Origin: Trueperaceae bacterium
GTDB taxonomy: Bacteria; Deinococcota; Deinococci; Deinococcales; Trueperaceae
DNA length: 64,000 nucleotides
Assembly (NCBI GenBank): GCA_034520945.1
Contig: JAXHNB010000005.1
Span: 512,001 to 576,000, forward strand
Reading direction: 5' to 3'
Shown: one piece after another, positions 1 through 64,000 of the stretch
How the letters are laid out: the number at the start of each line of letters is the position of its first letter
How positions within the stretch are numbered: position 1 is the first letter of the stretch
Made by a program: the position numbers and the translations under genes
Notes under the pieces: model-generated
Database searches by the model: none
Told to the model about the DNA's origin: nothing
What the model saw: the letters and a program-made list of their open reading frames with translations, nothing else

Positions 1-894
1 CTCGCCGGTGGTGATGCCGCCCTCCAGGCCGCCCGCGCGGTTGCTGCGCCGCGCGAAGCCATCGGGTGCCTTGTCGATCGGGTCGTGCACGTCGCTGCCC
101 GCGACGCCCGCGTTGCGCCAGCCCTCGCCGATCTCGACCGCCTTCATGGCGGGGATGCTCATCGCGGCCTGCGCCAGGCGTCCGTCCAGTTTGCGGTCCC
201 ACTGGGCGTGGCTGCCCAGCCCGACCGGCACGCCGCGGAAGCGCGCCTCGATCACCCCGCCCAGCGTGTCGCCGTCGCGCTTGGCCTCGTCGATGCGCTC
301 CTTGATCCGTTCCTCCGCGTCCGCGTCGAAGCTTCGGATCGGGCTCTCGTCCAGCGCGCCCAGACGGTCCCAGTCCATGCCGCCGTCGCAGGCGATCCCG
401 CCGAGGGACACCACCCGCGCGCTGCCCTGCACGCCCGCGACCTCCAGCAGCCGCAGCGCCACCGCGCCGGCCGCGACCCGGCTGGCGGTCTCGCGGGCGC
501 TGGCGCGCTCCAGCACGTCGCGCAGGTCCTTGTGTCCGTACTTGATGCCGCCGGCCAGGTCGGCGTGGCCGGGCCGCGCCTTGGTGAGGGGGCGCTTGCG
601 CGGCTGGCCGTTCGGTTCGGGGCTCATGATCTCGGTCCAGTTCCGCCAGTCGCGGTTCTCGATCTGGATCGCCAGCGGCGCGCCGGTGGTGCGGCCGGCC
701 CGTACGCCCGCCATGAAGCGCGCGGCGTCGCTCTCGATCAGTTGCCGGCGGCCGCGGCCGTACCCGCCCTGGCGCCGCCGCAACCAGGGGTCGACGTCCC
801 GCTCGGCGACCAGGTCGAGCCCGGCCGGTACGTCGTCCAGGAGCACCGTCAGCGCCGGGCCGTGCGACTCGCCTGCGGAAAGGTACCTCAGCAT
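1..894 (-). CDS. aroC: Chorismate synthase, 5' part (runs off the window start)
   Basis: Not in the ORF track because there is no stop in the window. The minus strand from ATG 894 reads MLRYLSAGESHGPALTVL..., RRQGGYGRGRQ, RPGHADLAGGIKY, LERASARETASRVAAG, the AroC signatures. TAGGCT box 6 nt upstream. Confidence 0.95.
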   Translation of the reverse strand, partial: MLRYLSAGESHGPALTVLLDDVPAGLDLVAERDVDPWLRRRQGGYGRGRRQLIESDAARFMAGVRAGRTTGAPLAIQIENRDWRNWTEIMSPEPNGQPRKRPLTKARPGHADLAGGIKYGHKDLRDVLERASARETASRVAAGAVALRLLEVAGVQGSARVVSLGGIACDGGMDWDRLGALDESPIRSFDADAEERIKERIDEAKRDGDTLGGVIEARFRGVPVGLGSHAQWDRKLDGRLAQAAMSIPAMKAVEIGEGWRNAGVAGSDVHDPIDKAPDGFARRSNRAGGLEGGITTGE

Positions 895-967
895 GGCGAG
901 AGCCTACCACGCGCCCCGCGCGCGTCCCGCCTTCGCTGGCGGCGCGGGCGCCCGCCAGGACGGCACG

Positions 968-997
968 AAACGGCGCCCGGGGGAAGCCGGGCGCCGT
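968..997 (-). terminator. Probable intrinsic terminator after pilQ
   Basis: Perfect 11-bp stem ACGGCGCCCGG/CCGGGCGCCGT; minus strand runs into TTTCG, about 25 nt after the pilQ stop. Confidence 0.6.
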
Positions 998-1020
998 CTG
1001 GATCTGCGGGGGTGGGGGGC

Positions 1021-3024
1021 TCAGTCGATGACTTGGGCGTTGACCACCAACATCAGTTCGCTGTTCTCTTCCTCGACCTCGGTGCTGCCGAACAGCGCGC
1101 CGATCAGCGGGATCTGACCCAGGATCGGGACGCGGCGTTCCGTTTGCGAGAACGAGTTCTGCAGCAGGCCACCCAACAGGACCGTCTGGCCGGGCCGAAG
1201 CGTGACGGTGGAGGTGACGTTGCGCTCACTGAAGTCGATGCGTTCGGGGATGCCCCCTTCGTTGATCGGGACCAGCACGTCGGACACCTCGGCCGACACG
1301 TCCAGCGTGACGCGGCCGTCGTCCGCCACGCGCGGCGAGACCTCGATGATCACGCCGAACTCGATGGTGCGGGTCGCGATTTCGCCGTCGCTGCTGGGGA
1401 AGGTGATCTCGATCCGACCGCCGGACTGCATGCGCCCGGTCCCGTTGTTCAGCACCGTCAGGGTCGTATCATCGACGCGTCGCGACAGCCCCTGGCTCTC
1501 CAGCGTGTCCAGCACGGCGCCGATGTTCAGGCCGCTGACCGCCGACTGAGGATCGAACACGAAGCGAAGGCCGGAGTCGAGCAGGTTGGCCGCGAAGTTC
1601 CCGCTGGCCGCACCCAGGTTGATGCCGAGGTTGCTGGCGACGCGGCGGTTGATCTCCTGAATCCGGACCTGCACGTTCACCTGCCGCTGCGGTGCGTCGA
1701 GTTCCGGAATCAGCTCCGCCAGGCGAGCCTGTACGGAAGGGGTCGCCGTCACGACGATTGAGTTGGTTCGCTCATCTGCCACAACGGTGAACTGGCTGTC
1801 ACCTTGGCCGTGCTCGCCGGCCGTCAGGTCTGTGCAAGGGCTGACGTCGATCCTGCGCTCTCGTCACCGTCGCCGTTCGCTTCGGACGCCGTCCGTAGCC
1901 TCCGTGAGCAAGCCAGACCGTTCCAGACCGAAGTTTCGGATCTGCAGCGATCTCGTGCGAGCTCGGTGGCATCGGCGTTGTTCGAGCGAGTAGATGCGCT
2001 GCTCCAGACCAACGCTGCTGCAGGCGGGTCGAATTCTTGGAGCACCTGCTGAACGCGCTCGTGCTGATCCTCCGTGCCAACCACGACAACCACGTGGATC
2101 GTCGACTGACCACCGCTGAGTCTCCTGATCGCCGGATCCCTGCAGCTCTGGTACCAACGTCTTAATAAGGCTCTTGACGTTTTCAGCCTCTCCGTTGACA
2201 CGGTAGACTCGGCGCTCAATAGCTACATCGCGTTCGGCTGCTGCGGCTGCATCACCCGAGGGAAGCGAATCGTACGCTTCCAGCGCCTCCTCGACACGTG
2301 CATGTCCGCTTGGCGTGGTGGTCACGATCACGATGTTGCTGTTGGACCGCGCCGCGATCGAATCTCCTTCGGACACGAACGAGGCCAAGTACTCCGCAGC
2401 CTTCTCGACGGAGCCACGCACCTCGTAGCGACGAAGCTCGCGTGGCTCCTCGTCGAACTCGTCCAGGGCGGCCTGGACCTTGTCGTGTTGCGTCTCCGTA
2501 GCACCCACCAACAACCGGGAGCTGTCTTCGAGCTCCTCCACGGTCCGCGCGCCAGGCACCAGCCGGCCCACCACGCCCGCCAGGTCATTCGGCGAGCCGT
2601 TCACGCGGTACACGCGCTGCACCGTGTCGGCGGCGGCCGGGGCCCCGGCGTCATCGGTCCGCGGTTCGGCGCGGCGCAACGACGCCAGCGCGTCGGTCGG
2701 GCCGATCACGATCACGTCGTTCTCTTGCAGCACGTAGTCCAGGTCGTTCAGGGACAGGATCAGGTTCCAGACCTGCCGGAACGGCGTCGGCTCGTCGATG
2801 TCGTACCGGATGGTCTCCTCGGGGACGTCGTCCACGACGGGGGTGAGGCCGACCGAGCGTGCGAGCGCCGACAGCATGGTGTCGAGGTCCTCGCCCTGAC
2901 GGCCGGTCGAGAACGACACCGTCTGGTCGAAGCGTTCGTCGTCCGGCAGGGGCGCCGGCTGGGCCAGGGCGGCACCCGCCAGCAGGGCGGACGCCAGGAG
3001 GAGAAGGGGCAGAGTACGCGTCAT
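1021..3024 (-). CDS. pilQ: Type IV pilus secretin PilQ (~670 aa; multiple frameshifts at ~1820-2130)
   Basis: Signal peptide MTRTLPLLLLASALLAGAALA-Q at 3024; repeated N-domains (VQRVYRVNG, LRRYEVRG, IERRVYRVNG, LEQRIYSL); C-terminal secretin domain (ADERTNSIVV, QVNVQVRIQEI, VPILGQIPLIGALF) in ORF 1021..1782. Last gene of the pilMNOW operon. Confidence 0.9.
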
Positions 3025-3026
3025 GA

Positions 3027-4150
3027 TCACCGCCTGAGATCCATATTCAAGAGTTGCGAGGTGTCGCCCCGGCTGAACTCGGCGGCCTGGCCGCGGAGAT
3101 CGGTGAGGACGATGTCCGTGTCGGGGAGCGACTGTCCGAGGGCCAGCACGACCGGGCCGGACTCGTCGGCCATGCGGAACACGCCCACGCCGACGGAGCC
3201 GACCACGGAGCCGGTGAAGGTCACGTCGTTGTCGCGAAGGTAGCGACTGAGCGGGTCGGTGCCGGCCACCATCGGCCCATCCGGGACGCCGGTCTCGGCC
3301 ACGGCGCCCGGCGCCAGCGGGGCCGGGTCGCCCTCCGCGTCCGGAAGTTGACCGCCGAGAGGCGCGAGGGCGGGGGTGCCCGGTTCCGTGTCGGGTACGC
3401 GCACGTCGATGCGGTCGCGGGCCGGAACCGGCGTCCTGTCCTGCTCGGGGGCGCGTCGGCCCTGCAGCAGGGTGGGCGCCACGGGCAGGGTGCCGCGGGG
3501 CAGGGCGCGCGGCAGGGCCCGCGGCGACGACGCGGTGCGGGGAGCCAGCGCCTGCGGGGCCGGCGGGGTGGGGGGCGGGGCCGCCTGGGCGGGCTCGACC
3601 TCCGGCGCGTCGGGCACCTCGACCTCCTGCACCTCCGGCGAGGCGGGCGGCGCGTCCGCTTCGGGCGCGTCGGCGGCCTCCACCCGGATGGGGGAGAACG
3701 GGTTCAGGCTGACCTGGACCTCGGAGCCCGGCCGTGCCCCTTCGGCCGCCGCAGCCTCTTCCGCCGCGGCCGCCTCGTCCTCGGCGGGGGGCCCGGTGAC
3801 CAGGAACGGCAGCTCGGCCACCTCCACGTCGCGGCCGACCACGTCCTCCCCGCCCGCCACGACGGTGGGCGGTTCCCCGTCCGCGGGCGCCTCGCCCTCG
3901 GCGGCGGCCGCCTGGGCGTCCTGTGGGTCCTGTGCGTCCGCGTCGCCGGGCGGCACCTCCGCGTCGGCGTCGGCGAGGCATCGGCATCGGCCTGGGCGCC
4001 CGCGTCGGCGTCGGCGGGATCGTCCGGGGTCTGCTGCGTGATCACGCCGGGCGTCTCCGTCGTGGTGGCGAAGAAGTTGATCCACACGAACGCAGCGGCG
4101 GCGACGAGCAACAGGGCGATCAGGATGCGCGCGGTGCGCGAGAGGGTCAT
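3027..4150 (-). CDS. pilW: PilW-like pilus assembly protein (Deinococcota type), one frameshift at ~3976
   Basis: N-terminal TM helix (ORF 3704..4150) joins an acidic Pro/Ala-rich linker, an NPFSPI motif and a small C-terminal beta domain (ORF 3027..4085). Lies between pilO and pilQ as in Thermus. Confidence 0.7.
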
Positions 4151-4740
4151 GGCAGGCCCTCCGGGTCGCCGGGATCGTCGCCGGTGAACACGTACACGGT
4201 GAAGCCGAAATTGGCGTTCAGGGTGGGGTCGTCGATCAGTTCGGAGGTGGACAGCGACACCTGCGAGATGCGCGTGAAGCGCTGCAGGTTCTCGAGGGTG
4301 CCGAGGAACGACATCGTCTCACCGAAGGTGCCGACGGTCGCGATCTGGAACCCGATGGGGCGGACGTCCTGGATGTCGCCCTGCCCGCCGCCGCGCCCGA
4401 TCTGGTTCACCTGCACGCCGGCGTCGGCGGCGGAGCCGCGGAGCTCCTCGATCAGGTCCGCGACCTCGCTCTCGGTGGGAAGCTCCGACAGGAAGGCGCG
4501 GCGGTCCTGTTCGAGCTCCGCCACCGCCAGGCGCAGGTCGGGAAGGTTGCGGCGCGCGGCCTCGCCCCGCTCGATCTGGACGTCCAGGCGCGCGATCTCG
4601 TCCTCGAGTGCGGTGATGCGTTCCTGCGAGGGTCGGTACATGAACCAGTACCACGCGGCCGCGAGGACGATGGACAACACGATGAAGATCAGGGCCCAGT
4701 CGCGTTGCCGCAGGCGGCCCAGACCGAGGCGTGGGCTCAT
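4147..4740 (-). CDS. pilO: Type IV pilus alignment protein PilO
   Basis: ATG 4740 (MSPRLGLGRLRQRDWALIFIV...), TM helix plus coiled coil, LPTESEVADLI, GTFGETMSFLGTLENLQRF. Operon position. Confidence 0.9.
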   Translation of the reverse strand: MSPRLGLGRLRQRDWALIFIVLSIVLAAAWYWFMYRPSQERITALEDEIARLDVQIERGEAARRNLPDLRLAVAELEQDRRAFLSELPTESEVADLIEELRGSAADAGVQVNQIGRGGGQGDIQDVRPIGFQIATVGTFGETMSFLGTLENLQRFTRISQVSLSTSELIDDPTLNANFGFTVYVFTGDDPGDPEGLP

Positions 4741-5384
4741 TCGCCGTCCCCCCCTTCGTCTTCGTCCGTGGCTTCGTCTTCGTCCGTGGCGCCGACCGTG
4801 AGGCTGTAGGCGTACAGCGCCTCGTCTTCCTCGCCCTGGCGGTTGGCGTTCTGGAACAGCACCCCGAAGTCGGTGGCGTCCTCGAGGTTGCGCACGAACG
4901 ACGCCAGCACGTCGAGGTCGACCACGTTGCCGGAGATCGACATCTCGGCGATCACCTGGGCCCCTTCGTAGCGCTGAGGGTCGGAACTGGGCGGCGTGAC
5001 CGCCTGCATGTTCAGGTTGCGGAAGTCGATCGCTGGGCGGTCGCCGCCGCCCTGTGCGGGTAGCGTCTCCAGCAGTGCCACGATCTCGCCGGACCAGGCG
5101 ATGCGGTTCTCCCGCACGTCCTGGGACACCGAGATCAGCTCGTTCAACTGGCGCTGCCGTGCCTGCAGCGCCTCTTGCTCCTCCAGGAACGGTTGCAGCA
5201 GGACCAGCTGGTCCTCGCGCGACTGAACCTCCCGCTCCAGGTTGCGTTCGGTCTGCCACGCGAAGTACTGGAACGCTGTGATCACGGCCAACACCAAGAG
5301 CGGCACCAGCACCGCCAGCAGGCGCCAGTAGCCGGGCTCGCGGACGCGCCGAAGATTCTTCGGCAGCAGGTTTACGTTAATCAA
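4737..5384 (-). CDS. pilN: Type IV pilus alignment protein PilN
   Basis: N-terminal INVNLLP PilM-binding motif, TM helix and coiled coil; TTG start. Confidence 0.92.
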   Translation of the reverse strand: MINVNLLPKNLRRVREPGYWRLLAVLVPLLVLAVITAFQYFAWQTERNLEREVQSREDQLVLLQPFLEEQEALQARQRQLNELISVSQDVRENRIAWSGEIVALLETLPAQGGGDRPAIDFRNLNMQAVTPPSSDPQRYEGAQVIAEMSISGNVVDLDVLASFVRNLEDATDFGVLFQNANRQGEEDEALYAYSLTVGATDEDEATDEDEGGDGE

Positions 5385-6564
5385 GGCCGCTCACCCCCCG
5401 AAGCGCCAACCCCAGCGGTACGCCGAACTCCGGGCCGATCTTGGCCAGGTACTGCTCGTCGAACTGCCGCTCGTCGACCGTGACCGACAACCAGGGGTCG
5501 GCCACCTCGACGCGGACGCCCAAGGCGTCGCCGATCGCGTCGGGCAGGCCGCGGAGCTTGGCGCCGCCGCCGGTCGCCAGCATGCGGGCGATGGTGGCGT
5601 CGCCGGTCTGCACCCGGAAGAACTCCAGGCTGCGGCGGATCTCCGTGGTCAGGTCCACCAGCGGCGGGCGCAGCGCCTCGTAGACGCGACTGGGACTGAA
5701 CTGCTCGCGCTTGGCGTCGAAGTTCAGCAGCTCCTCTTCGTCCTCGGTGGGGATGGTGGCGGTGCCGTAGTCCAGTTTGACCTCTTCGGCGCTGTCGAAG
5801 TCCAGCCCGAAGGCGCGCTGCAGGGCGGCGGTGAAGTCGTCGCCGGAGACCCCGACGTTGCGGTTCATCAGCACGCGCTCGCCCCGCACCAGGGTGATGG
5901 TGGTCGAGGAGGCCGCGATGTCGAGGACGACGCCGACCTCGTTGCCTTCGGTGTAGCCCTTGCCCGTCAGGGTGGTCTTGGTGAGATGCTCGCCCAGCAG
6001 GGCGCCCTTGAGGGAGCGCAGCAGGCTGAACGGCTTCACCTCGATCACGACCGGTTCCAGCCCAGCCAGTTTGAGGTACTCCACCTGTTGGGTGACCAGG
6101 TCCAGGCGCGCCGCGGCGATGACGACCTCCAACTGGCCGCCCTCCTCGACGTCCTCGGGATTGTCCAGCACGTAGTAATCCAGCACCACCTCGTCGATGG
6201 CGAAGGGGATGTAGCGTTCGGCTTCCCACTTGATGGCCTCGTCCAGCTCCTGCAGCGACATCTTGGGGACGTTGATGTTGCGGGTGATCGCCTGGCGGTT
6301 GCCGACGGCGGTCACCACGAAGCGCTTGGAGATGCCCGCCTCGTCGAACAACGCCTTGATCTCCTCGGCGAGGCCCTGGGGGTCGACCACCTGGTCCTCC
6401 TGGACCAACCCGGGCGGCATCGCCCGGACCGCCAGCGTGGCCAGGCCGGGCGGAACCCCGGCACGAAGCTCGACGACCTTGAGGTTCGCGGTGCCGACCT
6501 CGAGCCCGACCGCTTCGATTCTTGGGTTGAACAAGCGCGAGAGTCGGTCGCGCGTCGAGGCCAT
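5377..6564 (-). CDS. pilM: Type IV pilus assembly protein PilM (actin-like)
   Basis: VGLEVGTANLKVVEL, EAERYIPF, TGGGAKLRGL, GLALRG motifs; GGAGG SD. Confidence 0.95.
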   Translation of the reverse strand: MASTRDRLSRLFNPRIEAVGLEVGTANLKVVELRAGVPPGLATLAVRAMPPGLVQEDQVVDPQGLAEEIKALFDEAGISKRFVVTAVGNRQAITRNINVPKMSLQELDEAIKWEAERYIPFAIDEVVLDYYVLDNPEDVEEGGQLEVVIAAARLDLVTQQVEYLKLAGLEPVVIEVKPFSLLRSLKGALLGEHLTKTTLTGKGYTEGNEVGVVLDIAASSTTITLVRGERVLMNRNVGVSGDDFTAALQRAFGLDFDSAEEVKLDYGTATIPTEDEEELLNFDAKREQFSPSRVYEALRPPLVDLTTEIRRSLEFFRVQTGDATIARMLATGGGAKLRGLPDAIGDALGVRVEVADPWLSVTVDERQFDEQYLAKIGPEFGVPLGLALRGVSGLD

Positions 6565-6661
6565 GTTGACTCCTCCCTGACGATCTCACGGGAGGCTATC
6601 ACGCGCTACGCGCGCCGTATGGTGAAAATTCCCCACCGGGAGCGCGTTCGTGGCCGACTTC

Positions 6662-8569
6662 TCAGCCGGGTTCCGGCGACGCCCCCGGCTCGCGCGGCGC
6701 CGCGGCGCCGGTCGGCCGCGGCCCCTCGGACGCCTCCGCGGCGTCCTGCGGGGGGCTCGGCGGATCCGCGACGGGCGGGGGATCCGGCAGGGCCTCGCCG
6801 CGCATCAGGGTGGCGAACTCGTCCTGGTGCAGCGTCTCGCGCACCAGCAGGACCGACACCACCTCGTCCAACGTGACGCGGTGTTCCTCCAGCATGGCGG
6901 TGACGCGGACGTACTGTCCCTCCACGATGACCTTGATCTCGTCGTCGACCAGCCGCGCGGTCTCCTCGCTGTAGGCGCGCGGCCCCTCGCTCTCGCCCAG
7001 GTAGCCCTCGCTGGACGCGGTCAGCGCCACGCGCCCCAGCCGTTCGCTCATCCCCCACCGGGTCACCATGCGGCGGGCCACGTCGGTGGCCTGCTGGAAA
7101 TCGTTCTGCGCGCCCGTGGTGACGTCGCCCAGCACCAGCTCTTCGGTGGCGCGGCCCGCCAGCGCCACGGCGACGCGGTCGAGAAGGGCCGTGCGCGACG
7201 CCGACATGCGGTCCTCCTCGGGGAACTGCATCACGTAGCCCATCGCGCTGCCGCGCGGCACGATGGTGATCTTGTGGACCGGGTCGGCGTGCTCCAGCAG
7301 GTGCGCCGCCAGGGCGTGGCCGGCCTCGTGGTAGGCGGTGACGCGTTTCTCACGGTCGCTGATCACGCGGCTGCGGCGTTCGGGGCCCATCAGCACGCGA
7401 TCGGCCGCCTCGTCGAGGTCGGGGCCGACGATCTCGCGGCGGTCGCTGCGGGCCGCCACCAACGCCGCCTCGTTCAGGAGGTTCTCCAGGTCGGCGCCGA
7501 CGAAGCCGGGCGTGCGCTGCGCGAGCTTGCGAAGGTCGACGGTGCGGGCCAGCGGCTTGCCGCGGGCGTGGATGCGCAGGATCGCCTCGCGACCGCGCAC
7601 GTCGGGCGCGTCCACGATCACCTGCCGGTCGAAGCGGCCGGGGCGCAGCAGCGCCGGGTCCAGCACGTCGGGGCGGTTGGTGGCGGCGATGATGATGATG
7701 TCGTGCTGGCGCTCGAAGCCGTCCAGCTCGACCAGCAGGGCGTTGAGGGTCTGCTCGCGTTCGTCGTTGCCGCCGTTGGGGTTGAGCCCGCGGCGCCGTC
7801 CCACGGCGTCGATCTCGTCGATGAACACGATGCACGGCGCGTTCTTCTTGGCGGTCTCGAACAGGTCCCGCACCCGCGCGGCACCGACGCCGACGAACAT
7901 CTCGACGAAGTCGGAGCCGCTGATGGAGTAGAACGGGACGCCGGCCTCGCCGGCGACGGCCTTGCCGAGGTGCGTCTTGCCGCTGCCGGGCGGGCCCACC
8001 ATCAGCACGCCGTGCGGAATGCGGGCGCCCAGCGCGTGGAACTTGCTGGGGTTCTTCAGGAACTCGACCACCTCGGTGAGGTCGGCCTTGGCCTCCTCGA
8101 CCCCCGCCACGTCCTGGAACAGCGTGCCGGAGGTCTCCTCGGTCGCCATGCGCGCGCGGCTCTTGCCGAAGTTGGTCGCGCCGTCGCCGCCGGCCCCGCG
8201 GCTACCGCGCAGCAGGAACACCAAGAAGGCCACCATCAGCACGATCGGCACCGCGTACAACGCAATGGTGCCCCAGTCGGTGCCGGGCGGCATCACCTCC
8301 ACCTCGGCACCCGAGGCCAGGAACCGATCCAGGTTCTCGGGCGGGGCCGCGACCCGCGTCCGGTAGGGCTCGCCCGCGACGGGCGTGACCTGCAGCTCGG
8401 TGCCGCGTACCACGAGCTTGCGGACGTTGCCGGCCTGAAGCTCGTGCTCGAAGGCGCTGTACGGGCGCACCTCGCCACCGCCGTCCTCCCCGTTGCGGGT
8501 GGCGAGGAACAGCACGACGGCGAATGCAGCGGCCACGACGATCGCGCCGCGGAGCGGGAACCTACCCAT
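6662..8569 (-). CDS. ftsH: ATP-dependent zinc metalloprotease FtsH
   Basis: Two TM segments, Walker [35 protein letters not shown] zinc site. Confidence 0.97.
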
Positions 8570-8626
8570 GAAACGATCTTAGCCGAGCAAGGTGAGAGGC
8601 GCCGCAGCGCCGTGAACCGCCCGGGC

Positions 8627-9964
8627 TCACGGGGTGCCGCGCGCCAGGTCGTTGAAGCGCACGTGCGCGTTGTGGAACTGCAGGTCCAGGCTGCCGACGG
8701 GGCCGTTGCGTTGCTTGCCGACCAGGATCTCGGCGATCCCCTGCTTCTCGGAGTGCGGGTCGTAGTACTCGTCTCGGTAGATGAACATTACCAGGTCGGC
8801 GTCCTGCTCGATGGCGCCGGATTCGCGCAGGTCGGAAAGCATCGGCCGCTTGTTGGGCCGCGCCTCGACCGCGCGCGACAGCTGCGACAGCACCAGCACC
8901 GGCACGTCCAACTCCCGCGCCAGCGCCTTGAGGCCCCGCGAGATGGTGCTGATCTCCTGCTGGCGGTTCTCGGCGCCGGAGCGGCCGACGTTGCCGCTGC
9001 TCATCAACTGCAGGTAGTCGACGATGATCAGCCCCAGGTCGTGCTCCGCCATCAGGCGGCGGGCGCGGCTGCGGAGCTCCATCACGTTCAGGTCGGCGTT
9101 GTCGTCGACGAAGATGCGTGCCTCGCTCATGCGGCCGGCGGTGTCGGCCAGCCGCTGGAAGTCCCGGTCGGTCAGTTGGCCGTTGCGGACGCGGCTCATG
9201 TCGACGCGGGCCTCGCTGCACAACATGCGGGTGACCAGCTGCACGCCCGACATCTCCAGGCTGAACAGGCCGACGGTGCGGTCCTCGCGCAGGGCGGCGT
9301 TCAGGGCCATGGAGAGCGCCAGGGCGGTCTTGCCCATCGACGGCCGGGCCGCCAGCACGTTGAGGCTCGAGTTCTGCAGGCCCGCCGTCATCTGGTCCAG
9401 CTCCTTGAAGCCGGTACGGAGGCCCGAGACCGGGTCGGGGTTGGTGAACAGCTCGTTGATGTGGGCGAAGGTCTCGGCGACCAGCTCGTTCATGGAGCCG
9501 AACCCGTGCCGGCGGCGCGCGGTGGACAGCTCGAAGATGGTGCGCTCGGCGGCGTCCAGCACGTCCGCCAGCGGCGAGGCCTGCTCATAGGCGGCCTGCA
9601 TGATCTCGCCGCTGGCGCTGATCAGGTCACGCAGCACGGCCTTCTCGACCACGATGCGGGCGTAGCTCTCCGCATACGCCGCGGTCGGCACGCCCTCCGC
9701 CAGGCCGATCAGGTAGGGGACGTTGCCGACGTCCTCGAGCTCGCCCGACTGCCGCAACTCCTCGGTGAGGGTGACGAGGTCCATCGGCTCACTGCGCTTG
9801 AACAGGCGCTCGATGGCCCGGAACACCTTGCGGTGCGACTCCTTGTAGAAGTGCTCGGGCCGCAGCGTGCCCTCGAGGGTGGCGTACATCTCGTTGTCCA
9901 GCAGAATGCTGCCGAGGACGCTCTGTTCGGCTTCCAGGTTCTGGGGGGGCGTGCGGCGTTCCAC
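8627..9964 (-). CDS. dnaB: Replicative DNA helicase (no intein)
   Basis: PPQNLEAEQSVLG, AARPSMGKT, IVDYLQLM, LSDLRESGAIEQDAD. Start placed at GTG 9964, 7 nt after TAGAAT; in-frame ATG 9973 is the alternative. Confidence 0.96.
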   Translation of the reverse strand: MERRTPPQNLEAEQSVLGSILLDNEMYATLEGTLRPEHFYKESHRKVFRAIERLFKRSEPMDLVTLTEELRQSGELEDVGNVPYLIGLAEGVPTAAYAESYARIVVEKAVLRDLISASGEIMQAAYEQASPLADVLDAAERTIFELSTARRRHGFGSMNELVAETFAHINELFTNPDPVSGLRTGFKELDQMTAGLQNSSLNVLAARPSMGKTALALSMALNAALREDRTVGLFSLEMSGVQLVTRMLCSEARVDMSRVRNGQLTDRDFQRLADTAGRMSEARIFVDDNADLNVMELRSRARRLMAEHDLGLIIVDYLQLMSSGNVGRSGAENRQQEISTISRGLKALARELDVPVLVLSQLSRAVEARPNKRPMLSDLRESGAIEQDADLVMFIYRDEYYDPHSEKQGIAEILVGKQRNGPVGSLDLQFHNAHVRFNDLARGTP

Positions 9965-10045
9965 GGGGTCCATTCTACGTGCGCCCGGCCGCGGCCGGGC
10001 GCCCCGCGTCGGCGCGCGGCCGGCCGCGCCGGTACAATGGCGGCC

Positions 10046-11728
10046 ATGGAGCCGTCCTGGACCGTGCCGCTGTGGATCCTGGCCGCCTGGATGGTCGGGT
10101 CGTTGCCGTTGGGCGCGTGGTGGGTGCGGCACGCCACCGGCCTGGAACCCCGCGACGTGAACCCCCACCTGCTGGGCGTCGAGAACGTGTTCCGCCTGCT
10201 CGGCCCCCACGTCGCCGCGGTCGGATTCCTGCTGGACGTGCTGAAGGGCGCGGCGTGCGTGGCGGCGCTGCCGGCGCCGGGGGCGGCCGCGGTCGGGGTG
10301 CTGGCCGGCCACCTGTACCCCCCGCCGTGGCCGGGCGACGCGCGCGCGCCGCGCGGACGGGGAAACGGGGTTCTGGTCGGGGCGCTGGCCGCCCTCGCCC
10401 TGCGGGGCGCCGTGCCGCCCGCGGCGGTGTGGGTGGCGTCGCTGGCGTTCGCCGCCGCGCTGGCCCGCTGGCGCTACGTCACGCCGGCGACGCTGATCGG
10501 GCTGCTGCTGGCCCTGTTGGTGCCCGGCACGCCGACGCTGGTGGTCCTCGCCTGGTTAAGCCTGCTGGCGGTGCGGGGCGCCCCCGCGCTGGCCCGGATC
10601 GCGGACGGGACGGAGGCGCGGGTCGGGGCGCCGCCCGCCGTGCGCGGCCTACGACCCGGCCGGGTGCGGGCCGCCTTCATGATCCACCCCATGTCGGTGC
10701 CGGACCTGTGGCAGGCCCGCAGCCAGCGGTGGCTGTCGGGCCCGTACCGCCGCGGTTGGCTGCCCGAACCGCTGCTGCGGCGGGCGCTGCGGTGGCTGCG
10801 CCCCCAGGTGTACGGGGTGCTGCGCGGGGTTCGTCTCCCTGACGGGCGTGAACTGGAGACGGTCCTCATCGGCGGGCCGCTGCTGCCCGACCAGATCCGG
10901 AGCCACCCGGCGGAGGCCACGCAGATGGCGATCCGCGGCGCCGAGCTGGCCCGCGAGATGGGGGCGGAGGCGTTCGGGTTGGGCGCGTACTGGTCCACCG
11001 TCGGCGACAAGGGACGCGAGGTGCAAGCGGCGGTGCCGGACCTGCCGATCACGCACGGCGGGGCGTACACCGCCGCCACCGTCCGCGCGGCGATCCCGGG
11101 CCTGTTGGCGCGCTACCGGGCGCAGGGCGGCACCTTGGCGCGCACCACGGCGGCGGTGGTCGGCGCCAACGGCGTGGTGGCGTTCGGGGTCGCCCGCGCG
11201 TTGGCGCCCGAGGTGGGGTCGCTGCTGCTGATCGGCCGTGACGGCGCGCGCCTCGGGCGGAGCGCCGACACGCTGCGCCGCAAGCGCCCCGGGTTGGTCG
11301 TGGCGACCTCGACGCACATCGCCGACGTGGCCAGGGCCGACCTGGTGTTCACCGCCACCAACGAGCCCGGCCACGTGATCCGGCCCGAGCACGTGCGCCC
11401 GGGGGCCTGGATCTACGACCTGGGCCGGCCCGCCGACGTCTCACCGGCCGTGCGGGAGGTGCCGGGGGTGGAGCTGGTGCCCGGCGGCGTGGTGCGCCCG
11501 CCCGGCGCCACGCGCAGCCAGCTGGACCTGCACTTCGGCGAGGGGCTGGTGCCGGCGTGCCTGGCCGAGACGATGATCCTGGCCGCCACCGGCGCGGCGG
11601 ACCGGGCCTCCACCGGGCCCCTCACCCGCAGCGAGGACGTGGCGTGGTACCTGGCGCAGGGCGAGCGCCTGGGGTTCGAGATCGTCACCTACGACGCCCG
11701 CGTCGCGCGGGCGCCGGAGACGGCGTGA
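10046..11728 (+). CDS. PlsY-like membrane domain fused to an acyl-ACP-reductase-like (AAR/COG5322-type) NAD(P)-binding domain
   Basis: N-terminal GSLPLG, LDVLKG, LAGHLYP (PlsY fold). C-terminal AFMIHP, GLGAYWSTVG, THGGAYTA, VVGANGVVA, PACLAETMIL. Real gene is only the last ~560 aa of ORF 6650..11728; TACAAT box 7 nt upstream. Confidence 0.85.
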   Translation: MEPSWTVPLWILAAWMVGSLPLGAWWVRHATGLEPRDVNPHLLGVENVFRLLGPHVAAVGFLLDVLKGAACVAALPAPGAAAVGVLAGHLYPPPWPGDARAPRGRGNGVLVGALAALALRGAVPPAAVWVASLAFAAALARWRYVTPATLIGLLLALLVPGTPTLVVLAWLSLLAVRGAPALARIADGTEARVGAPPAVRGLRPGRVRAAFMIHPMSVPDLWQARSQRWLSGPYRRGWLPEPLLRRALRWLRPQVYGVLRGVRLPDGRELETVLIGGPLLPDQIRSHPAEATQMAIRGAELAREMGAEAFGLGAYWSTVGDKGREVQAAVPDLPITHGGAYTAATVRAAIPGLLARYRAQGGTLARTTAAVVGANGVVAFGVARALAPEVGSLLLIGRDGARLGRSADTLRRKRPGLVVATSTHIADVARADLVFTATNEPGHVIRPEHVRPGAWIYDLGRPADVSPAVREVPGVELVPGGVVRPPGATRSQLDLHFGEGLVPACLAETMILAATGAADRASTGPLTRSEDVAWYLAQGERLGFEIVTYDARVARAPETA

Positions 11729-12498
11729 AGGTGTTCCGGTTCCGCGGGGAGCTGGACGCCGACCCGCCCGAGGCGGCGGCGGTGTGGTCGGCGGGGTGCC
11801 GCGGCATGCAGCAGGACGGGCCCGACGTGTTGGCGTGGTTCGACGAGGAGGTGCCGCTGCCGGTGGCCGGGACCTGGTCGGCGGCGGACGACACCGACTG
11901 GTTGGAGGCGTACTACCGGGGCCTCGAGCCGGTCCGGTTCGACACGCTGGTGGTGGCGCCCAGCCACGCGCCGCTGACGCTACGTCCCGGACAGCGTCCC
12001 CTGTGGTTGGATCCCGGCATGGCGTTCGGGACCGGCCACCACGAGACCACCCGCATGATCCTGGCCGCATTGGACCGGACGCCGCTGGCCGGCCGGCGGG
12101 TGCTGGACGTCGGGGCGGGCTCCGGCATCCTGGCGATCGCCGCCGACCTGCTCGGCGCGGCCGAGGCGCGCGGCGTGGACAACGATCCCGGCACGGTGGC
12201 GGTCGCGCGGGAGAACGCCGCCCGGAACCGCTCGCGGGCCACGTTCGAGGCGGGCACCCTGCCGCCGGCGGGCGACGCCGCGCGGCCCGACCTGGTGGTC
12301 GCCAACCTGTTCGCCGAGCTGCACGTGCGGCTGTTGCCGGCCTACCGGGCCTCCCTCGCGCCCGGTGGGCGGCTGCTGATGAGCGGCATCCTGGCGGAGC
12401 GCGCGGCGCAGGTGCGGGCGGCGCGCCCGCCGGGCCTGCGCGCGGCGGACGCCGAAGTGGACGGGGACTGGACGATGCTGACGTGGGTACGGACGTGA
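11725..12498 (+). CDS. prmA: Ribosomal protein L11 methyltransferase
   Basis: LDPGMAFGTGHHETT, VLDVGAGSGILAI, VVANL; GTG overlaps the upstream stop. Confidence 0.95.
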   Translation: MKVFRFRGELDADPPEAAAVWSAGCRGMQQDGPDVLAWFDEEVPLPVAGTWSAADDTDWLEAYYRGLEPVRFDTLVVAPSHAPLTLRPGQRPLWLDPGMAFGTGHHETTRMILAALDRTPLAGRRVLDVGAGSGILAIAADLLGAAEARGVDNDPGTVAVARENAARNRSRATFEAGTLPPAGDAARPDLVVANLFAELHVRLLPAYRASLAPGGRLLMSGILAERAAQVRAARPPGLRAADAEVDGDWTMLTWVRT

Positions 12499-13211
12499 GG
12501 GCGCACCGCGTGCGCGTCGCCTCGTTGCGGGAGGGCCGCGTGTGGCTGTACGGCGGCGAGGCGCACCACCTGGCCCGCGTGCTGCGCAGCCGCCCGGGCG
12601 ACGCGGTCCGCGCCTTCGATGGCGACGGCCTCGAAGCGGAGGGGCGCGTCGCCGCGGTCGCGGGCGACCGCGTCGAGCTGTGCCTGGGGGCGCCGGCGGA
12701 GGCGGAGCGAGAGGCGCCGCTGTCGTTGACGCTGGTGGTGGGCCTGCTCAAGGGCGACAAGTTGACGCAGGTGGTGCGGCAGAGCACCGAGCTGGGCGTC
12801 GACGCGGTCGTGCCGGTGGTGTCGCGCCGCGCCGACGTGCCGCGCCTGTCGCCCGGCAAGGCGGAGCGCTTGGCGCGCGTGGCGGAGCAGGCGGCCAAAC
12901 AGAGCGGGCGCGCCCGCGTCCCACGCATCGGCCCGCCCCGACCCCTGGACGAGGTCGTCTGGGAGGGGCCGGCCTGGGTGGCCGACCCGCACGGCGGCAC
13001 GCCGATCCGGGAGCGCGGCCGCCAACTGGCGGAGGCGGGCGCCGCCCACCTGACGGTGTTCACGGGGCCGGAGGGCGGGTTCACGCCCGAGGAGGTCGAG
13101 GGGCTGCGCGGGCGGGGCGCCACGCCGGTGGCGTTGGGCCCCCGCGTGCTGCGCGCCGAAACGGCGCCGGTCGCGGTGGCTGCGGCGGTGCTGACCTGGT
13201 TGGCGCCGTGA
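12495..13211 (+). CDS. rsmE: 16S rRNA m3U1498 methyltransferase
   Basis: HHLARVLR, TELGV, GPEGGF, LGPRVLRAETA. Confidence 0.95.
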   Translation: MRAHRVRVASLREGRVWLYGGEAHHLARVLRSRPGDAVRAFDGDGLEAEGRVAAVAGDRVELCLGAPAEAEREAPLSLTLVVGLLKGDKLTQVVRQSTELGVDAVVPVVSRRADVPRLSPGKAERLARVAEQAAKQSGRARVPRIGPPRPLDEVVWEGPAWVADPHGGTPIRERGRQLAEAGAAHLTVFTGPEGGFTPEEVEGLRGRGATPVALGPRVLRAETAPVAVAAAVLTWLAP

Positions 13212-13618
13212 CGCGCCTGCTGCTGCTCCTGCTGGCCGGGCTGGCGTTGGTGGCGGCGCCGGCCTGCCGGCCGCTGTACGTGCCGCTGGTGCCGAGTGAA
13301 ACGTCGTTGCCGCCGGTGCCGGAGCGCCTGCGGTTGTCCGAGGTGCGGGTCGAGGCGAACGACGAGGTGCCGGTGGTGACGTTCGTGCCGCAGGGCGTGA
13401 CGTCCGAGGGGTGGCTGGCGGTGCAGTGGTTCCCGCCCTCGGGCGCGTCGGTGGCGTCGGCCAGCGTGTGGTTGTCCTCAGCGAGGGCGGGGGAGACCCT
13501 CCGCGTCCCGTTCCCGGACGACGTGCCCCGCACGCGCCAGGGTCGCTGGCGGGCGGTGCTGTCGTTCGAGGCGCGCATCCTGCGTCAGGTGTCGTGGGAG
13601 GAACCGCTGGCCCCCTGA
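13208..13618 (+). CDS. Hypothetical lipoprotein
   Basis: GTG overlaps the rsmE stop; hydrophobic signal ending VAAPA-C; compact beta-rich mature domain. Confidence 0.75.
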   Translation: MTRLLLLLLAGLALVAAPACRPLYVPLVPSETSLPPVPERLRLSEVRVEANDEVPVVTFVPQGVTSEGWLAVQWFPPSGASVASASVWLSSARAGETLRVPFPDDVPRTRQGRWRAVLSFEARILRQVSWEEPLAP

Positions 13619-13637
13619 CGCCGCCGGGCGTCAAGCG

Positions 13638-13668
13638 AACGCCCCGGACGCGGGGCGTCCGGGGCGTT
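13638..13668. terminator. Bidirectional hairpin between convergent operons
   Basis: Perfect 14-bp stem AACGCCCCGGACGC/GCGTCCGGGGCGTT. Confidence 0.7.
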
Positions 13669-13693
13669 GGCGCACGACCGGGTTCGGCCGGGG

Positions 13694-15886
13694 TCAGGCG
13701 GGCCTGGGGGCGGTGCGCGGCTGGCGTTGGCGGCTCTTGAACCACACCACCAGCGGCGACACGATGAACACGCTGGAGTACGTCCCTACGGCGATGCCGA
13801 TCAGCAGGGTGAGGCTGAAGTCGCGCAGCACGCTGCCGCCGAACAGCAGCAGCGACAGCACCGGCAGCAGGGTGGTGGCGCTGGTCATCACCGTGCGGGA
13901 CAGCGTCTGGTTGACGGACAGGTCGACGATCTCGTCGTAGCTGCGGTCGCGGGTGCGGCGCAGGTTCTCGCGGATGCGGTCCGCGATGATGATGGAGTCG
14001 TTCAGCGAGTAGCCCACCACGAACAACAGCGCCGCCAGCACCGGAATGCTGAACTGGGCGTTCACCAGGTCGATCACGCCCAGGGTGATGCCGACGTCGT
14101 GCACCGCGGCCAGCACCGCCGCGATGGCCACGATCCAGGTCGGCCAGAAGCGCGACGTGACGTACAGCAGGATCAGCATCAGGGCCATCCCGACGGCGTA
14201 CATGGCGCCGCGCCGCAGGTCGGACCCGACGGCCGGCCCGACGAAGTCGGCCTGCAACACGCGCGCGTTCAGCGACTCGGCCAGGGCGTTGGGGAACTCG
14301 CTGGCGACCGCTTCGTCCTGGGTGAGCCCCACCCGGACGCTGACCAGGTTCTCGCCGATGGTGCCGTCCTGCACCTCGACCACGGTGGCGCCCTCGCCGG
14401 ACACGCCGGTGAAGTCCAGCTGGTTGATGGCTCGGCGCACGTCCGCGATGGGGAGGGCCTCCTCGCCCTGCAGCAGCACCGAGGTGCCGCCGGTGAAGTC
14501 GGTCGACATCCGCAGGCCGGTCATGGCGACGCTGCCGATGGCGACCAACGCCAGCAGGGCCGAGATCGACATCACGATCGGCGCCTTCCGCACGAAGCGG
14601 TAGCGAATGCCGCGAAGGTAGAAGCCGCCGGGCATGCGGGGCCGCTTGAAGCGAAGGCTGGCGACGTCCAACATCCAGGGCACCACCACGGTGTTCACGA
14701 ACACGGCGGCGACGATGCCGATGGCCAGCGTGATGGCGAAGCCCCGTACCGGCCCGGTGGTGTACTGGTACAGCGCGGCGGTGGCCAGCAGCGTGGTGGC
14801 GTTGGCGTCGATGATGGCGGAGAGCGAGTTGCCGAAGCCGTTCTTCATGGCCAAGCGGAGGCCACGGCCGTCGCGGAGCTCCTCCTTGATCCGCTCGAAG
14901 CTGATCACGTTGCCGTCGACGGCGGCGCCGATGGTGAGCACCAGGCCCGCCAGGCCCGGCAGCGTCAACGCCGCGCCCAGGCCGGCCAGCACGCCGAACA
15001 CGAACAGCATCGCCAGCCCCAGCCCCAGCGTGAGCACCAGGCCGAACAGCGGACCGTAGTAGGCGATGATCGCGATGATCACCGCGGCCGCGCCGATGAA
15101 GGCGGCGGTGCGTCCGGCCGCGACGGAGTCCTGCCCCAGCGTGGGGCCGATGGCGCGGACCTCCTGCACCTGCAGGTTGATCGGCAGGCTGCCGCTCCGC
15201 AGCACCAGCGCGATGTCGGTGGCCTCCTCCAGGTCCTGGATGCCGGTGATCTGGCCCTGATCGCTGATGCGGGACTGCAGGGTGGGGGCGGTGATGATGT
15301 TGTCGTCCAGCACCACCGCCATGCGGCGCCCGGTGTTGGTGCCGGTGAAGTCGCCGAAGTCGCCGGTGTACTCGCGCTTGATGGTGAAGAACACCGCGGG
15401 GCCGGTGGACGCCCCCGCCACCTGCTGGAAGTCGGCGCGGGCGGTCTGGATGATCTCCCCGGTGAAGGTGGTCTCCTCCAGGTCGTCCAGCGTCAGCTGC
15501 TCCGAGGGCACGCTGTTGGCCTCGGGTCGTACCAGTGCGAACTCGAGCACCGCCTGCTGGCCGATCAGGTCGAGGGCGCGGTCCTGATCCTCGGAGGTGA
15601 GGCCGGGAAGCTCGACGACGACGCGGTTGCCGCCGCTGGTCTGAATCAGCGGCTCGGCGACGCCGAACTCGTTGACGCGGTTCTCGACGATGTTGCGGGC
15701 GGTCTGCATGTCCTCTTGCGCTGGGTTTGGCTCCTCGGCCTGCAGGACGACGCGGAGGCCGCCCTGCAGGTCGAGGCCCAGCTTCAGGCTGTCGGTTCCG
15801 GTCTGGTTCCACGGCTGCCACAGGTAGGCGATCGACGCCAGGACGGCGGCCAGGACGAGGGCGGCTGTGAAGGTTCGCTGGTTCAT
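13694..15886 (-). CDS. secDF: Fused protein translocase subunit SecDF
   Basis: LGLDLQGG, IGPTLG, AVDGNVISFERIKEE (SecD); DFTGG, VGYSLNDSIIIADRIREN (SecF). Confidence 0.97.
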   Translation of the reverse strand: MNQRTFTAALVLAAVLASIAYLWQPWNQTGTDSLKLGLDLQGGLRVVLQAEEPNPAQEDMQTARNIVENRVNEFGVAEPLIQTSGGNRVVVELPGLTSEDQDRALDLIGQQAVLEFALVRPEANSVPSEQLTLDDLEETTFTGEIIQTARADFQQVAGASTGPAVFFTIKREYTGDFGDFTGTNTGRRMAVVLDDNIITAPTLQSRISDQGQITGIQDLEEATDIALVLRSGSLPINLQVQEVRAIGPTLGQDSVAAGRTAAFIGAAAVIIAIIAYYGPLFGLVLTLGLGLAMLFVFGVLAGLGAALTLPGLAGLVLTIGAAVDGNVISFERIKEELRDGRGLRLAMKNGFGNSLSAIIDANATTLLATAALYQYTTGPVRGFAITLAIGIVAAVFVNTVVVPWMLDVASLRFKRPRMPGGFYLRGIRYRFVRKAPIVMSISALLALVAIGSVAMTGLRMSTDFTGGTSVLLQGEEALPIADVRRAINQLDFTGVSGEGATVVEVQDGTIGENLVSVRVGLTQDEAVASEFPNALAESLNARVLQADFVGPAVGSDLRRGAMYAVGMALMLILLYVTSRFWPTWIVAIAAVLAAVHDVGITLGVIDLVNAQFSIPVLAALLFVVGYSLNDSIIIADRIRENLRRTRDRSYDEIVDLSVNQTLSRTVMTSATTLLPVLSLLLFGGSVLRDFSLTLLIGIAVGTYSSVFIVSPLVVWFKSRQRQPRTAPRPA

Positions 15887-15941
15887 GATCCTCCTGGGAG
15901 GGGTGCGAGGGCGTTGGGGTCGGGCAAACGAGGCCGTCGCC

Positions 15942-16310
15942 TCATCCGCCCTCCAGGTTGCGCCTCGAGAACCAGCGTTGGGCGCGGGTGCGCCGGACCG
16001 GCGTGCGCGCGGCGGCCCGGGGCAGCGCCGGCAGCGTGTGGCGGCTGGCCCCGCGCCACGGCCGCACGCCCGGCGTGGCGGCGTCCCCGGTGAGGAGGGC
16101 GGGGACGTACGCGACCGACAGGAGCAGCGGCGGCGGGGGGGCGGCCAGCCCCGCGTGCAGCGGTACCGGCGCGCCGGCGGGCCCTTCGCCGACCGGCGGG
16201 GCGGGGTGCGCCGCGGCGCCCGCCGGCCACGCGCCCGCGCCCGCCGCCAGCAGGGCGGCGATCAGCGTGGTGCGCAGCCGCGCGGCGGCCGTGGGCGCCC
16301 CGCGTCGCAT
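15942..16310 (-). CDS. 122-aa secreted Pro/Ala-rich protein upstream of secDF; candidate translation-arrest (monitoring) peptide
   Basis: ATG overlaps the infB stop (TGATG); signal peptide MRRGAPTAAARLRTTLIAALLAAGAGAWPAGAAA; ends WFSRRNLEGG*, 55 nt before secDF. Confidence 0.7.
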   Translation of the reverse strand: MRRGAPTAAARLRTTLIAALLAAGAGAWPAGAAAHPAPPVGEGPAGAPVPLHAGLAAPPPPLLLSVAYVPALLTGDAATPGVRPWRGASRHTLPALPRAAARTPVRRTRAQRWFSRRNLEGG

Positions 16311-18145
16311 CAGGTGCCCGGCACCTCGACCATCTCGTACGCCTCGATGATGTCGCCCTCCTGGACGTTGTCGTAGTTGGACAGGTTGATGCCGCACTCG
16401 AACCCTTGCGTGACCTCGCGAACGTCGTCCTTGAAGCGCTTGAGGCCGGCGATGGAGCCCTTGTACGCCTCCTTGCCGCCCCGGTTGAGGCGCGCCTTGG
16501 CGCCACGCCGGATCACGCCGTGGGTGACGTACGACCCCGCGATGTTGCCGCTGCGCGGGACGCGGATCACCATGCGCACCTCGGCGTGGCCGAGCACCTT
16601 CTCCTCGAACTCCGGCTCGATCTGACCGCGGATCATGCGCTGCACGTCCTCGATCAGTTGGTAGATGATCTTGTACGTCTTGAGCGGGATGCCTTGGCGC
16701 TCGGCCGACTTCTTGACGCTGCCGGGCGGATTGACGCCGAAGGCGATCACCTGCGCGTCGCCGGTGGAGGCCAACAGCAGGTCCGACTCCGTCGGCGCGC
16801 CGACGTCGGCCAGCATGATGTCGATGTCCACGTCGTCGGTCGCTTCGGACTCGCGTTGCAGCACGCCCTTGATCGCTTCGAGGGTGCCCTGCGTGTCCGC
16901 TCGGACGATCAGGTTGATGGTGGCGACGTTGGGCTTGCCGAACAGGTCGGCCAGGGTGAGGTCCTTGCGTCCGATGTCGCCCCGCCCGGACGCCTTGCGC
17001 GCCTCTAGGCGCTCGCCCGCGATCCGCTTGGCGGTGGCCTCGTTCGGGGCGGCCACGACCGTGTCGCCGGCGCCGGGTTGCTCGCTGAAGCCGAGGATCT
17101 GGGCGGGCGTGCTGGGGCCCGCCTCCGAGATCTGCGAGCCGGTGTGATCGCTAAGGCGGCGGATCTTGGCCCACGCCTCGCCCGACACGACGTAATCGGC
17201 GACCCGCAGCGTGCCCTGCTGCACCAGGACGGTGGTGAGCACCCCGGCGCGCTTGTCGAGGAGCGACTCGACCACGACGCCTTCGAACGGTGCCTCGGGG
17301 TCGCCCCGCAGCTCCTGCACCTCGGCGACCAGCCCGATCATCTCGAGCAGGTCGGGGATGCCTTCGCCGGTGGTGGCGCTGATCGGCACCACGATGGTGT
17401 CCCCGCCGAAGTCCTCGGGCACCAGCTCGACCTGCATCAGGTCGCGCTTCACCTTCTCGGGGTCGGCGCGGGGCAGGTCGATCTTGTTGATCGCCACCAG
17501 GATCGGCACGCCGGCCGCCTTGGCGTGCGCGATCGCTTCGCGGGTCTGCGGCATGATGCTGTCGTCGGCCGCGACCACGATGACGGCGATGTCGGTGGCG
17601 TTGGCGCCGCGTTGACGGATGGCGGTGAACGCCTCGTGCCCGGGCGTGTCCAGGAAGGTGATCGGTCCACCGGCGGTCTCGGCCACGTAGGCGCCGATGT
17701 GCTGCGTGATGCCGCCCGCCTCGCCGGCCGCCACCCGTGTCTTACGGATGTAGTCCAGCAGCGAGGTCTTGCCGTGATCCACGTGCCCCATCACCGTCAC
17801 CACCGGGGCGCGGAGCGGGGCGCGTTCGGCCTCGGCGGTCGCCGTGGCGCTGGGCCCGGCGGCGGGCTGCTCCTTGACGGCCGTGCCGCCACGGGGGGCG
17901 TCGCCGCCGGACGCCGCGGTCGGTGCGGGCTCGGGCGCGGCCGGCGCGGGGACGTCGCCGCCCCCGCCGGCGCCCTCATCGCTGCTCTCGTCCACCAGCT
18001 GACGCACCGTCTCCGCCGTGTCGGCGTCCAGGGTGCTGGAGTGCGACTTGTACGCCACCCCCATGTCGTCGAGGATGGCGAGAAGCCTCTTGCTCTCGAT
18101 CCCCAGGTCCTTCGCGAGTTGGTAGATCCGTACCTTTTCGGACAT
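16310..18145 (-). CDS. infB: Translation initiation factor IF-2
   Basis: KVRIYQLAKDLG, GHVDHGKT, DTPGHEAF, NKID, GFECG. Confidence 0.97.
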   Translation of the reverse strand: MSEKVRIYQLAKDLGIESKRLLAILDDMGVAYKSHSSTLDADTAETVRQLVDESSDEGAGGGGDVPAPAAPEPAPTAASGGDAPRGGTAVKEQPAAGPSATATAEAERAPLRAPVVTVMGHVDHGKTSLLDYIRKTRVAAGEAGGITQHIGAYVAETAGGPITFLDTPGHEAFTAIRQRGANATDIAVIVVAADDSIMPQTREAIAHAKAAGVPILVAINKIDLPRADPEKVKRDLMQVELVPEDFGGDTIVVPISATTGEGIPDLLEMIGLVAEVQELRGDPEAPFEGVVVESLLDKRAGVLTTVLVQQGTLRVADYVVSGEAWAKIRRLSDHTGSQISEAGPSTPAQILGFSEQPGAGDTVVAAPNEATAKRIAGERLEARKASGRGDIGRKDLTLADLFGKPNVATINLIVRADTQGTLEAIKGVLQRESEATDDVDIDIMLADVGAPTESDLLLASTGDAQVIAFGVNPPGSVKKSAERQGIPLKTYKIIYQLIEDVQRMIRGQIEPEFEEKVLGHAEVRMVIRVPRSGNIAGSYVTHGVIRRGAKARLNRGGKEAYKGSIAGLKRFKDDVREVTQGFECGINLSNYDNVQEGDIIEAYEMVEVPGT

Positions 18146-18424
18146 TCATCCCTCCCGTGCGCTGCGTCGTGTCTCGAGGTGACGATCGAGCTGTTCGGCC
18201 ACCGCGCCCGCCTGCCCGCGGAATGCGCGGCGAAGATCCTTTTCCTTGGCCACGGCCGCGCAGTCGGGGCACACCCATGCCCCGCGCCCGCCGGCGGTGC
18301 CGTCCGGATCGAGGCGCCAGGTCCCGTCCTCCGCCCGCGCGATCCGCAGCAGGGCGGCCTTCGGGGCGGAGGTGCGGCAGCGTACGCAGCGCCGCAGGGG
18401 AACGTGGCGGCTCGTCGGCACCAT
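18146..18424 (-). CDS. ylxR: YlxR/RnpM family RNA-binding protein
   Basis: PLRRCVRCR, GRGAWVC; located between nusA and infB. Confidence 0.9.
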   Translation of the reverse strand: MVPTSRHVPLRRCVRCRTSAPKAALLRIARAEDGTWRLDPDGTAGGRGAWVCPDCAAVAKEKDLRRAFRGQAGAVAEQLDRHLETRRSAREG

Positions 18425-18426
18425 GG

Positions 18427-19785
<1,359 letters not shown>

Positions 19786-19810
19786 GCGTTCACTCCTATT
19801 CGGTTGTGGG

Positions 19811-20254
19811 TCAGCGCGGCTCGCTGGGCCATTCCGCCAACCGTGCGGTGTCGATGTCGTGCAGCGTGAGTTCCAGGCGTTCTCCGTCCACCTCGAACAC
19901 GACGTTCGTGTCACTGGCCTCCCGAATCACGCCGGTGAAGCTGCGTTCGCCGCTTCGGACCTTGGCGGCCAGGTCGTGGAAGCGGGCGAAGTGCCGGGCG
20001 CGGAACAGCGGCCGCTTGGCGCCGGGCGATTCGACCTCCAGCTGGTAGCGGCCCTGGAACGGGTCCAGGCGGTCCAACTCCAAGCCGAACGCTTCGCTGG
20101 CGGTCTGCACGTCGCCCACGGAGACGGTGCCTTCGTCCCAGCGATCGATGCGGACCAGCACCCGCGGGGTGCGCGTCTTGTGCGACACGTTCACCTCGAG
20201 CACTTCGAACCCGAGGGGCGTGAGCACCTCGGCTGCGGCCTGCGCCAGATCCAT
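19811..20254 (-). CDS. rimP: Ribosome maturation factor RimP
   Basis: ATG 20254 with GGAGG SD; YQLEVESPGAKRPL motif; first gene of the nusA-infB operon. Confidence 0.93.
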   Translation of the reverse strand: MDLAQAAAEVLTPLGFEVLEVNVSHKTRTPRVLVRIDRWDEGTVSVGDVQTASEAFGLELDRLDPFQGRYQLEVESPGAKRPLFRARHFARFHDLAAKVRSGERSFTGVIREASDTNVVFEVDGERLELTLHDIDTARLAEWPSEPR

Positions 20255-20349
20255 GCGTCCTCCCTGGTCCGTACCCGCCGACACCGTCCGTGCGCCGGTC
20301 GCGGCCGTGCGGGCCGCGTCCGGTGCCTTGGGGGGTCGGTCCTGCAATG

Positions 20350-20376
20350 AAAAGGGCGGGCTCGTCGAACCCACCC
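20350..20376 (-). terminator. Terminator/attenuator hairpin in the rimP-nusA 5' leader
   Basis: Minus strand GGGTGGGTTC-GAC-GAGCCCGCCC-TTTT between promoter and rimP. Confidence 0.75.
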
Positions 20377-20408
20377 GGCAAGGCAGTCGGACCAAACTTC
20401 CGCTCGGG

Positions 20409-20437
20409 AGTATAGCGCTCTGGCGCGCGTGCGACAA
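20409..20437 (-). promoter_or_regulatory. Sigma-A promoter of the rimP-nusA-ylxR-infB-secDF operon
   Basis: TTGTCG-17 nt-TATACT on the minus strand. Confidence 0.75.
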
Positions 20438-20458
20438 GGGACCGGACGACGCGCGGAC

Positions 20459-20488
20459 TTGTGCCGGGCGGGACGCAGCGGGTAGCAT
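20459..20488 (+). promoter_or_regulatory. Sigma-A promoter of the aminotransferase operon
   Basis: TTGTGC-18 nt-TAGCAT. Confidence 0.55.
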
Positions 20489-20496
20489 GCGACGCG

Positions 20497-20590
20497 ATGC
20501 CGCAGGTGTCGCGAGCTTCCAGCTGATGACACGCGTCCAGGACGCGTGTCGCACGTCGGATGGCCCCGAGCGGGGGCCGTCCGTTTCGTT
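20497..20590 (+). promoter_or_regulatory. Candidate attenuator: leaderless micro-[12 protein letters not shown] (20497-20526) plus terminator (20557-20590)
   Basis: ATG 8 nt after the -10 box; stem CGGATGGCCCC/GGGGCCGTCCG followed by TTTCGTT; overlapping alternative stem. Confidence 0.55.
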
Positions 20591-20656
20591 GGGCGGGACG
20601 CCATTGGGCCAGGCCGGACGCGACCCCACGCGCACGCCGCGGCGGTAGGGAGGAAC

Positions 20657-21847
20657 ATGACGAAGCCCACGGGCGAGGTGCTCCTGCTCACGCCGGGCCC
20701 GACCCCGATCCACCCCCGGGCGCTGGCGGCCATGCAGTGGCCCATGCGGGGCCACATGGACCCCGAGGTGTTCGCGTACAACGATGCCCTGGTCGCCGAC
20801 CTGGCGCGCCTGTACGGGGCCGAGGAGGGCGCCTTCCCCAGCCTGCTCTCGGGCACGGGGTCGCTCGGCATGGAGGCCGGGCTGGCCAACCTGCTGGAAC
20901 GGGGCGAGCGGCTGCTGGTCGCCAGCAACGGCGCCTTCGGCGAGCGGATGGCGATGATGGGCAGCCGCCTCGGGCTGGAGGTGAGCGTGGTGCGGGCCGC
21001 GGTGGGCGACGCCATCGACCCCGACGAGCTGCGCCAGGTCGCCCGGCGGGTGCGGCCCAAGGTGATCTCCGTCGTGCACGGCGAGACCAGCACCGGCGTG
21101 CTGAACCCGCTGCCGGCCATCGCGGAGGTGGCGCACGAGGTGGACGCCCTGCTGTCGGTCGACGCGGTCACCACCGTCGGCATGATGCCGTTCGGCATGG
21201 CCGAGCTGGGGATCGACTACGCCTACACCGGCTCGCAGAAGTGCCTGTCGGCGCCGCCCGGCCTGGCGCCGGTGGTGTACAGCGCGCGGGCCATGGAGGC
21301 GGTCGAGGCGCGGCGCCTGCCGCCCGCCACCTGGTACGCCGACGCCCACGGCATGCGCGCCTACTGGGACCCCGGCGGGGCCCGCGCCTACCACCACACC
21401 ATCCCCGTGCAGCTGCACTGGGCCACCGGCGAGGCGATCCGTGCCGCGCTGGAGGAGGGCATGGAGGTGCGCGAGGCCCGCGTGCGGCGCTTGGGGCAGG
21501 CCGTGCTGGCCAGCCTGGCGCCCGAAGGGTTCGCCCCGTTCGTGCCGGAAGGGCGCCGCCTGCCGACCGTGCTGGCGCTCACGCTGCCGCCCGGCCTGAA
21601 TGATCGGGCCGTCCGCCATGCGCTGCGTCACCAGCACGCCATCAGCGTCGCCGGCGGGCTGGGCCGCACCGAGGGGCGGATCTGGCGCCTGGGGCTGATG
21701 GGCGAGAACGCGCGCGTGTCGTACTACCGGCGCCTGATGCAGGCGCTGGCCGAGATCCTGGACGCCCCGGCGCTGCCGGAACGCTTCGACGCCGCCGCGG
21801 TCGCCTCCGCCGGCGGCACGGTGGACGAGGTGGAGGTCCCCGCGTGA
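20657..21847 (+). CDS. Class V PLP aminotransferase (alanine-glyoxylate/serine-pyruvate family)
   Basis: [38 protein letters not shown] (PLP lysine); GGAGG SD. Confidence 0.92.
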
Positions 21848-22488
21848 CCCCCCCGCAGGACGGCGGCGCCCCGGAGCCGGTCCCCGAGGACGTGCGCGAC
21901 CACCAGCCCAGCGCGGAGGCCGAGGCGCGCGCCGAGCGCGCCGGGGTGGACCTGGCGCGCGCCCGCAGCGAGGACCCCGAGACGTTCCGGATGCTGAACG
22001 CCGGCGAAATCGCCCGCGTGTCGCCCGAGCTGGCCGACGACGTCGCGGCGCTGGTGTGGTCCGCCTTTCCGGAGCGGCGCATCTACCGGGTGCCCTCCGG
22101 CGCGCACGAACGGCTGCTGGCGTTCCCGCCGCTGGACGCCGCGGCGTATCAAGCCTTCGACGACGGCGCGGCCGACCTGGTCGCCAAGGACGCCTACGCG
22201 GACGCGTACGCCTTCTTCCGCACCGTGCGCGACATCCGCGGCACGCGCCGCGAGTTGATGCTGCCCACGCCGCCGGACGCCTGGCAGGGCGATGCGGCGC
22301 TGATCGGGCCGTTCGACAGCGAGGAGCAGGCCCGTGCCTGGCCCGAGGGGCGCCTCTCCGCCGACCTGATGTCCGACCCGGTCCCGTACCGGGGCCGCTG
22401 GTTCTGCGACGTGTTCCCCAATGACGAGGCCTGGCTGGCCGGCGGCGGCGCGGGCGGGTCCCCGTCTGCGCCCGCGGGCCGCGCTTGA
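21844..22488 (+). CDS. Hypothetical protein
   Basis: GTG overlaps the upstream stop; acidic, genome-typical codon usage; no recognised motif. Confidence 0.75.
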
Positions 22489-22513
22489 CGGGGGTCGGGG
22501 CCGGGGCTAGGAT
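22485..22513 (+). promoter_or_regulatory. Sigma-A promoter of pheST
   Basis: TTGACG-17 nt-TAGGAT, near consensus. Confidence 0.85.
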
Positions 22514-22520
22514 TGGCCGC

Positions 22521-22559
22521 ATGACGCGTCCGGCCCGGACCGCAGCCTTCGCCCACTGA
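22521..22559 (+). CDS. Candidate leaderless pheST leader peptide MTRPARTAAFAH
   Basis: ATG 7 nt after the -10 box; Phe codon three codons before the stop; followed by antiterminator and terminator. Confidence 0.6.
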   Translation: MTRPARTAAFAH

Positions 22560-22570
22560 GCGGCGCGGAC

Positions 22571-22616
22571 GCCGCGTCGCCTCGCCGCCGTCCCGGGTCC
22601 GGGGCGCGGCTTTTTT
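22571..22616 (+). terminator. Attenuator terminator in the pheS leader
   Basis: GCCGCGTC...GGCGCGGC followed by TTTTTT, between promoter and pheS. Confidence 0.75.
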
Positions 22617-22673
22617 GTGGCCGGCGCGCCCCGTGGCGGGCCCGCCACGCCCCACGCCCGAGGAGGCCCCCCG

Positions 22674-23660
22674 ATGTACGAAGACGCCCGCGCCGAGATC
22701 GAGGCCGCCGCCGACCTGGACGTTCTGCAGGAGGTCCGCGTCCGTTGGCTGGGCAAGAAGGGCCGCGTCACCGCCGAGCTCGCCAAGCTGGGCTCGCTTC
22801 CGCCCGAGGAGCGGCGCGAGGCGGGGCGGCGCGTGAACGAAGCCAAGAAGCGCATACAGGAGGCGCTGGACGCCCGCAAGGCCGAGCTGGAGCGCGCGGA
22901 GGTGGCGCGCCGCCTGGCCGCCGAGCGGGTCGACGTGACCCTGCCCGGCACGCGGGGGCCGGACGGCGGCCTGCACCTGCTGACGCGCGTCACCAACCGG
23001 CTGCTGGACGTGTTCCACGGCCTCGGCTACGAGGTGGTGACCGGGCCGGAACTGGAGAGTGACGCCTACAACTTCGAAGCGCTGAACTTCCCGCCCGAGC
23101 ATCCCGCCCGCGACGAGCAGGACACCTTCTGGAGCGAGGACGGCCGGCTGCTGCGCACGCACACCAGCCCCATGCAGGTGCGCTACATGGAGACGCACGC
23201 GCCGCCGTTCAAGGTGGTGGTGCCCGGCAAGGTGTTCCGCAACGAGGCGGTCGACGCCACCCACGAGGCGCAGTTCCATCAACTCGAGGCGCTGGTGGTG
23301 GGCGAGCGCATCACCATGGCCGACCTGCGCGGCGCGATTCAGGCGATGGCCGACGCCTTCTTCGGTGAGGGGACCCGCACCCGGCTGCAGCCCAGCTACT
23401 TCCCGTTCGTCGAGCCCGGCGCGGAGTTCGCGGTGCACTGGACGCACCCCCGTACCGGCCGGCCGGAATGGCTGGAGCTCGGCGGTTGCGGCATGGTGCA
23501 CCCGAACGTGTTCCGTGCCGTGGGGTATCAGGGCGTGACCGGGTTCGCGTTCGGGTTCGGGATCGAACGCCTGGCGATGGTGCCCTACGGCGTGCCGGAC
23601 ATCCGCTGGTTCTACCAGAGCGACCTGCGGGTGCTGCGCCAGTTCCGGGGGGCGCTGTGA
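22674..23660 (+). CDS. pheS: Phenylalanine-tRNA ligase alpha subunit
   Basis: HPARDEQDTF, LLRTHTSPMQ, RLQPSYFPFVEP, GFAFGFGIERLAM; AGGAGG SD. Confidence 0.97.
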   Translation: MYEDARAEIEAAADLDVLQEVRVRWLGKKGRVTAELAKLGSLPPEERREAGRRVNEAKKRIQEALDARKAELERAEVARRLAAERVDVTLPGTRGPDGGLHLLTRVTNRLLDVFHGLGYEVVTGPELESDAYNFEALNFPPEHPARDEQDTFWSEDGRLLRTHTSPMQVRYMETHAPPFKVVVPGKVFRNEAVDATHEAQFHQLEALVVGERITMADLRGAIQAMADAFFGEGTRTRLQPSYFPFVEPGAEFAVHWTHPRTGRPEWLELGGCGMVHPNVFRAVGYQGVTGFAFGFGIERLAMVPYGVPDIRWFYQSDLRVLRQFRGAL

Positions 23661-26008
23661 GGATCCCGCACGGCTGGCTGGCGGAGCTGGTGCCGGGGTT
23701 GCCCGACGCCGACGCCTTGAGCGAGCTCCTGCCCGGGCTGGGCCTGGGGGTCGAGGCGGTGCACGAACGACCGGCGGCGCCGGCGGGCGTGGTGGTGGCG
23801 GAGGTGCGCGAGGTTTTGAAGATCGAGGGGTCCGACCACCTGCTGCGCGTACGCGCGTTCGACGGGCGCGATACGCACCAGGTGGTGTGCGGCGCGCCGA
23901 ACTGCCGGCCCGGCGTCCGCAGCGCGCTGGTGCCGCCCGGCACCGAGCTGCCGGCCGCCGGCCTGCGCGTGGAGCGCCGCACCCTGGCCGGCGTGGAGAG
24001 CGCCGGCATGCTGGCGTCGCCGCGGGAGCTGGGCCTGTTCGACCACGCCGCCGGCATCCTCACGCTGCCGCCGGACACGCCGCTCGGCCTGGACCTGCAG
24101 GAGGTCTGGCCGGCCGAGACGGTGCTGGAGTTGGAACTCACCCCCAACCGGGCGGACGCGTTCAGCCTGCTGGGCGTGGCGCGCGACCTGTGCGCCAAGC
24201 TGGGCGTGAGCCTGCGCCACCCCGCCGCCGGCGCCACGCCCGCGGACGGGGACGACGACGCCTTCGAGGTGCAGGTCGCGGACCCCGAGGGCTGTCCGCA
24301 CCTGGTGACCCGACGCATCACCGGCGTGCGGGTGGGGCCCAGTCCCGTGTGGCTGCAACGCCGCCTGGCCGCGCTGGGGCTCCGGCCCCGCAACAACGTC
24401 GTCGACGTCACCAACTACGTCACGTTCGAGCTGGGCCAACCGACGCACGCCTACGACCGCCGCGCCCTGCCGAAGGGCGTGCTGCAGGTCCGCCGCGCCG
24501 AGGCCGGCGAAGAGGTCCAGTTGCTGGATGAACGGACCTACGCGCTGGACCCGCGCGACCTGGTCATCGCCACGCCGAACGAGCACGGCGCGTCCAGCCC
24601 CGTCGGCCTGGCCGGCGTGATGGGCGGCCTGCACGACAGCGTGCGGGCCGACAGCGACGAGGTGGTGCTGGAGGCGGCGCACTTCGACCCGGTGTCGATC
24701 CGCAAGACCGCCAAGCGGCACGGCCTGCACAGCGACGCGCACTACCGCTTCGAACGCGGTGTCGACCCGGCCCTGCCCCCCGTCGCGGCGGCCCGCGCCG
24801 CCGCGCTGATCGCCGAGACCTCCGGCGGCACGGTGGTGCCCGCCCGCAGCCGGACCGGCGGCGCGCCCGCGCCGGCCGAGATCGACTTCCGCCCCTCGCG
24901 CGTGTCGTTCCTGATGGCGTTCGACGTCGAGGCGCCGTTGCAACGCCGCTACCTGGAGGCGCTCGGTTGCGAGGTGCACGAAGACGAAGCGGACGCCTGG
25001 CGGGTGCGGCCGCCCAGCTGGCGCTTCGACCTGAGCATCGAGGAGGACCTGGTCGAGGAGGTGGGGCGGCTGCACGGCTACGAGCACGTCGGGGCGACCC
25101 GGCCGGACCTGTCGTTCACGCCGCCGCACACCGACCCGACCCACCGGGCGTTGCGCGACGCGCTGGCGGCGGCCGGGCTGCAGGAGACGATCGCGTACGT
25201 GTTCAGCGGCGACGAGGAGCTGGCGCGCGCCCACGCCCCCGAGGCGCGGGTCCGGCTGTCCAACCCGCAGGGGGTCGAGCGCGCGCGGCTCCGCACCGCC
25301 CTGCACCCCGGCCTGCTGGCCGCCGCCGCCGCCAACCGCGGCGCGGACGGCCTGGCGCTGTTCGAGATCGGGCGGGTGTTCCTGGAGCCCGAGGAGGAAC
25401 GGCTCGCCGTCCTGCTGTCCGGCGCGTGGGAGCGCGGCGTGTGGCGCGAGGGCACGCGCGTGGACGTGTGGCGCCTGCGCGGCGTGCTGGAGGGGCTGGC
25501 GACGCGTTGGCGCGCCGCCCTGGAGGTGCGGCCCGCCAGGCCGGAGGAGGCGCCGATGCTGCACCCCGGCGTGGCGGGTGTGGTGTCGTGGGAGGGGCGC
25601 GAGGTCGGCATCATGGGCCGGCTCCACCCCGAAGTGGCCGCCGCGTACGAGCTGGCGGACGTCTACCTGGCGGAGCTGACCCTCCCGCTGGCGCCCGGCC
25701 CGCTGGCGATCGAGGACGTGCCCCGCCAGCCGTACGCCGAACGCGACCTGGCGATCGTGGCGCCGGCGGAGGTGCCGTACGCGCGCCTGGCCGCCCTGGT
25801 GCGGGAGCCCGCCGGCCCGCGCCTGGTGCACGCCGAACCGTTCGACGTCTACCAGGGCCCCCCGCTGGGCAGCCACGAGCGAAGCGTCGCCATCCGGCTG
25901 CGCTGGCGGCACCCCGAGCGGGCGCTGCGGGACGAAGAGGTCGACGCCTGGCTGGCGGCGGTCGCAGACGCGGTGCGGGCGGCGGGCTTCGGCATTCGCG
26001 GCTCGTAG
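23657..26008 (+). CDS. pheT: Phenylalanine-tRNA ligase beta subunit
   Basis: VVCGAPN, LTPNRAD, NNVVDVTNYV, RFERGVD, EDLVEEVGRLHGY. Confidence 0.97.
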   Translation: MRIPHGWLAELVPGLPDADALSELLPGLGLGVEAVHERPAAPAGVVVAEVREVLKIEGSDHLLRVRAFDGRDTHQVVCGAPNCRPGVRSALVPPGTELPAAGLRVERRTLAGVESAGMLASPRELGLFDHAAGILTLPPDTPLGLDLQEVWPAETVLELELTPNRADAFSLLGVARDLCAKLGVSLRHPAAGATPADGDDDAFEVQVADPEGCPHLVTRRITGVRVGPSPVWLQRRLAALGLRPRNNVVDVTNYVTFELGQPTHAYDRRALPKGVLQVRRAEAGEEVQLLDERTYALDPRDLVIATPNEHGASSPVGLAGVMGGLHDSVRADSDEVVLEAAHFDPVSIRKTAKRHGLHSDAHYRFERGVDPALPPVAAARAAALIAETSGGTVVPARSRTGGAPAPAEIDFRPSRVSFLMAFDVEAPLQRRYLEALGCEVHEDEADAWRVRPPSWRFDLSIEEDLVEEVGRLHGYEHVGATRPDLSFTPPHTDPTHRALRDALAAAGLQETIAYVFSGDEELARAHAPEARVRLSNPQGVERARLRTALHPGLLAAAAANRGADGLALFEIGRVFLEPEEERLAVLLSGAWERGVWREGTRVDVWRLRGVLEGLATRWRAALEVRPARPEEAPMLHPGVAGVVSWEGREVGIMGRLHPEVAAAYELADVYLAELTLPLAPGPLAIEDVPRQPYAERDLAIVAPAEVPYARLAALVREPAGPRLVHAEPFDVYQGPPLGSHERSVAIRLRWRHPERALRDEEVDAWLAAVADAVRAAGFGIRGS

Positions 26009-26026
26009 CGAAGGTATGCTCGCGCC

Positions 26027-26569
26027 GTGAGCTGGATCGACGGCGTGTTCGCCCTGCTTCTGGCCGGAATGACGGCCTTCGGCGCCCACCGGCGCCTCAC
26101 CGGCCTGTGGGTCGGCGTGGGCGGGGTGCTGCTGCTGAGGCCGGTGCTGGGCCTGGCGGCGGCGTCGCCGTGGGTGGGCCTGGCGGCCGCCCTCGGCGGT
26201 GGCGTGCTGCTGGGCCTGGTGGGCCGCCACCTGTTCGTGGAGGCGCGCACCGGCCGGGTGTGGCAGCGCGTGCTGGGCGGTCTCGGCGGCGCCTCGCTGG
26301 GGGCGGCGCTGGTGCTGGCCATCGCGGTGTCGCTCCCGATCCAACGCAGCCCGTTCGACCCGAACCAGCTCTACTACCCGCCCCGTGACCTTCCCCCCCT
26401 GGTGCAGGGCGCCGTGTTGCGTTCCTGGACGATGGACGTGGGTCGCGACGTGCTGCTGTTCCCGTTGCTCGACGCGCAGAACGCCGTGCCCGAGGAACGC
26501 CGGGCGCTGCTGCGGGGGCTGCACCGCTTGCTGGTGGTGGGCAGGCCGTGGCGGCAGGAGGGAGGCTGA
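26027..26569 (+). CDS. CvpA-like membrane protein
   Basis: MSWIDGVF..., four hydrophobic segments, RVLGGLGG motif; leaderless TATGCT box. Confidence 0.7.
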   Translation: MSWIDGVFALLLAGMTAFGAHRRLTGLWVGVGGVLLLRPVLGLAAASPWVGLAAALGGGVLLGLVGRHLFVEARTGRVWQRVLGGLGGASLGAALVLAIAVSLPIQRSPFDPNQLYYPPRDLPPLVQGAVLRSWTMDVGRDVLLFPLLDAQNAVPEERRALLRGLHRLLVVGRPWRQEGG

Positions 26570-26599
26570 GGGTCCCCCAAGCTAGGTAGACACGCGAGG

Positions 26600-26800
26600 A
26601 AGCGCAAGCCCGGTCCGCACGCGGACCGGTGACGAGGTGGAGGGCCCCCTGCGGTCCCGCGCCGCGGCCACCAGGCCGGTCGGCGACCCGGGGGGACAGG
26701 CGCACACCGAGAGGTGCGGCGCCGAAAACGCGAGAACGTCTGCGGGCCCCTCCCGAGATGGATCCCTCGCTCGCGTACACGCACGGATCCCTCGCGGCGA
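26600..26800 (+). ncRNA. glmS ribozyme-like RNA (atypical, interrupted core)
   Basis: AGCGCA cleavage-site motif, P1 hairpin CCGGTCCGC/GCGGACCGG, TGACGAGGTGGAGG, then after ~85 nt CGAGA..TCTGCGG..CCCTCC; directly upstream of glmS. Confidence 0.75.
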
Positions 26801-26902
26801 TGCACATCGCCGCCCCCGGCACCCGAGCGGTGCCGCCGGCCCGACCCGCCGGCCCAGCTCACCCCGAACCGAAAACGCTGCTGAACACGAAACGGAGTCC
26901 AC

Positions 26903-28720
26903 ATGTGTGGAATCGTCGGTTACGTCGGCGCGCGTGACGCGTCGCCCATCGTCCTGGACGGGCTGTCCCGCCTGGAGTATCGCGGCTACGACTCCGCAGG
27001 CATCGTCAGCTTGGACGCGGACGGCGCCATGGCGCACGTCAAGCGGGCCGGCAAGCTACGGGTCCTGGCGGACGCCATGCAGCACGCGCCGCTGCCCGGA
27101 CACCTGGCCCTCGGCCACACCCGCTGGGCCACCCACGGCCGGCCCAGCGACGTCAACGCCCATCCTCACCTCAGCGAGGACGGCCGCCTGGCGATCATCC
27201 ACAACGGCATCATCGAGAACTACGCCCCGCTGCGCGCGCGGCTGCAGGACGCCGGCCACGCCTTCGCCAGCGAGACCGACAGCGAGGTGCTGGTCCACCT
27301 GATCGAGCACCACTACCGTGGCGACCTGGCCGCCGCCGTGCGGGCGGCGCTGCGGGAGGTCGAGGGCGCGTTCGCGCTGGTGTGCGCCCACGCCGGTCAC
27401 GACGAGATCGTGGCGGCGCGCGCCACCAGCCCGCTGGTGGTCGGCCTGGGCGACGGCGAGACCTTCCTGGCCAGCGACGTGCCGGCCCTGCTGCCCTACA
27501 CCCGCCGGGTGGTGTACCTCGCCGACGGCGACGTCGCCATCGTCCGCGCCTCGGGCCTGGAACTGCAGGACGTGGACGGCGCCCCCCGGCCGGTGCGCGA
27601 GGACCGCGTCGACTGGGACGCCGAGGCGGCCGAGAAGGGCGGCTACCCGCACTTCATGCTCAAGGAGATCTTCGAGCAGCCCACCGTGCTGCAGAACACC
27701 TTCGGCGGCCGCTTCGATCCCAGCGGCAGCGACGTGAACCTGGACCTGAGCTTGGATCCCGCCGCCGTGGACCGGGTGGTGATCACCGCGTGCGGCACCG
27801 CGTCGTACGCCGGCCAGGTCGGCCGCGCGTTGATCGAGCGCTGGGCGCGCCTGCCGGTCCAGGTGGAGGTCGCCAGCGAATTTCGCTACCAGCGGCCCGT
27901 GCTGGACGCGCGCACCCTGGTGGTGGCGGTCAGCCAGTCGGGCGAGACCATCGACACCCTCGGCGCGGTGCGACGCGCGCGCGAGGCGGGCGCGCGGACG
28001 CTGGCCGTCCTGAACGTGAAGGGCTCGTCCCTGGCGCGGGAGGTGGACGACGTGCTGTACGTGCACGCCGGGCCGGAGATCGGCGTGGCCAGCACCAAGG
28101 CGTACCTGGCGATGATCGCGGCGTTCGCGCTGCTGGCGCTGCGCCTGGGGCGGGCGCGCGGCACGCTCGGGGAGGACGAGGCCCGCGCGCTGATCGAGGA
28201 GCTGCGGCGCATGCCGGGCCTGGCGCAGGAGACCCTCGAGCGGAGGGACGCGGTCGACGCCGTCGCGGCCGGCCTCACCGGCGCGCGGGACGCCCTGTTC
28301 CTGGGGCGCGGCGTGCACGTCGCCACCGCCTTCGAGGGCGCCCTGAAGCTGAAGGAGATCAGCTACCTGCACGCCGAGGCGTACCCGACCGGCGAGATGA
28401 AGCACGGCCCCATCGCCCTGATCGACGAGCACATGCCGGTGATCGTGATCGCCACCGCCGGCGACACCTACGCCAAGACGGTGTCCAACATGCAGGAGGT
28501 GCGCGCGCGGGACGGGCGGCTGATCGCCATCGCCAGCGACGGCGACGATGACATCGCCCAGCAGGCCGACCAGGTGTTGTACGTGCCGCGCACCTCGGAG
28601 CTGCTCTCTGCGCTCCTGGTGGCGATCCCGCTGCAGCTGTTGGCGTACCAGGTGGCGGTGCGGTTGGGCCGCGACGTGGACCAGCCCCGCAACCTGGCGA
28701 AGAGCGTCACCGTGGAGTGA
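26903..28720 (+). CDS. glmS: Glutamine-fructose-6-phosphate aminotransferase
   Basis: MCGIVGY, LEYRGYDSAG, GHTRWATHG, PRNLAKSVTVE. Confidence 0.98.
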   Translation: MCGIVGYVGARDASPIVLDGLSRLEYRGYDSAGIVSLDADGAMAHVKRAGKLRVLADAMQHAPLPGHLALGHTRWATHGRPSDVNAHPHLSEDGRLAIIHNGIIENYAPLRARLQDAGHAFASETDSEVLVHLIEHHYRGDLAAAVRAALREVEGAFALVCAHAGHDEIVAARATSPLVVGLGDGETFLASDVPALLPYTRRVVYLADGDVAIVRASGLELQDVDGAPRPVREDRVDWDAEAAEKGGYPHFMLKEIFEQPTVLQNTFGGRFDPSGSDVNLDLSLDPAAVDRVVITACGTASYAGQVGRALIERWARLPVQVEVASEFRYQRPVLDARTLVVAVSQSGETIDTLGAVRRAREAGARTLAVLNVKGSSLAREVDDVLYVHAGPEIGVASTKAYLAMIAAFALLALRLGRARGTLGEDEARALIEELRRMPGLAQETLERRDAVDAVAAGLTGARDALFLGRGVHVATAFEGALKLKEISYLHAEAYPTGEMKHGPIALIDEHMPVIVIATAGDTYAKTVSNMQEVRARDGRLIAIASDGDDDIAQQADQVLYVPRTSELLSALLVAIPLQLLAYQVAVRLGRDVDQPRNLAKSVTVE

Positions 28721-28814
28721 CCCGGCGGCGCGCGACGCGGCCTACCCCACGGTCAACCGTCACGTCCGCAGGGATAGAGAGCTGCGTATGCTGGTGAATC
28801 GGGAGGCAGGCGAC

Positions 28815-29012
28815 ATGGAGGGTCAGACCCTTTCCGAACGCCAGATTCGCATCATCGGCGAGGTCAGCGCGATCCGCGACCCCGCCCTGTTGAACCGCAT
28901 CGAGCGGCTGATCGACGCCTACCGCAGCGGCCTGCGGGTCCTGAACGACCGCGAGATGGACGACATCCTCGCCGATCTTCGCCCCGGCGACCCGCCGAGC
29001 GAGGAGCGCTGA
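28815..29012 (+). CDS. Small helical hypothetical protein (65 aa)
   Basis: TATGCT box, GGAGG SD, ATG 28815: MEGQTLSERQIRIIGEVSAIRDPALLNRIERLID... Confidence 0.7.
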   Translation: MEGQTLSERQIRIIGEVSAIRDPALLNRIERLIDAYRSGLRVLNDREMDDILADLRPGDPPSEER

Positions 29013-29048
29013 GCCGGCGCGGCCCGCCCGCCTGGGGCCGGGCCGCGC

Positions 29049-29899
29049 TCAGCCGCGCGTCAGCAGGAACCACACCACCAGGGCTGCCACGGCGGCCCAC
29101 GCGACCCAGCGCGCGCGCCGCCCGCCCAGGCCGCCGCCGGCCTTCTTGATCGTGGCGCGGGCCTCCGCCGTCTCGCGCGCCCGGTCGGCCTTCTGCGCCC
29201 GCCGCAACGCCCGGACGCTCTTGGCGATCTCGCCCTTGCGGCGGTAGGCGACGCCGAGGTTGTGGTGCGCGTTCGGGAAGTCGTCGTTCACGTCCAGCGC
29301 ACGGCGGTACAGCGCGATGGCGTCGTCCACCCGTCCGTCCTCCAACGCCACGTTGCCGAGGTTCACCATCGCGCGGTAGTGGCGGGGGTCCAGTTGGAGG
29401 GCGCGCTCGAACGCGTCCTGCGCCTCGTTCGGCGCGTCGTCGAGGACCTTCGCGGTGCCCAACTGCGTGCGCCACTCCGCCTCCAGCAGGGCCGGCGGGT
29501 CGCCCTCGAGCGTCTCCAGCGCGACCTCTACCTCGCGCCGGTCCAGGGCAGGCCCGGCCGTCTCCAGGCGCGCCAGCTCCGCCTCGAACGCCTCCCACGG
29601 CAGCAGCGGCGGCCGGGCCTCCAACTGATCCAAGCGGCGCCGCGCCCGCGCCCAGGCCTTGTCGCGCAGCAGTCCCTGCACGTCCGCCAGTGCCCGCACC
29701 GCCGCCGCCTCGTCGCCGTCGTCTTCGTCCGCGCCCTCGCCCACGGCGATCAGGCGCAGGCGCGAGGCGGTCTCGAAGCGGCCCTCCGCCAGGAGCTCCC
29801 GCCAGCGGCGCGGGTCGGTCGCGGCGTCGGGGGCGGCCTCCGTCGAGGCGGCCTCCGTCGGTGCGGCGTCGGTCGTGGGGTCGCGTGTCTCGTCGTCGC

Positions 29900-29903
<4 letters not shown>
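29049..29903 (-). CDS. TPR-repeat protein with C-terminal membrane anchor
   Basis: AMVNLGNVALEDGRVDDAIALYRRAL and AHHNLGVAYRRKG TPR motifs; C-terminal TM helix. Confidence 0.85.
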
Positions 29904-31300
<1,397 letters not shown>

Positions 31301-31395
31301 CGCGGGCCAGTGTACACGCAGGCAGTCGGATCGCTTACCGTTCTCATGGCCCGTGACGGCTATCCTTCCCGCATGCCGAACCTCGGGATGCGCGT

Positions 31396-32742
31396 ATGAA
31401 CCGTCGAATCATGATCCTCGTTGCCGGTCTGGTGCTGGTAAGCACGTGGGGGTGGGCCCAGTTCGGGAACGACCGCAGCGAGGAGTTCATGGACGATCCC
31501 ACCGGGCAGGCGCTGGTGCAGGTGTACGGGGCGCTCCGATCCAACTACCTCGACGAGGTGGACAGCGAAACCATTCTGCGCGGCGCGATCGAAGGGATGA
31601 TCGGCGCGCTGGACGACCCGTTCTCGTACTACCTGGAGCCGCGTTCGGCCGAACGGCAGGCGCAGGACCGTACCGGTTCGTTCGAAGGGATCGGCGCGGT
31701 GCTGACGCCGCTGAACCGGCAGACCGGCCGCGGGGTCGAAGTGCTGCAGGTCTACCAGGGCGGCCCGGCGGCGACCGCCGGCCTGCAGCGGGGCGACATC
31801 TTCCTGGAGGTGGACGGCACCGACGTGCGCAAGGCCACCATCAGCGACGTGGTCGATCTGGTCCGCGGCCCGCGCGGCACCGAGGTCGATCTGCGCATGC
31901 GCCGCCCCGGCCGGGATCAACCGGTCGACTTCGCCATTCAACGGGACCGCATCGACATCATCGACGTGGCGTCCACCATGCTGCAGGGCGACGTGGGCTA
32001 CATCGACATCCGGCAGTTCGGCAACGAACGCGTGCACGATCAGCTGGTGTCGCAACTCGAGGAGCTGCGTCAGGCGGGCGCCACCTCGCTGGTGCTGGAC
32101 CTTCGCGACAACCCCGGCGGGCTGCTGACGCAGGGGATCATGGTCGCGGACGAGTTCCTGTCGGAGGGCGACATCGTGTTCCAGCGCGCCCGCGGCGTGA
32201 CGCAGCGCATCGCCCGCGCCGACCCGCACGCCAACGAGATCCCCATGGTGGTGCTGGTGAACGAGAACTCCGCCTCCGCCTCCGAGATCGTGGCGGGCGC
32301 GCTGCAGGAGAACGACCGCGCGCTGGTGGTGGGCGAGGAAACCTACGGCAAGGGCGTGGCGCAAAGCGTCATCTCCCTGGCCGACGGCGGGCAGTTGGCG
32401 TTCACCTCGTTCGAGTGGCTGACGCCGGCGCGCGAGACGATCGCCCACGAAGGCATCGAGCCCGACGTGCACGCCGAGGACGAGCGCTACCCCAACACCA
32501 TCAGCCTGGAGGGGCAGGGCGCCGAGGCCGGGCAGACCGTCGAGATCGTGGTGGACGGCGAGTCGCTCGGCTCCGCCACCGCGGACGAGGACGGCGAGTT
32601 CCAGTTCGTCACCACCGGACCGCGTCCCGAGATCAGCCCGGTGCAGGGCGAAGCGATGGTGGACCTCGACGCCGACCCCGCGCTGCGCACCGCGGTGGAC
32701 ACGCTGCTGAACCGGGTGGTGGCGGGCGGCGCCGCGGACTGA
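31396..32742 (+). CDS. ctpA: S41 carboxy-terminal processing protease (PDZ)
   Basis: LDDPFSYY, GIGA PDZ loop, DLRDNPGG, SASASEIV, TYGKG. Confidence 0.93.
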   Translation: MNRRIMILVAGLVLVSTWGWAQFGNDRSEEFMDDPTGQALVQVYGALRSNYLDEVDSETILRGAIEGMIGALDDPFSYYLEPRSAERQAQDRTGSFEGIGAVLTPLNRQTGRGVEVLQVYQGGPAATAGLQRGDIFLEVDGTDVRKATISDVVDLVRGPRGTEVDLRMRRPGRDQPVDFAIQRDRIDIIDVASTMLQGDVGYIDIRQFGNERVHDQLVSQLEELRQAGATSLVLDLRDNPGGLLTQGIMVADEFLSEGDIVFQRARGVTQRIARADPHANEIPMVVLVNENSASASEIVAGALQENDRALVVGEETYGKGVAQSVISLADGGQLAFTSFEWLTPARETIAHEGIEPDVHAEDERYPNTISLEGQGAEAGQTVEIVVDGESLGSATADEDGEFQFVTTGPRPEISPVQGEAMVDLDADPALRTAVDTLLNRVVAGGAAD

Positions 32743-32760
32743 GCCCGCCGGCAGGGCGCC

Positions 32761-33519
32761 GTGATCCAGGTCGACGCGCTCTCCAAGCGCTACGGGCGCG
32801 TCACCGCGGCGCAGGGCGTCACGCTGCGCGCCCGTCCCGGTGAGGTGCTGGCGTTGCTGGGGCCCAACGGCGCGGGCAAGACCACCACCATCAAGGTCAT
32901 CACCGGCATGATCCGTGCCAGCGCCGGCCGCGTCCTCGTGGCCGGCGTCGACGTGGCCCGCGACCCCGTGCGGGCCAAGGCGGCGCTGGGCTACGTGCCG
33001 GACCGGCCCTACCTGTACCCCAAACTGACCGGACGGGAGCTGCTGCGCTTCCTGGGCCGCCTGCGCGGCGTGGACGGCGTGGAGGCCCGCGCCGACGCCT
33101 GGCTGGAGCGCTTCGGCCTCACCGAGGTGCAGAACGAACGGATCGAGGCGTACTCGCACGGCATGCGCCAGAAGCTCACCTTCTGCGCCGCGTTGCTGCA
33201 CGACCCGCCGGTGGTGGTCATCGACGAGCCGATGGTGGGCCTGGACCCCCGCGCCGCCCGCGAGGTGCGCACCCTGATGCGGGAGCGCGCCGCGGCGGGC
33301 GGAACCGTGCTGCTGACCACGCACTCGATGGACGTGGCGCAGGAGGCCGCCGACCGGGTGGTGCTGATGCACCGCGGGCGGGTGGCGGCGGCGGGAACGC
33401 TGGCGGAACTGCGCGACCGGACCGGCGCGCAGGACGCCACCCTCGAGACGATCTTCCTGACCCTGACCGAGGAGGCGCAGGGCGCAGGGCCCGCAACGGC
33501 GGCGGGCGGCGACGGGTGA
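32761..33519 (+). CDS. ABC transporter ATP-binding protein
   Basis: GPNGAGKTT, YSHGMRQK, IDEPMVGLDP. Confidence 0.95.
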   Translation: MIQVDALSKRYGRVTAAQGVTLRARPGEVLALLGPNGAGKTTTIKVITGMIRASAGRVLVAGVDVARDPVRAKAALGYVPDRPYLYPKLTGRELLRFLGRLRGVDGVEARADAWLERFGLTEVQNERIEAYSHGMRQKLTFCAALLHDPPVVVIDEPMVGLDPRAAREVRTLMRERAAAGGTVLLTTHSMDVAQEAADRVVLMHRGRVAAAGTLAELRDRTGAQDATLETIFLTLTEEAQGAGPATAAGGDG

Positions 33520-35162
33520 CGCTGCTGCGGATGCGCCTGGCGGCGCTCCGGAACGCGGTGCGGCACCGGCCGGTCCGCCACCTGGCGGCCTTGGCGGCCG
33601 TGACGCTGGCCGGGTGGGGCATCCTGGCCGCCACCCGGCGCGGCGTGCGCTTCGTGGACGACTTCCCCGCCATCGGCACCATCGCCGACGCGGTGCTGAT
33701 GCGCAGCCTGGAGGGGCTGTTCACGGTGTTGATGCTCGGCGTGGCGTTCAGCGTGCTGACCAGCGCCGTGACCACCCTGTACGCCTCGCAGGACCTGCCG
33801 CTCTTGCTGTCGCTGCCGGTGCCGCCCGCCCGCGTGTTCGCACTGAAGACGGTGGAGGTGTTCGCCGGCAGCGCCATGATCCCCGCGCTATTGACGGCGC
33901 CGGCCGTGCTGGGGTTGGGCCTGGAGCGGGGCGCGCCGGCTGCCTACTACCCGGTCGCCCTCACCGCGGTGCTGGCGTTGTACGCCCTGCCGGTGGCGTT
34001 GGGGGCGCTGGCGTCGCTGCTGCTGGTGCGCGCCGCCCCGCCGGGGCGGGCGGCGGAGGTGGCGACCGCCGCCAACGTGGTGTTGGCCGCCGGCCTGGTG
34101 CTGGGCCTGCGGGCGTTGCGCCCCGAGCGGCTGCAGGCGATGGACCCCGACGAGTTCGAGCGGATGCTGGAGGGGTTCGCCCGCCTGGAGTTCCTGTGGG
34201 CGCCGCCCGCCTGGGCCTCCCGGGCGACCTGGTCGGCGCTGGAGGGCAGCGCCTCGCCCTGGCTGTTCGGGCTGCTGGGGGTGGCGGCGGCGTCGTTGTG
34301 GGGGGTGTCGCGGGTGGCGGCGTTCGCGTACCGCAGCGGTTGGATCCGCGGGCTGGATTCGGTCCGTGCCGTGCGGGACCCTCGCCCGCGGCCGCCGCCG
34401 GCGTGGGAGCGGCCGCTGCACCGCCTCGGCCCGATCGGGTCGTTGTGGGTGAAGGACCTGCGCCTCACCGCGCGCGACCCGACGCAGTGGTCGCAACTGC
34501 TGGTGTTGCTGGCGCTGGCGGGCGTGTACCTGCTGAGCACCGCCAGCCTGGACGTGGGGCAACAGCGCTTCCGCGACGCGCTGGGCACCATGAACCTGGC
34601 GTTCGTGGCGTTCCTGCTGGTCGGGGTGGGGGTGCGGACCGCGTTCCCGCTGGTGTCGCTGGAGGGGGAGGGGTGGTGGCTGGTGCGCACCGCGCCGATC
34701 TCGACGGGCCGGTTGGTGGCGGCGAAGTTCCTGCAGGCGCTGCCGCCCATGCTGGCGTTGGGCCTGGCGGTCGGCGCGGGCGCCGCCTGGCTGCTGGACC
34801 TGTCCCCGCCGTTGGCGGCGGTCTCGCCCTGGGCGGGGGCGGGCGCGGCGCTGGCGGCGTGCGGGCTGGGGGTGGGGCTGGGCGCGGCGTGGCCGCGCTT
34901 CGACGCGGCCAGCCCCGCGGAGGTGCCGCTGACGCCCGGCGGCCTGGTGTACATGGGGGCGGGGATGAGCTACGCGCTGGCGCAGACGGTGATCCTGGCC
35001 TGGCCGGCGTGGCAGGTGCTGCGCACGCCCGGCGCGCCGGTGTGGCGCACGCCCGAGGGCATGCTGGCCGCCGGGCTGGCGGCCGCGTTGACGCTGGCGG
35101 TCACGGCGCTGCCGTTGGTGTTCGGCGCGCGCGCCCTGGCGCGGGTCGAGCTCGGCGATTGA
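33516..35162 (+). CDS. ABC-2-type exporter permease
   Basis: Many TM helices, KDLRLTARDP and SLEGEGWW motifs; coupled to the ATPase. Confidence 0.85.
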   Translation: MTLLRMRLAALRNAVRHRPVRHLAALAAVTLAGWGILAATRRGVRFVDDFPAIGTIADAVLMRSLEGLFTVLMLGVAFSVLTSAVTTLYASQDLPLLLSLPVPPARVFALKTVEVFAGSAMIPALLTAPAVLGLGLERGAPAAYYPVALTAVLALYALPVALGALASLLLVRAAPPGRAAEVATAANVVLAAGLVLGLRALRPERLQAMDPDEFERMLEGFARLEFLWAPPAWASRATWSALEGSASPWLFGLLGVAAASLWGVSRVAAFAYRSGWIRGLDSVRAVRDPRPRPPPAWERPLHRLGPIGSLWVKDLRLTARDPTQWSQLLVLLALAGVYLLSTASLDVGQQRFRDALGTMNLAFVAFLLVGVGVRTAFPLVSLEGEGWWLVRTAPISTGRLVAAKFLQALPPMLALGLAVGAGAAWLLDLSPPLAAVSPWAGAGAALAACGLGVGLGAAWPRFDAASPAEVPLTPGGLVYMGAGMSYALAQTVILAWPAWQVLRTPGAPVWRTPEGMLAAGLAAALTLAVTALPLVFGARALARVELGD

Positions 35163-35245
35163 CGGGGCGGTTGTCGCCCGCGCGCCTCGGGCGCACGCGA
35201 GGGCCCGGGCATCGCGCGGCCGGACCGGCGGCGCACGCGCCGGGC

Positions 35246-36820
35246 TCAGCGGCCGGGCAGGGCGGCGCGGACCTCCGGCCGCGCGTCCGGCGCGACCTGC
35301 GCCAGGTTCTCCGCGAAGCGGCGCGCCAGGTCGGCGGCGGTCGCGTCGTACGCGGCGGGGTCGGCCCAGGTGTCGCGCGGGCGCAGCAGGGCCGGGTCGA
35401 CCCGCGGCACCTCGTGCGGGACGGACAGGCCGAAGGCGGGATCGCGCTGGGTGGGCACGGCGTCCAGCTCGCCGTTCAGGATGGCGCGCACCATGGCGCG
35501 GGTGGCGCGCAGGTCGATCCGCCGGCCGCTGCCGGCCGGCCCGCCCGTCCAGCCGGTGTTCACCAGCCACACCTGCGCGCCGTGCCGGTCCAGCCGCTCG
35601 GCCAGCATGCGGGCGTACACGGTGGCGGGGCGCGGCAGGAACGGCGCGCCGAAGCAGGCGCTGAAGGTGGCGGTCGGTTGGCTCACGCCGTGCTCGGTGC
35701 CGGCCAGCTTGGCGGTGTAGCCGGACAGGAAGTGCGCCATCGCCTCCTCGCGCGACAGGCGCGCCAGGGGCGGCAGCACCCCGAACGCGTCGGCGGTGAG
35801 GAACAGCACCCGGTCGGGATGCCCCGCGGTGCCCAGCGTCGACGCGCCGGCCACGTGCTCGATGGGGTAGGCCGCGCGGGTGTTCTCGGTGAGGCTGTCG
35901 TCGTGGAAGTCCAGCGTGCGCTCGGGGGTCAGCGTGACGTTCTCGAGCACCGTCCCGAAGCGGGTGCAGGCGGCGTGAATCTCGGGCTCCTTATCGGGCG
36001 ACAGTTCGATCGCCTTGGCGTAGCAGCCGCCCTCCAGGTTGGAGACGCCGGCGTCGGACCAGGCGTGCTCGTCGTCGCCGATCAGGGTGCGGTCCGCGTC
36101 GGCCGACAGGGTGGTCTTGCCGGTGCCGGAGAGGCCGAAGAACAACGCCACCCGGCCGGTGCGGCCCACGTTGGCGGAGCAGTGCATCGGCAGCACGCCG
36201 CGCGCCGGCAGCACGTCGTTCAGGGCCGAGAAGATGCTCTTCTTGATCTCCCCGCCGTAGCCGGTGCCGCCGATCAGCACCAAGCGGCGCTGCAGGTCCA
36301 GCGCCACCACCGTGCCGCTGCGCGTGCCGTGCCGGGCCGGATCGGCCTCGAAGTCGGGCAGGTCCAGCACCGTCCAGCCCTCGCTGCCTCCGCTGCGATC
36401 CCGCAGGAACAGGTTGTGGGCGAACAGGGCGTGCCAGGCGCGTTGCGTAATCACCGTGACGGAGGTGCGGATGTCCGGGTGCGCGCCGGCGGCCAGCGTC
36501 TGCAGGTAGACGCGGCGCCCGCGCAGCCAGTCGTTCATGTCTGCCAGGAGCCGCGCGAACGCGTCCGGGTCCATGCCGCGGTTCACCTCGCCCCAGGCGA
36601 CCCGCGCCTCGCTTTCGGCGTCGCGCACCAGGAAGCGGTCGAGGGGTGAGCGGCCGGTCGACGCGCCGGTGCGGACCACCAGCGGACCGGTCTCGGCCAG
36701 GCGGCCCTCGCCGGCCGCGATGGCGTGCTCGACCCAGGCGGCGGTGCTCCACTCGCGCACCACGTGCGCGTGGGCCAGGCCGGGCAGGTGCTCGGGCGTT
36801 GCGGGGCGGGGGGTGGTCAT
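35246..36820 (-). CDS. pckA: ATP-dependent PEP carboxykinase
   Basis: TGRSP, GGEIKKSIF, MHCSAN, GLSGTGKTTLS, IGDDEH, LTENTRAAYP. Confidence 0.97.
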   Translation of the reverse strand: MTTPRPATPEHLPGLAHAHVVREWSTAAWVEHAIAAGEGRLAETGPLVVRTGASTGRSPLDRFLVRDAESEARVAWGEVNRGMDPDAFARLLADMNDWLRGRRVYLQTLAAGAHPDIRTSVTVITQRAWHALFAHNLFLRDRSGGSEGWTVLDLPDFEADPARHGTRSGTVVALDLQRRLVLIGGTGYGGEIKKSIFSALNDVLPARGVLPMHCSANVGRTGRVALFFGLSGTGKTTLSADADRTLIGDDEHAWSDAGVSNLEGGCYAKAIELSPDKEPEIHAACTRFGTVLENVTLTPERTLDFHDDSLTENTRAAYPIEHVAGASTLGTAGHPDRVLFLTADAFGVLPPLARLSREEAMAHFLSGYTAKLAGTEHGVSQPTATFSACFGAPFLPRPATVYARMLAERLDRHGAQVWLVNTGWTGGPAGSGRRIDLRATRAMVRAILNGELDAVPTQRDPAFGLSVPHEVPRVDPALLRPRDTWADPAAYDATAADLARRFAENLAQVAPDARPEVRAALPGR

Positions 36821-36853
36821 GCGACCTCCAGGGAGAAGCGGGGGCGGAGCAGG

Positions 36854-39800
36854 TTACCAGCGTAGCGTGACGCCGAAGCGCGCTTCGCTCTCCGGCGTCG
36901 AGAACGACAGGCCCGACTCGATCGACAGGCCCGGCCGCAGGTCGTAGCGCAGCGTGGCGCCCAGCGCCGGCACCGGCGGGAGGGACGGGTCGTCCGGGAA
37001 GGCCAGCTCGGTGGAGAGGTCGAAGGCGACCGGGCCCAACTCGTAGGTGAGCGCCAGGGTGTTCGTCAAGGCGTCGCTGACCTCGCCGCCGGCCAGACGG
37101 CCGATCTGCAGGCTGGCGAACAGCCCCTCGTCCAGGTACCCCCCCAGGCGGAGCGACACCCCGAACGGATCATTGCTGCCGTCCAGCACGTTGCTGAGCG
37201 TGCTGGTGCGGATCTCGACGACGTCGATGCCGAGCGCTTCGCTGACGGCGGACTGCAGCTCGGACAGGATCAGCAGGTCGATGGCGCTGTCCAGCGCCGA
37301 GCGGGCCACCCCGCCCGCCAGCCCGGCCGCGCTGGGGTCGCCGGTCGGCGTGAGCCGCCCCAACGCCACCAGCGACACCAGCTCCGCTTCGGTCAGGGAC
37401 CGCGCGCCGGGGGTGAAGCCGTTCGCGCCCGGCAGGGTCACCATGGCGTCGCTGCTCAACACCGGGTCGAGGTCCAACCGGAACGGCCGCGATTCCCGCG
37501 GGGTGGGCACCACCTCGGCGTCGAAGGCCAAGCGCACGTCGAAGGTGCTGCCGGAGGGCGCTTCGAAGGTGGCGCCGCGCGGCATCGACTGCAGCACCGT
37601 GCGCTTGTCGAACACGGCGGTGGCGACCACCTCGAGGGTGGGGTAGACGCCGCGGGAGCGTTCGAAGGCGGCGACCCCCCGTTCCAGGTCGAACTCCCGC
37701 CCGGAGAAGCGGAAGGTGCCGCGCTGGGCCTCGGCCTCGCCGGCCAGGCGGGGTTCGGCGGCGGTCCCGCCGAGGACGAGGTCGGCCTCGAATTCGGCCG
37801 TGCCGAACGACTCCGAGAACGACAGCCGCCGGCCGACCAGCGCGATGTCGTCCAGCCGGATGCGCTGCAGGGCCGGGTTGGGCGTGCGCTGCGCCTCCGG
37901 CTCGGCGGGGGGCGGACGAATGCCCAGCGCGAAGCGGCCGCCCCGCACGGTGACGCCGCCCGAGATCACGAACGCCTCGGTGTAGCGAAGGCGCAGGTCC
38001 ACGTCGGAGGTGCTCTCGTCCAGCATGAACGCCGGCGCGCGCAACGCCAGGCCCTCCCCCTGCAGGCGCACGTCCAGCGGCCACAGGGTCCCCTCCAGCT
38101 GCAGCGGCGCGCCCATGCGGGCGTCCGCCTCCAGGCGGGGGCGCCCCTCCGCGTCCGCCCGCAGCGCGCCCCGCACCTCGCGCAACTCCCCGACGACGGG
38201 CAGCCGAACGGCTCCGTCCAACTCGATGGCGGCGTCCCGCAACCGCCACGGCGACAACGACAGCTGGCCCGACCCCTCCACGGTGAGCAGCCCGCCGACC
38301 GGCTCCACGCCGCTCAGTTCGGTCTGGACCGACAACGCCTCGTCCCGCAGGGTGGCGGTGCCGGTCTCCAAGCGGTAGCGCGCGCCGGCCAACGCCAGCT
38401 CCAGCCCGTCGGTCTCGATGTCCAGGCGGGGCGACGCCAGGCTGCCCTGCGCCCGTACGGTCAGGTCGCCGCGCGCGTCGGCGCCGAGGCGCGACAGCAC
38501 CGGAACCAGGCCCAACAGCGGGCCGGCGTCGGCGTCCTCGGCGCGCAGGGTGAAGTCCAACGCCTCGGGACGCAGCGTGCCGACCGCCGACCACTGCCCC
38601 TGCCCCTCGAAGGCGGCGTCGACCTCGACCCCGCCGTCCTGCAGCGCTGCGCTGAAGCGTCCGGTGGTGACGACCCCGGCGCGTTCCAGCCGCACGTGCT
38701 CGGTCGCCAGCCGCACGTCCGGCCGGCCGGGCGCGTCGTAGGGCAGCCGCACCCGCGCCACGCCCGTCACCTCCGCGACGGCGTCCAGCGCCCCGAAGCG
38801 GGCCTCCAACGCCGCCTGAGCGGGGAAGCGCTCCAGCGTCCACAGCACCTCCAGCGCCTCGCCGGTCAGGGTGCCCTGCACCGGACTGCCAGCCCAGGTG
38901 CCGCCGAAGTCGATCCCCTCCTCGCCGGCGCCGATCCGACCCGAAGCCTCCAGCTGCAGCGGCACCGCGCGCCCTCCGGTGGTCAGTTCGGGCGCGGTGA
39001 TCTGCGCCAGCAAACGCCGGCCCCGCAGCTCGATCACCGCGCTCATCCCCCCGCCGAGCCCCGGCAGGATGCGGGACACGGCCGGCACCTCGTCGAGCGG
39101 CAACTCCGTCAGGCGGACCGACACCGAGGTGGCGTCCGGGTCGGGCTCGCCCGGCGGGCGGTACGGCGCCGGCAGCCACTCGCGCAGGTCGGCGTTGCCC
39201 TCTGCCGATAGCCGCCCCGGCCCGCGCAGGGCGGCCTGCCCCGTCGCGGTGGCGCCGTCCGCGGCCAGGGTGGCGTCCAGCGTGCCGGTGGGCAGGCCCG
39301 GCAGCGCCACGGTGACGTCGTCGAAGTGAAGCTCGCCCTCCAGCCCCGCGCCCGGCGCCAACGCCAGGTCGGCCTGGACCGGCCCGCCGTCCACCTGCAG
39401 GTGCAGGGCGCGCCGCTCGCCCGCCCACGTCAGCCGCAGCGGCGCGCCCCGTTCGACGGCGGCGGCGTGACCGGCCTCCGCCGCGTGCACGCGGAGCTCG
39501 GCGGCGTCCATCCCGCCCTCCAGGTGGTACGCCAACGCCCCCGCCCCGAACGGCGCCCGCAGCAGGCTCAATAGCGGCGGCGGCACGGCGCCGTCGCCCT
39601 CGTCGGTGACGCGCCCGCTCAGGTCGGCGCGCCCCCCGCGCACCTCGCCGGCCAGGCTCAGGTCGCCCCACGCCCCCGCCCACGTCAGGTCCCGCACCGT
39701 GACGCCGGCGGGCGGGCGCCAATCGACGCGGCCCGACAGGGCGCCCTGCCCGCTGGCGCGGAGCCCGTCGGCCCAGGCCCGCTGGACGGCGGGCAGCGGC

Positions 39801-42800
39801 GCGTCGGCCGGCAGGTCGACCTGCAGGCGCCCCTCCGCCACGCCGCGCGGCGCGACCTCCAGGCGTGGCGACCCGTCCTCCGGCCGGCCGCGCAGCGTGA
39901 CCTCCCCGGCGGCGGTCGGGACGGTGGCGTGGCCCTCCACCCGCCAGGGCGCCCCGCGCAGCAGGTGCTCGGCCCGCAGTCGCGCACCCGCCCCCTCGGC
40001 GGCGCCCTCGGTGGCGATCCGCAGGTCCAGCGCGGGCCAGGCGTCCCCCGTCACCCGCAGCGCACCGCCGCCCGGCAGCCGCGCCTCCAGGTCCAGGTGC
40101 GCCTGCAGCTCCGGCCCGCCCGCGCGTACCTGGCCGGCCACGGCGACCGGCCCGTCCAGGGTCACCTCCAGCGCGGCGCCCGGCACGGCGCCCGCCCCCT
40201 GGGCGCGCCCTTCGGCGCGCACGGTGCCGGCCGGGGTGCGCAGCCCGTCGATCCGGATGGGGCCGGTCCAACCGCTCGCGTCGTGGGCCAGCTCGATCGT
40301 CACCTCGCCGCCGCGGAGGCGGCCGCTCGCGGCGAGGGTGGTGGCGTTCTCGGTGCGGGCGGCGCGCAGGCGCAGGCCGGCCCCCTCGTCAGGCCCGTCG
40401 TCGCCGATCTCGTCGCCCTCGGTGGGGGGCGCCTCGGCGAGCGTCCCGGCCAGCGTGCCGGTCGCGCCGCTGCCGTCGGCCTCGGCGTCGAGCCGCAGCG
40501 CGCCGGGCAGCGCCAGCCCGCCCAGCTGCACGTCCCATGCGCCGGTGGGAACGGCGACGCGGGCGGTCACCGCCCCGGCCTCGCTCCGGCCCGAGGCGTG
40601 CAGCGTGGTGCCGTCGCTGCGCAGCGCCAGCGGGGGGAGGTGCACGCCGGCCAGGGCGGCGCCGTGCAGCTCGCCGCGCAACCACGGGTCGGCGCGGGCG
40701 TCCAGCGCCAGCTGCAGGGTTCCCTCCGCGGCGCCATGCAGGCGCGCCAACGGCAGGTGCAGGCGCGCGGCGGGGTCGTCGCCCCGGAAGGGCGTCAGCG
40801 CGATCCGGACGCCGTCCAGGCCGTCTTGGCCGGCGAACACCAGGGAGGCCCCCTCCGCGCGGGCTTGCAGCGGGCCGCGGGGGGTGCGGAGCGTCCCGTC
40901 CGCCTGCAGCGCGTCCGGCCCGCCGCGGGCGGTGAGGGTCAGGCCGTACGCGTCGCTGGCCAGCTCGGCGTCGACCTCCAACCGGCGCGTGTCGGTGTTC
41001 AGGTGCAGGGCCAGGGGTCCCTGCACGCGTCCTTCCAGTCGGGCCTCCACGGCCAGGTCGGGCGCGCCGGCGGGACCGCTGAGGGAGGCGGCGCCGCTCA
41101 CGCCCACGCCGGCGATGCGCACCCGCTCCGCGTCCAGGCTGCCGTCCAGCTGCGCCGCCGTCCAGGGGCGGCCACGGGGCAGGTCGACGGTGAGCGGCCC
41201 GTGGAGCCGGCCGGTGGCCGCGCCGTCCAAAAGCACGCCGAGGTCGGCGTCGAGGCGCGCCTCCAGGCGGAGGCCGTCCTCCGTGCTGGCGCTGCCGCGC
41301 AGCTCGGCGCCGCGCGCGCGCAGCGCCCACGCCGGCACGCGCACCTCCGGCGCGTCGCCCCAGGCGCCGCCTGCGTGCAGTTCGCCGGCCAATTCGGGGT
41401 CGCGGATCTGGCCGACGCCGATCGCGTCGAACCAGGGCTTCAGCGGAACGCCCTCGAGGGTGGCGTCGGCGCGCCAGCCGCCGGGGTCGGCGGCGGCGTC
41501 TACGGTGAGGGCGTCGCCACTGAGGTCGAGGGTGAGGCCGCCTGGGTCCAGGTGGAGGCGTCCGTCGGCCATGGTGGTGCCGCGGAGGTGGAGGGGACCG
41601 TCGAGGGTGGGGGCGAGGGTGTCGCCGCTCAGGGCGAGGGGGGCGCGAAGGCGGAGCGGAGCGTCCTGGTCGGGGTCGGCGTGCAGGCGCGCCTGCAGTT
41701 CGCCGCCGCCGGACCAGCTGCCCGCCCACGGGGGGCCGGTGAGGCGCGCGTCGAGGTCGGCGCGCCCGGTCGCGCGAAGGGCGGCGTTGGGCGCGGCGTT
41801 CTGCGTTCCGTCCTGTGCTGCCTCCTGTGCCGCGTCCTGTATTGCGTCCTGCGCTGCGGCCGGCGTGGCGGTGCCGGCGGCCGCCTCCGCCAGGAGTTGG
41901 ACGCGCAGGGCGGGCCCTTCGCCGCTGAGGTCGGCGCGGAGCGGCGCGGTGCCCGCGGGCGCGCCGGCCGGCTCGCCCGCCCCCGGCGCCGGGCCGGCTT
42001 CGCCGGCCAGCGTGACCTCGGCCCGGCCGCCCCAGCCGTCCATCTCGTTCCAGCGCAGGCCGTCGGGGCCGGGGGTCAGCGTCACGCCCCCGGCGCGAAG
42101 GCCGTCGCCGTGCAGGCTCACACTGAGGGGCCGCGCGCCGTCCAGGCGGGCGTCCAGCGCCAGGCCGGGCGTGCGGGCGCCCAGGTCGACCGAGGTGCCG
42201 GTGGCGTGGAGGTGCAGGCGGAGGGGTCGGCGGGTCGGTTCGCCCCCGTCCGGTGGGGTCATCTCGGCGGTCAGCTCGGCGCCGGCCCGCAGGTCGGGCG
42301 GGCCGCCCTCCATGAGATCGAGCGAGGCGGTGGCGTCGCCCGTGGCGCGCAGGGTGCGCCCGCCGGCGCGGAGCGTGGCGTCGATGCGGACCGCGCCCGG
42401 CGGGCCGGCCACGCGGAGGTCGAGGTCGCTGTCGCCGCGCGTCAACTCCGCGTCGAGGTCGATCCGTCCGCTGGCGGCGTGCAGGCGCAGCCGCAGCGGG
42501 CCGTCCACCTCGCCGCGGAACGCCAGGTTGGCGGTGACGTCGGGGGCGACCAGCGACCCGCCCAGCGCCAGGTCGCCCTCGGCGGTGGTGCCGTCCACCG
42601 TGACGCCGTCCAGCGACAGGGCGCCGCTGAGGGTGGTGGCGCTCCAGGAGGCGTCGGTGGCGCGCTGCAGGTGGAGGGGACCGTGCACGCGGCCGGCCGC
42701 GGCGCCGTCCAGGAGCACGCCGAGGTCGGCGTCGACGTCGGCGCGGGCGGCCAGGTCGCCCAGCAGGTGCGCGCTGCCCGTCGCCCGGCCGGCGGCGGAA

Positions 42801-45800
42801 CGGACCGTCCAGTCGGGCACGCGCACCTCGGGGGCGTCCCCCCACGCGCCGGTCGCCTGCGCCTCGGCGTCCAGCGTGGCGTCGCTCAGGCGCACGCCGG
42901 GCAGGCCCGACAGCCACGGCGCCAAGGGGAGCCCCTCCGCGCGCGCGTCCACGTTCCAGCCGCCGGGGTCGGCGCGACCGTCCAGGGTGAGGGCGTCGCC
43001 GCTGAGGTCGAGGGTGAGGCCGCCTGGGCCTACCTGGAGGGTTCCCTCGGCGGTGGTGCTGCCGCGGAGGTAGAGGGGGCCGCCGAGGGTGGGGGCGGCG
43101 GCGTCGCCGCTCAGCTCGAGGGGGGCGCGGAGGTGGAGGGGCGGGTCCTCGTCGGGGTCGGCGTGCAGGCGCGCCTGCAGCTCGCCCCCGCCGGACCAGG
43201 TGCCCGCCCACGGCGGGCCGTGCAGGGTGGCGTCCAGGGTCAGGTCGCCCCCTGCGGGGCCGGCGCCGGCCGACGCCTCGACGCGGGCGCGCAGGCCGTC
43301 CGCCGCAGCCGCCAGCTCGGCGTGCAGTGTGGCGTCGCCCGCGGCGCCGGGCGTCAGGCCCAGTTCGGCCGTGCCGGCGTACCCGCCGCCGGCGTCCCAG
43401 CGCAGCCCGTCCGGGCCGGGCGTGAGCGTCAGGCCGAACGCCTGCAGCCCGTTGCCCTGCAATGACGCGGCGACCGGTTGGACGCCGTCCAGGTCGGCGC
43501 GGAGGGTGAGGCCCGGCAGCGACGCCCGCAGGGTGGCGGCCGTGGGGGGGCCGCGCAGGGTGACGCCGAGTGCCTGCGTTCCCACAACGCCCGGCGCGGC
43601 GGGTGGGGGTGCGTCGGGATCGGCCGGGACGGCCGCGTCCCCGTCCGCAGGTGCCACGGTGGGGGCCTCGCCCAGGCGTGCGGCGCCGCGCAGGTCCAGC
43701 TCCGGCCACACCTCGCCCGACAGGTCGGCGCGCAGCGCGGCGGGCGACCGCATCGCCAGGTCGGCCCGCTGCAGGGTGGCGCGCCCCCCGCGGACCTGCG
43801 CGGCGGCGCTGAACGTGCCGGCGACCGGCAGGCCGGCCCGGGCGGGCGCGGCGGCGTCCAGATCGACCGCGATCCCCTCCGCGCCGCTGCGGACCCCCAG
43901 CGAGGCGCGCGCGTCGGACGCCTCGGCCACCGCCACCAGCGAGCCGTCCTCGCCGCCGGCGGTGCGGACCGTGGCGGGCCCGCCCCAGGCGGTGCCGTCC
44001 AGGGTGAGGCGGCGCAGGTCGGCCGACAATTCGCCGTGCAGCGCGATCTCCGGCCCGACCGCCCGCACCTCCCAGGCCAGGCCGGGGGCGCTTCGCGTCA
44101 GGGTCGCCTCCGCCGGTCCGGCCAGCGCCCGGATGAGCGCGTCCCCGTCGCCCGTCCGCACGTCCAGCTCCACGGGCGTGCCCACCGCGCGGCCGGACAG
44201 GCGCGCGTCGGCCTGCACCTGCAGCCTGCCGTCCTCCATGCCGCCCTCGCCGCCGGGCCGGAGGCGCGCCCGCACCTCGCCGGAGGCGTCGCCGCTCAGC
44301 TCCGTGCCCAACCAGGCGCCCAGGCCGGCCAGGTCCAGGCTGCCCACGTCGGCGCGGCCCTCCAGGCCGCCGTCGCCCAGCGAGGCGGTGCCCCGCAGCA
44401 GCGTGCCGGGCCCGTCCGCCGGGTCGCGCGCCACGTCTGCTGCCAGCGCCCAGTCCGCCGTGCCCTGCGTCCCCTCGCCCTGGGCGTCGGCGCTGAGCCG
44501 CAGGATGCGGCCGGCGGGCGCGACTGCGGCGCTGGCCTGCGCCGCCCACGCGCCGTCTCGGTCCACGGTGGCGCGCAGGGTGGCGCCACGGGGGTCCAGC
44601 GCCCCGGCCGCGTCGGGCCAGGCGGCCGGGGTGGCCTGCACGTCCAGCACCACCCAGGCGTCCGCGTCCGGATCGTTCAGGTCCAGGCGCGCCTCGCCGG
44701 CCGCGCCACGGGCGGAGAGGGCGACCTGCGGGTCGGCCAGCGTGCCCGCAATGCGCACGCCCAGCGGGTGCGGTTGGCCGGCCACGCGGGCCGGCAGGGT
44801 CAGTGCCCCCGACGGCCGGCCGCCCGCCAGCCGCAGCGTTCCCCCCAGCGGGCCGCCGACCGCCACCTCCGCCAGGGTGCCGCGCACCTCCAGCCGTTGC
44901 GCCGCCAGGGCGTACGCCTCGCCGCCCAGCCGCGGCCACGACAGGCTGCCCGCCACCCGAACGTCGTCCAGCGAAGGCACGCCTCCCTCGGGGGCCTGCA
45001 GGCGCAGGTCGGCCTCGGCGCCGCTGCGGGCCTCCTGCGCCGTCACGGCCAGGTCGAGCGCCGGCCGCACCGTGCCGTCCGCCCGGCCCTGCAGCGACCG
45101 CCAGGCGCCGTCGGCCGTCAGCCGCAGGGCGGCGCCGTCGCCGCGAAGCTCCGCCTGCCCGAACGCGTCGTGCCGCACCTGCAGCGTGCCGTCCCAGGCC
45201 GGCCCCGGTCCTTCGTCTCGGCCGCGAGGTCGGCCCGGAGGCGGCCGTCCAGCCGCAGGCCCGCCAGGGCGGGCAGGAAGGTGCCGGGCGTCGCGCCCGC
45301 CGCCGTGACGTGCACGGCGCCGGGCTGCAGCGACGCGCTCAGCCCGGCGCCGCTCACCTCCAGGCGTGCGGGGTCGGGCCCCTCGCTCTGCACCTGCAAC
45401 GTGTCGTCCCCGACCGCCCACGCGCCCCGCAGCGACCAGGCGCGGCGGGTCAGGTCGACCGGTCCCTCCAGCGTGAGGGCGCCCGGCAGCTCGGCGTCCA
45501 GCGCGGCGGCGGACGACAGCACGGCGGCGGGCAGCTCGGCCTGCAGGGCGGCGGCGTCCAGCGGACCGCGCAGGCTGGATCGGGCGTCGCCGGGGCCGTC
45601 CAGTTGGAGGTCCAGCCGGGCGTCCGGGCCGAGCAGCTCGGCCCGGCCGTGCAGGCGGGCCGGCCGTGCGGTGCCGGCCTCACCGTCGCCGGACGCCGCG
45701 GCGTCGCCGGCCCCGATCTCGATCGGCAGGTCCACGTCTGCGGTGAGGCGGCCGTCCGTGAAGGCGAGGACGCTGTCGCCGAGCTCCAGCGTGGGCCATG

Positions 45801-48557
45801 CCCCGCCGTCCGGGGTCGGTCGCAGCGACCAGGGCAGGGGCCCGGCGCGGACGCCTCGCCACGCCTGGGCGGGGACGGTGCCGCCGCCGCGCAGCGCGCC
45901 CCCCTCCAGCCGCACGTCGCCCCAGGGGTGCGTGAGTTCGGCGGTGGGGTCCGTCCCCAGCGCGAGGGTGCCCGTCAGTTCGGCCGCGCCGGCGGGCGTG
46001 TCGACCCGGCCGTCCAGCATGCCGTCCCGCCACGCCACCTCCGCGGGGACGGGCCCGTCCAGCCGCAGCGTCGCCGCGCCGGTCACGCCGTCCCTGGACG
46101 CCTCCACGCCGTCCAACGTCAGCGTGCCGGTCAGCGGCACCCCCAGCGCCTCCGCCACGGGGGCCAGGGTCGCGTCGCCGTCCAGCGCCAGGCGCCACGG
46201 GTCGCGCCGCGCGATCGCCACCAGGCGGCGTTCAATGTCCGCACCGGTGCGGAGCGCCCCGCGGAACGGCTCGGCGGCGTCCAGGTCCAGCGCGCCGTCC
46301 AGGCGGGCGCCGGCCGTCTCGATCGTGACGGGGCCACGGCGGAATTCGGTGAGTTCGGCGCGGAGCTGCACGGCGCGCTGCAGCGTGACGCCCCGCAGGC
46401 GCGCCCCGGCCGGCAGGTCGGCGCGGACCGACAGGCCCGCCTCGCCCGCGTCGACCGTGATGCGTGCCGGGTCGGCCGCGACGCTCGCCTGGCCCCGCAG
46501 GGTGCCGGCGGGATCGGCGGCGTCGGCGCGGAGGGAGGCGTTCAACGGCCCGCGGGCGTCGCCCACCGCGACCGGCAGGCCGTGCAGCTCGGCCCGAAGC
46601 AGGCCGTCCCTCAGGGTCGCGTCGAGGCGGGGGCCGTTCAGCGCCAGCGTGACGCCGCGGCCCGGCGCCCAGCCGGCCTGCAGCGACGCCTCGACCGGGT
46701 CGGCCGCGACGGGCGGGACGGCCGCCTCCTCGGCGCGGAGCGTGCCGCGTGCCTGCAGCGGGGCGTCGTCGCTCGCGCCGAAGGGACGTCCGGTGATCGA
46801 ACCTTCGCTCACGGACAGGACCGCCTGGAACGGGCCGGCCCGAAGGGGGGTGGGGGCGAGGGACCAGGCGAGGTCGGCGCCGGCGTCGACCCGGCGTCGG
46901 CGTCGGTCGCGAGCGGCAGCCGCCCGGACAGCGACAGCGGCCCCAGGGCGGCCTCGATCTCCTCCAGCGCGCCGCCGCGCAGCACGCCGCGGGCCTCCCC
47001 GCGCAGGTCGGCGTCGAACTGCGCGCCGGGCAGGGACGGGGTCCACGGCGCCTCGCCCTGCAGCGCCAGCGTCCACGGAAGCTCGCTCGGGGGTCCGTCC
47101 AGGCGCAGTTCGGCGTGCAGCGGGTCCTGCCCGGCGGGGGTCCAGCCCGCCAGGCGCACCGCGCCGGTGACGGCGCCGTCCTGCCACGACAGCGCGCCGT
47201 CCACGGTTCCACCTGGCGTCACCTCGCCCTGCACCGACCCCTGGACCCCGCCGTCCGCGAGGGTGGCGTCCACCTGCAGGCGGGCGGCGTCGCCGAGGGC
47301 GCCGCGGGCGGTCACGTCGCCGCGCAGCGGGCCGGTTCGGAGGGTGGCGTCGGCGCTCAGGTCGCGGGCGGGGCCGTAGCGGGCGTCCTGCAGGCCCAGC
47401 GTCCACACCGGCTCGTCATTGCGTACGCCCGCGTTCACGGTGAGGGCGCCGCCGAGCGCCTCGCCGGTCGCGGCGGCGGACAGGCCGCCTGTGCGGGTGT
47501 AGCGCACCTCGTCGCTACGCAGCGTCAGCGGGCGGCCGTCCAGGGTGCCCTCCGCCTCCGCCCGGCCGTCGACGGTGACGTCGGTCCAGCCCGAGGCGTG
47601 GGCCCACAGGCGCGCCTCCCCGTCCGGCGTGAGGGCGGGCGGCAGCGCGTCGCCGGCGCCCCACGCCGCCACCTCGCGCAGGGGCGGCGTGGCGCGCAGG
47701 GAGGCGCTCCATGCCCGCGCCGGCACGTCGACCCGGCCGGTGGCCAGGACCGGCCCGCCCAGGCCGGTGCCGGACAGGGAGGTGCGCACCACGCCGCCGC
47801 GCAGTTCGATGGGTCCCTCGACCTGCGTCACCTCGAGGCCCACCACGGCGATCGCGCCGCCGCGTAGCTCCAGGTCGGCGCGCAGGCCGCCCTCCGGCGT
47901 GTAGGTCACCTTCCCCTCGCCGCGGCCGGCGGTCACGCCGCGCCACCAGTGCCGGCCGATGCGGGCGTCCACGTCCTGCACCTCGGCGTTCAGCGTCAGG
48001 GGCGCCAGGCCCAGCCGCGCGTCGAAGTCCAGCGCCCCCTCGTCCGTGCGCAGGCGGCCCGACGCCGCCACCCCCTGGCCGCTGCCGCGCACCTCGAGCT
48101 CCTCGGTGCGAAGGTCCGGCAGCGTCCACGGCGCGTCGTTGACCTCCAGGCGGACGCCCGCCAGGTCCAGGGCCCGCAGTTCCGGTCGGACCGGCAGGCC
48201 GCCCTGCCCGCCGCCGCCGGAATCCAGGGCGGCCGGGTCCAGCTGGACGCGGGCGCCGTCGACGGTGACCCACAACGGAAGCTCGCCCTGCAGCAGGCCC
48301 GGCAGGAACCAGCCCACCGTGGCGCGGTCCAGTTCGGCGTCCACGCCGGGGGCCCGCACGCGCGCGTCGCGGAGCGTCACCTGGCGCCAGGGGTTGCCGC
48401 CGCTGTCCTGCCAGGACAGCTCGTACCCGGCCGCGTCGGCGGCCTCTTGGGCGCGGTCCAGCAGCCAGCCGCGACCCGCGGGGGTGGCGGGCAGAAGCGC
48501 TGCGGCCAGCACCACCGCGGCCAGGAGGGTGAGGGTCAGAAGGGAACGTCTCGGCAT
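36854..48557 (-). CDS. tamB: Giant TamB/AsmA-like periplasm-spanning protein (~3,900 aa; frameshifts at ~46891 and ~45218)
   Basis: N-terminal anchor MPRRSLLTLTLLAAVVLAAALLP; three consecutive beta-strand-rich ORF segments; C-terminal DUF490-like region (LVLGGTAAEPRLAGE, LVSLVALG, RLGGYL, FGVTLRW). Confidence 0.85.
40860..43540 (-). repeat. Internal tandem duplication in tamB (core offset 1482 nt, 494 aa)
   Basis: GPPWAG(T/S)WSGGGELQARLHADPD, GAWGDAPEVRVP and DADLGVLLDGAA each occur twice; GCGTGCAGGCGCGCCTGCAG at 43161 and 41679. Confidence 0.9.
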
Positions 48558-48699
48558 CGGGGATCGCACGCGGGCGAGCCGCGTGCCTCAGCGAATGGTA
48601 GCACCGGCGGGTGAGCCCCCATGAACGGCCCTGGACGTGCCGGAGGGGCGTCGCGGGTCACCCGGCGGGCGGGCCGGCCTGCGGTAGCATGCGCGCCAT

Positions 48700-48975
48700 A
48701 TGGACCGTCCGCAACGACTGACCGCGTTGATCTCCGGCCGCGTGCAGGGCGTGGGGTTCCGCGCCTACGCCCGCCGCCGGGCGCTGGACCTGCGCCTGGC
48801 CGGCACGGCCGAGAACCTCGCGGACGGCCGGGTGGAGGTGGTGGCCGAGGGGCCCCGCAGCGAACTGGAGCAGTTGCTGATCCACCTTCGGCGCGGCCCG
48901 CCTCACGGCGAGGTGACCGACGTCGACGAGCATTGGAGCGAAGGGAGCGGCCTGCGTGGGTTTCACGTCAACTGA
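48700..48975 (+). CDS. acyP: Acylphosphatase
   Basis: [22 protein letters not shown]. Confidence 0.95.
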
Positions 48976-49000
48976 GCACGCCCGCACGTCCCAGCGTGGG

Positions 49001-49065
49001 GACCGAACGCGTGCGGACCGAACGCGCCAGGGCCGAACGCGCCGGCGCCGAACGCGTCTGGACCG
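49001..49065 (+). repeat. 15-nt tandem repeat (four copies plus a partial) between acyP and trpC
   Basis: CCGAACGCG core in units starting 49001, 49016, 49031 and 49046. Confidence 0.8.
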
Positions 49066-49068
49066 GGC

Positions 49069-49911
49069 GTGAAGGCGCCCGCCCCCCTGCGCACGAAGGA
49101 CCTGGCGGAGGTGCCGGGCGTGCTGGGCACCATCGCGCGGGAACGGGCCGGTGATTACGCCGGCGAACGCACCCCCGACGCGGTCGCCCCGGACGGCGCC
49201 GATCCCGCCCGGCTGCCGAACGCGCTGCGGGCGCCCGGCCTGTCGGTGATGGCCGAGATCAAGCGCGGCAGCCCCTCGGCCGGCACCATCGCGCCGCTGG
49301 ACCCGGTGCGGGCCGCCCGCGCGTATCAGCGCGGCGGCGCGGCGGCGCTGTCGGTGCTGACCGAACCGCGGCACTTCGGCGGCAGCCTCACGCACCTGCA
49401 GCGCGTGGCGGAGGTCAGCGAGCTGCCGGTGATGCGCAAGGAGTTCGTGGTGCATCCCTTGCAGGTGGCGGAGGCGGCCGACGCCGGCGCCGACGGCGTG
49501 CTGCTGATCGCCGCGGTGCTGGGCCCGGCCCTGGCCGACTACCTGGCGTACGCCCGCGCCTTCGGGCTGGCCGCGTTGGTGGAGGTGCATGGCGAGGCGG
49601 AGCTGGACGCGGCCCTGGCGGCCGGCACCGAGCTGCTGGGGGTCAACAACCGCGATCTGGGCACGCTGGAGGTGGACCTGAATGTGGCGCCGCGTCTGCT
49701 GTCGCACGCGCGGGCGGCCGGATTCGAAGGCGTGAGCGTCGCGGAGTCCGGCTACGCCCGCGCCGAGGAGCTGCGCCCCCTGCGGGGCGTGGCGGACGCG
49801 GTGCTGATCGGCACCTCCCTGGCCGGCAGCGAGGACCTGGAGGTCGCGCTGCGCACCCTGCGGGAGGGCCTGGACGCCGGCGAGGAGGGCGCGCCGAATG
49901 ACCGAAGCTGA
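49069..49911 (+). CDS. trpC: Indole-3-glycerol phosphate synthase
   Basis: AEIKRGSPSAG, LSVLTEP, LVEVH, GVNNRDL, VAESG. Confidence 0.95.
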   Translation: MKAPAPLRTKDLAEVPGVLGTIARERAGDYAGERTPDAVAPDGADPARLPNALRAPGLSVMAEIKRGSPSAGTIAPLDPVRAARAYQRGGAAALSVLTEPRHFGGSLTHLQRVAEVSELPVMRKEFVVHPLQVAEAADAGADGVLLIAAVLGPALADYLAYARAFGLAALVEVHGEAELDAALAAGTELLGVNNRDLGTLEVDLNVAPRLLSHARAAGFEGVSVAESGYARAEELRPLRGVADAVLIGTSLAGSEDLEVALRTLREGLDAGEEGAPNDRS

Positions 49912-50611
49912 GGGAACCACGATGCGGATCCTGATCACCGGTGCCTCCAGCGGGATCGGCGCCGCCACCGCCCGGGCGCTGGCCGGCCCCGGCCGCACGC
50001 TGCTGCTGAACGGCCGCAACGAGGCGGCCCTGCAGGAGGTGGCCGCGGAGGTCCGTGGCCTGGGCGGCACGGCCGAGGCCCACCCGGCCGACCTGGGCGA
50101 CGACGCCGCCGTCCAGCGCCTGGCGGACGGGGTGCGGCAGCCGTTGGACGTGCTGGTGCACGCCGCCGGCGTGGTGGGTTTGGGGTCGGTGGCGGAGTTG
50201 CCGGTCGCGGCGTTGGACGAGCAGTACCGCCTGAACGTGCGCGCGCCGTTCGCGCTGACGCAGGCGCTGCTGCCGCGCCTGCGCGAGGCGCGCGGCCTGG
50301 TGGTGTTCGTCAACTCCGGCGCCGGGCAGCGCGCCAAGCCGGACTGGGGCGGGTACGCCGCCTCGAAGTTCGCGCTGCGGGCGTTGGCGGACGCCCTCCG
50401 CGACGAGGAGGCCGCCGCCGGCGTGCGCGTCAGCAGCGTCTACCCGGGTCGGACCGCCACCCCCATGCAGCGCGAGGTGCGCCGGCAGGAGGGCGGGCCG
50501 TACCAGCCTGAGGCGTACCTGCGGCCCGAGGCGGTGGCGAACGTGATCAAAGACCTGATCGGTGTGCCCGCCTCCGCCACCGTGCCCGACGTGTCGGTGC
50601 GGCCCGGGTGA
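49898..50611 (+). CDS. Short-chain dehydrogenase/reductase
   Basis: ITGASSGIG, YAASK, PGRTATPMQ. Confidence 0.93.
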   Translation: MTEAEGTTMRILITGASSGIGAATARALAGPGRTLLLNGRNEAALQEVAAEVRGLGGTAEAHPADLGDDAAVQRLADGVRQPLDVLVHAAGVVGLGSVAELPVAALDEQYRLNVRAPFALTQALLPRLREARGLVVFVNSGAGQRAKPDWGGYAASKFALRALADALRDEEAAAGVRVSSVYPGRTATPMQREVRRQEGGPYQPEAYLRPEAVANVIKDLIGVPASATVPDVSVRPG

Positions 50612-51876
50612 GGGCCGGCGGTCCCCCCTCGCCCCGCACGCACCGGCTGGACAACGGCCTGCGCGTCGCGGTGCAGCCGCTGCCGGGCGTCGCCACCGTC
50701 GCGGCGCGCCTGCTGCTCCCACTCGGCGCGGCGCACGACCCGCCGGAGCTGCCGGGCCTGAGCGCGCTGGCGTGGGCGTGGGCGGAACGCGGCGCGGCCG
50801 GCCGGGACGCCCACGCGCACGCCGACGCCTGGGCCGAACTGGGCGCCCGCCCCGGCGGGCACGCCGGCCGCGAGGTCAGCGTCCGGGCCTTCACCGCCAC
50901 CCCCGACGTGCTGATCCCGGCGCTGCGGCTGCTGGCGGCGGAGGCGGCCGCGCCGACGCTGGCGAACGAGACCTTCGCGCTGGCCCGCACGCAGGCCCAA
51001 GACGAGTTGGACGCGCTGAGCGATCGGCCCGACGCGCAGTTGGACGAGGCGCTGAATGCCCACGCGTTCCGGCCGCCGTACGACCGCAGCGCCTACGGCA
51101 ACGACGAGGGTCTGGCCGCGGCCGACGCCGAGGCGGTCCGACGCGGCTACCTGCAGCGCGCCCGCCCCGACGGCGCGGTGCTGGCCGTCGCGGGCGGCAT
51201 GCCGGAGGCGGCGGCGTGGGCGGCGGTGGAGGCGACGTTCGGCGGCTGGACCGCCCCGGCGGACCCCGCGTCCGGACTGCCCGACCTGGCGTGGGCGCCG
51301 CCGGCGGGACACGACCTGGTGGGCGGCGGGCAGCAGGCGCACCTGGGCTGGGCCTGGCCGGTCCTGCCGCCCGGTGACCCGCGCGCCGCCGCGCAGGCGC
51401 TGGGGATGGCGGTGCTGAGCGCCGGGTCGGGCGCGCGCCTGTTCCGCGAGGTGCGCGAGGCGCGCGGCCTGGCGTACGCGGTGGAGGCCGGCACCCACAC
51501 CCTCGCCGGGACGGGCTGGGCCAGCGCCTACGCCGCCACCGGCCCCGAGCGGGCGGAGGAGGCCATGTCCGTGATCGAACGCATCCTCGATGAGCTGCCC
51601 GACGGCGTGGATGAGGAGGAACTGAGCCGCGCCCGCGCCGGCCTGCGGACCCGCGAGGCCCTCACCGCCGAGACCAGCGCCGGGCGGGCCGCCCAGGCGG
51701 CGCGCGACGTGTGGCTGCTGGGCCGCGCGCGCAGCCTACGGGCCCGCGACGAGTCCCTGATGGAACCTACCGCCGAAGATGTTCGCGCCGCCCTGGCCGC
51801 CTGGCCCGAGCGGCCACCGACCCGGGTGGCGCTGTGGCCCGAGCGAGCGCCGGCCCGCGCAGGGGAGGCGGCATGA
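50608..51876 (+). CDS. M16 peptidase, non-catalytic subunit
   Basis: HRLDNGLRV, RLFREVREARGLAY; no HxxEH. Confidence 0.88.
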   Translation: MRAGGPPSPRTHRLDNGLRVAVQPLPGVATVAARLLLPLGAAHDPPELPGLSALAWAWAERGAAGRDAHAHADAWAELGARPGGHAGREVSVRAFTATPDVLIPALRLLAAEAAAPTLANETFALARTQAQDELDALSDRPDAQLDEALNAHAFRPPYDRSAYGNDEGLAAADAEAVRRGYLQRARPDGAVLAVAGGMPEAAAWAAVEATFGGWTAPADPASGLPDLAWAPPAGHDLVGGGQQAHLGWAWPVLPPGDPRAAAQALGMAVLSAGSGARLFREVREARGLAYAVEAGTHTLAGTGWASAYAATGPERAEEAMSVIERILDELPDGVDEEELSRARAGLRTREALTAETSAGRAAQAARDVWLLGRARSLRARDESLMEPTAEDVRAALAAWPERPPTRVALWPERAPARAGEAA

Positions 51877-53156
51877 CGCGCCCCGACGCGCATTCGGACG
51901 CACCCCTCGAGCGCGCGAATCACACGGCCGTGCAGCGCGAGGTGCGCACCCTGCCCGGCGGCGTGACGCTGCTGATGGAGGTGGACCCGGCCGCGCCCAG
52001 CGCCGCGGCGGCGTGGCTGGCGCCGGTCGGCTCCCGCGACGAGCCGGACCAACGGGCGGGCGCGTCGCACCTGCTGGAGCACATGGCGTTCAAGGGCCCC
52101 GCCGAGCTGAACGCCGGCGAGCTGGACCGCCGCCTGGACGCCCTCGGCGCGGACGTGAACGCCTTCACCGGCGAGGACCGCACGGCGTACCACGGCACGG
52201 TCCTGCCCGAGCACCTGGGCGCGCTGAACGAGGCGCTGGCCGCCATGCTGCGGCCCGCGCTCCGACCCGAAGACCTGGAGGTCGAGCGCGCCGTGGTGCT
52301 GGAGGAGATCGCCATGACGCACGACCAGCCGGACGACCGCGCGCTGGAGACCGCCGCCGCCCGCTACTTCGCCGGTCACCCATTGGGCCGGCCGGTGCTG
52401 GGCACGCGCGCCAGCGTGGCGGGCCTCACCCGCGACGCGCTGGACGCATGGCGCGCCCGCCACTACGCCCCCGCCCGGCTGGTGGTGGCGCTGGCGGGCC
52501 GCTTCGACCCTGACGCCGAGGCCGACCGGGTGGCGCGCCTGGCCGAAGCCCTCGCGGCCGACGGATCCACGCCCGAGCCGCGCGTCGCGCCGACGCCGCA
52601 CGCCGGCCGCAGTCAGGAGGGAGATCCAAGCGTCACCCGCGCCTACGGCGCGATGCTGGCGCCCGGCGTGGCGGCCGATGAGGAGGCGCGGATCGCGGCG
52701 GCGCTGCTGGCCCGCGTGCTGGGCGAGCCGGGCCACGGCGCGCTGCACTGGGCGCTGGTCGATCCCGGCCTGGCGGAGCAGGCCGGCCTGGACCACGAGC
52801 CGGGCGCGGGGTTCGGCACCTGGACCGGCTGGTACGCCGCCGCGCCCGACCGGGCCGCGGAGGCCCGCGCCCGCTTCGAAGCGACCCTGCTGGAGGCGCA
52901 GGACGCCCCGCTGGACCCGGCGGCGTGGCACCGCGCCCGCCGCACCCTCGCCACCGACATCGCGTTGCGGGCCGAATCGAGCCTGGGCCGCGCCCTGGCG
53001 CTGGCCGACGCCTGGCTGGACCGGCGGGCGCTGCACGACCCCCGCGCCCTGCTGGCGCGCGTGCACGCCACCGAACCCGAAGAGGGCGAGGCGCTGCTGG
53101 CGCGCCGCCCCTTCGACGCCATGCACCTGCACGTGCTGGGGCCGGCGGGGGACTGA
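51873..53156 (+). CDS. M16 zinc peptidase, catalytic subunit
   Basis: GSRDE, SHLLEHMAFKG, NAFT, ERAVVLEE. Confidence 0.93.
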   Translation: MTRPDAHSDAPLERANHTAVQREVRTLPGGVTLLMEVDPAAPSAAAAWLAPVGSRDEPDQRAGASHLLEHMAFKGPAELNAGELDRRLDALGADVNAFTGEDRTAYHGTVLPEHLGALNEALAAMLRPALRPEDLEVERAVVLEEIAMTHDQPDDRALETAAARYFAGHPLGRPVLGTRASVAGLTRDALDAWRARHYAPARLVVALAGRFDPDAEADRVARLAEALAADGSTPEPRVAPTPHAGRSQEGDPSVTRAYGAMLAPGVAADEEARIAAALLARVLGEPGHGALHWALVDPGLAEQAGLDHEPGAGFGTWTGWYAAAPDRAAEARARFEATLLEAQDAPLDPAAWHRARRTLATDIALRAESSLGRALALADAWLDRRALHDPRALLARVHATEPEEGEALLARRPFDAMHLHVLGPAGD

Positions 53157-53232
53157 GCGGTGGCCACGGCAGGTGGACGCGCCGGCGTCGCGCGTCCTTC
53201 ACCGCGCTCATGTCGCGACGGTACCCTGCCCC

Positions 53233-54033
53233 ATGCCCGTGCGCCGGCCCCGCCCTCGCATGACGTCGTTCCACGCTGCGGACCGCCCGGCCGTACGGGC
53301 GGTGCGGGCCGGGCAGACGTCCAGGAAGCGGTGGGGTCGCGCTGCCGTGCGGCTCGCCATGATCCTGCTCGCGCCGGTGCTGCTGAGCGCGGCGCTGGCG
53401 CAGGACGACGGCGAGCCGGGCGACGGTGCCGACACCGCCGCGCAGGACGCCGCCCCGCAGGTGGCGCGCCTCACCGTCGAGGCGGCCGGCGCGCAGTCGT
53501 ACGACCTCTCCACGGGCCGCACCGTGCTGGAGGACGGCGGCACCATCACCGACCTGGAGACCGGGCTGACGATCCGCGCGCCCTACATCGCGTACGTGGA
53601 GGGCGAGTCGATCGAGGCCCGCGACGCCGAGGCCGAGACCGACGCCGGCCTGCTGCGCGCGCCCCGCTTGAGCATCGACGTGCCCGCCCTGCGCGCCCGC
53701 GCGCCCGAGGGGGTCACCTTCCAACGCGAAGGGCTGGAGGTGCGCGCCGATTCCGCCGATTACCGCCTGGACGAGGAGTTGGTGCGCTTCGAACGCCCCC
53801 GCGGCAGCGATCCCCGCCTGGAGGCGGAGGCGTTGATCTACGACGCGCGGGACGGCGACGCGCTGCTGTTGGGGCCGTACCTGTTCCAGGACGGCGCCTT
53901 CACGCTGCGGGACGAACGCAGTGATGCCGTCCTGCAGTTGCGGCCCGTCGAGGCGGAGGACGGCACGCCCGGCTACCGCGCCGCCAACACGATCGACGAC
54001 GATCTATGGGCCCGCGTGGCGCCGCTTCGGTGA
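53233..54033 (+). CDS. Secreted beta-jellyroll (LptA/OstA-like) protein
   Basis: Signal peptide ending SAALA-Q; repeated short beta strands (TIRAPYIAY, LRAPRLSID, VRADSADY, LEAEALIYD); upstream of LptD-like and LptF/G genes. Start uncertain (53233 or 53359). Confidence 0.55.
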   Translation: MPVRRPRPRMTSFHAADRPAVRAVRAGQTSRKRWGRAAVRLAMILLAPVLLSAALAQDDGEPGDGADTAAQDAAPQVARLTVEAAGAQSYDLSTGRTVLEDGGTITDLETGLTIRAPYIAYVEGESIEARDAEAETDAGLLRAPRLSIDVPALRARAPEGVTFQREGLEVRADSADYRLDEELVRFERPRGSDPRLEAEALIYDARDGDALLLGPYLFQDGAFTLRDERSDAVLQLRPVEAEDGTPGYRAANTIDDDLWARVAPLR

Positions 54034-56190
54034 CGCCGCCGCGGTGCCTGGGCGGGTGGGCCCGGCGGGTGGCGTGCATGGGTGTCCTCGCGCTGGGGCT
54101 CGCGGTCGCGCAAGAGCAGACGTCGCTTCTGCCCGCCCAGATCCGCGCCGGCGTGCCGGAGGCGGAGCTGCCGGTCGGCGCGCCGTGCCAGGTGCCCGGC
54201 GCCGAGTTGGAGATCGAGGGGGTCGGACGGGCGGTGTACGACCGGATCGAGGTGGACAGCGCCGCCGGCACGGCGCACCTCTCGGGCGGCGTGTGCATCG
54301 AGGCGCCCGGCATGGACCTGGTGCTGCGGGTGGCGGAGATCGACCTGCGCGACATGAACGCCGGAGACGGCGCGCCGCCGCGCATCGAGGCGCGCGAGGT
54401 GCAGCTGGACGTCTCCGGCTGGCGGCTGCGGGTGGCGCGCCTGGACGGGCCGATCGATGCGCTCCGCGCCGAGGAGGTGTTCCTGTTCGCCCCCGGCGCG
54501 GCCGGCGCCGCCGCCACGGTCGAGCTGGAGGGGGAGCGGGCCACCCTGTCGCAGGTGGCGCTGAATACCACGTACTACCGCATCACCGCCCGGCAGGCGG
54601 TGCTGGACGGCGAGGTGCTGACCCTGTCGGATGCGCGCGGCACCAGTTGCAGCTGCGAGGTGCCGCGCTACCACCTGAGCGGCCGCCGGGTGCGGGTCGC
54701 GCATCGGCGGGGGCGGCGCCGAGATCGACGCGCCGGTGGTGGAGGTGCTGGGCGTGCGGGTCCCGCTGGGGGAGACCCTCACGCTCGGACCCGAAGGGCC
54801 GGACCTGGACGTGCCGTTCGTGCTGGGTCCGCGCGAGGACCTGGGCACCGTGGCGGCGTACGCGCCGCGCGGGCGGGACGGCGTGCGCGTAGAGCTGGGC
54901 GGCACGACGTCGCTGACGCCCGAACCGCTGGCCACCCTCCGCGCCGAGGCGGGCGGGACGCGCATTGCGCTGGAGGCCGACCCGCGCGGCCTGTGGCTGC
55001 AGGGCCGCGCGCGGCACCCGCTGGGCGGCGGGGCGTGGCTCGACGCCTTCAGCGACACCCGCCTGCGCGACGGCGATGAGCGGCGCCTGCGCGCCGGCCT
55101 GACGAGCGGCATCGACCCCGAAACCCGCCTCCCGCTGGGCACGGGCGGCGAGCTGCGCGTCCAAGGGGCGTTGCGGGCCGGCGCCGAGATCGCCGCCGAG
55201 CCCGACCGGGACGTGGCCGGCCCGCGCCTACCGTTCCGGGCCGAGGCCCGCCTGCGCACGCCGCTCACCTCGTGGGCGCGGGCGGACCTGCGCCTCACCG
55301 GCACCGCCACCGCCTACCCCGGCATGACCCCGGGCGGGCGGGCCGCGCTGGACGTTGCGCCGTCGCTGCGGTTGGAGGGGCCGCTCGGGCCGGCGTCCGG
55401 CCGGCTGGTGCTGGGCGCACGGCGGCGCGTCACGATCGGGGATGGGCCGTTCGAATTCGACGACGTATCCGCCCGGGCGCGCCTCCGGGCCGACGGGCGG
55501 TTGCGTGCCGGGCCGCTGACGCTGCAGGCCCGCGGGGTGCGCCGCCTGGCGCCGGAGACGCCCGGTTGGGAGGCGCTGTCCGGCCGCGCGACGGCCGAGC
55601 TGGCGCTGGGGGCGGACTGGACGCTGCGGCCCGCACTGCGGGCGGAACTCGCCGGCCTGGCCGGTGGGCCAAGCGGCGAGGACTGGCTGCAGGCCGGCGC
55701 CACGGCGGAGGGGCCGATCGCGGGGCACGCCTCGAGCTTCGGGCTGCAGGTCCGCAGCGGCGCGCGGGACCTGACCCTGCGGCGGGTGCGCGCCTCCGCC
55801 GCGACGGGGTTCGAAGTGTCGATGCCCGGCGGGTCGGTCGTGCTGGAGCCGTCGTTGAGCGTGGACGTCGCGCCGCTGCTGCGCGGCGCCGGCGGCCCGG
55901 CCCTGCACGCGCACGGCCTGCGCGTCACCGTGAACGACTGCTGCGGCGGGTGGATGCTGGGCTACGAACGTGAGGACGGCGAAACCCGCCTGGCGTTCGG
56001 CGTGACCCTGCCGCCGCTGCAGCTGGACCGGCCGCCCCAACCCTCCCTGCCCACCATCCCGCCGCTGCCGTCGTTGGAGCCCTCGCCGGACCCCTCCCCG
56101 CAACCTGGCGACTCGGGCGCGGCGCCCGGCGAGCCCGGGCCCGCCCTCGCCGGGGCCTCGGGTCGGGCGGAAGGTCGTGACGCCCGATGA
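54030..56190 (+). CDS. LptD-like outer-membrane protein (frameshift at ~54700)
   Basis: Jellyroll-like N-terminus, TSCSCEVPRYHL motif, VLGVRVP, beta-barrel-like C-terminus with VNDCC. Confidence 0.6.
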
Positions 56191-57311
56191 GACGCCTCGA
56201 CCGCGCCCTCCTCGCCGAAGGCATCCCCGCGCTGGTGTTCGGCGCGCTGCTGTACGGCGTGCTGGCCGTCATGAGCGCCACCCTGCCGCGCCTGCAGTGG
56301 CTGGTGGGCGCCTCGGTGCCGGAGCTGCTGGCGTGGCTGGCGGCGCAACTGCCGACGGCGCTGGCGCAGACGATGCCGATCGCGCTGGTGCTGGCGGTGC
56401 TGCTGACGTTCGGGCGGATGGCGGGCGACCGGGAGTTGCTGGCGTGGCGGGCGGGCGGCGTGTCCCTGCCGCGGATCGTGCGGCCGATGCTGATCCTGGG
56501 CGCCGTCCTGACGCTGGGCACGCTGGCGATCCACCAGTGGGTCACGCCCCGCACGCACGCCTGGGTGGCGGGCGAGTACTGGCGCATGACCGCCGGCGGC
56601 TCCGGCCTGTTCCGCCTGGCCGGCCGCAGCCTGCCGGTGGCGGGGTTCACGCTGCACTTCGGCGGGGTGGACCGCGGCAGCGGCACCATCGAGGACGTGC
56701 GCATCGAGCAGTGGCAGGGCGAACGCCTCACCCTGCTCCGCGCCGAGCAGGGCCGCTTCGACGGCGGCGACCTGGTCCTCACCGGGCACCGCACGCAGAT
56801 CCTCGACCTGGCCGCCCTGGACGGCGCGTACGCCGACGCCGCTGCGCGGCTGCGGGCGTTGGTGCCGCTGGACAACCGCGCCCGCGACGCGTCGTCGCCG
56901 CTCAGGATCGAGCTGGGCGCGCAGGCGGACGACCTGGCGGCGCGCTTCTCGCAGGGCGGGTTCGAGGACCCCCGCTCCTTGAGCGAACTGGCGCAGGACT
57001 GGCAGCGCGAGGGCGCGCTGGTGACGGAACGCCGCACCGCCGGCGCGACCTTCATGCGGCGCCTGGCGGAACCGTTCGCCAACCTGGTGCTGCTGCTGGT
57101 CGCCGTGCCGCTCTCCCTGGGCTGGGCGCGGGGGCGCGGCGTGGCGTTCGGGCTGTCGCTGGTCGTCACGCTGGTGTGGTACCTGCTGCTGACGGTAGGG
57201 CAGTTCGCCGCGCAGGCCGGCACCGTGCCGGTGTGGGCGGGCCCGTGGTCCGCCAACGTGCTGCTGGGCGCGATCGGGGTGGCGTTGATGATGCGGTTGC
57301 GGACGCGATAG
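56187..57311 (+). CDS. LptF/LptG family permease
   Basis: MRRLDRALL, MPIALVLAVLLTFGRM, ELLAWRAGGVS; 3+3 TM topology. Confidence 0.9.
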   Translation: MRRLDRALLAEGIPALVFGALLYGVLAVMSATLPRLQWLVGASVPELLAWLAAQLPTALAQTMPIALVLAVLLTFGRMAGDRELLAWRAGGVSLPRIVRPMLILGAVLTLGTLAIHQWVTPRTHAWVAGEYWRMTAGGSGLFRLAGRSLPVAGFTLHFGGVDRGSGTIEDVRIEQWQGERLTLLRAEQGRFDGGDLVLTGHRTQILDLAALDGAYADAAARLRALVPLDNRARDASSPLRIELGAQADDLAARFSQGGFEDPRSLSELAQDWQREGALVTERRTAGATFMRRLAEPFANLVLLLVAVPLSLGWARGRGVAFGLSLVVTLVWYLLLTVGQFAAQAGTVPVWAGPWSANVLLGAIGVALMMRLRTR

Positions 57312-57339
57312 GCGCCGGACCGAAAGGCGGGTCGGGCGG

Positions 57340-58800
57340 CTACGCCGCGTCGGCGAAGTCCGCGAGCACCAACTGGTTGGGGCCCGCCTCCTTCGCGCGG
57401 TACAGGGCCACGTCGGCCGCTCGCAGGATCGCCTCGGGTTCGTCCACCTTCGGCGTGCTCAGCGCCAGCCCACCGCTCATGCCCATCCGTACGGTGTTGC
57501 CATCCAGGTCGAACGGCCGCCGCACCGCCTCGAGGATGGTCGCTGCGACCTCGCGGGCCACCCGCTCGTCGCCCGCTCCCTCCAACAGCACCGTGAACTC
57601 GTCCCCGCCGAAGCGGGCTACCGTGTCGGTCCTGCGTATGGACGAGGCGAGGCGCTGCGCCAACTGCTGGAGGAACGCATCGCCGGCGCCGTGACCGAGC
57701 TCGTCGTTGATGCTCTTGAACTTGTCCGTGTCGAGGTACATGACGGCGAAACCCGCCGCCGGATCGCGTTGCTGGCGCAACACGGCGTGTTCCAGCCGGT
57801 CCATGAACAACGCGCGGTTCGGCAAGCCGGTCAGCACGTCGTGCTGCGCGTCGTGCTGGAGTTTGGCGTTGGCGGCGCGCAGCTTGGCGGTCCGTTCCCG
57901 CGCCGTCGCGGCCAGCCGTTCGTTCGACGCCGCCAGCGCCCGCCGTGACGCCAGCAGGCCGCGCAAAAGGACGTAGGCGCCGCCTGCCGTGGCGAGCCCC
58001 ACGCCCGACAGCACCAGCAGCAACAACCGCATGCTGGCCTGCGCTTGCCCGTGCACCGGCCGCGCCAACGCTGCCCGCAGGACCACCGCCGGATCGCCGT
58101 ACAGGTCGGGGACGGGGAGGTACGCGGCCAGCTCGTTCTCGCTGGCCTCTTCGAGGCGAGGTTCGCTTGCGCCCGTCGGCGCCCGCGCGGTCAGCTGGAG
58201 CCGCGTCGCGGATTCGAGGCGGTCCAGTGCCTTGCGGTCCAGGCGCAGGGCGGCCAGCATCGTGCCCTGGCGCGGACCGGTCAGGTCACTGTGTACGATC
58301 GGCGCGGACGCGACCAGCGCAGGTCCCCTGGGCAGCGCGACCACGCCCGTGACCACGTCGTCCGGTTCGTCGTGCCGCAAGAGGAGGTCACGTTCCGCCA
58401 CGTGCGCCAGCAGTTCGGCGTGGAGGAGGTCGGCGCCGCGGGCGGGGTCGCGCCACACGAGCGCGCCGACGACCTCTGCCTGGTCGTTCAGGAACGACAA
58501 CAGGTCGAGGTCGAAGTTGCGGAGCACATTCTGCGTCAGGTTTCTTTCGACGTACGCCTGGTTGCCGTCCTGAACGAAGCGGTAGGTGTCGTCCCACGGG
58601 GCCCAATCCCCGACGACGTGGCCGAGTCGGGCCTGCTCGCCCCGTAGCGCCCGGCGCAGCCGGTCCATGTCTTCGATGGCCACGGTCCGCTCGACCGCGT
58701 CGAAGCCCCGCCACATCGCCGCCGACGTTGCCAGGTACACCACGGCCACGAGCGCGGCGACGACAGCTCCAACGGCGACAGCGAGGAGTAGGCGGCCCAC
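57340..58800 (-). CDS. CHASE4-GGDEF diguanylate cyclase
   Basis: TM, DWAPWDDTY (CHASE4), TM, HDVLTGLPNR, RRTD I-site, FGGDEF. Confidence 0.93.
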   Translation of the reverse strand: MGRLLLAVAVGAVVAALVAVVYLATSAAMWRGFDAVERTVAIEDMDRLRRALRGEQARLGHVVGDWAPWDDTYRFVQDGNQAYVERNLTQNVLRNFDLDLLSFLNDQAEVVGALVWRDPARGADLLHAELLAHVAERDLLLRHDEPDDVVTGVVALPRGPALVASAPIVHSDLTGPRQGTMLAALRLDRKALDRLESATRLQLTARAPTGASEPRLEEASENELAAYLPVPDLYGDPAVVLRAALARPVHGQAQASMRLLLLVLSGVGLATAGGAYVLLRGLLASRRALAASNERLAATARERTAKLRAANAKLQHDAQHDVLTGLPNRALFMDRLEHAVLRQQRDPAAGFAVMYLDTDKFKSINDELGHGAGDAFLQQLAQRLASSIRRTDTVARFGGDEFTVLLEGAGDERVAREVAATILEAVRRPFDLDGNTVRMGMSGGLALSTPKVDEPEAILRAADVALYRAKEAGPNQLVLADFADAA

Positions 58801-58955
58801 AATACGAGCATCGTACGTACCGGCGGCGCCCGGGAAGCGAACGGCAGCGACGAACGCTTGGCGCTCCGCCCGCGGCGCGCTCCCGTGGCGGCGCCAGGCG
58901 CCGGTAGTGAACGAGGAACGCCGTGCCCCGCCTAGGTGCTAGATTGACAGGCCTG

Positions 58956-61151
58956 ATGCCGGGCCTCCTGGACGACCTCACGCGCCAACTGGACTACCTC
59001 GACCCGCCGCAGGTGTCGAAGGTCGAGGAGGCGTACCAGGTGGCGGAGGACGCGCACCGCCACATGTCCCGCATGTCGGGCGAGCCCTACATCACCCATC
59101 CCGTCGCCGTCACCGCCCTGCTGGCCGAGATGCACCTGGACGCCGACGCGCTGGTGGCGGGCCTGCTGCACGACACGGTCGAGGACACCGAACTGACGCT
59201 GGACGACATCGAGCGGCGCTTCGGCGACACCGTCCGCAAGATCGTCGAGGGCGAAACCAAGATCAGCAAGCTGGCCGTCCGCGTCTACGCCGACGAGCAG
59301 TCCGAGAACCTGCGGCAGATGCTGCTGTCGATGATCAGCGACGTGCGCATCATCCTGGTCAAGCTGGCCGACCGGCTGCACAACATGCGCACCCTCGGCC
59401 CCATGCCGCCGCACAAGCAGCAACGCATCGCCAAGGAGACGATCGAGATCTTCGCGCCGCTGGCGCACCGCCTGGGGATCAGCCACATCAAGAACGAGCT
59501 GGAGGACCTGTCGTTCCGGTACCTGGAGCCGGAGCGCTACCAGCAGCTGCAGCGGCAGGTCCGCATGCGGCACGCCGAACGGGAGGAGTACGTCCAGGTC
59601 GCCATCGGCAAGCTGGAGGACCGCCTGACGCAGGAGGGCCTGTCGTACGAGCTGGCCGGCCGCAGCAAGCACCTGTACTCCATCCACCGCAAGATGCAGC
59701 GCGACAACAAGGGCCTGGACCAGATCTTCGACCTGCTGGCCATCCGTGTCGTCCTGGATTCGGAACACAGCGCCACCGAACTGGAGGGCGAGGAGGCGGA
59801 GAAGGCGGTCTGCTACCGCGCGCTGGGGATCGTGCACAGCCTGTGGACGCCCATCCCCGGCCGCTTCAAGGACTACGTCGCCGTGCCGAAACCGAACGGG
59901 TACCAGAGCCTGCACACCACCGTGATCGGCACGCGCGGCCAACCGATCGAGGTGCAGATCCGCACCCGCGCCATGCACCAGATCGCCGAGTTCGGCGTCG
60001 CCGCCCACTGGGCGTACAAGCAGGGCATCAGCGACACCGACGAGGTCGCCCGCCGCCTCAGCTGGATGCAGCAACTCCTCGACGCCGACGAGGACGCCGA
60101 CTCCGCCGGCGCCTTCGTCGACGCCGTCAAGCACGACCTCCTCGGCGCACGCGTCCTGGTGTTCACCCCCGCCGGCGACGTCCTGAACCTGCCGCGCGGC
60201 AGCACCCCCATCGACTTCGCGTACCAGGTGCACACCCAGGTGGGCCACCGCTGCATCGGCGCGCGCGTGAATGGTGAGATCGTGCCGCTCAGCCACGAGT
60301 TGCAGACCGGCGACCGGGTCGAGATCCTCACCAACCGCTCCAGCAACTACGGCCCCAGCCAGGACTGGCTCAAGATGACCGCCACCCGCAGCGCCCGGCA
60401 GAAGATCCGGCACTACTTTCGGTTGCAGGAACGCCAAGGCAACATCGAGTCCGGCAAGCGCACCCTGGAGCGCGCCCTTCGCCGCCACAAGCTGGGCATC
60501 GCGCCCTACACCACCCGCGCCAAGCTGGAGAAGGCCACCGAGGAACTGATCGGCAGCGACAACCCCGACGACCTGTACCTGGCCCTCGCCAACCGCCGCC
60601 TGCACCCCCGCCAGGCGGTCGAGGCGCTGGCACCGGAAACGGCGCAGGACCGCAAGCCCACCCTGCCCGCCCCGCCGACCGACACCAAGAGCGTCAGCGG
60701 CGTGTTCGTCGACGGCCTGGACTCGCCCGCCAACCTGGCGCAGTGCTGCAGCCCCGTCCGCGGCGACGACGTCGTCGGCTACATCACCCGCGGCCGCGGC
60801 GTCAGCGTGCACCGCGTCGACTGCCCCAACGTGCGGCACCTGATGACCAGCGAACCGGAACGCTTCGTCAACGTCACCTGGGACACCCCGTCGGGCGAGG
60901 TGTTCCCCGTCGACTTCGAGGTCGTTGCCGTCGACCGGCCGGGTCTGTTGAAAGACGTCCTGGACGTGATCGCGGGCATGAACAAGTCCGCCACCCGGGT
61001 GGAGGCCGACGTGCAGTCCGCCACCGAGGCCCGCATCCACTTCCGCGTCGACGTCCGCGACCAGGGCGAGATCACCTTCATCAAGGACACCGTCGGCCGC
61101 ATCGCCGACGTGACCCGCATCTACCGCAGCAAGCCGGGCCTCAAGGCGTAG
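58956..61151 (+). CDS. rel: Bifunctional (p)ppGpp synthetase/hydrolase
   Basis: LLHDTVED, KLADRLHNMRTL, RFKDY, YQSLHT, EVQIRT; TGS and ACT domains. Confidence 0.97.
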   Translation: MPGLLDDLTRQLDYLDPPQVSKVEEAYQVAEDAHRHMSRMSGEPYITHPVAVTALLAEMHLDADALVAGLLHDTVEDTELTLDDIERRFGDTVRKIVEGETKISKLAVRVYADEQSENLRQMLLSMISDVRIILVKLADRLHNMRTLGPMPPHKQQRIAKETIEIFAPLAHRLGISHIKNELEDLSFRYLEPERYQQLQRQVRMRHAEREEYVQVAIGKLEDRLTQEGLSYELAGRSKHLYSIHRKMQRDNKGLDQIFDLLAIRVVLDSEHSATELEGEEAEKAVCYRALGIVHSLWTPIPGRFKDYVAVPKPNGYQSLHTTVIGTRGQPIEVQIRTRAMHQIAEFGVAAHWAYKQGISDTDEVARRLSWMQQLLDADEDADSAGAFVDAVKHDLLGARVLVFTPAGDVLNLPRGSTPIDFAYQVHTQVGHRCIGARVNGEIVPLSHELQTGDRVEILTNRSSNYGPSQDWLKMTATRSARQKIRHYFRLQERQGNIESGKRTLERALRRHKLGIAPYTTRAKLEKATEELIGSDNPDDLYLALANRRLHPRQAVEALAPETAQDRKPTLPAPPTDTKSVSGVFVDGLDSPANLAQCCSPVRGDDVVGYITRGRGVSVHRVDCPNVRHLMTSEPERFVNVTWDTPSGEVFPVDFEVVAVDRPGLLKDVLDVIAGMNKSATRVEADVQSATEARIHFRVDVRDQGEITFIKDTVGRIADVTRIYRSKPGLKA

Positions 61152-61206
61152 GGGTTGCGCTGGGCGCGACGGCGTCAGGCGGGCGGGTCCGGGTAGCCTG
61201 GGCGCC

Positions 61207-61725
61207 ATGAGCGAACCCCGCGACAAGATCGGCGTCCTGTTCGTGTGCATGGGCAACATCTGCCGCAGCCCCACCGCCGAGGGCGTGTTCCGCGACAAGC
61301 TGGACCGTGCCGGCCTGGCGGACCGTGTCGAGGTCGATTCGGCCGGGACGGGCGACTGGCACGTCGGTCAAGCCCCGGACTCGCGCGCGCAGGAGGCGGC
61401 GAAGCGCCGCGGCATCGACCTGTCCGACATCCGTGGCCGGCAGGTGGAGCCCAGTGACCTGTCGCGCTTCGACTACCTGCTGGCGATGGACGGCGGCAAC
61501 CTGTGGAGCCTGCAGGCCCTGGCGCACGGCGCCCGCGGCCGCGCCGGCGCGGAGGACGGCGACCCGCCCCGCATCCAGAAGCTGCTGGAGTTCGCGCCCG
61601 ATGCGCCCCGCAGCGACGTGCCCGACCCCTATGCCGGCGGGGAGCGGGGCTTCGAGGAGGTGCTGGATCTGATCGACGCCGCCACCGACGGCCTGCTGGA
61701 GGAGGTGCGGGGGCGGCTGTCGTGA
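61207..61725 (+). CDS. Low-molecular-weight protein tyrosine phosphatase
   Basis: FVCMGNICRSP, DVPDPY. Confidence 0.95.
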   Translation: MSEPRDKIGVLFVCMGNICRSPTAEGVFRDKLDRAGLADRVEVDSAGTGDWHVGQAPDSRAQEAAKRRGIDLSDIRGRQVEPSDLSRFDYLLAMDGGNLWSLQALAHGARGRAGAEDGDPPRIQKLLEFAPDAPRSDVPDPYAGGERGFEEVLDLIDAATDGLLEEVRGRLS

Positions 61726-62591
61726 GCAACGGCGGCTCGCTGGAGGCGGCCGTCGCGGAGGCGTTGGGCGCGTCCGTGACGGCGTCGGAGGCGCTGAGTG
61801 GCGGCATGATCGGCGCGGTCCGGCGCGTGTCCCTGTCGGACGGCCGGCGCGTGGTGGCCAAGACCAGCCCCGGCGGTGGGCTGGAGGTGGAGGCGTTCAT
61901 GCTGCGCACCCTGGCTGCGTCGAGCCCGCTGCCGGTGCCGGCGGTGCTGCACGCCAGTGATGACCTGCTGGTGCTGGAGGAACTGCCCGGACGTCCCGGC
62001 GTGCGCAGCGACGCGGCGCAGGCGCACCTGGCCGAGCTGCTGGCGGAGACGCACGCGGTCGAGGGGCCGGCATTCGGGCTGGAGCGAAACACGCTGCTGG
62101 GGCCGTTCGAGCTGCCCAATGGCTGGATGGAGGACGGGGTGGCGTTCTTCCGGGAGCGGCGGTTGCGATGGGCGTTGGGGTTGGCGGCGGAATCCGGGCA
62201 CCTGCCGAAGGGGCTTCAGGGCGAGATCGAGGGGGTCGCGGCCCGCTTGCCAGAGCTGCTGGGCGACTACGCGCCCCGGCCGGTGCTGCTGCACGGCGAC
62301 CTGTGGTCCGGCAACGTCCTCAGCGACGGTGAGCGCGTCACGGGCGTGCTGGACCCGGCGGTGCACTACGGCGACGCCGAGACGGAGTTGGCGTTCATCG
62401 ACTTGTTCGGCGGGGTGGGGCAGGCGTTCTGGCGCCGCTACGACGGGCTGGCGGGCGTCCCTGAAGCGTTCTGGGCGTGGCGGCGGGCCTTGTGGCAGTT
62501 GGTGCCACTGCTGGTGCACGTGGCGTTGTTCGGCGGTGGGTACGTGGGGCCGCTCCGCGCGCGGGTGCAGCAGGTCGTGCGGGCTTCGTGA
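61722..62591 (+). CDS. Fructosamine kinase family protein
   Basis: FFRERRL, LLHGDLWSGN, LDPAVHYGDAETELA, LLVHVALFG. Confidence 0.92.
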   Translation: MSNGGSLEAAVAEALGASVTASEALSGGMIGAVRRVSLSDGRRVVAKTSPGGGLEVEAFMLRTLAASSPLPVPAVLHASDDLLVLEELPGRPGVRSDAAQAHLAELLAETHAVEGPAFGLERNTLLGPFELPNGWMEDGVAFFRERRLRWALGLAAESGHLPKGLQGEIEGVAARLPELLGDYAPRPVLLHGDLWSGNVLSDGERVTGVLDPAVHYGDAETELAFIDLFGGVGQAFWRRYDGLAGVPEAFWAWRRALWQLVPLLVHVALFGGGYVGPLRARVQQVVRAS

Positions 62592-62997
62592 TGGTCGTGC
62601 TGGCGCTTTGGGCACAGGTAAGGCCCCGCCGGAGACCAACGGCACCTGACGATCACCCCTTATGGCTGCTCCTTCCGGCCTGACCAGGTTCGGGGGTCGC
62701 CACCGCGTTGGGCCAGCGGGACCGGCGAGAGCCTATCACGGGAGGCAGGCGCACCGGAGGCGCGGCTGGACATGGGCTCGCCGCGGCGTGTGACGGGGCT
62801 GCGCCGGCATGGACTGGGCGATGAAGGGCAATTGAGGGTCGCCGCGCCACTTGTGGCGAATCTGTAAGAGTCCTGTGAGAATTCGGGAGTAGAGTCATAG
62901 GTGAACGCAGGCAAAGGGCTTGTGTTCGAACTTCAAAAGGGAACGCCCGACGATCATTCATCCCTACTCGGACGTTCCAGATCGAAAGGAGCGCATC

Positions 62998-63441
62998 ATG
63001 CGCAACAAGAGTACCGGGGGTTTCACCCTCATCGAGCTGCTGATCGTGATTGCGATCATCGGGATTCTGGCAGCGGTTCTCATTCCGAACTTGCTGAACG
63101 CTCGCGAACGCGCGTTCGATGCTGGGGCACAGACCTGTCTTCGGGAACTCAGCACACAGGCCGAAGTAGCGGCCAGCAACTCGCCATTCGTGTACACCGA
63201 TTTGGTCGTCGACAACAGCAAGAATCCGCCCACTGTGGCCATTGACGGAGCTACTGCGGAGCCCGTCAACTCGTGTGAGAACGTGACCATCACGTCCAGT
63301 ATCGCGGACACCACATTCGGTTTCGCCGCGATTCACAACAGTGGCACGACGGCGTACGGAGTCACGAACGGTAGTGGAGTCGAGCCCTACACTGAGATTA
63401 CCTTCAACGGAACTGCTCCGGGCGTTCCGACACAACCATAA
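62998..63441 (+). CDS. pilA: Type IV major pilin (Thermus PilA4-like N-terminus)
   Basis: MRNKSTGG|FTLIELLIVIAIIGILAAVLIPNLLNAR class III signal with E5; AAGGAG SD; two Cys. Confidence 0.93.
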   Translation: MRNKSTGGFTLIELLIVIAIIGILAAVLIPNLLNARERAFDAGAQTCLRELSTQAEVAASNSPFVYTDLVVDNSKNPPTVAIDGATAEPVNSCENVTITSSIADTTFGFAAIHNSGTTAYGVTNGSGVEPYTEITFNGTAPGVPTQP

Positions 63442-63469
63442 GGCTGACGGCGTTCAGACTGATGCAGTT

Positions 63470-63494
63470 GGCGCCCTTCGGGGCGCCCACTTTG
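63470..63494 (+). terminator. UUCG hairpin/terminator between the two pilins
   Basis: GGCGCCC-TTCG-GGGCGCC followed by CACTTTG. Confidence 0.65.
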
Positions 63495-63505
63495 TGAGGC
63501 GCGAC

Positions 63506-63868
63506 ATGCACCCACTCTTCCGTCGTGGGGGATTCACGCTAATCGAGGTCCTCGTTGTCATCGCGATTGTAGCTGTGCTCGCGGCGGTCCTCATACCGGT
63601 GGTTCTCGCCCCTCGTGGGCTCGCGTACGACACCGCCACGCAGACGTGCTTGAAGGAGGTCGGCACCCGCCAAGAGGCGATCGCAACTGAGAGCCCCTTC
63701 GAGTATGATCCCGCCTTCGATCCGAGTACAGTCGCCGCCTGCGAAGGTGTGAATGTGACCGTGGACCACGTCGAGGACGACGACTACAGGTACACGGGCC
63801 TGCACGATTACGGCGAGTACCTGTATGAGGTGACGCCGGGAACGCCGGTCAAGAGGGTCAACGAGTGA
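63506..63868 (+). CDS. Second type IV pilin, paralog of the first
   Basis: MHPLFRRGG|FTLIEVLVVIAIVAVLAAVLIP; QTCL..SPF.Y shared with pilin 1. Confidence 0.9.
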   Translation: MHPLFRRGGFTLIEVLVVIAIVAVLAAVLIPVVLAPRGLAYDTATQTCLKEVGTRQEAIATESPFEYDPAFDPSTVAACEGVNVTVDHVEDDDYRYTGLHDYGEYLYEVTPGTPVKRVNE

Positions 63869-63900
63869 CCTAACGCCCTCTCTTGATTCGCTGTGCTGAG

Positions 63901-63930
63901 AGCCCCGCCCTTGTGGCGGGGCTATCTTCG
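63901..63930 (+). terminator. Intrinsic terminator after the pilin pair (intron target)
   Basis: AGCCCCGCC-CTTGT-GGCGGGGCT followed by ATCTTCG. Confidence 0.75.
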
Positions 63931-63933
63931 TTG

Positions 63934-64000
63934 GTGCGCCCGGCAGGGCGCGTTCACTTGGAGGTGAGAGTCCTCTGCAGGCCCGGCAAGGGGAACTGCT
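63934..64000 (+). mobile_element. 5' end of a group IIC intron (truncated by the window end)
   Basis: Begins GTGCGCCCGGCA (GUGYG consensus), then GGAGGTGAGAGTCCTC (GNRA hairpin of domain I); 10 nt downstream of a terminator stem, the class IIC target preference. Confidence 0.8.

Follow-up and report, generated by a model that had tools for sequence, protein, structure and literature searches.

What is the small open reading frame that lies between infB and secDF in this Trueperaceae genome, and could it act on the gene behind it? The original prediction saw in it a new export-monitoring arrest peptide. In the window, by which we mean the whole stretch of 64,000 nucleotides analysed, the frame occupies positions 15942..16310 of the minus strand, which carries all the features described below, and encodes 122 amino acids followed by TGA. 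Its 5' neighbour is infB (IF-2; 16310..18145; Pfam IF-2, IF2_N and GTP_EFTU), whose stop overlaps the ATG of the frame by one base (TGATG). Behind it lies secDF (13694..15886), a fused SecD-SecF of 730 aa recognised by Pfam (SecD_SecF_C, SecDF_P1_head, SecD_1st) and by the structures 3aqp (E 1e-189) and 5xam (E 1e-175). The stop of the frame and the secDF ATG (15886) are separated by a C-rich intergenic leader of 55 nt (15887..15941; C 47%, G 25%) with the secDF Shine-Dalgarno sequence AGGAGG (15890..15895), where the predicted folds place a weak 4-bp hairpin (CCUC/GAGG). An intrinsic terminator and a sigma-70 promoter were looked for between 15700 and 16500, and neither was found. The description from which we started, a 122-aa ORF coupled to infB and 55 nt before secDF, was therefore correct in all its features.

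In DNA of this composition an open frame is by itself no proof of a gene, since the leader region has a G+C content of 87% and four of its six frames are open over 15945-16307, the other two with one stop each. The G+C content by codon position (0.83/0.74/0.95) is a coding pattern, as in the neighbouring genes, and among the 628 open frames of at least 40 aa in the window only two end in [DE]GG, the leader ORF being one of them. When the window's single protein was used as a query, the matches to relatives were weak (E 5e-5 or worse), as a consequence of its variable middle, and synteny with secDF worked instead.

Inspection upstream of secDF revealed a family. In a first unbiased sample of relatives, secDF was found in 38 of 41, and one contig ended 226 nt upstream, leaving 37 usable; 27 of these have a [DE]GG-stop ORF 52-207 nt upstream of secDF, six have variant ends and four have no upstream ORF. 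The second unbiased sample, 30 genomes of family f2, gave 27 [DE]GG ends, one EGA, one GGG and one genome without the ORF. Four of the phylum's five families contributed, in all, 114 [DE]GG-stop ORFs that adjoin secDF, among them Thermus, Meiothermus, Trueperaceae and Deinococcales records; the original prediction had mentioned EGG- or DGG-ending ORFs before secD in Thermus and Deinococcus, and this is confirmed. When 301 genomes of the phylum were searched with a profile, 151 gave a match, a figure that under-counts because only 15 first-look candidates were scored per genome (36/112 in f2, against the tail in 28 of 30 by direct inspection). Among the 97 profile matches that were fetched, 94 adjoin the N-terminus of SecDF, and 87 of those 94 end in [DE]GG-stop. 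Note that a second profile match in one genome (G097, L154) was spurious, being another frame of a long ORF with no GG end. One locus (L133, G283) has a canonical tail and no SecDF within 600 nt.

The linkage is to secDF rather than to infB: the latter lies upstream of the leader in 40/42 loci of family f1 (that of the window), in 11/11 of f3 and in 33/41 of f4, but in 0/23 of f2. In a library of 1.84 billion proteins, 99 representatives were found at E <= 0.001, and 92 of the 98 other than the window's own end in [DE]GG. An all-prokaryote DNA scan with the degenerate pattern R-L-Q-L-[DE]-G-G-(stop or Trp), from which 80 loci were fetched, placed secDF downstream in 12 and in none of the remaining 68; 11 of the 12 are titled Thermus, Meiothermus, Thermaceae, Trueperaceae, Deinococcales or Deinococcota, and one 'uncultured bacterium'. 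In the Acidobacteriota matches to this pattern, ...RLQLEGGW turned out to lie inside a protein of about 330 aa that has no relation to secDF. No Pfam or NCBIfam family was matched by any of 28 members. In the ESM Atlas, unnamed clusters came up at 0.92-0.93 and, among the named ones, a SecM_small cluster at 0.88, which we take as leads only. The small gene before secDF is real and belongs to a family that spans the Deinococcus-Thermus phylum, is restricted to it and is almost universal within it.

The conserved end of the protein is its tail, RAQRWFSRRNLEGG (15945..15986), a putative arrest motif, followed in the window by a TGA (15942..15944) that would be the arrest point, in the A site. The stop stands directly after Gly-Gly in 114 of the 117 ORFs collected. 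In the profile of these 114 tails, position -7 is Arg or Lys in 108 and position -5 is Gln in 89; position -3 is Asp in 66 and Glu in 48, and positions -2 and -1 are Gly in all. The last Gly is encoded by GGC (74), GGT (21), GGG (11) or GGA (8), the acidic residue by GAC (47), GAG (30), GAT (19) or GAA (18), and the stop is TGA (48), TAG (42) or TAA (24). The fact that four Gly, both Asp, both Glu and three stop codons are all in use means that the tail is conserved at the protein level. At none of the last eight positions is proline among the commonest residues (as many as seven each) of these 114 sequences, in agreement with the earlier remark that the tail has no RAPP/RAGP-type motif, and the use of all three stop codons invariably right after Gly-Gly fits the suggestion, made in the same place, of an action at termination. 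Variant ends also occur, namely RLQL-stop, EG-stop, DGA-stop and DDG-stop, together with RWNE-stop in four f5 genomes, and so there is no strict requirement for GG-stop, unless these are decaying copies or act otherwise. Ubiquitin-like Gly-Gly carriers of the ThiS/MoaD/TtuB type were considered for this ending and rejected: there is no Pfam match, and the export signal and low-complexity middle argue against a beta-grasp fold.

The remainder of the protein has three parts. Residues 1 to about 34 (16209..16310) form an N-terminal export signal or signal anchor, signal-like by hydropathy as originally proposed, in which an Arg-rich start is followed by the hydrophobic segment L16-W28. On the same hydropathy basis, 116 members have a hydrophobic 13-aa window near the N-terminus (mean Kyte-Doolittle 1.6-3.1) with Arg or Lys before it, and an Arg ahead of the hydrophobic region is kept in 93/117. 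About 25 residues past this segment, the alignment revealed a conserved mid motif, A-G-L-A-A-P in the window (16137..16154, with G54) and A-x-G-[LMF]-x-A-P in the family, whose Gly is kept in 105 of the 117 aligned sequences. A pure linker would have no use for such a motif in its exported part, a point that weighs against the arrest-peptide reading. Then comes the Pro/Ala-rich spacer (15987..16136), the low-complexity middle of the original description. Its sequence is variable (mean column identity 15%, n=89) and its length is constrained: from the hydrophobic window to the C-terminus there are 83.6 +/- 5.1 aa in 89 members and 77-119 aa in 27 others, 76-119 overall, with about 94 in the window's ORF. 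Thus, the spacer is fixed in length while its sequence varies.

As occurs with SecM, VemP, MifM, ApdA/ApdP and RQH, a signal or TM segment, a spacer and an arrest motif at the C-terminus would here precede a Sec or YidC gene. Those peptides, however, arrest in elongation, and most of them use RAPP/RAGP-like motifs that are absent in the Deinococcota family. In addition, published Sec-monitoring spacers vary widely, whereas those of the present family are narrowly distributed (83.6 +/- 5.1 aa). The in-silico criteria for Sec/YidC monitoring substrates of Sakiyama 2021 and Fujiwara 2024 (PMC10987492) describe four features, all of which are found here: a small ORF without an annotated function that lies directly before secDF (55 nt), an N-terminal secretion signal or TM segment (by hydropathy), a C-terminus that is conserved in the homologues while the middle varies, and a signal-to-arrest-site spacer of more than 30 residues (76-119 aa). 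The stem apart, the sequence architecture of the secM-secA and vemP-secDF2 kind, claimed at the outset, is in place. A conserved Pro before the stop is not, the last residue being Gly in 114/117, with one DGP end among the 98 library matches; nor is there a D-G-[M/E]-K motif with a P-site Lys, since the tail reads [D/E]-G-G-stop and has no Lys.

Arrest at a stop codon has precedents among export sensors. In Bacteroidota, uDF_NAP-stop and uA_NSP-stop stall with the stop in the A site, with toeprints reported (PMC10987492); as in the present family, they are secDF or secA leaders with a localisation signal and a motif at the very C-terminus, but theirs ends in Pro and not in Gly-Gly. In Clostridia, uDF_DGMK-stop needs its own stop codon (Fujiwara et al. 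2024, PMC10987492), and LudP is also able to arrest at a stop (preprint 10.64898/2026.10.26.761930). Like the Deinococcota leaders, these two are encoded before secDF, carry a signal at the N-terminus and lack Pro at the point of arrest; in addition, a conserved segment, which is helical in LudP, leads to an acidic residue and Gly that lie a few residues at most from the arrest site. The Asp of their D-G-[M/E]-K lies three before the P-site residue, whereas here [D/E]-G-G places the acidic residue two before; the upstream consensus is I-H-[D/N]-S in LudP and R-[L/R/W]-Q-x in our family; and they come from a different phylum, the comparison being one of published motifs. The 'different arrest chemistry' of the original prediction therefore holds for the missing Pro and RAPP/RAGP motif, but less so for the helix, the acidic residue and the Gly before the arrest point, which recall LudP and uDF_DGMK-stop.

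Taken with this anatomy, we consider it probable that the leader is a new Sec/SecDF-monitoring arrest peptide, one that probably stalls at termination; the stall, its export-dependent release and its link to secDF expression are what we infer. The N-terminal signal would emerge and engage the Sec translocon at a time when roughly the last 14 residues still lie in the exit tunnel, as a segment rich in Leu and aromatic residues, probably helical, with a fixed Arg and then Gln-x-[Asp/Glu]-Gly-Gly. With peptidyl-tRNA(Gly) in the P site and a stop codon in the A site, release would be blocked or slowed, whichever release factor is involved. Working export would pull on the nascent chain through the spacer of about 84 residues and free the stall; when export is impaired, the ribosome would remain at the end of the leader and secDF expression would rise. 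In a study of untreated E. coli (PMC7544508), a C-terminal Gly alone gave no higher stop-codon occupancy, an observation that counts against an arrest peptide.

A bolder version can be formulated, which we regard as possible but doubtful, and in which the leader would be a phylum-wide, ancient termination-arrest module of new chemistry, relieved only by SecDF's own pull on the chain. Here the tunnel-bound helix, with its fixed Arg and Gln, would hold the ...[D/E]-G-G peptidyl-tRNA(Gly) such that RF1 and RF2 both fail, and the spacer of about 84 residues would leave A-x-G-[LMF]-x-A-P just across the channel at arrest, as a handle for the SecDF P1 head. The leader would then sense the work of SecDF itself, not general Sec activity, and would be native to Thermus ribosomes.

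How could a ribosome stalled on the leader reach secDF? In the SecM/MifM/VemP-type switch, the last codons pair with the Shine-Dalgarno region and the stalled ribosome opens the stem, and this is what the original prediction proposed. In the window, the complementarity exists: CCUGGAGGG (15949-15957) can form nine pairs, with one bulged C, with the 3' arm CCCUCCCAGG (15893..15902), which overlaps the Shine-Dalgarno sequence, and the duplex between footprint and ribosome-binding site (RBS), at -18.8 kcal/mol, beats 93% of the control windows of the same mRNA. Folding, however, does not predict that the stem forms. Its fold (-34.4 kcal/mol) is 5.4 kcal/mol worse than the best one (-39.8), the pair probability is at most 0.002, and about half of the RBS is unpaired whether the footprint is blocked or not (0.53 in both states). 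The stem is a minor conformer because its G-rich arm already pairs within a local 13-bp hairpin over the last Gly codons and the stop (15922..15951; GGGCGGAUGAGGC / GCCUCGUUUGCCC, loop GACG), which appears in the minimum-free-energy folds with a local z of -3.0. The GAGGC-GACG-GCCUC hairpin noticed earlier is the top of this longer one. As a family feature, the stop-codon hairpin was rejected, since the median z is -0.25 and only 11 of 117 loci fall below -2.

Support for such a switch comes from relatives of the window. The genus-mates G003, G009 and G010 have other tail codons with matching changes in the downstream arm; in these three the stem is part of the minimum-energy fold, and RBS accessibility goes up by 0.10, 0.22 and 0.28, respectively, once the footprint is blocked. 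In family f1, 13 of 42 loci reach the top 10% of control windows, where about 4 are expected. Mean complementarity to the RBS is strongest for the windows starting 15 nt before the stop, at -8.9 against about -6.2 kcal/mol. Yet five of the nine genus members lack such pairing (ranks 0.15-0.99), and the other families contribute 3/23 (f2), 0/11 (f3) and 1/41 (f4), which gives 17 of 117 loci against about 12 expected. Overall, the footprint-to-RBS duplexes of the 117 loci are no stronger than control windows (Wilcoxon p = 0.45), and with the footprint of a stalled ribosome blocked the RBS becomes more accessible in 13 and less so in 10, the median change being 0.002. That such a switch is not general also counts against the arrest-peptide reading, since SecM-like systems would be expected to have it. 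Thus, the alignment of upstream ORFs across Deinococcota that had been suggested as a check returned the conserved tail, the signal and the variable middle, but not a general stem. Pairing between tail and RBS is possible in part of the window's family; it is not general, as distinct from the documented stems of the SecM/VemP/MifM type, and in the window it is not the predicted dominant structure. We consider it unlikely that this switch is the output.

Another route from a stall to secDF runs through transcription. TnaC is a leader peptide that stalls at its own stop codon; it responds to free tryptophan, lacks an export signal and has Pro as its last residue, and in the tnaC leader the stalled ribosome controls transcription by masking a Rho site. 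In the same manner, the putative stall at the end of our leader could use a site just past the stop: the ribosome would mask a C-rich Rho loading site, and its release would lead to termination before secDF, with no unmasking of the Shine-Dalgarno sequence. The Rho link is a base-composition lead. The mRNA from the stop to secDF is C-rich and G-poor: C outnumbers G in 94 of 117 loci, the window's family has a median excess (C minus G) of +0.165 and, next to the values of the window (C 47%, G 25%), genus-mates reach up to C 57% and G 17%. Rho is encoded in this genome, gaps of 52-207 nt are long for simple coupling, and the missing generality of a Shine-Dalgarno-occluding structure also speaks for such an output. 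On the other hand, for a Rho loading site the 55-nt gap of the window is short, f3 and f4 show a small C excess (+0.06 and +0.04), and C-richness may just mirror the pairing partners of the G-rich Gly codons and Shine-Dalgarno sequence, so that we judge this mechanism to be rather improbable.

The leader might also not stall at all. In many bacteria, yajC is encoded before secDF, and YajC (PF02699) is likewise small with a hydrophobic N-terminal segment. A six-frame search did not find PF02699 in this genome, and the domain was found in 7 of 14 control genomes, with Thermus thermophilus and Deinococcus radiodurans, both in the control set, not among them; since YajC was not found, a small membrane protein before secDF could be a structural partner. 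The leader would then be a stable, exported or membrane-anchored partner of SecDF in YajC's place, its hydrophobic N-terminal segment being a signal anchor and its tail and mid motif binding elements, and a conserved Gly motif in the part that would be exported is in line with this. No member, however, matches YajC (0/28) or any other Pfam or NCBIfam family, and while YajC is conserved along its length, the leader family is conserved only at the signal, the last 14 residues and the Gly motif. Its low-complexity middle varies (mean column identity 15%), unlike a folded subunit, and is constrained in length but not in sequence. Most of the conservation falls within the last 14 residues, and it reaches exactly to the stop in 114/117; such an exact end is typical of stop-dependent arrest peptides, whereas the C-termini of structural proteins are usually ragged. 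We therefore regard a role as SecDF partner as quite unlikely. A complex prediction of SecDF with the leader scored 0.00, and as it was run without controls it is evidence in neither direction.

Finally, the extremely improbable reading that there is no gene, just a frame left open by chance in very G+C-rich DNA or a conserved RNA element without stops by coincidence, draws on the open frames of the 87% G+C region described above and is already contradicted by codons that vary while the amino acids stay conserved, by the same ORF and tail in low-G+C relatives (loci of 44-54% G+C) and in AT-rich leaders (G011, G014 and G021, for example), by a three-part protein anatomy common to 117 loci and by the coding pattern of the codon positions.

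In the published arrest-peptide literature we found no such peptide for Deinococcota, nor in the accessible parts of the largest screen, which included Deinococcota genomes (PMC10987492), and the family looks like an undescribed ribosome-stalling export sensor. Export-monitoring arrest peptides are known from many phyla, and this family would extend them to Deinococcota. Its near-universal presence in the phylum implies that the regulation would be old and stable, not patchy as in most published families. If our reading is true, the family would provide a Pro-free arrest motif that acts at the stop codon, with all three stop codons; and if the stall is real and there is no Shine-Dalgarno switch, how a stall 52-207 nt upstream controls secDF becomes a puzzle of its own. 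The fixed spacer and the second conserved motif would offer a handle on how the pulling force is transmitted. Thermus ribosomes are a standard object of structural work, and since the family is present in Thermus, the stalled complex could be studied on its native ribosome.

The leader ORF of the window (15942-16310, minus strand, 122 aa) lies between infB and secDF in a run of minus-strand genes: nusA (18427-19914, Pfam NusA), ylxR (18146-18424, Pfam YlxR), infB (16310-18145, Pfam IF-2), the leader and secDF (13694-15886, Pfam SecDF), whose product matches the solved SecDF structures 3aqp (E 1e-189) and 5xam (E 1e-175). The infB stop and the leader ATG have one base in common (TGATG); the leader ends in RAQRWFSRRNLEGG with a TGA stop, and the secDF ATG follows after 55 nt. 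Because G+C is 87% in 16000-16299 and four of the six frames are open across the leader, an open frame by itself is uninformative here. The codon-position G+C of the leader is 0.83/0.74/0.95, a coding pattern, compared to 0.66/0.45/0.96 in secDF, and the ORF is a real gene. This G+C maximum is a local peak (flanking genes, about 69%) at the position of the leader's Ala/Pro/Gly/Arg-rich spacer.

Used alone as query in a search of relatives, the leader peptide gave weak matches only, three of which sit between infB and secDF and end in ...RAQRWFARRNLEGG or ...VQRWYARRNLDGG. For a first unbiased sample, secDF was located in 38 of 41 related genomes and every frame ending in the 900 nt upstream was listed; one locus lay at a contig edge, leaving 37. 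An ORF with a [D/E]-G-G-stop end was present in 27 of these 37 loci, the background rate of such ends being 2/628 open frames in the window. One further locus had an EG-stop and one an RLQL-stop, four loci of family f5 had a signal-bearing ORF ending in RWNE-stop or RWLE-stop, and in four no leader was seen and infB abutted secDF. The second unbiased sample, 30 genomes of family f2, gave 27 [D/E]GG ends, one EGA, one GGG and one locus without leader. These two samples (27/37 and 27/30) provide the non-circular figures for the [D/E]GG end.

Of 301 Deinococcota genomes, 151 had matches to the A1 profile, built from 28 leaders; this tally takes in the unpublished genome G258 (no other result depends on it) and is an under-count because only 15 candidates were scored per genome. 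The SecDF N-terminus adjoins 94 of the 97 matches fetched; 87 of these 94 have a [D/E]GG-stop and two DGA or DDG, while the remaining five comprise two contig ends, one frameshifted copy and two unexplained cases. All 117 secDF-adjacent leaders collected were then considered together, and 114 have the [D/E]GG end (42 in f1, the window's own family, 39 in f4, 22 in f2 and 11 in f3). Upstream of the leader, infB is found in 40/42 loci of f1, 11/11 of f3, 33/41 of f4 and 0/23 of f2. Thus, the leader is linked to secDF, not to infB.

No leader ORF is present in five genomes, G015, G018, G022 and G024 (loci L055-L058) and G143 (L271), where infB and secDF are directly or almost directly adjacent; in G015 the stop codon of infB overlaps the start of secDF. 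These leaderless loci suggest that the leader was lost in some lineages. At locus L133 (G283) the leader is canonical (...KLYVMFSRWSLEGG-stop), and the roughly 600 nt after it contain neither a SecDF match nor a frame of at least 60 aa; the gap may be unusually long or there may be an insertion.

None of the 28 leader members was matched by a Pfam or NCBIfam model. Searched against 1.84 billion proteins, the A2 profile, built from all 117 leaders, found 99 representatives at E <=0.001; they are 88-157 aa long, the match reaches the C-terminus in nearly all, and 92 of 98 (the window's own excluded) end in [D/E]GG. In addition, the DNA pattern R-L-Q-L-[D/E]-G-G-(stop or Trp) was scanned in one genome per species across 185,579 species, and 80 of the 113 resulting stretches were fetched. 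secDF was downstream in 12 of the 80 and in none of the other 68. Eleven of the 12 are titled Thermus arciformis, Thermus caliditerrae, Thermus sp. (two), Meiothermus sp., Thermaceae, Trueperaceae, Deinococcales (three) or Deinococcota, and the last 'uncultured bacterium'; the SecDF N-termini of the Trueperaceae and Deinococcales records share 70% identity with that of the window, which therefore probably comes from Trueperaceae. Six loci of Acidobacteriota and Terriglobia records (L156, L166, L189, L192, L208, L210) share an internal ...RLQLEGGW, conserved within an open frame of about 270-340 aa, and were rejected as relatives, being unrelated to secDF. In a comparison of language-model features in the ESM Atlas, the named cluster closest to the Thermus-type leader P0007 was SecM_small (PF10818), at a score of 0.88, below the reliable level.

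In the 114 tails, position -7 is R in 98 and K in 10, -6 is L (70), R (29) or W (8), -5 is Q in 89, and -4 is L (65), T (25), S (14) or M (8); Leu, Tyr and Phe predominate at -13 to -9. Positions -3 (D 66, E 48), -2 (G 114) and -1 (G 114) are partly circular counts, since the sequences were collected by the [D/E]GG end or by a profile containing it. Both glycines are encoded by all four codons, -3 by GAC, GAG, GAT and GAA, and the stops are TGA (48), TAG (42) and TAA (24). AT-rich relatives use different codons for the same peptide tail, and selection acts on the peptide, not on the RNA.

The N-terminus of every member is basic at first and then hydrophobic, with Arg preceding the h-region in 93/117. 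The C-terminus follows the hydrophobic window at a distance of 83.6 +/- 5.1 residues (n=89, range 76-109; the first 27 leaders gave 77-119). This narrow range is unusual, since the spacers of secA and secDF leaders vary widely according to a published survey. Rich in Pro and Ala, the middle aligns poorly (mean column identity 15%), apart from an A-x-G-[LMF]-x-A-P motif (window 16137-16154, minus strand; A2 columns 170-176) about 25 residues past the signal and about 60 from the C-terminus, with the Gly in 105/117. At the moment of stalling, this motif would already have left the ribosome and would lie close to the translocon or past it. A conserved motif in the exported part is also what a YajC-like partner protein, the main rival to an arrest peptide, would have, and YajC (PF02699) is not detectable in the window's genome. 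Among the control genomes, Thermus thermophilus and Deinococcus radiodurans likewise gave no match to this model, and Deinococcota may lack a recognisable YajC.

The 9-bp complementarity (one bulge) from which the original prediction derived an SD-occluding stem does exist, but the forced stem reaches -34.4 compared to -39.8 kcal/mol for the best fold of the 96-nt leader RNA (z -2.5), with a pair probability of <=0.002. In the best fold a 13-bp hairpin spans the final Gly codons together with the stop codon, and the SD is part of a weak 4-bp hairpin. Placing a ribosome footprint on the stop codon leaves RBS accessibility unchanged at 0.53. The genus-mates G003, G009 and G010 do show the proposed stem: changes in both arms preserve pairing, and blocking the footprint opens the RBS. 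A footprint-to-RBS duplex within the best 10% of control windows was found in 17/117 loci (f1 13/42, f2 3/23, f3 0/11, f4 1/41), and blocking raised RBS accessibility by >0.1 in 13/117 and lowered it by >0.1 in 10/117; over the 117 loci neither duplex strength (p = 0.45) nor accessibility (p = 0.33) differed from controls. In f3 and f4 the SD has its strongest complementarity 27-42 nt upstream of the stop, in the codons for Leu-Tyr-Leu-Leu-Tyr, which may be incidental to the use of CUC codons. At best, the SD-occluding stem is confined to part of the window's family. In the stretch that separates the leader stop from secDF (window 15887-15941 and counterparts), C exceeds G on the mRNA strand in 94/117 loci, with C up to 57% and G down to 17% in the genus-mates, resembling a Rho loading site. 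Because of these C-rich, G-poor stretches and the Rho encoded in the window's genome, a tnaC-like transcriptional output is a lead, no more.

The leader family has all four features used in silico by published arrest-peptide screens; its tail has neither a RAPP-like motif nor a final Pro. Nearest in kind to this family are uDF_DGMK-stop and LudP, described in PMC10987492 and the LudP preprint as Pro-free secDF leaders with a helix and then Asp-Gly near the arrest point; according to the same sources, DGMK-stop requires its stop codon and LudP tolerates one. Compared with these two, the tail here is shifted in register by one residue, and the remaining motif is unlike. Our full-text search found no paper on such a Deinococcota peptide. 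Deinococc* and Thermus are absent from the main text, the part covered, of Sakiyama 2021 (PMC7897499) and from the examined passages of the LudP preprint, PMC12992588 and PMC7544508; in Fujiwara 2024 (PMC10987492) they appear only in the genome list, and its supplementary tables, covered in part, may list a Deinococcota cluster. As the original prediction proposed, the leader is probably an export-monitoring arrest peptide: a real gene of a phylum-wide family with every sequence hallmark of this class. The stop codon is its most likely site of action.

Finally, the tail varies in some members. Four f5 leaders (L050-L053; G028, G040, G032, G036; G+C 47-54%) are signal-bearing, precede secDF and end in ...LARFSRWNE-stop or ...LAWYSRWLE-stop, where the stop seems to take the place of the main-family [D/E]. 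One f5-type record (L177) has the canonical tail farther upstream of secDF; there and in L217, some 440 nt separate RLQLDGG-stop from the SecDF match. In L155 (G065) the match has an in-frame TGA and the tail appears in a shifted frame only (...STSSTDGSSWKGA..., read from ...LYLLYGRLQLEGG in frame +1); either the copy carries a frameshift or the assembly is in error. Other loci (L054, G012; L046, G037; L084, G090; L123, G097; L276, G092; L292, G141) end in RLQL-, QLEG-, QTDGA-, QTDDG-, QLGGG- or QLEGA-stop, and the library proteins P0005, P0012, P0056, P0068 and P0098 in DGP-stop or DG-stop. Typical apart from their ends, these tails are natural mutants and could reveal which of the end residues matter.

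Follow-up and report, generated by a model that had tools for sequence, protein, structure and literature searches.

Does the leader of glmS in this Trueperaceae genome hold a working ribozyme, and if so, of what kind? A first-pass annotation of the 64,000-nucleotide stretch of DNA analysed here (the window) had read this leader as a glmS ribozyme with an interrupted or rearranged core, and had proposed a permuted ribozyme, one gated by an inserted domain, or a decayed one. Our analysis suggests that positions 26592 to 26790 are probably a functional, lineage-specific structural variant of the glmS ribozyme-riboswitch, in which self-cleavage would be retained. The evidence consists of sequence conservation, helix covariation and the position upstream of glmS. 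The features used in the argument are listed below, each with its strand.

26027-26569, plus strand: upstream open reading frame of 180 amino acids, ending 22 nt before P0
26592-26790, plus strand: glmS-type ribozyme variant, directly 5' of glmS, all core blocks present in canonical order
26592-26598, plus strand: P0 5' strand ACGCGAG, ending 3 nt before the cleavage site and pairing with 26770-26776
26601-26602, plus strand: predicted cleavage site A26601/G26602, from its correspondence to A(-1)/G1 in canonical ribozymes (Rfam consensus; available part of PMC7125110)
26601-26606, plus strand: AGCGCA, read from the sequence
26603-26606, plus strand: P2.2 5' strand CGCA, complementary to UGCG at 26741-26744, then G26745; near-invariant in the family
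26610-26629, plus strand: P1 hairpin of 8 bp (26610-26617 with 26622-26629), loop CACG, supported by covariation
26630-26643, plus strand: UGACGAGGUGGAGG, read from the sequence
26631-26637, plus strand: core strand GACGAGG (active site, P2.1 5' strand), conserved in the family
26639-26644, plus strand: P2 5' strand GGAGGG, pairing with CCCUCC at 26748-26753
26646-26694, plus strand: stem A of the insert, base 26646-26651 with 26689-26694; 6 of 6 basal pairs change on both sides (MAFFT and model-fitted alignments)
26694-26698, plus strand: GGACA, following the stem A domain
26695-26698, plus strand: junction strand GACA, family consensus GAUA, conserved in the family
26699-26723, plus strand: hairpin B of the insert, GAGA loop at 26709-26712; 4 of 4 basal pairs change on both sides (both alignments)
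26724-26733, plus strand: GAAAACGCGA, conserved junction plus P2.1 3' strand; GAAA, then A or G, then YGCGA in 67 of 80 leaders
26731-26753, plus strand: second core half, read from the sequence
26740-26753, plus strand: CUGCGG (P2.2 3' strand), GC and CCCUCC (P2 3' strand), supported by 16-mer conservation
26754-26769, plus strand: P3 hairpin of 4 bp; 4 of 4 pairs change on both sides (both alignments)
26760-26765, plus strand: P3.1 5' strand GGAUCC within the P3 loop, complementary to 26785-26790
26760-26770 and 26785-26795, plus strand: two copies of GGATCCCTCGC, read from the sequence
26770-26776, plus strand: P0 3' strand CUCGCGU, directly after P3, pairing with 26592-26598
26785-26790, plus strand: P3.1 3' strand GGAUCC, complementary to the P3 loop
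26903-28720, plus strand: glmS coding sequence (NF001484, 818.6 bits; TIGR01135, 789.7 bits, cut-off 418)

The element is located in the glmS 5' leader, with 150 nt from the P2 3' strand to the glmS start. No Pfam or NCBIfam family was matched by the open reading frame upstream. Comparison of DNA from relatives, including some genomes that lack the ribozyme, revealed similar upstream sequence with a similar end just before the leader. A scan of 25900-27000 found neither a sigma-70-like promoter nor an intrinsic terminator, a result that is uninformative either way in such G+C-rich DNA; no promoter-like site was found by scan between the upstream reading frame and the ribozyme.

The standard Rfam model, RF00234, gave no match at its gathering score (37 bits) in the window, none in the whole 3.47-Mb genome and none in 20 of 20 loci of the window's family (f1). 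A canonical alignment without a gap, which the first-pass annotation had named as evidence against its reading, is not returned by this model for 26500-26950, which has no match even at E up to 10. When 101 genomes of the class were surveyed with RF00234 at E up to 1, the model matched 53 of 54 genomes of the Deinococcus control type (f2), three of four of the window's family (15.8-19.5 bits against the cut-off of 37), five of 37 of family f3, all from genus g8, none of four of family f4 and the single genome of family f5; the cut-off was exceeded by 26 of the 101 sampled genomes. The sole Rfam family above threshold within the window was the bacterial small SRP RNA (62623-62719, minus strand, 58.4 bits, gathering score 40).

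Analysis of the core revealed that the blocks of a glmS ribozyme are present in order upstream of glmS, around a large structured insert in the P2 loop, which bears out this part of the first-pass annotation; all of the elements it had named (AGCGCA, P1, the 5' half, the CCCCCUG/CGGGGGG domain at 26645-26651 with 26689-26695 and the GAGA hairpin) were located. Among the 75 parsed leaders of the family AGCGCAAG is found in all 75 and GUCUGCGG in 71, while GUCAGCGG occurs in four leaders without a compensating change at position 5. The core strand is GACGAGG in 70 parsed leaders and CACGAGG in five. Within it lie the residues that correspond to A27 and C28. The P2.1 3' strand, which contains CGA (26729-26733), lies inside the P2 loop and is conserved in the family. 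Position 43 is G, as in Deinococcus, and not U, so P2.1 consists of two standard pairs plus A/G. The earlier suggestion that UGCG compensates for the CGCA change is right as to complementarity; the change is not peculiar to the RNA in the window, since canonical ribozymes of the Deinococcus type share it.

The construct whose cleavage was measured by Andreasson et al. 2020 is a 66-nt core of the Thermoanaerobacter tengcongensis ribozyme that comprises P1, P2, P2.1 and P2.2 (PMC7125110, available part). Single mutants of G1, C2, G3, A27, C28, G56 and G57 in this core do not cleave, and residues 43-45 line the cofactor pocket (available part of PMC7125110). Equivalents of all these residues are present in the window and are near-invariant in the family.

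Covariation says little about P2, P2.1 and P2.2, as these three helices hardly vary. In P2, 99.6% of cells pair, and two leaders have AGAGGG with CCCUCU, a change from G-C to A-U; the pairs of P2.2 barely vary and their pairing is read from complementarity. The remaining helices are more informative. Covariation was first tested on 28 leaders aligned with MAFFT and without fitting to structure, over six nested helices, 32 pairs and 896 cells. In this alignment 93.8% of the cells pair, against 37-51% with the partner slid by one to three columns, 22 of the 32 pairs change on both sides, and none of 500 shuffles reaches any of the five measures. In P1, 94% of cells pair and both partners change in four of six basal pairs; P2 never varies in this set and shows none of six. 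The length of P1 across the family is 16-155 nt.

A covariance model (R1) of 144 positions, from GACGAGG to P3.1, was built from 29 leaders. It scores all 80 distinct leaders of the family (44.6-121 bits), and the window with 91.5 bits (26628-26795), a score that holds by construction since the window is in the seed. None of six loci of the family without the element and neither of two Deinococcus loci scored with R1 at E up to 0.001. In the R1 alignment of 83 rows, which leans towards the structure, 96.6% of cells pair against 39-63% when slid. A weak R1 match elsewhere in the window (54738-54808, plus strand, 12.8 bits, E 0.053) is most likely chance. The free energy of the window's sequence is unexceptional for its composition (z -1.81). 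Covariation across Trueperaceae leaders, which had been proposed as a check, thus supports P1, stem A, hairpin B, P3 and P3.1, and in addition a helix P0.

Where canonical ribozymes have a linker of 4 nt, from the P2 5' strand to the P2.1 3' strand, the P2 loop of this RNA accommodates a structured insert of about 86 nt. Stem A is variable in its distal part, which includes GGCGAC (26682-26687); hairpin B also differs greatly in length between leaders. Stem A, junction and hairpin B together occupy 31-218 nt across leaders. The two stems range from 3 bp to more than 100 nt, in contrast to the junction strands GAUA and GAAAR, which are fixed. The first of these strands reads GAUA, GAUAA or GAUAC in 65 of the 80 leaders and GACA in seven. 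An optional third hairpin occurs in the loop between P2.1 and P2.2, where 48 of the 75 parsed leaders have a segment of 20-86 nt and the other 27, the window among them, one of 3-6 nt. Contigs of run X5, from a related organism, carry 69 other letters in place of the window's 88 (26649-26738) between conserved blocks; this reflects natural variation in insert length within one habitat.

The conservation of the two junction strands, while both stems vary freely, is also what would be expected if the A/B junction acted as an additional sensor, of a ligand or of a protein, and thereby controlled the formation of P2.1 and P2.2. The strands moreover adjoin the P2.1 3' strand, which lines the canonical cofactor pocket (PMC7125110, available part). 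The conserved part amounts to just about 9 nt, however, and the insert matches no Rfam family at E up to 10. Variable stems with fixed junction strands fit scaffold helices better than a second aptamer, and we consider a ribozyme gated in this way unlikely.

Downstream of the core, P3 and P3.1 are present in reduced form. In 71 of the 80 leaders at least five contiguous nucleotides of the P3 loop are complementary to a downstream strand; shuffling the downstream sequence lowers the share to 17%. The pseudoknot so formed comprises 5-6 bp, and its sequence changes from leader to leader, with GGAUCC/GGAUCC in the window, and CGACCC/GGGUCG, GAACCC/GGGUUC, CACCCC/GGGGUG or CGGCCC/GGGCCG elsewhere. 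Four leaders of genus g5 in the family (L108-L111) have a P3 of CAUC/GAUG or CGUC/GAUG with a UUUU loop; P3.1 cannot form in these, and the remaining ribozyme is intact. In the window just 15 nt (26770-26784) separate P3 from the P3.1 3' strand. The first-pass annotation had found no P4 downstream, and this observation extends to the family: neither of two P4 internal-loop signatures occurs in any of 76 distinct leaders, while both sets of relatives compared carry them (13 of 13 Deinococcus-type leaders and five of five from f3-g8).

It had also described the 3' flank as merely simple hairpins and a duplicate of GGATCCCTCGC. The duplicate is real, and its GGATCC half is explained by the P3.1 pseudoknot that the two copies form. 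The other half of the repeat is CUCGCG, whose first copy follows directly after P3 and is complementary to the 5' flank, with which it pairs as P0. Further hairpins are seen 3' of P3.1, at 26798-26813 and 26819-26835 in the window's genus. In that region, 10-25 nt after the P3.1 3' strand, many other genera (for example L016, L017, L023, L031 and L033) have another small hairpin, whose stem covaries (CGGG/CCCG, UGGG/CCCA) and whose loop is rich in C.

Canonical glmS ribozymes require just one nucleotide upstream of the cleavage site. The pairing of the 5' flank was analysed in 80 leaders in a fixed register, with positions -9 to -4 as the 5' strand and the six nucleotides after P3 as the 3' strand; the end of P3 was taken from the alignment to R1, which is blind to the 5' flank. 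In this register pairing is seen in 402 of 480 cells (83.8%), compared with 16-43% for slid strands, and exchange of partners among sequences gave at most 371 cells in 500 trials. Position -8 is represented by UA in 28 leaders, GC in 16, AU in 11 and CG in four. The inner four pairs are near-fixed as CGAG/CUCG, and the rare changes in this part are compensated (UUGAG with CUCAA, UUGGG with CCCAA). In the MAFFT alignment both partners change in four of the six P0 pairs. GACGAGG also contains a CGAG, but the covariation of the flanking positions agrees with the 5' flank as the partner and not with this one.

A candidate second P0 segment, GGAC at -13 to -10 with GUCC before P3.1, was seen in about 30 of 80 leaders and stayed within the range of partner shuffles, with 54 of 80 against a mean of 47 (range 39-57). 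The window also contains a second CUCGCG after the P3.1 3' strand (26791-26796), an alternative partner for the P0 5' strand. The minimum-free-energy fold, which recovers P1, A and B, pairs the 5' flank with this second copy. It is absent in four leaders of the same genus that were compared (L014, L103, L104 and L107) and is probably there by chance.

The same architecture was found in 80 distinct leaders of the family (public records titled Trueperaceae) from at least 30 genera. The shared plan begins with a 5' flank ending in CGAG, 2-3 nt, A/GCGCAAG with the slash at the cleavage site, P1, GACGAGG, GGAGGG and one C. It continues with stem A, GAUA, hairpin B, GAAAR-YGCGA and the optional third hairpin, and ends with AAGU-CUGCGG-GC-CCCUCC, a 4-bp P3, CUCG, a short linker and a strand that can pair with the P3 loop. 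When 61 genomes of the family were searched by blastn with 26560-27100, two leader blocks proved conserved in the same order with variable spacing: the 5' half of the core, and its 3' half together with the sequence beyond. A 16-mer from 26738, covering the P2.2 and P2 3' strands, occurs exactly in 87 of 128 genomes of the family (among them one unpublished genome, G130) and with at most one mismatch in 97 of 128. It is found in 12 of 18 genomes of genus g27. For G217 and G222, two exact copies are located on different contigs of one genome, which could be two glmS loci or mixed bins.

Scanning one genome each of 185,579 species with a 20-mer gave 67 places, of which 65 have AGCGCAAG and the block of GACGAGG and P2 upstream and one is cut by a contig end. 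A match in Streptomyces, without the 5' half upstream, was rejected as a chance match. Of the 67 places, 61 have a start motif of glmS in their flank. By title, 38 places belong to Trueperaceae or Truepera, seven to a higher taxon of the Deinococcus group and 21 to 'uncultured bacterium'. The family assumed in the first-pass annotation, Trueperaceae, agrees with this.

This conservation bears on the proposal of a decayed relic, that is, a core broken by insertion and loss of P4 in a leader that no longer cleaves. Such a relic would agree with the missing Rfam match and the absence of P4/P4.1. It would also agree with the loss of the ribozyme before glmS in some genomes of the family (L020, L026, L030, L034, L039 and L040) and with one truncated remnant. 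Against it, the core blocks are near-invariant and the helices covary with compensatory changes throughout the 80 leaders, and the junction strands of the insert are conserved as well. The one true remnant, in L020, looks quite different: only the first third is left, immediately ahead of the start codon, and it consists of the cleavage-site motif, a P1 and the core strand in mutated form (GACAAGG). Decay is therefore a very unlikely account of the element in the window.

Comparison with other glmS ribozymes places this variant more precisely. Like the canonical RF00234 type of Bacillus and Thermoanaerobacter, it precedes glmS and has the cleavage motif A/GCGC, P1, GACGAGG, a P2 enclosing the 3' strands of P2.1 and P2.2, and a P3 hairpin whose loop forms P3.1. 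Unlike that type, it has A-U instead of C-G at positions 5/53, two hairpins (about 80 nt) for the linker after the P2 5' strand, a P3 of 4 bp, no P4/P4.1 and an added P0, and it obtains no score from the Rfam model. With the Deinococcus type, from the same order, it shares AGCGCAAG with CUGCGG, and GACGAGGUG followed by R. The Deinococcus type differs in the short linker without insert, AUG instead of GC before the P2 3' strand, a longer P3, and P4/P4.1 in 13 of 13 leaders.

The 13 Deinococcus-type leaders (L001-L012 and L123) have an invariant GGG just before the cleavage site and an invariant CCC just after P3. The pair flanking these is C-G in three of the 13 leaders (clear in two, less so in L008) and U-A in one. 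Judging from these few sequences, GGG/CCC may be a counterpart of P0 of 3-4 bp.

The closest resemblance in the insert was found in the same class, in five loci of f3-g8 (L125-L129) and one of f5 (L124), which have stem A, (GA)UAA, hairpin B and GAAAR-NN-CGA. At the place of GAAAACGCGA the f3-g8 relatives have GAAAGAUCGA or GAAACAUCGA. The leaders of both groups differ from the window in AUGCC before the P2 3' strand, a P3 of 6 bp and retention of P4/P4.1. They score 16-29 bits with RF00234, which aligns their P4/P4.1, and hence go unannotated; R1 gives 26-32 bits on three of them. GCGAG stands before the cleavage site in f3-g8, and CUCGC right after P3 in two of the five loci (L126 and L127), where the sequence suggests that P0 may exist.

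These relatives decide against a permuted ribozyme, in which P4/P4.1 would have moved from the 3' end into the P2 loop. The proposal had likened GGCGAC and GGACA to P4, which is absent downstream, and the order GAUA, hairpin, GAAAG does resemble the internal loop of Deinococcus P4 (GAUAA, a hairpin with GCGA loop, AUAAGG). The f3-g8 and f5 leaders, however, carry the insert together with a normally placed P4/P4.1, so the insert is older than the window's family and is not a transposed P4. Stem A is moreover a closed hairpin and not one strand of a P4 helix, and the GGCGAC hairpin belongs to its variable distal part. Permutation is barely credible on these grounds. That the insert of about 86 nt is a chimeric join in an apparently metagenome-assembled genome, whose best-matching runs are themselves metagenomes, is practically negligible as an explanation, since contigs from two other studies run colinear across it (X3, record 9, 26450-26827, 16 differences and one gap; X5, record 18, 26450-26767, 19 differences and one gap) and homologous inserts occur in 80 leaders of other genomes.

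The loss of P4 in a ribozyme that would still be functional has a laboratory parallel. In the T. tengcongensis minimal core of 66 nt, P1, P2, P2.1 and P2.2 alone cleave without P3-P4 (PMC7125110, available part), so a natural form without P4 can be active. That core differs from the element in the window in being a laboratory truncation with no insert and no P0. According to the available part of Yu et al. 2024 (PMC11602151), the importance of the peripheral IL4 loop lies in preserving the double pseudoknot, and mismatches in P4 and P4.1 are tolerated.

Taken as a functional variant, the element would keep the catalytic double-pseudoknot core (the A/G site, P1, GACGAGG, P2, P2.1 and P2.2), and its P2 linker would be replaced by hairpins A and B, joined by the conserved purine-rich strands GAUA and GAAAR. 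P3/P3.1 would be reduced to the 4-bp hairpin and the pseudoknot of 5-6 bp, with P4/P4.1 absent, and the strand connecting P3 and P3.1 would pair with the 5' flank just upstream of the scissile bond as P0. P0 and the A/B junction may scaffold the fragile core instead of P4/P4.1. When GlcN6P is abundant, the RNA would cleave itself between A26601 and G26602, and the glmS message would thereby be destabilised in a negative feedback, as in Bacillus. RNase J1 takes part in the decay of cleaved glmS mRNA in Bacillus. An RNase J gene is present in the genome (531 bits) and is consistent with this decay route. Rapid degradation of the mRNA after scission is cited in the available part of McCown et al. 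2017 (PMC5473149).

As judged from its sequence, the element shares the core and, given the predicted cleavage, the working of the glmS ribozyme, and falls outside RF00234 as modelled on score and on P4/P4.1. A full-text search, with the 2011 survey by McCown, Roth and Breaker and a 2012 chapter lying outside it, found no paper that links glmS ribozymes with Truepera, Meiothermus or Deinococcota. Among papers found by full-text search to join the glmS ribozyme with Deinococcus-Thermus, none appears to deal with structure, and the available part of Barrick and Breaker 2007 (PMC2258182) makes no mention of such variants. It is possible that the insert has already been described; an earlier description of P0 and of the loss of P4 is less likely, but possible.

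Cofactor-dependent RNA catalysis and the peripheral support of a fragile catalytic core are both studied with the glmS ribozyme as a model. A natural and widely conserved form with a swapped periphery (no P4/P4.1, a junction in the P2 loop and a clamp between 5' and 3' sides) offers a ready comparison for studies of folding and fitness. The results also expose a blind spot of annotation, as the standard model shows no glmS ribozyme in most genomes of one family and some of a second, though it is present. More tentatively, and with rather less than even confidence, we propose that Trueperaceae have a second architectural class of glmS ribozyme, in which P0 and the P2-loop junction took over the scaffolding role of P4/P4.1. 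If so, P0 would hold the 5' cleavage product on the ribozyme, and because of this its release or re-ligation could shape the kinetics of regulation, unlike in the canonical ribozyme. Should glmS be co-transcribed with the gene that ends at 26569, P0 might in addition shield the fold from the message upstream of it.
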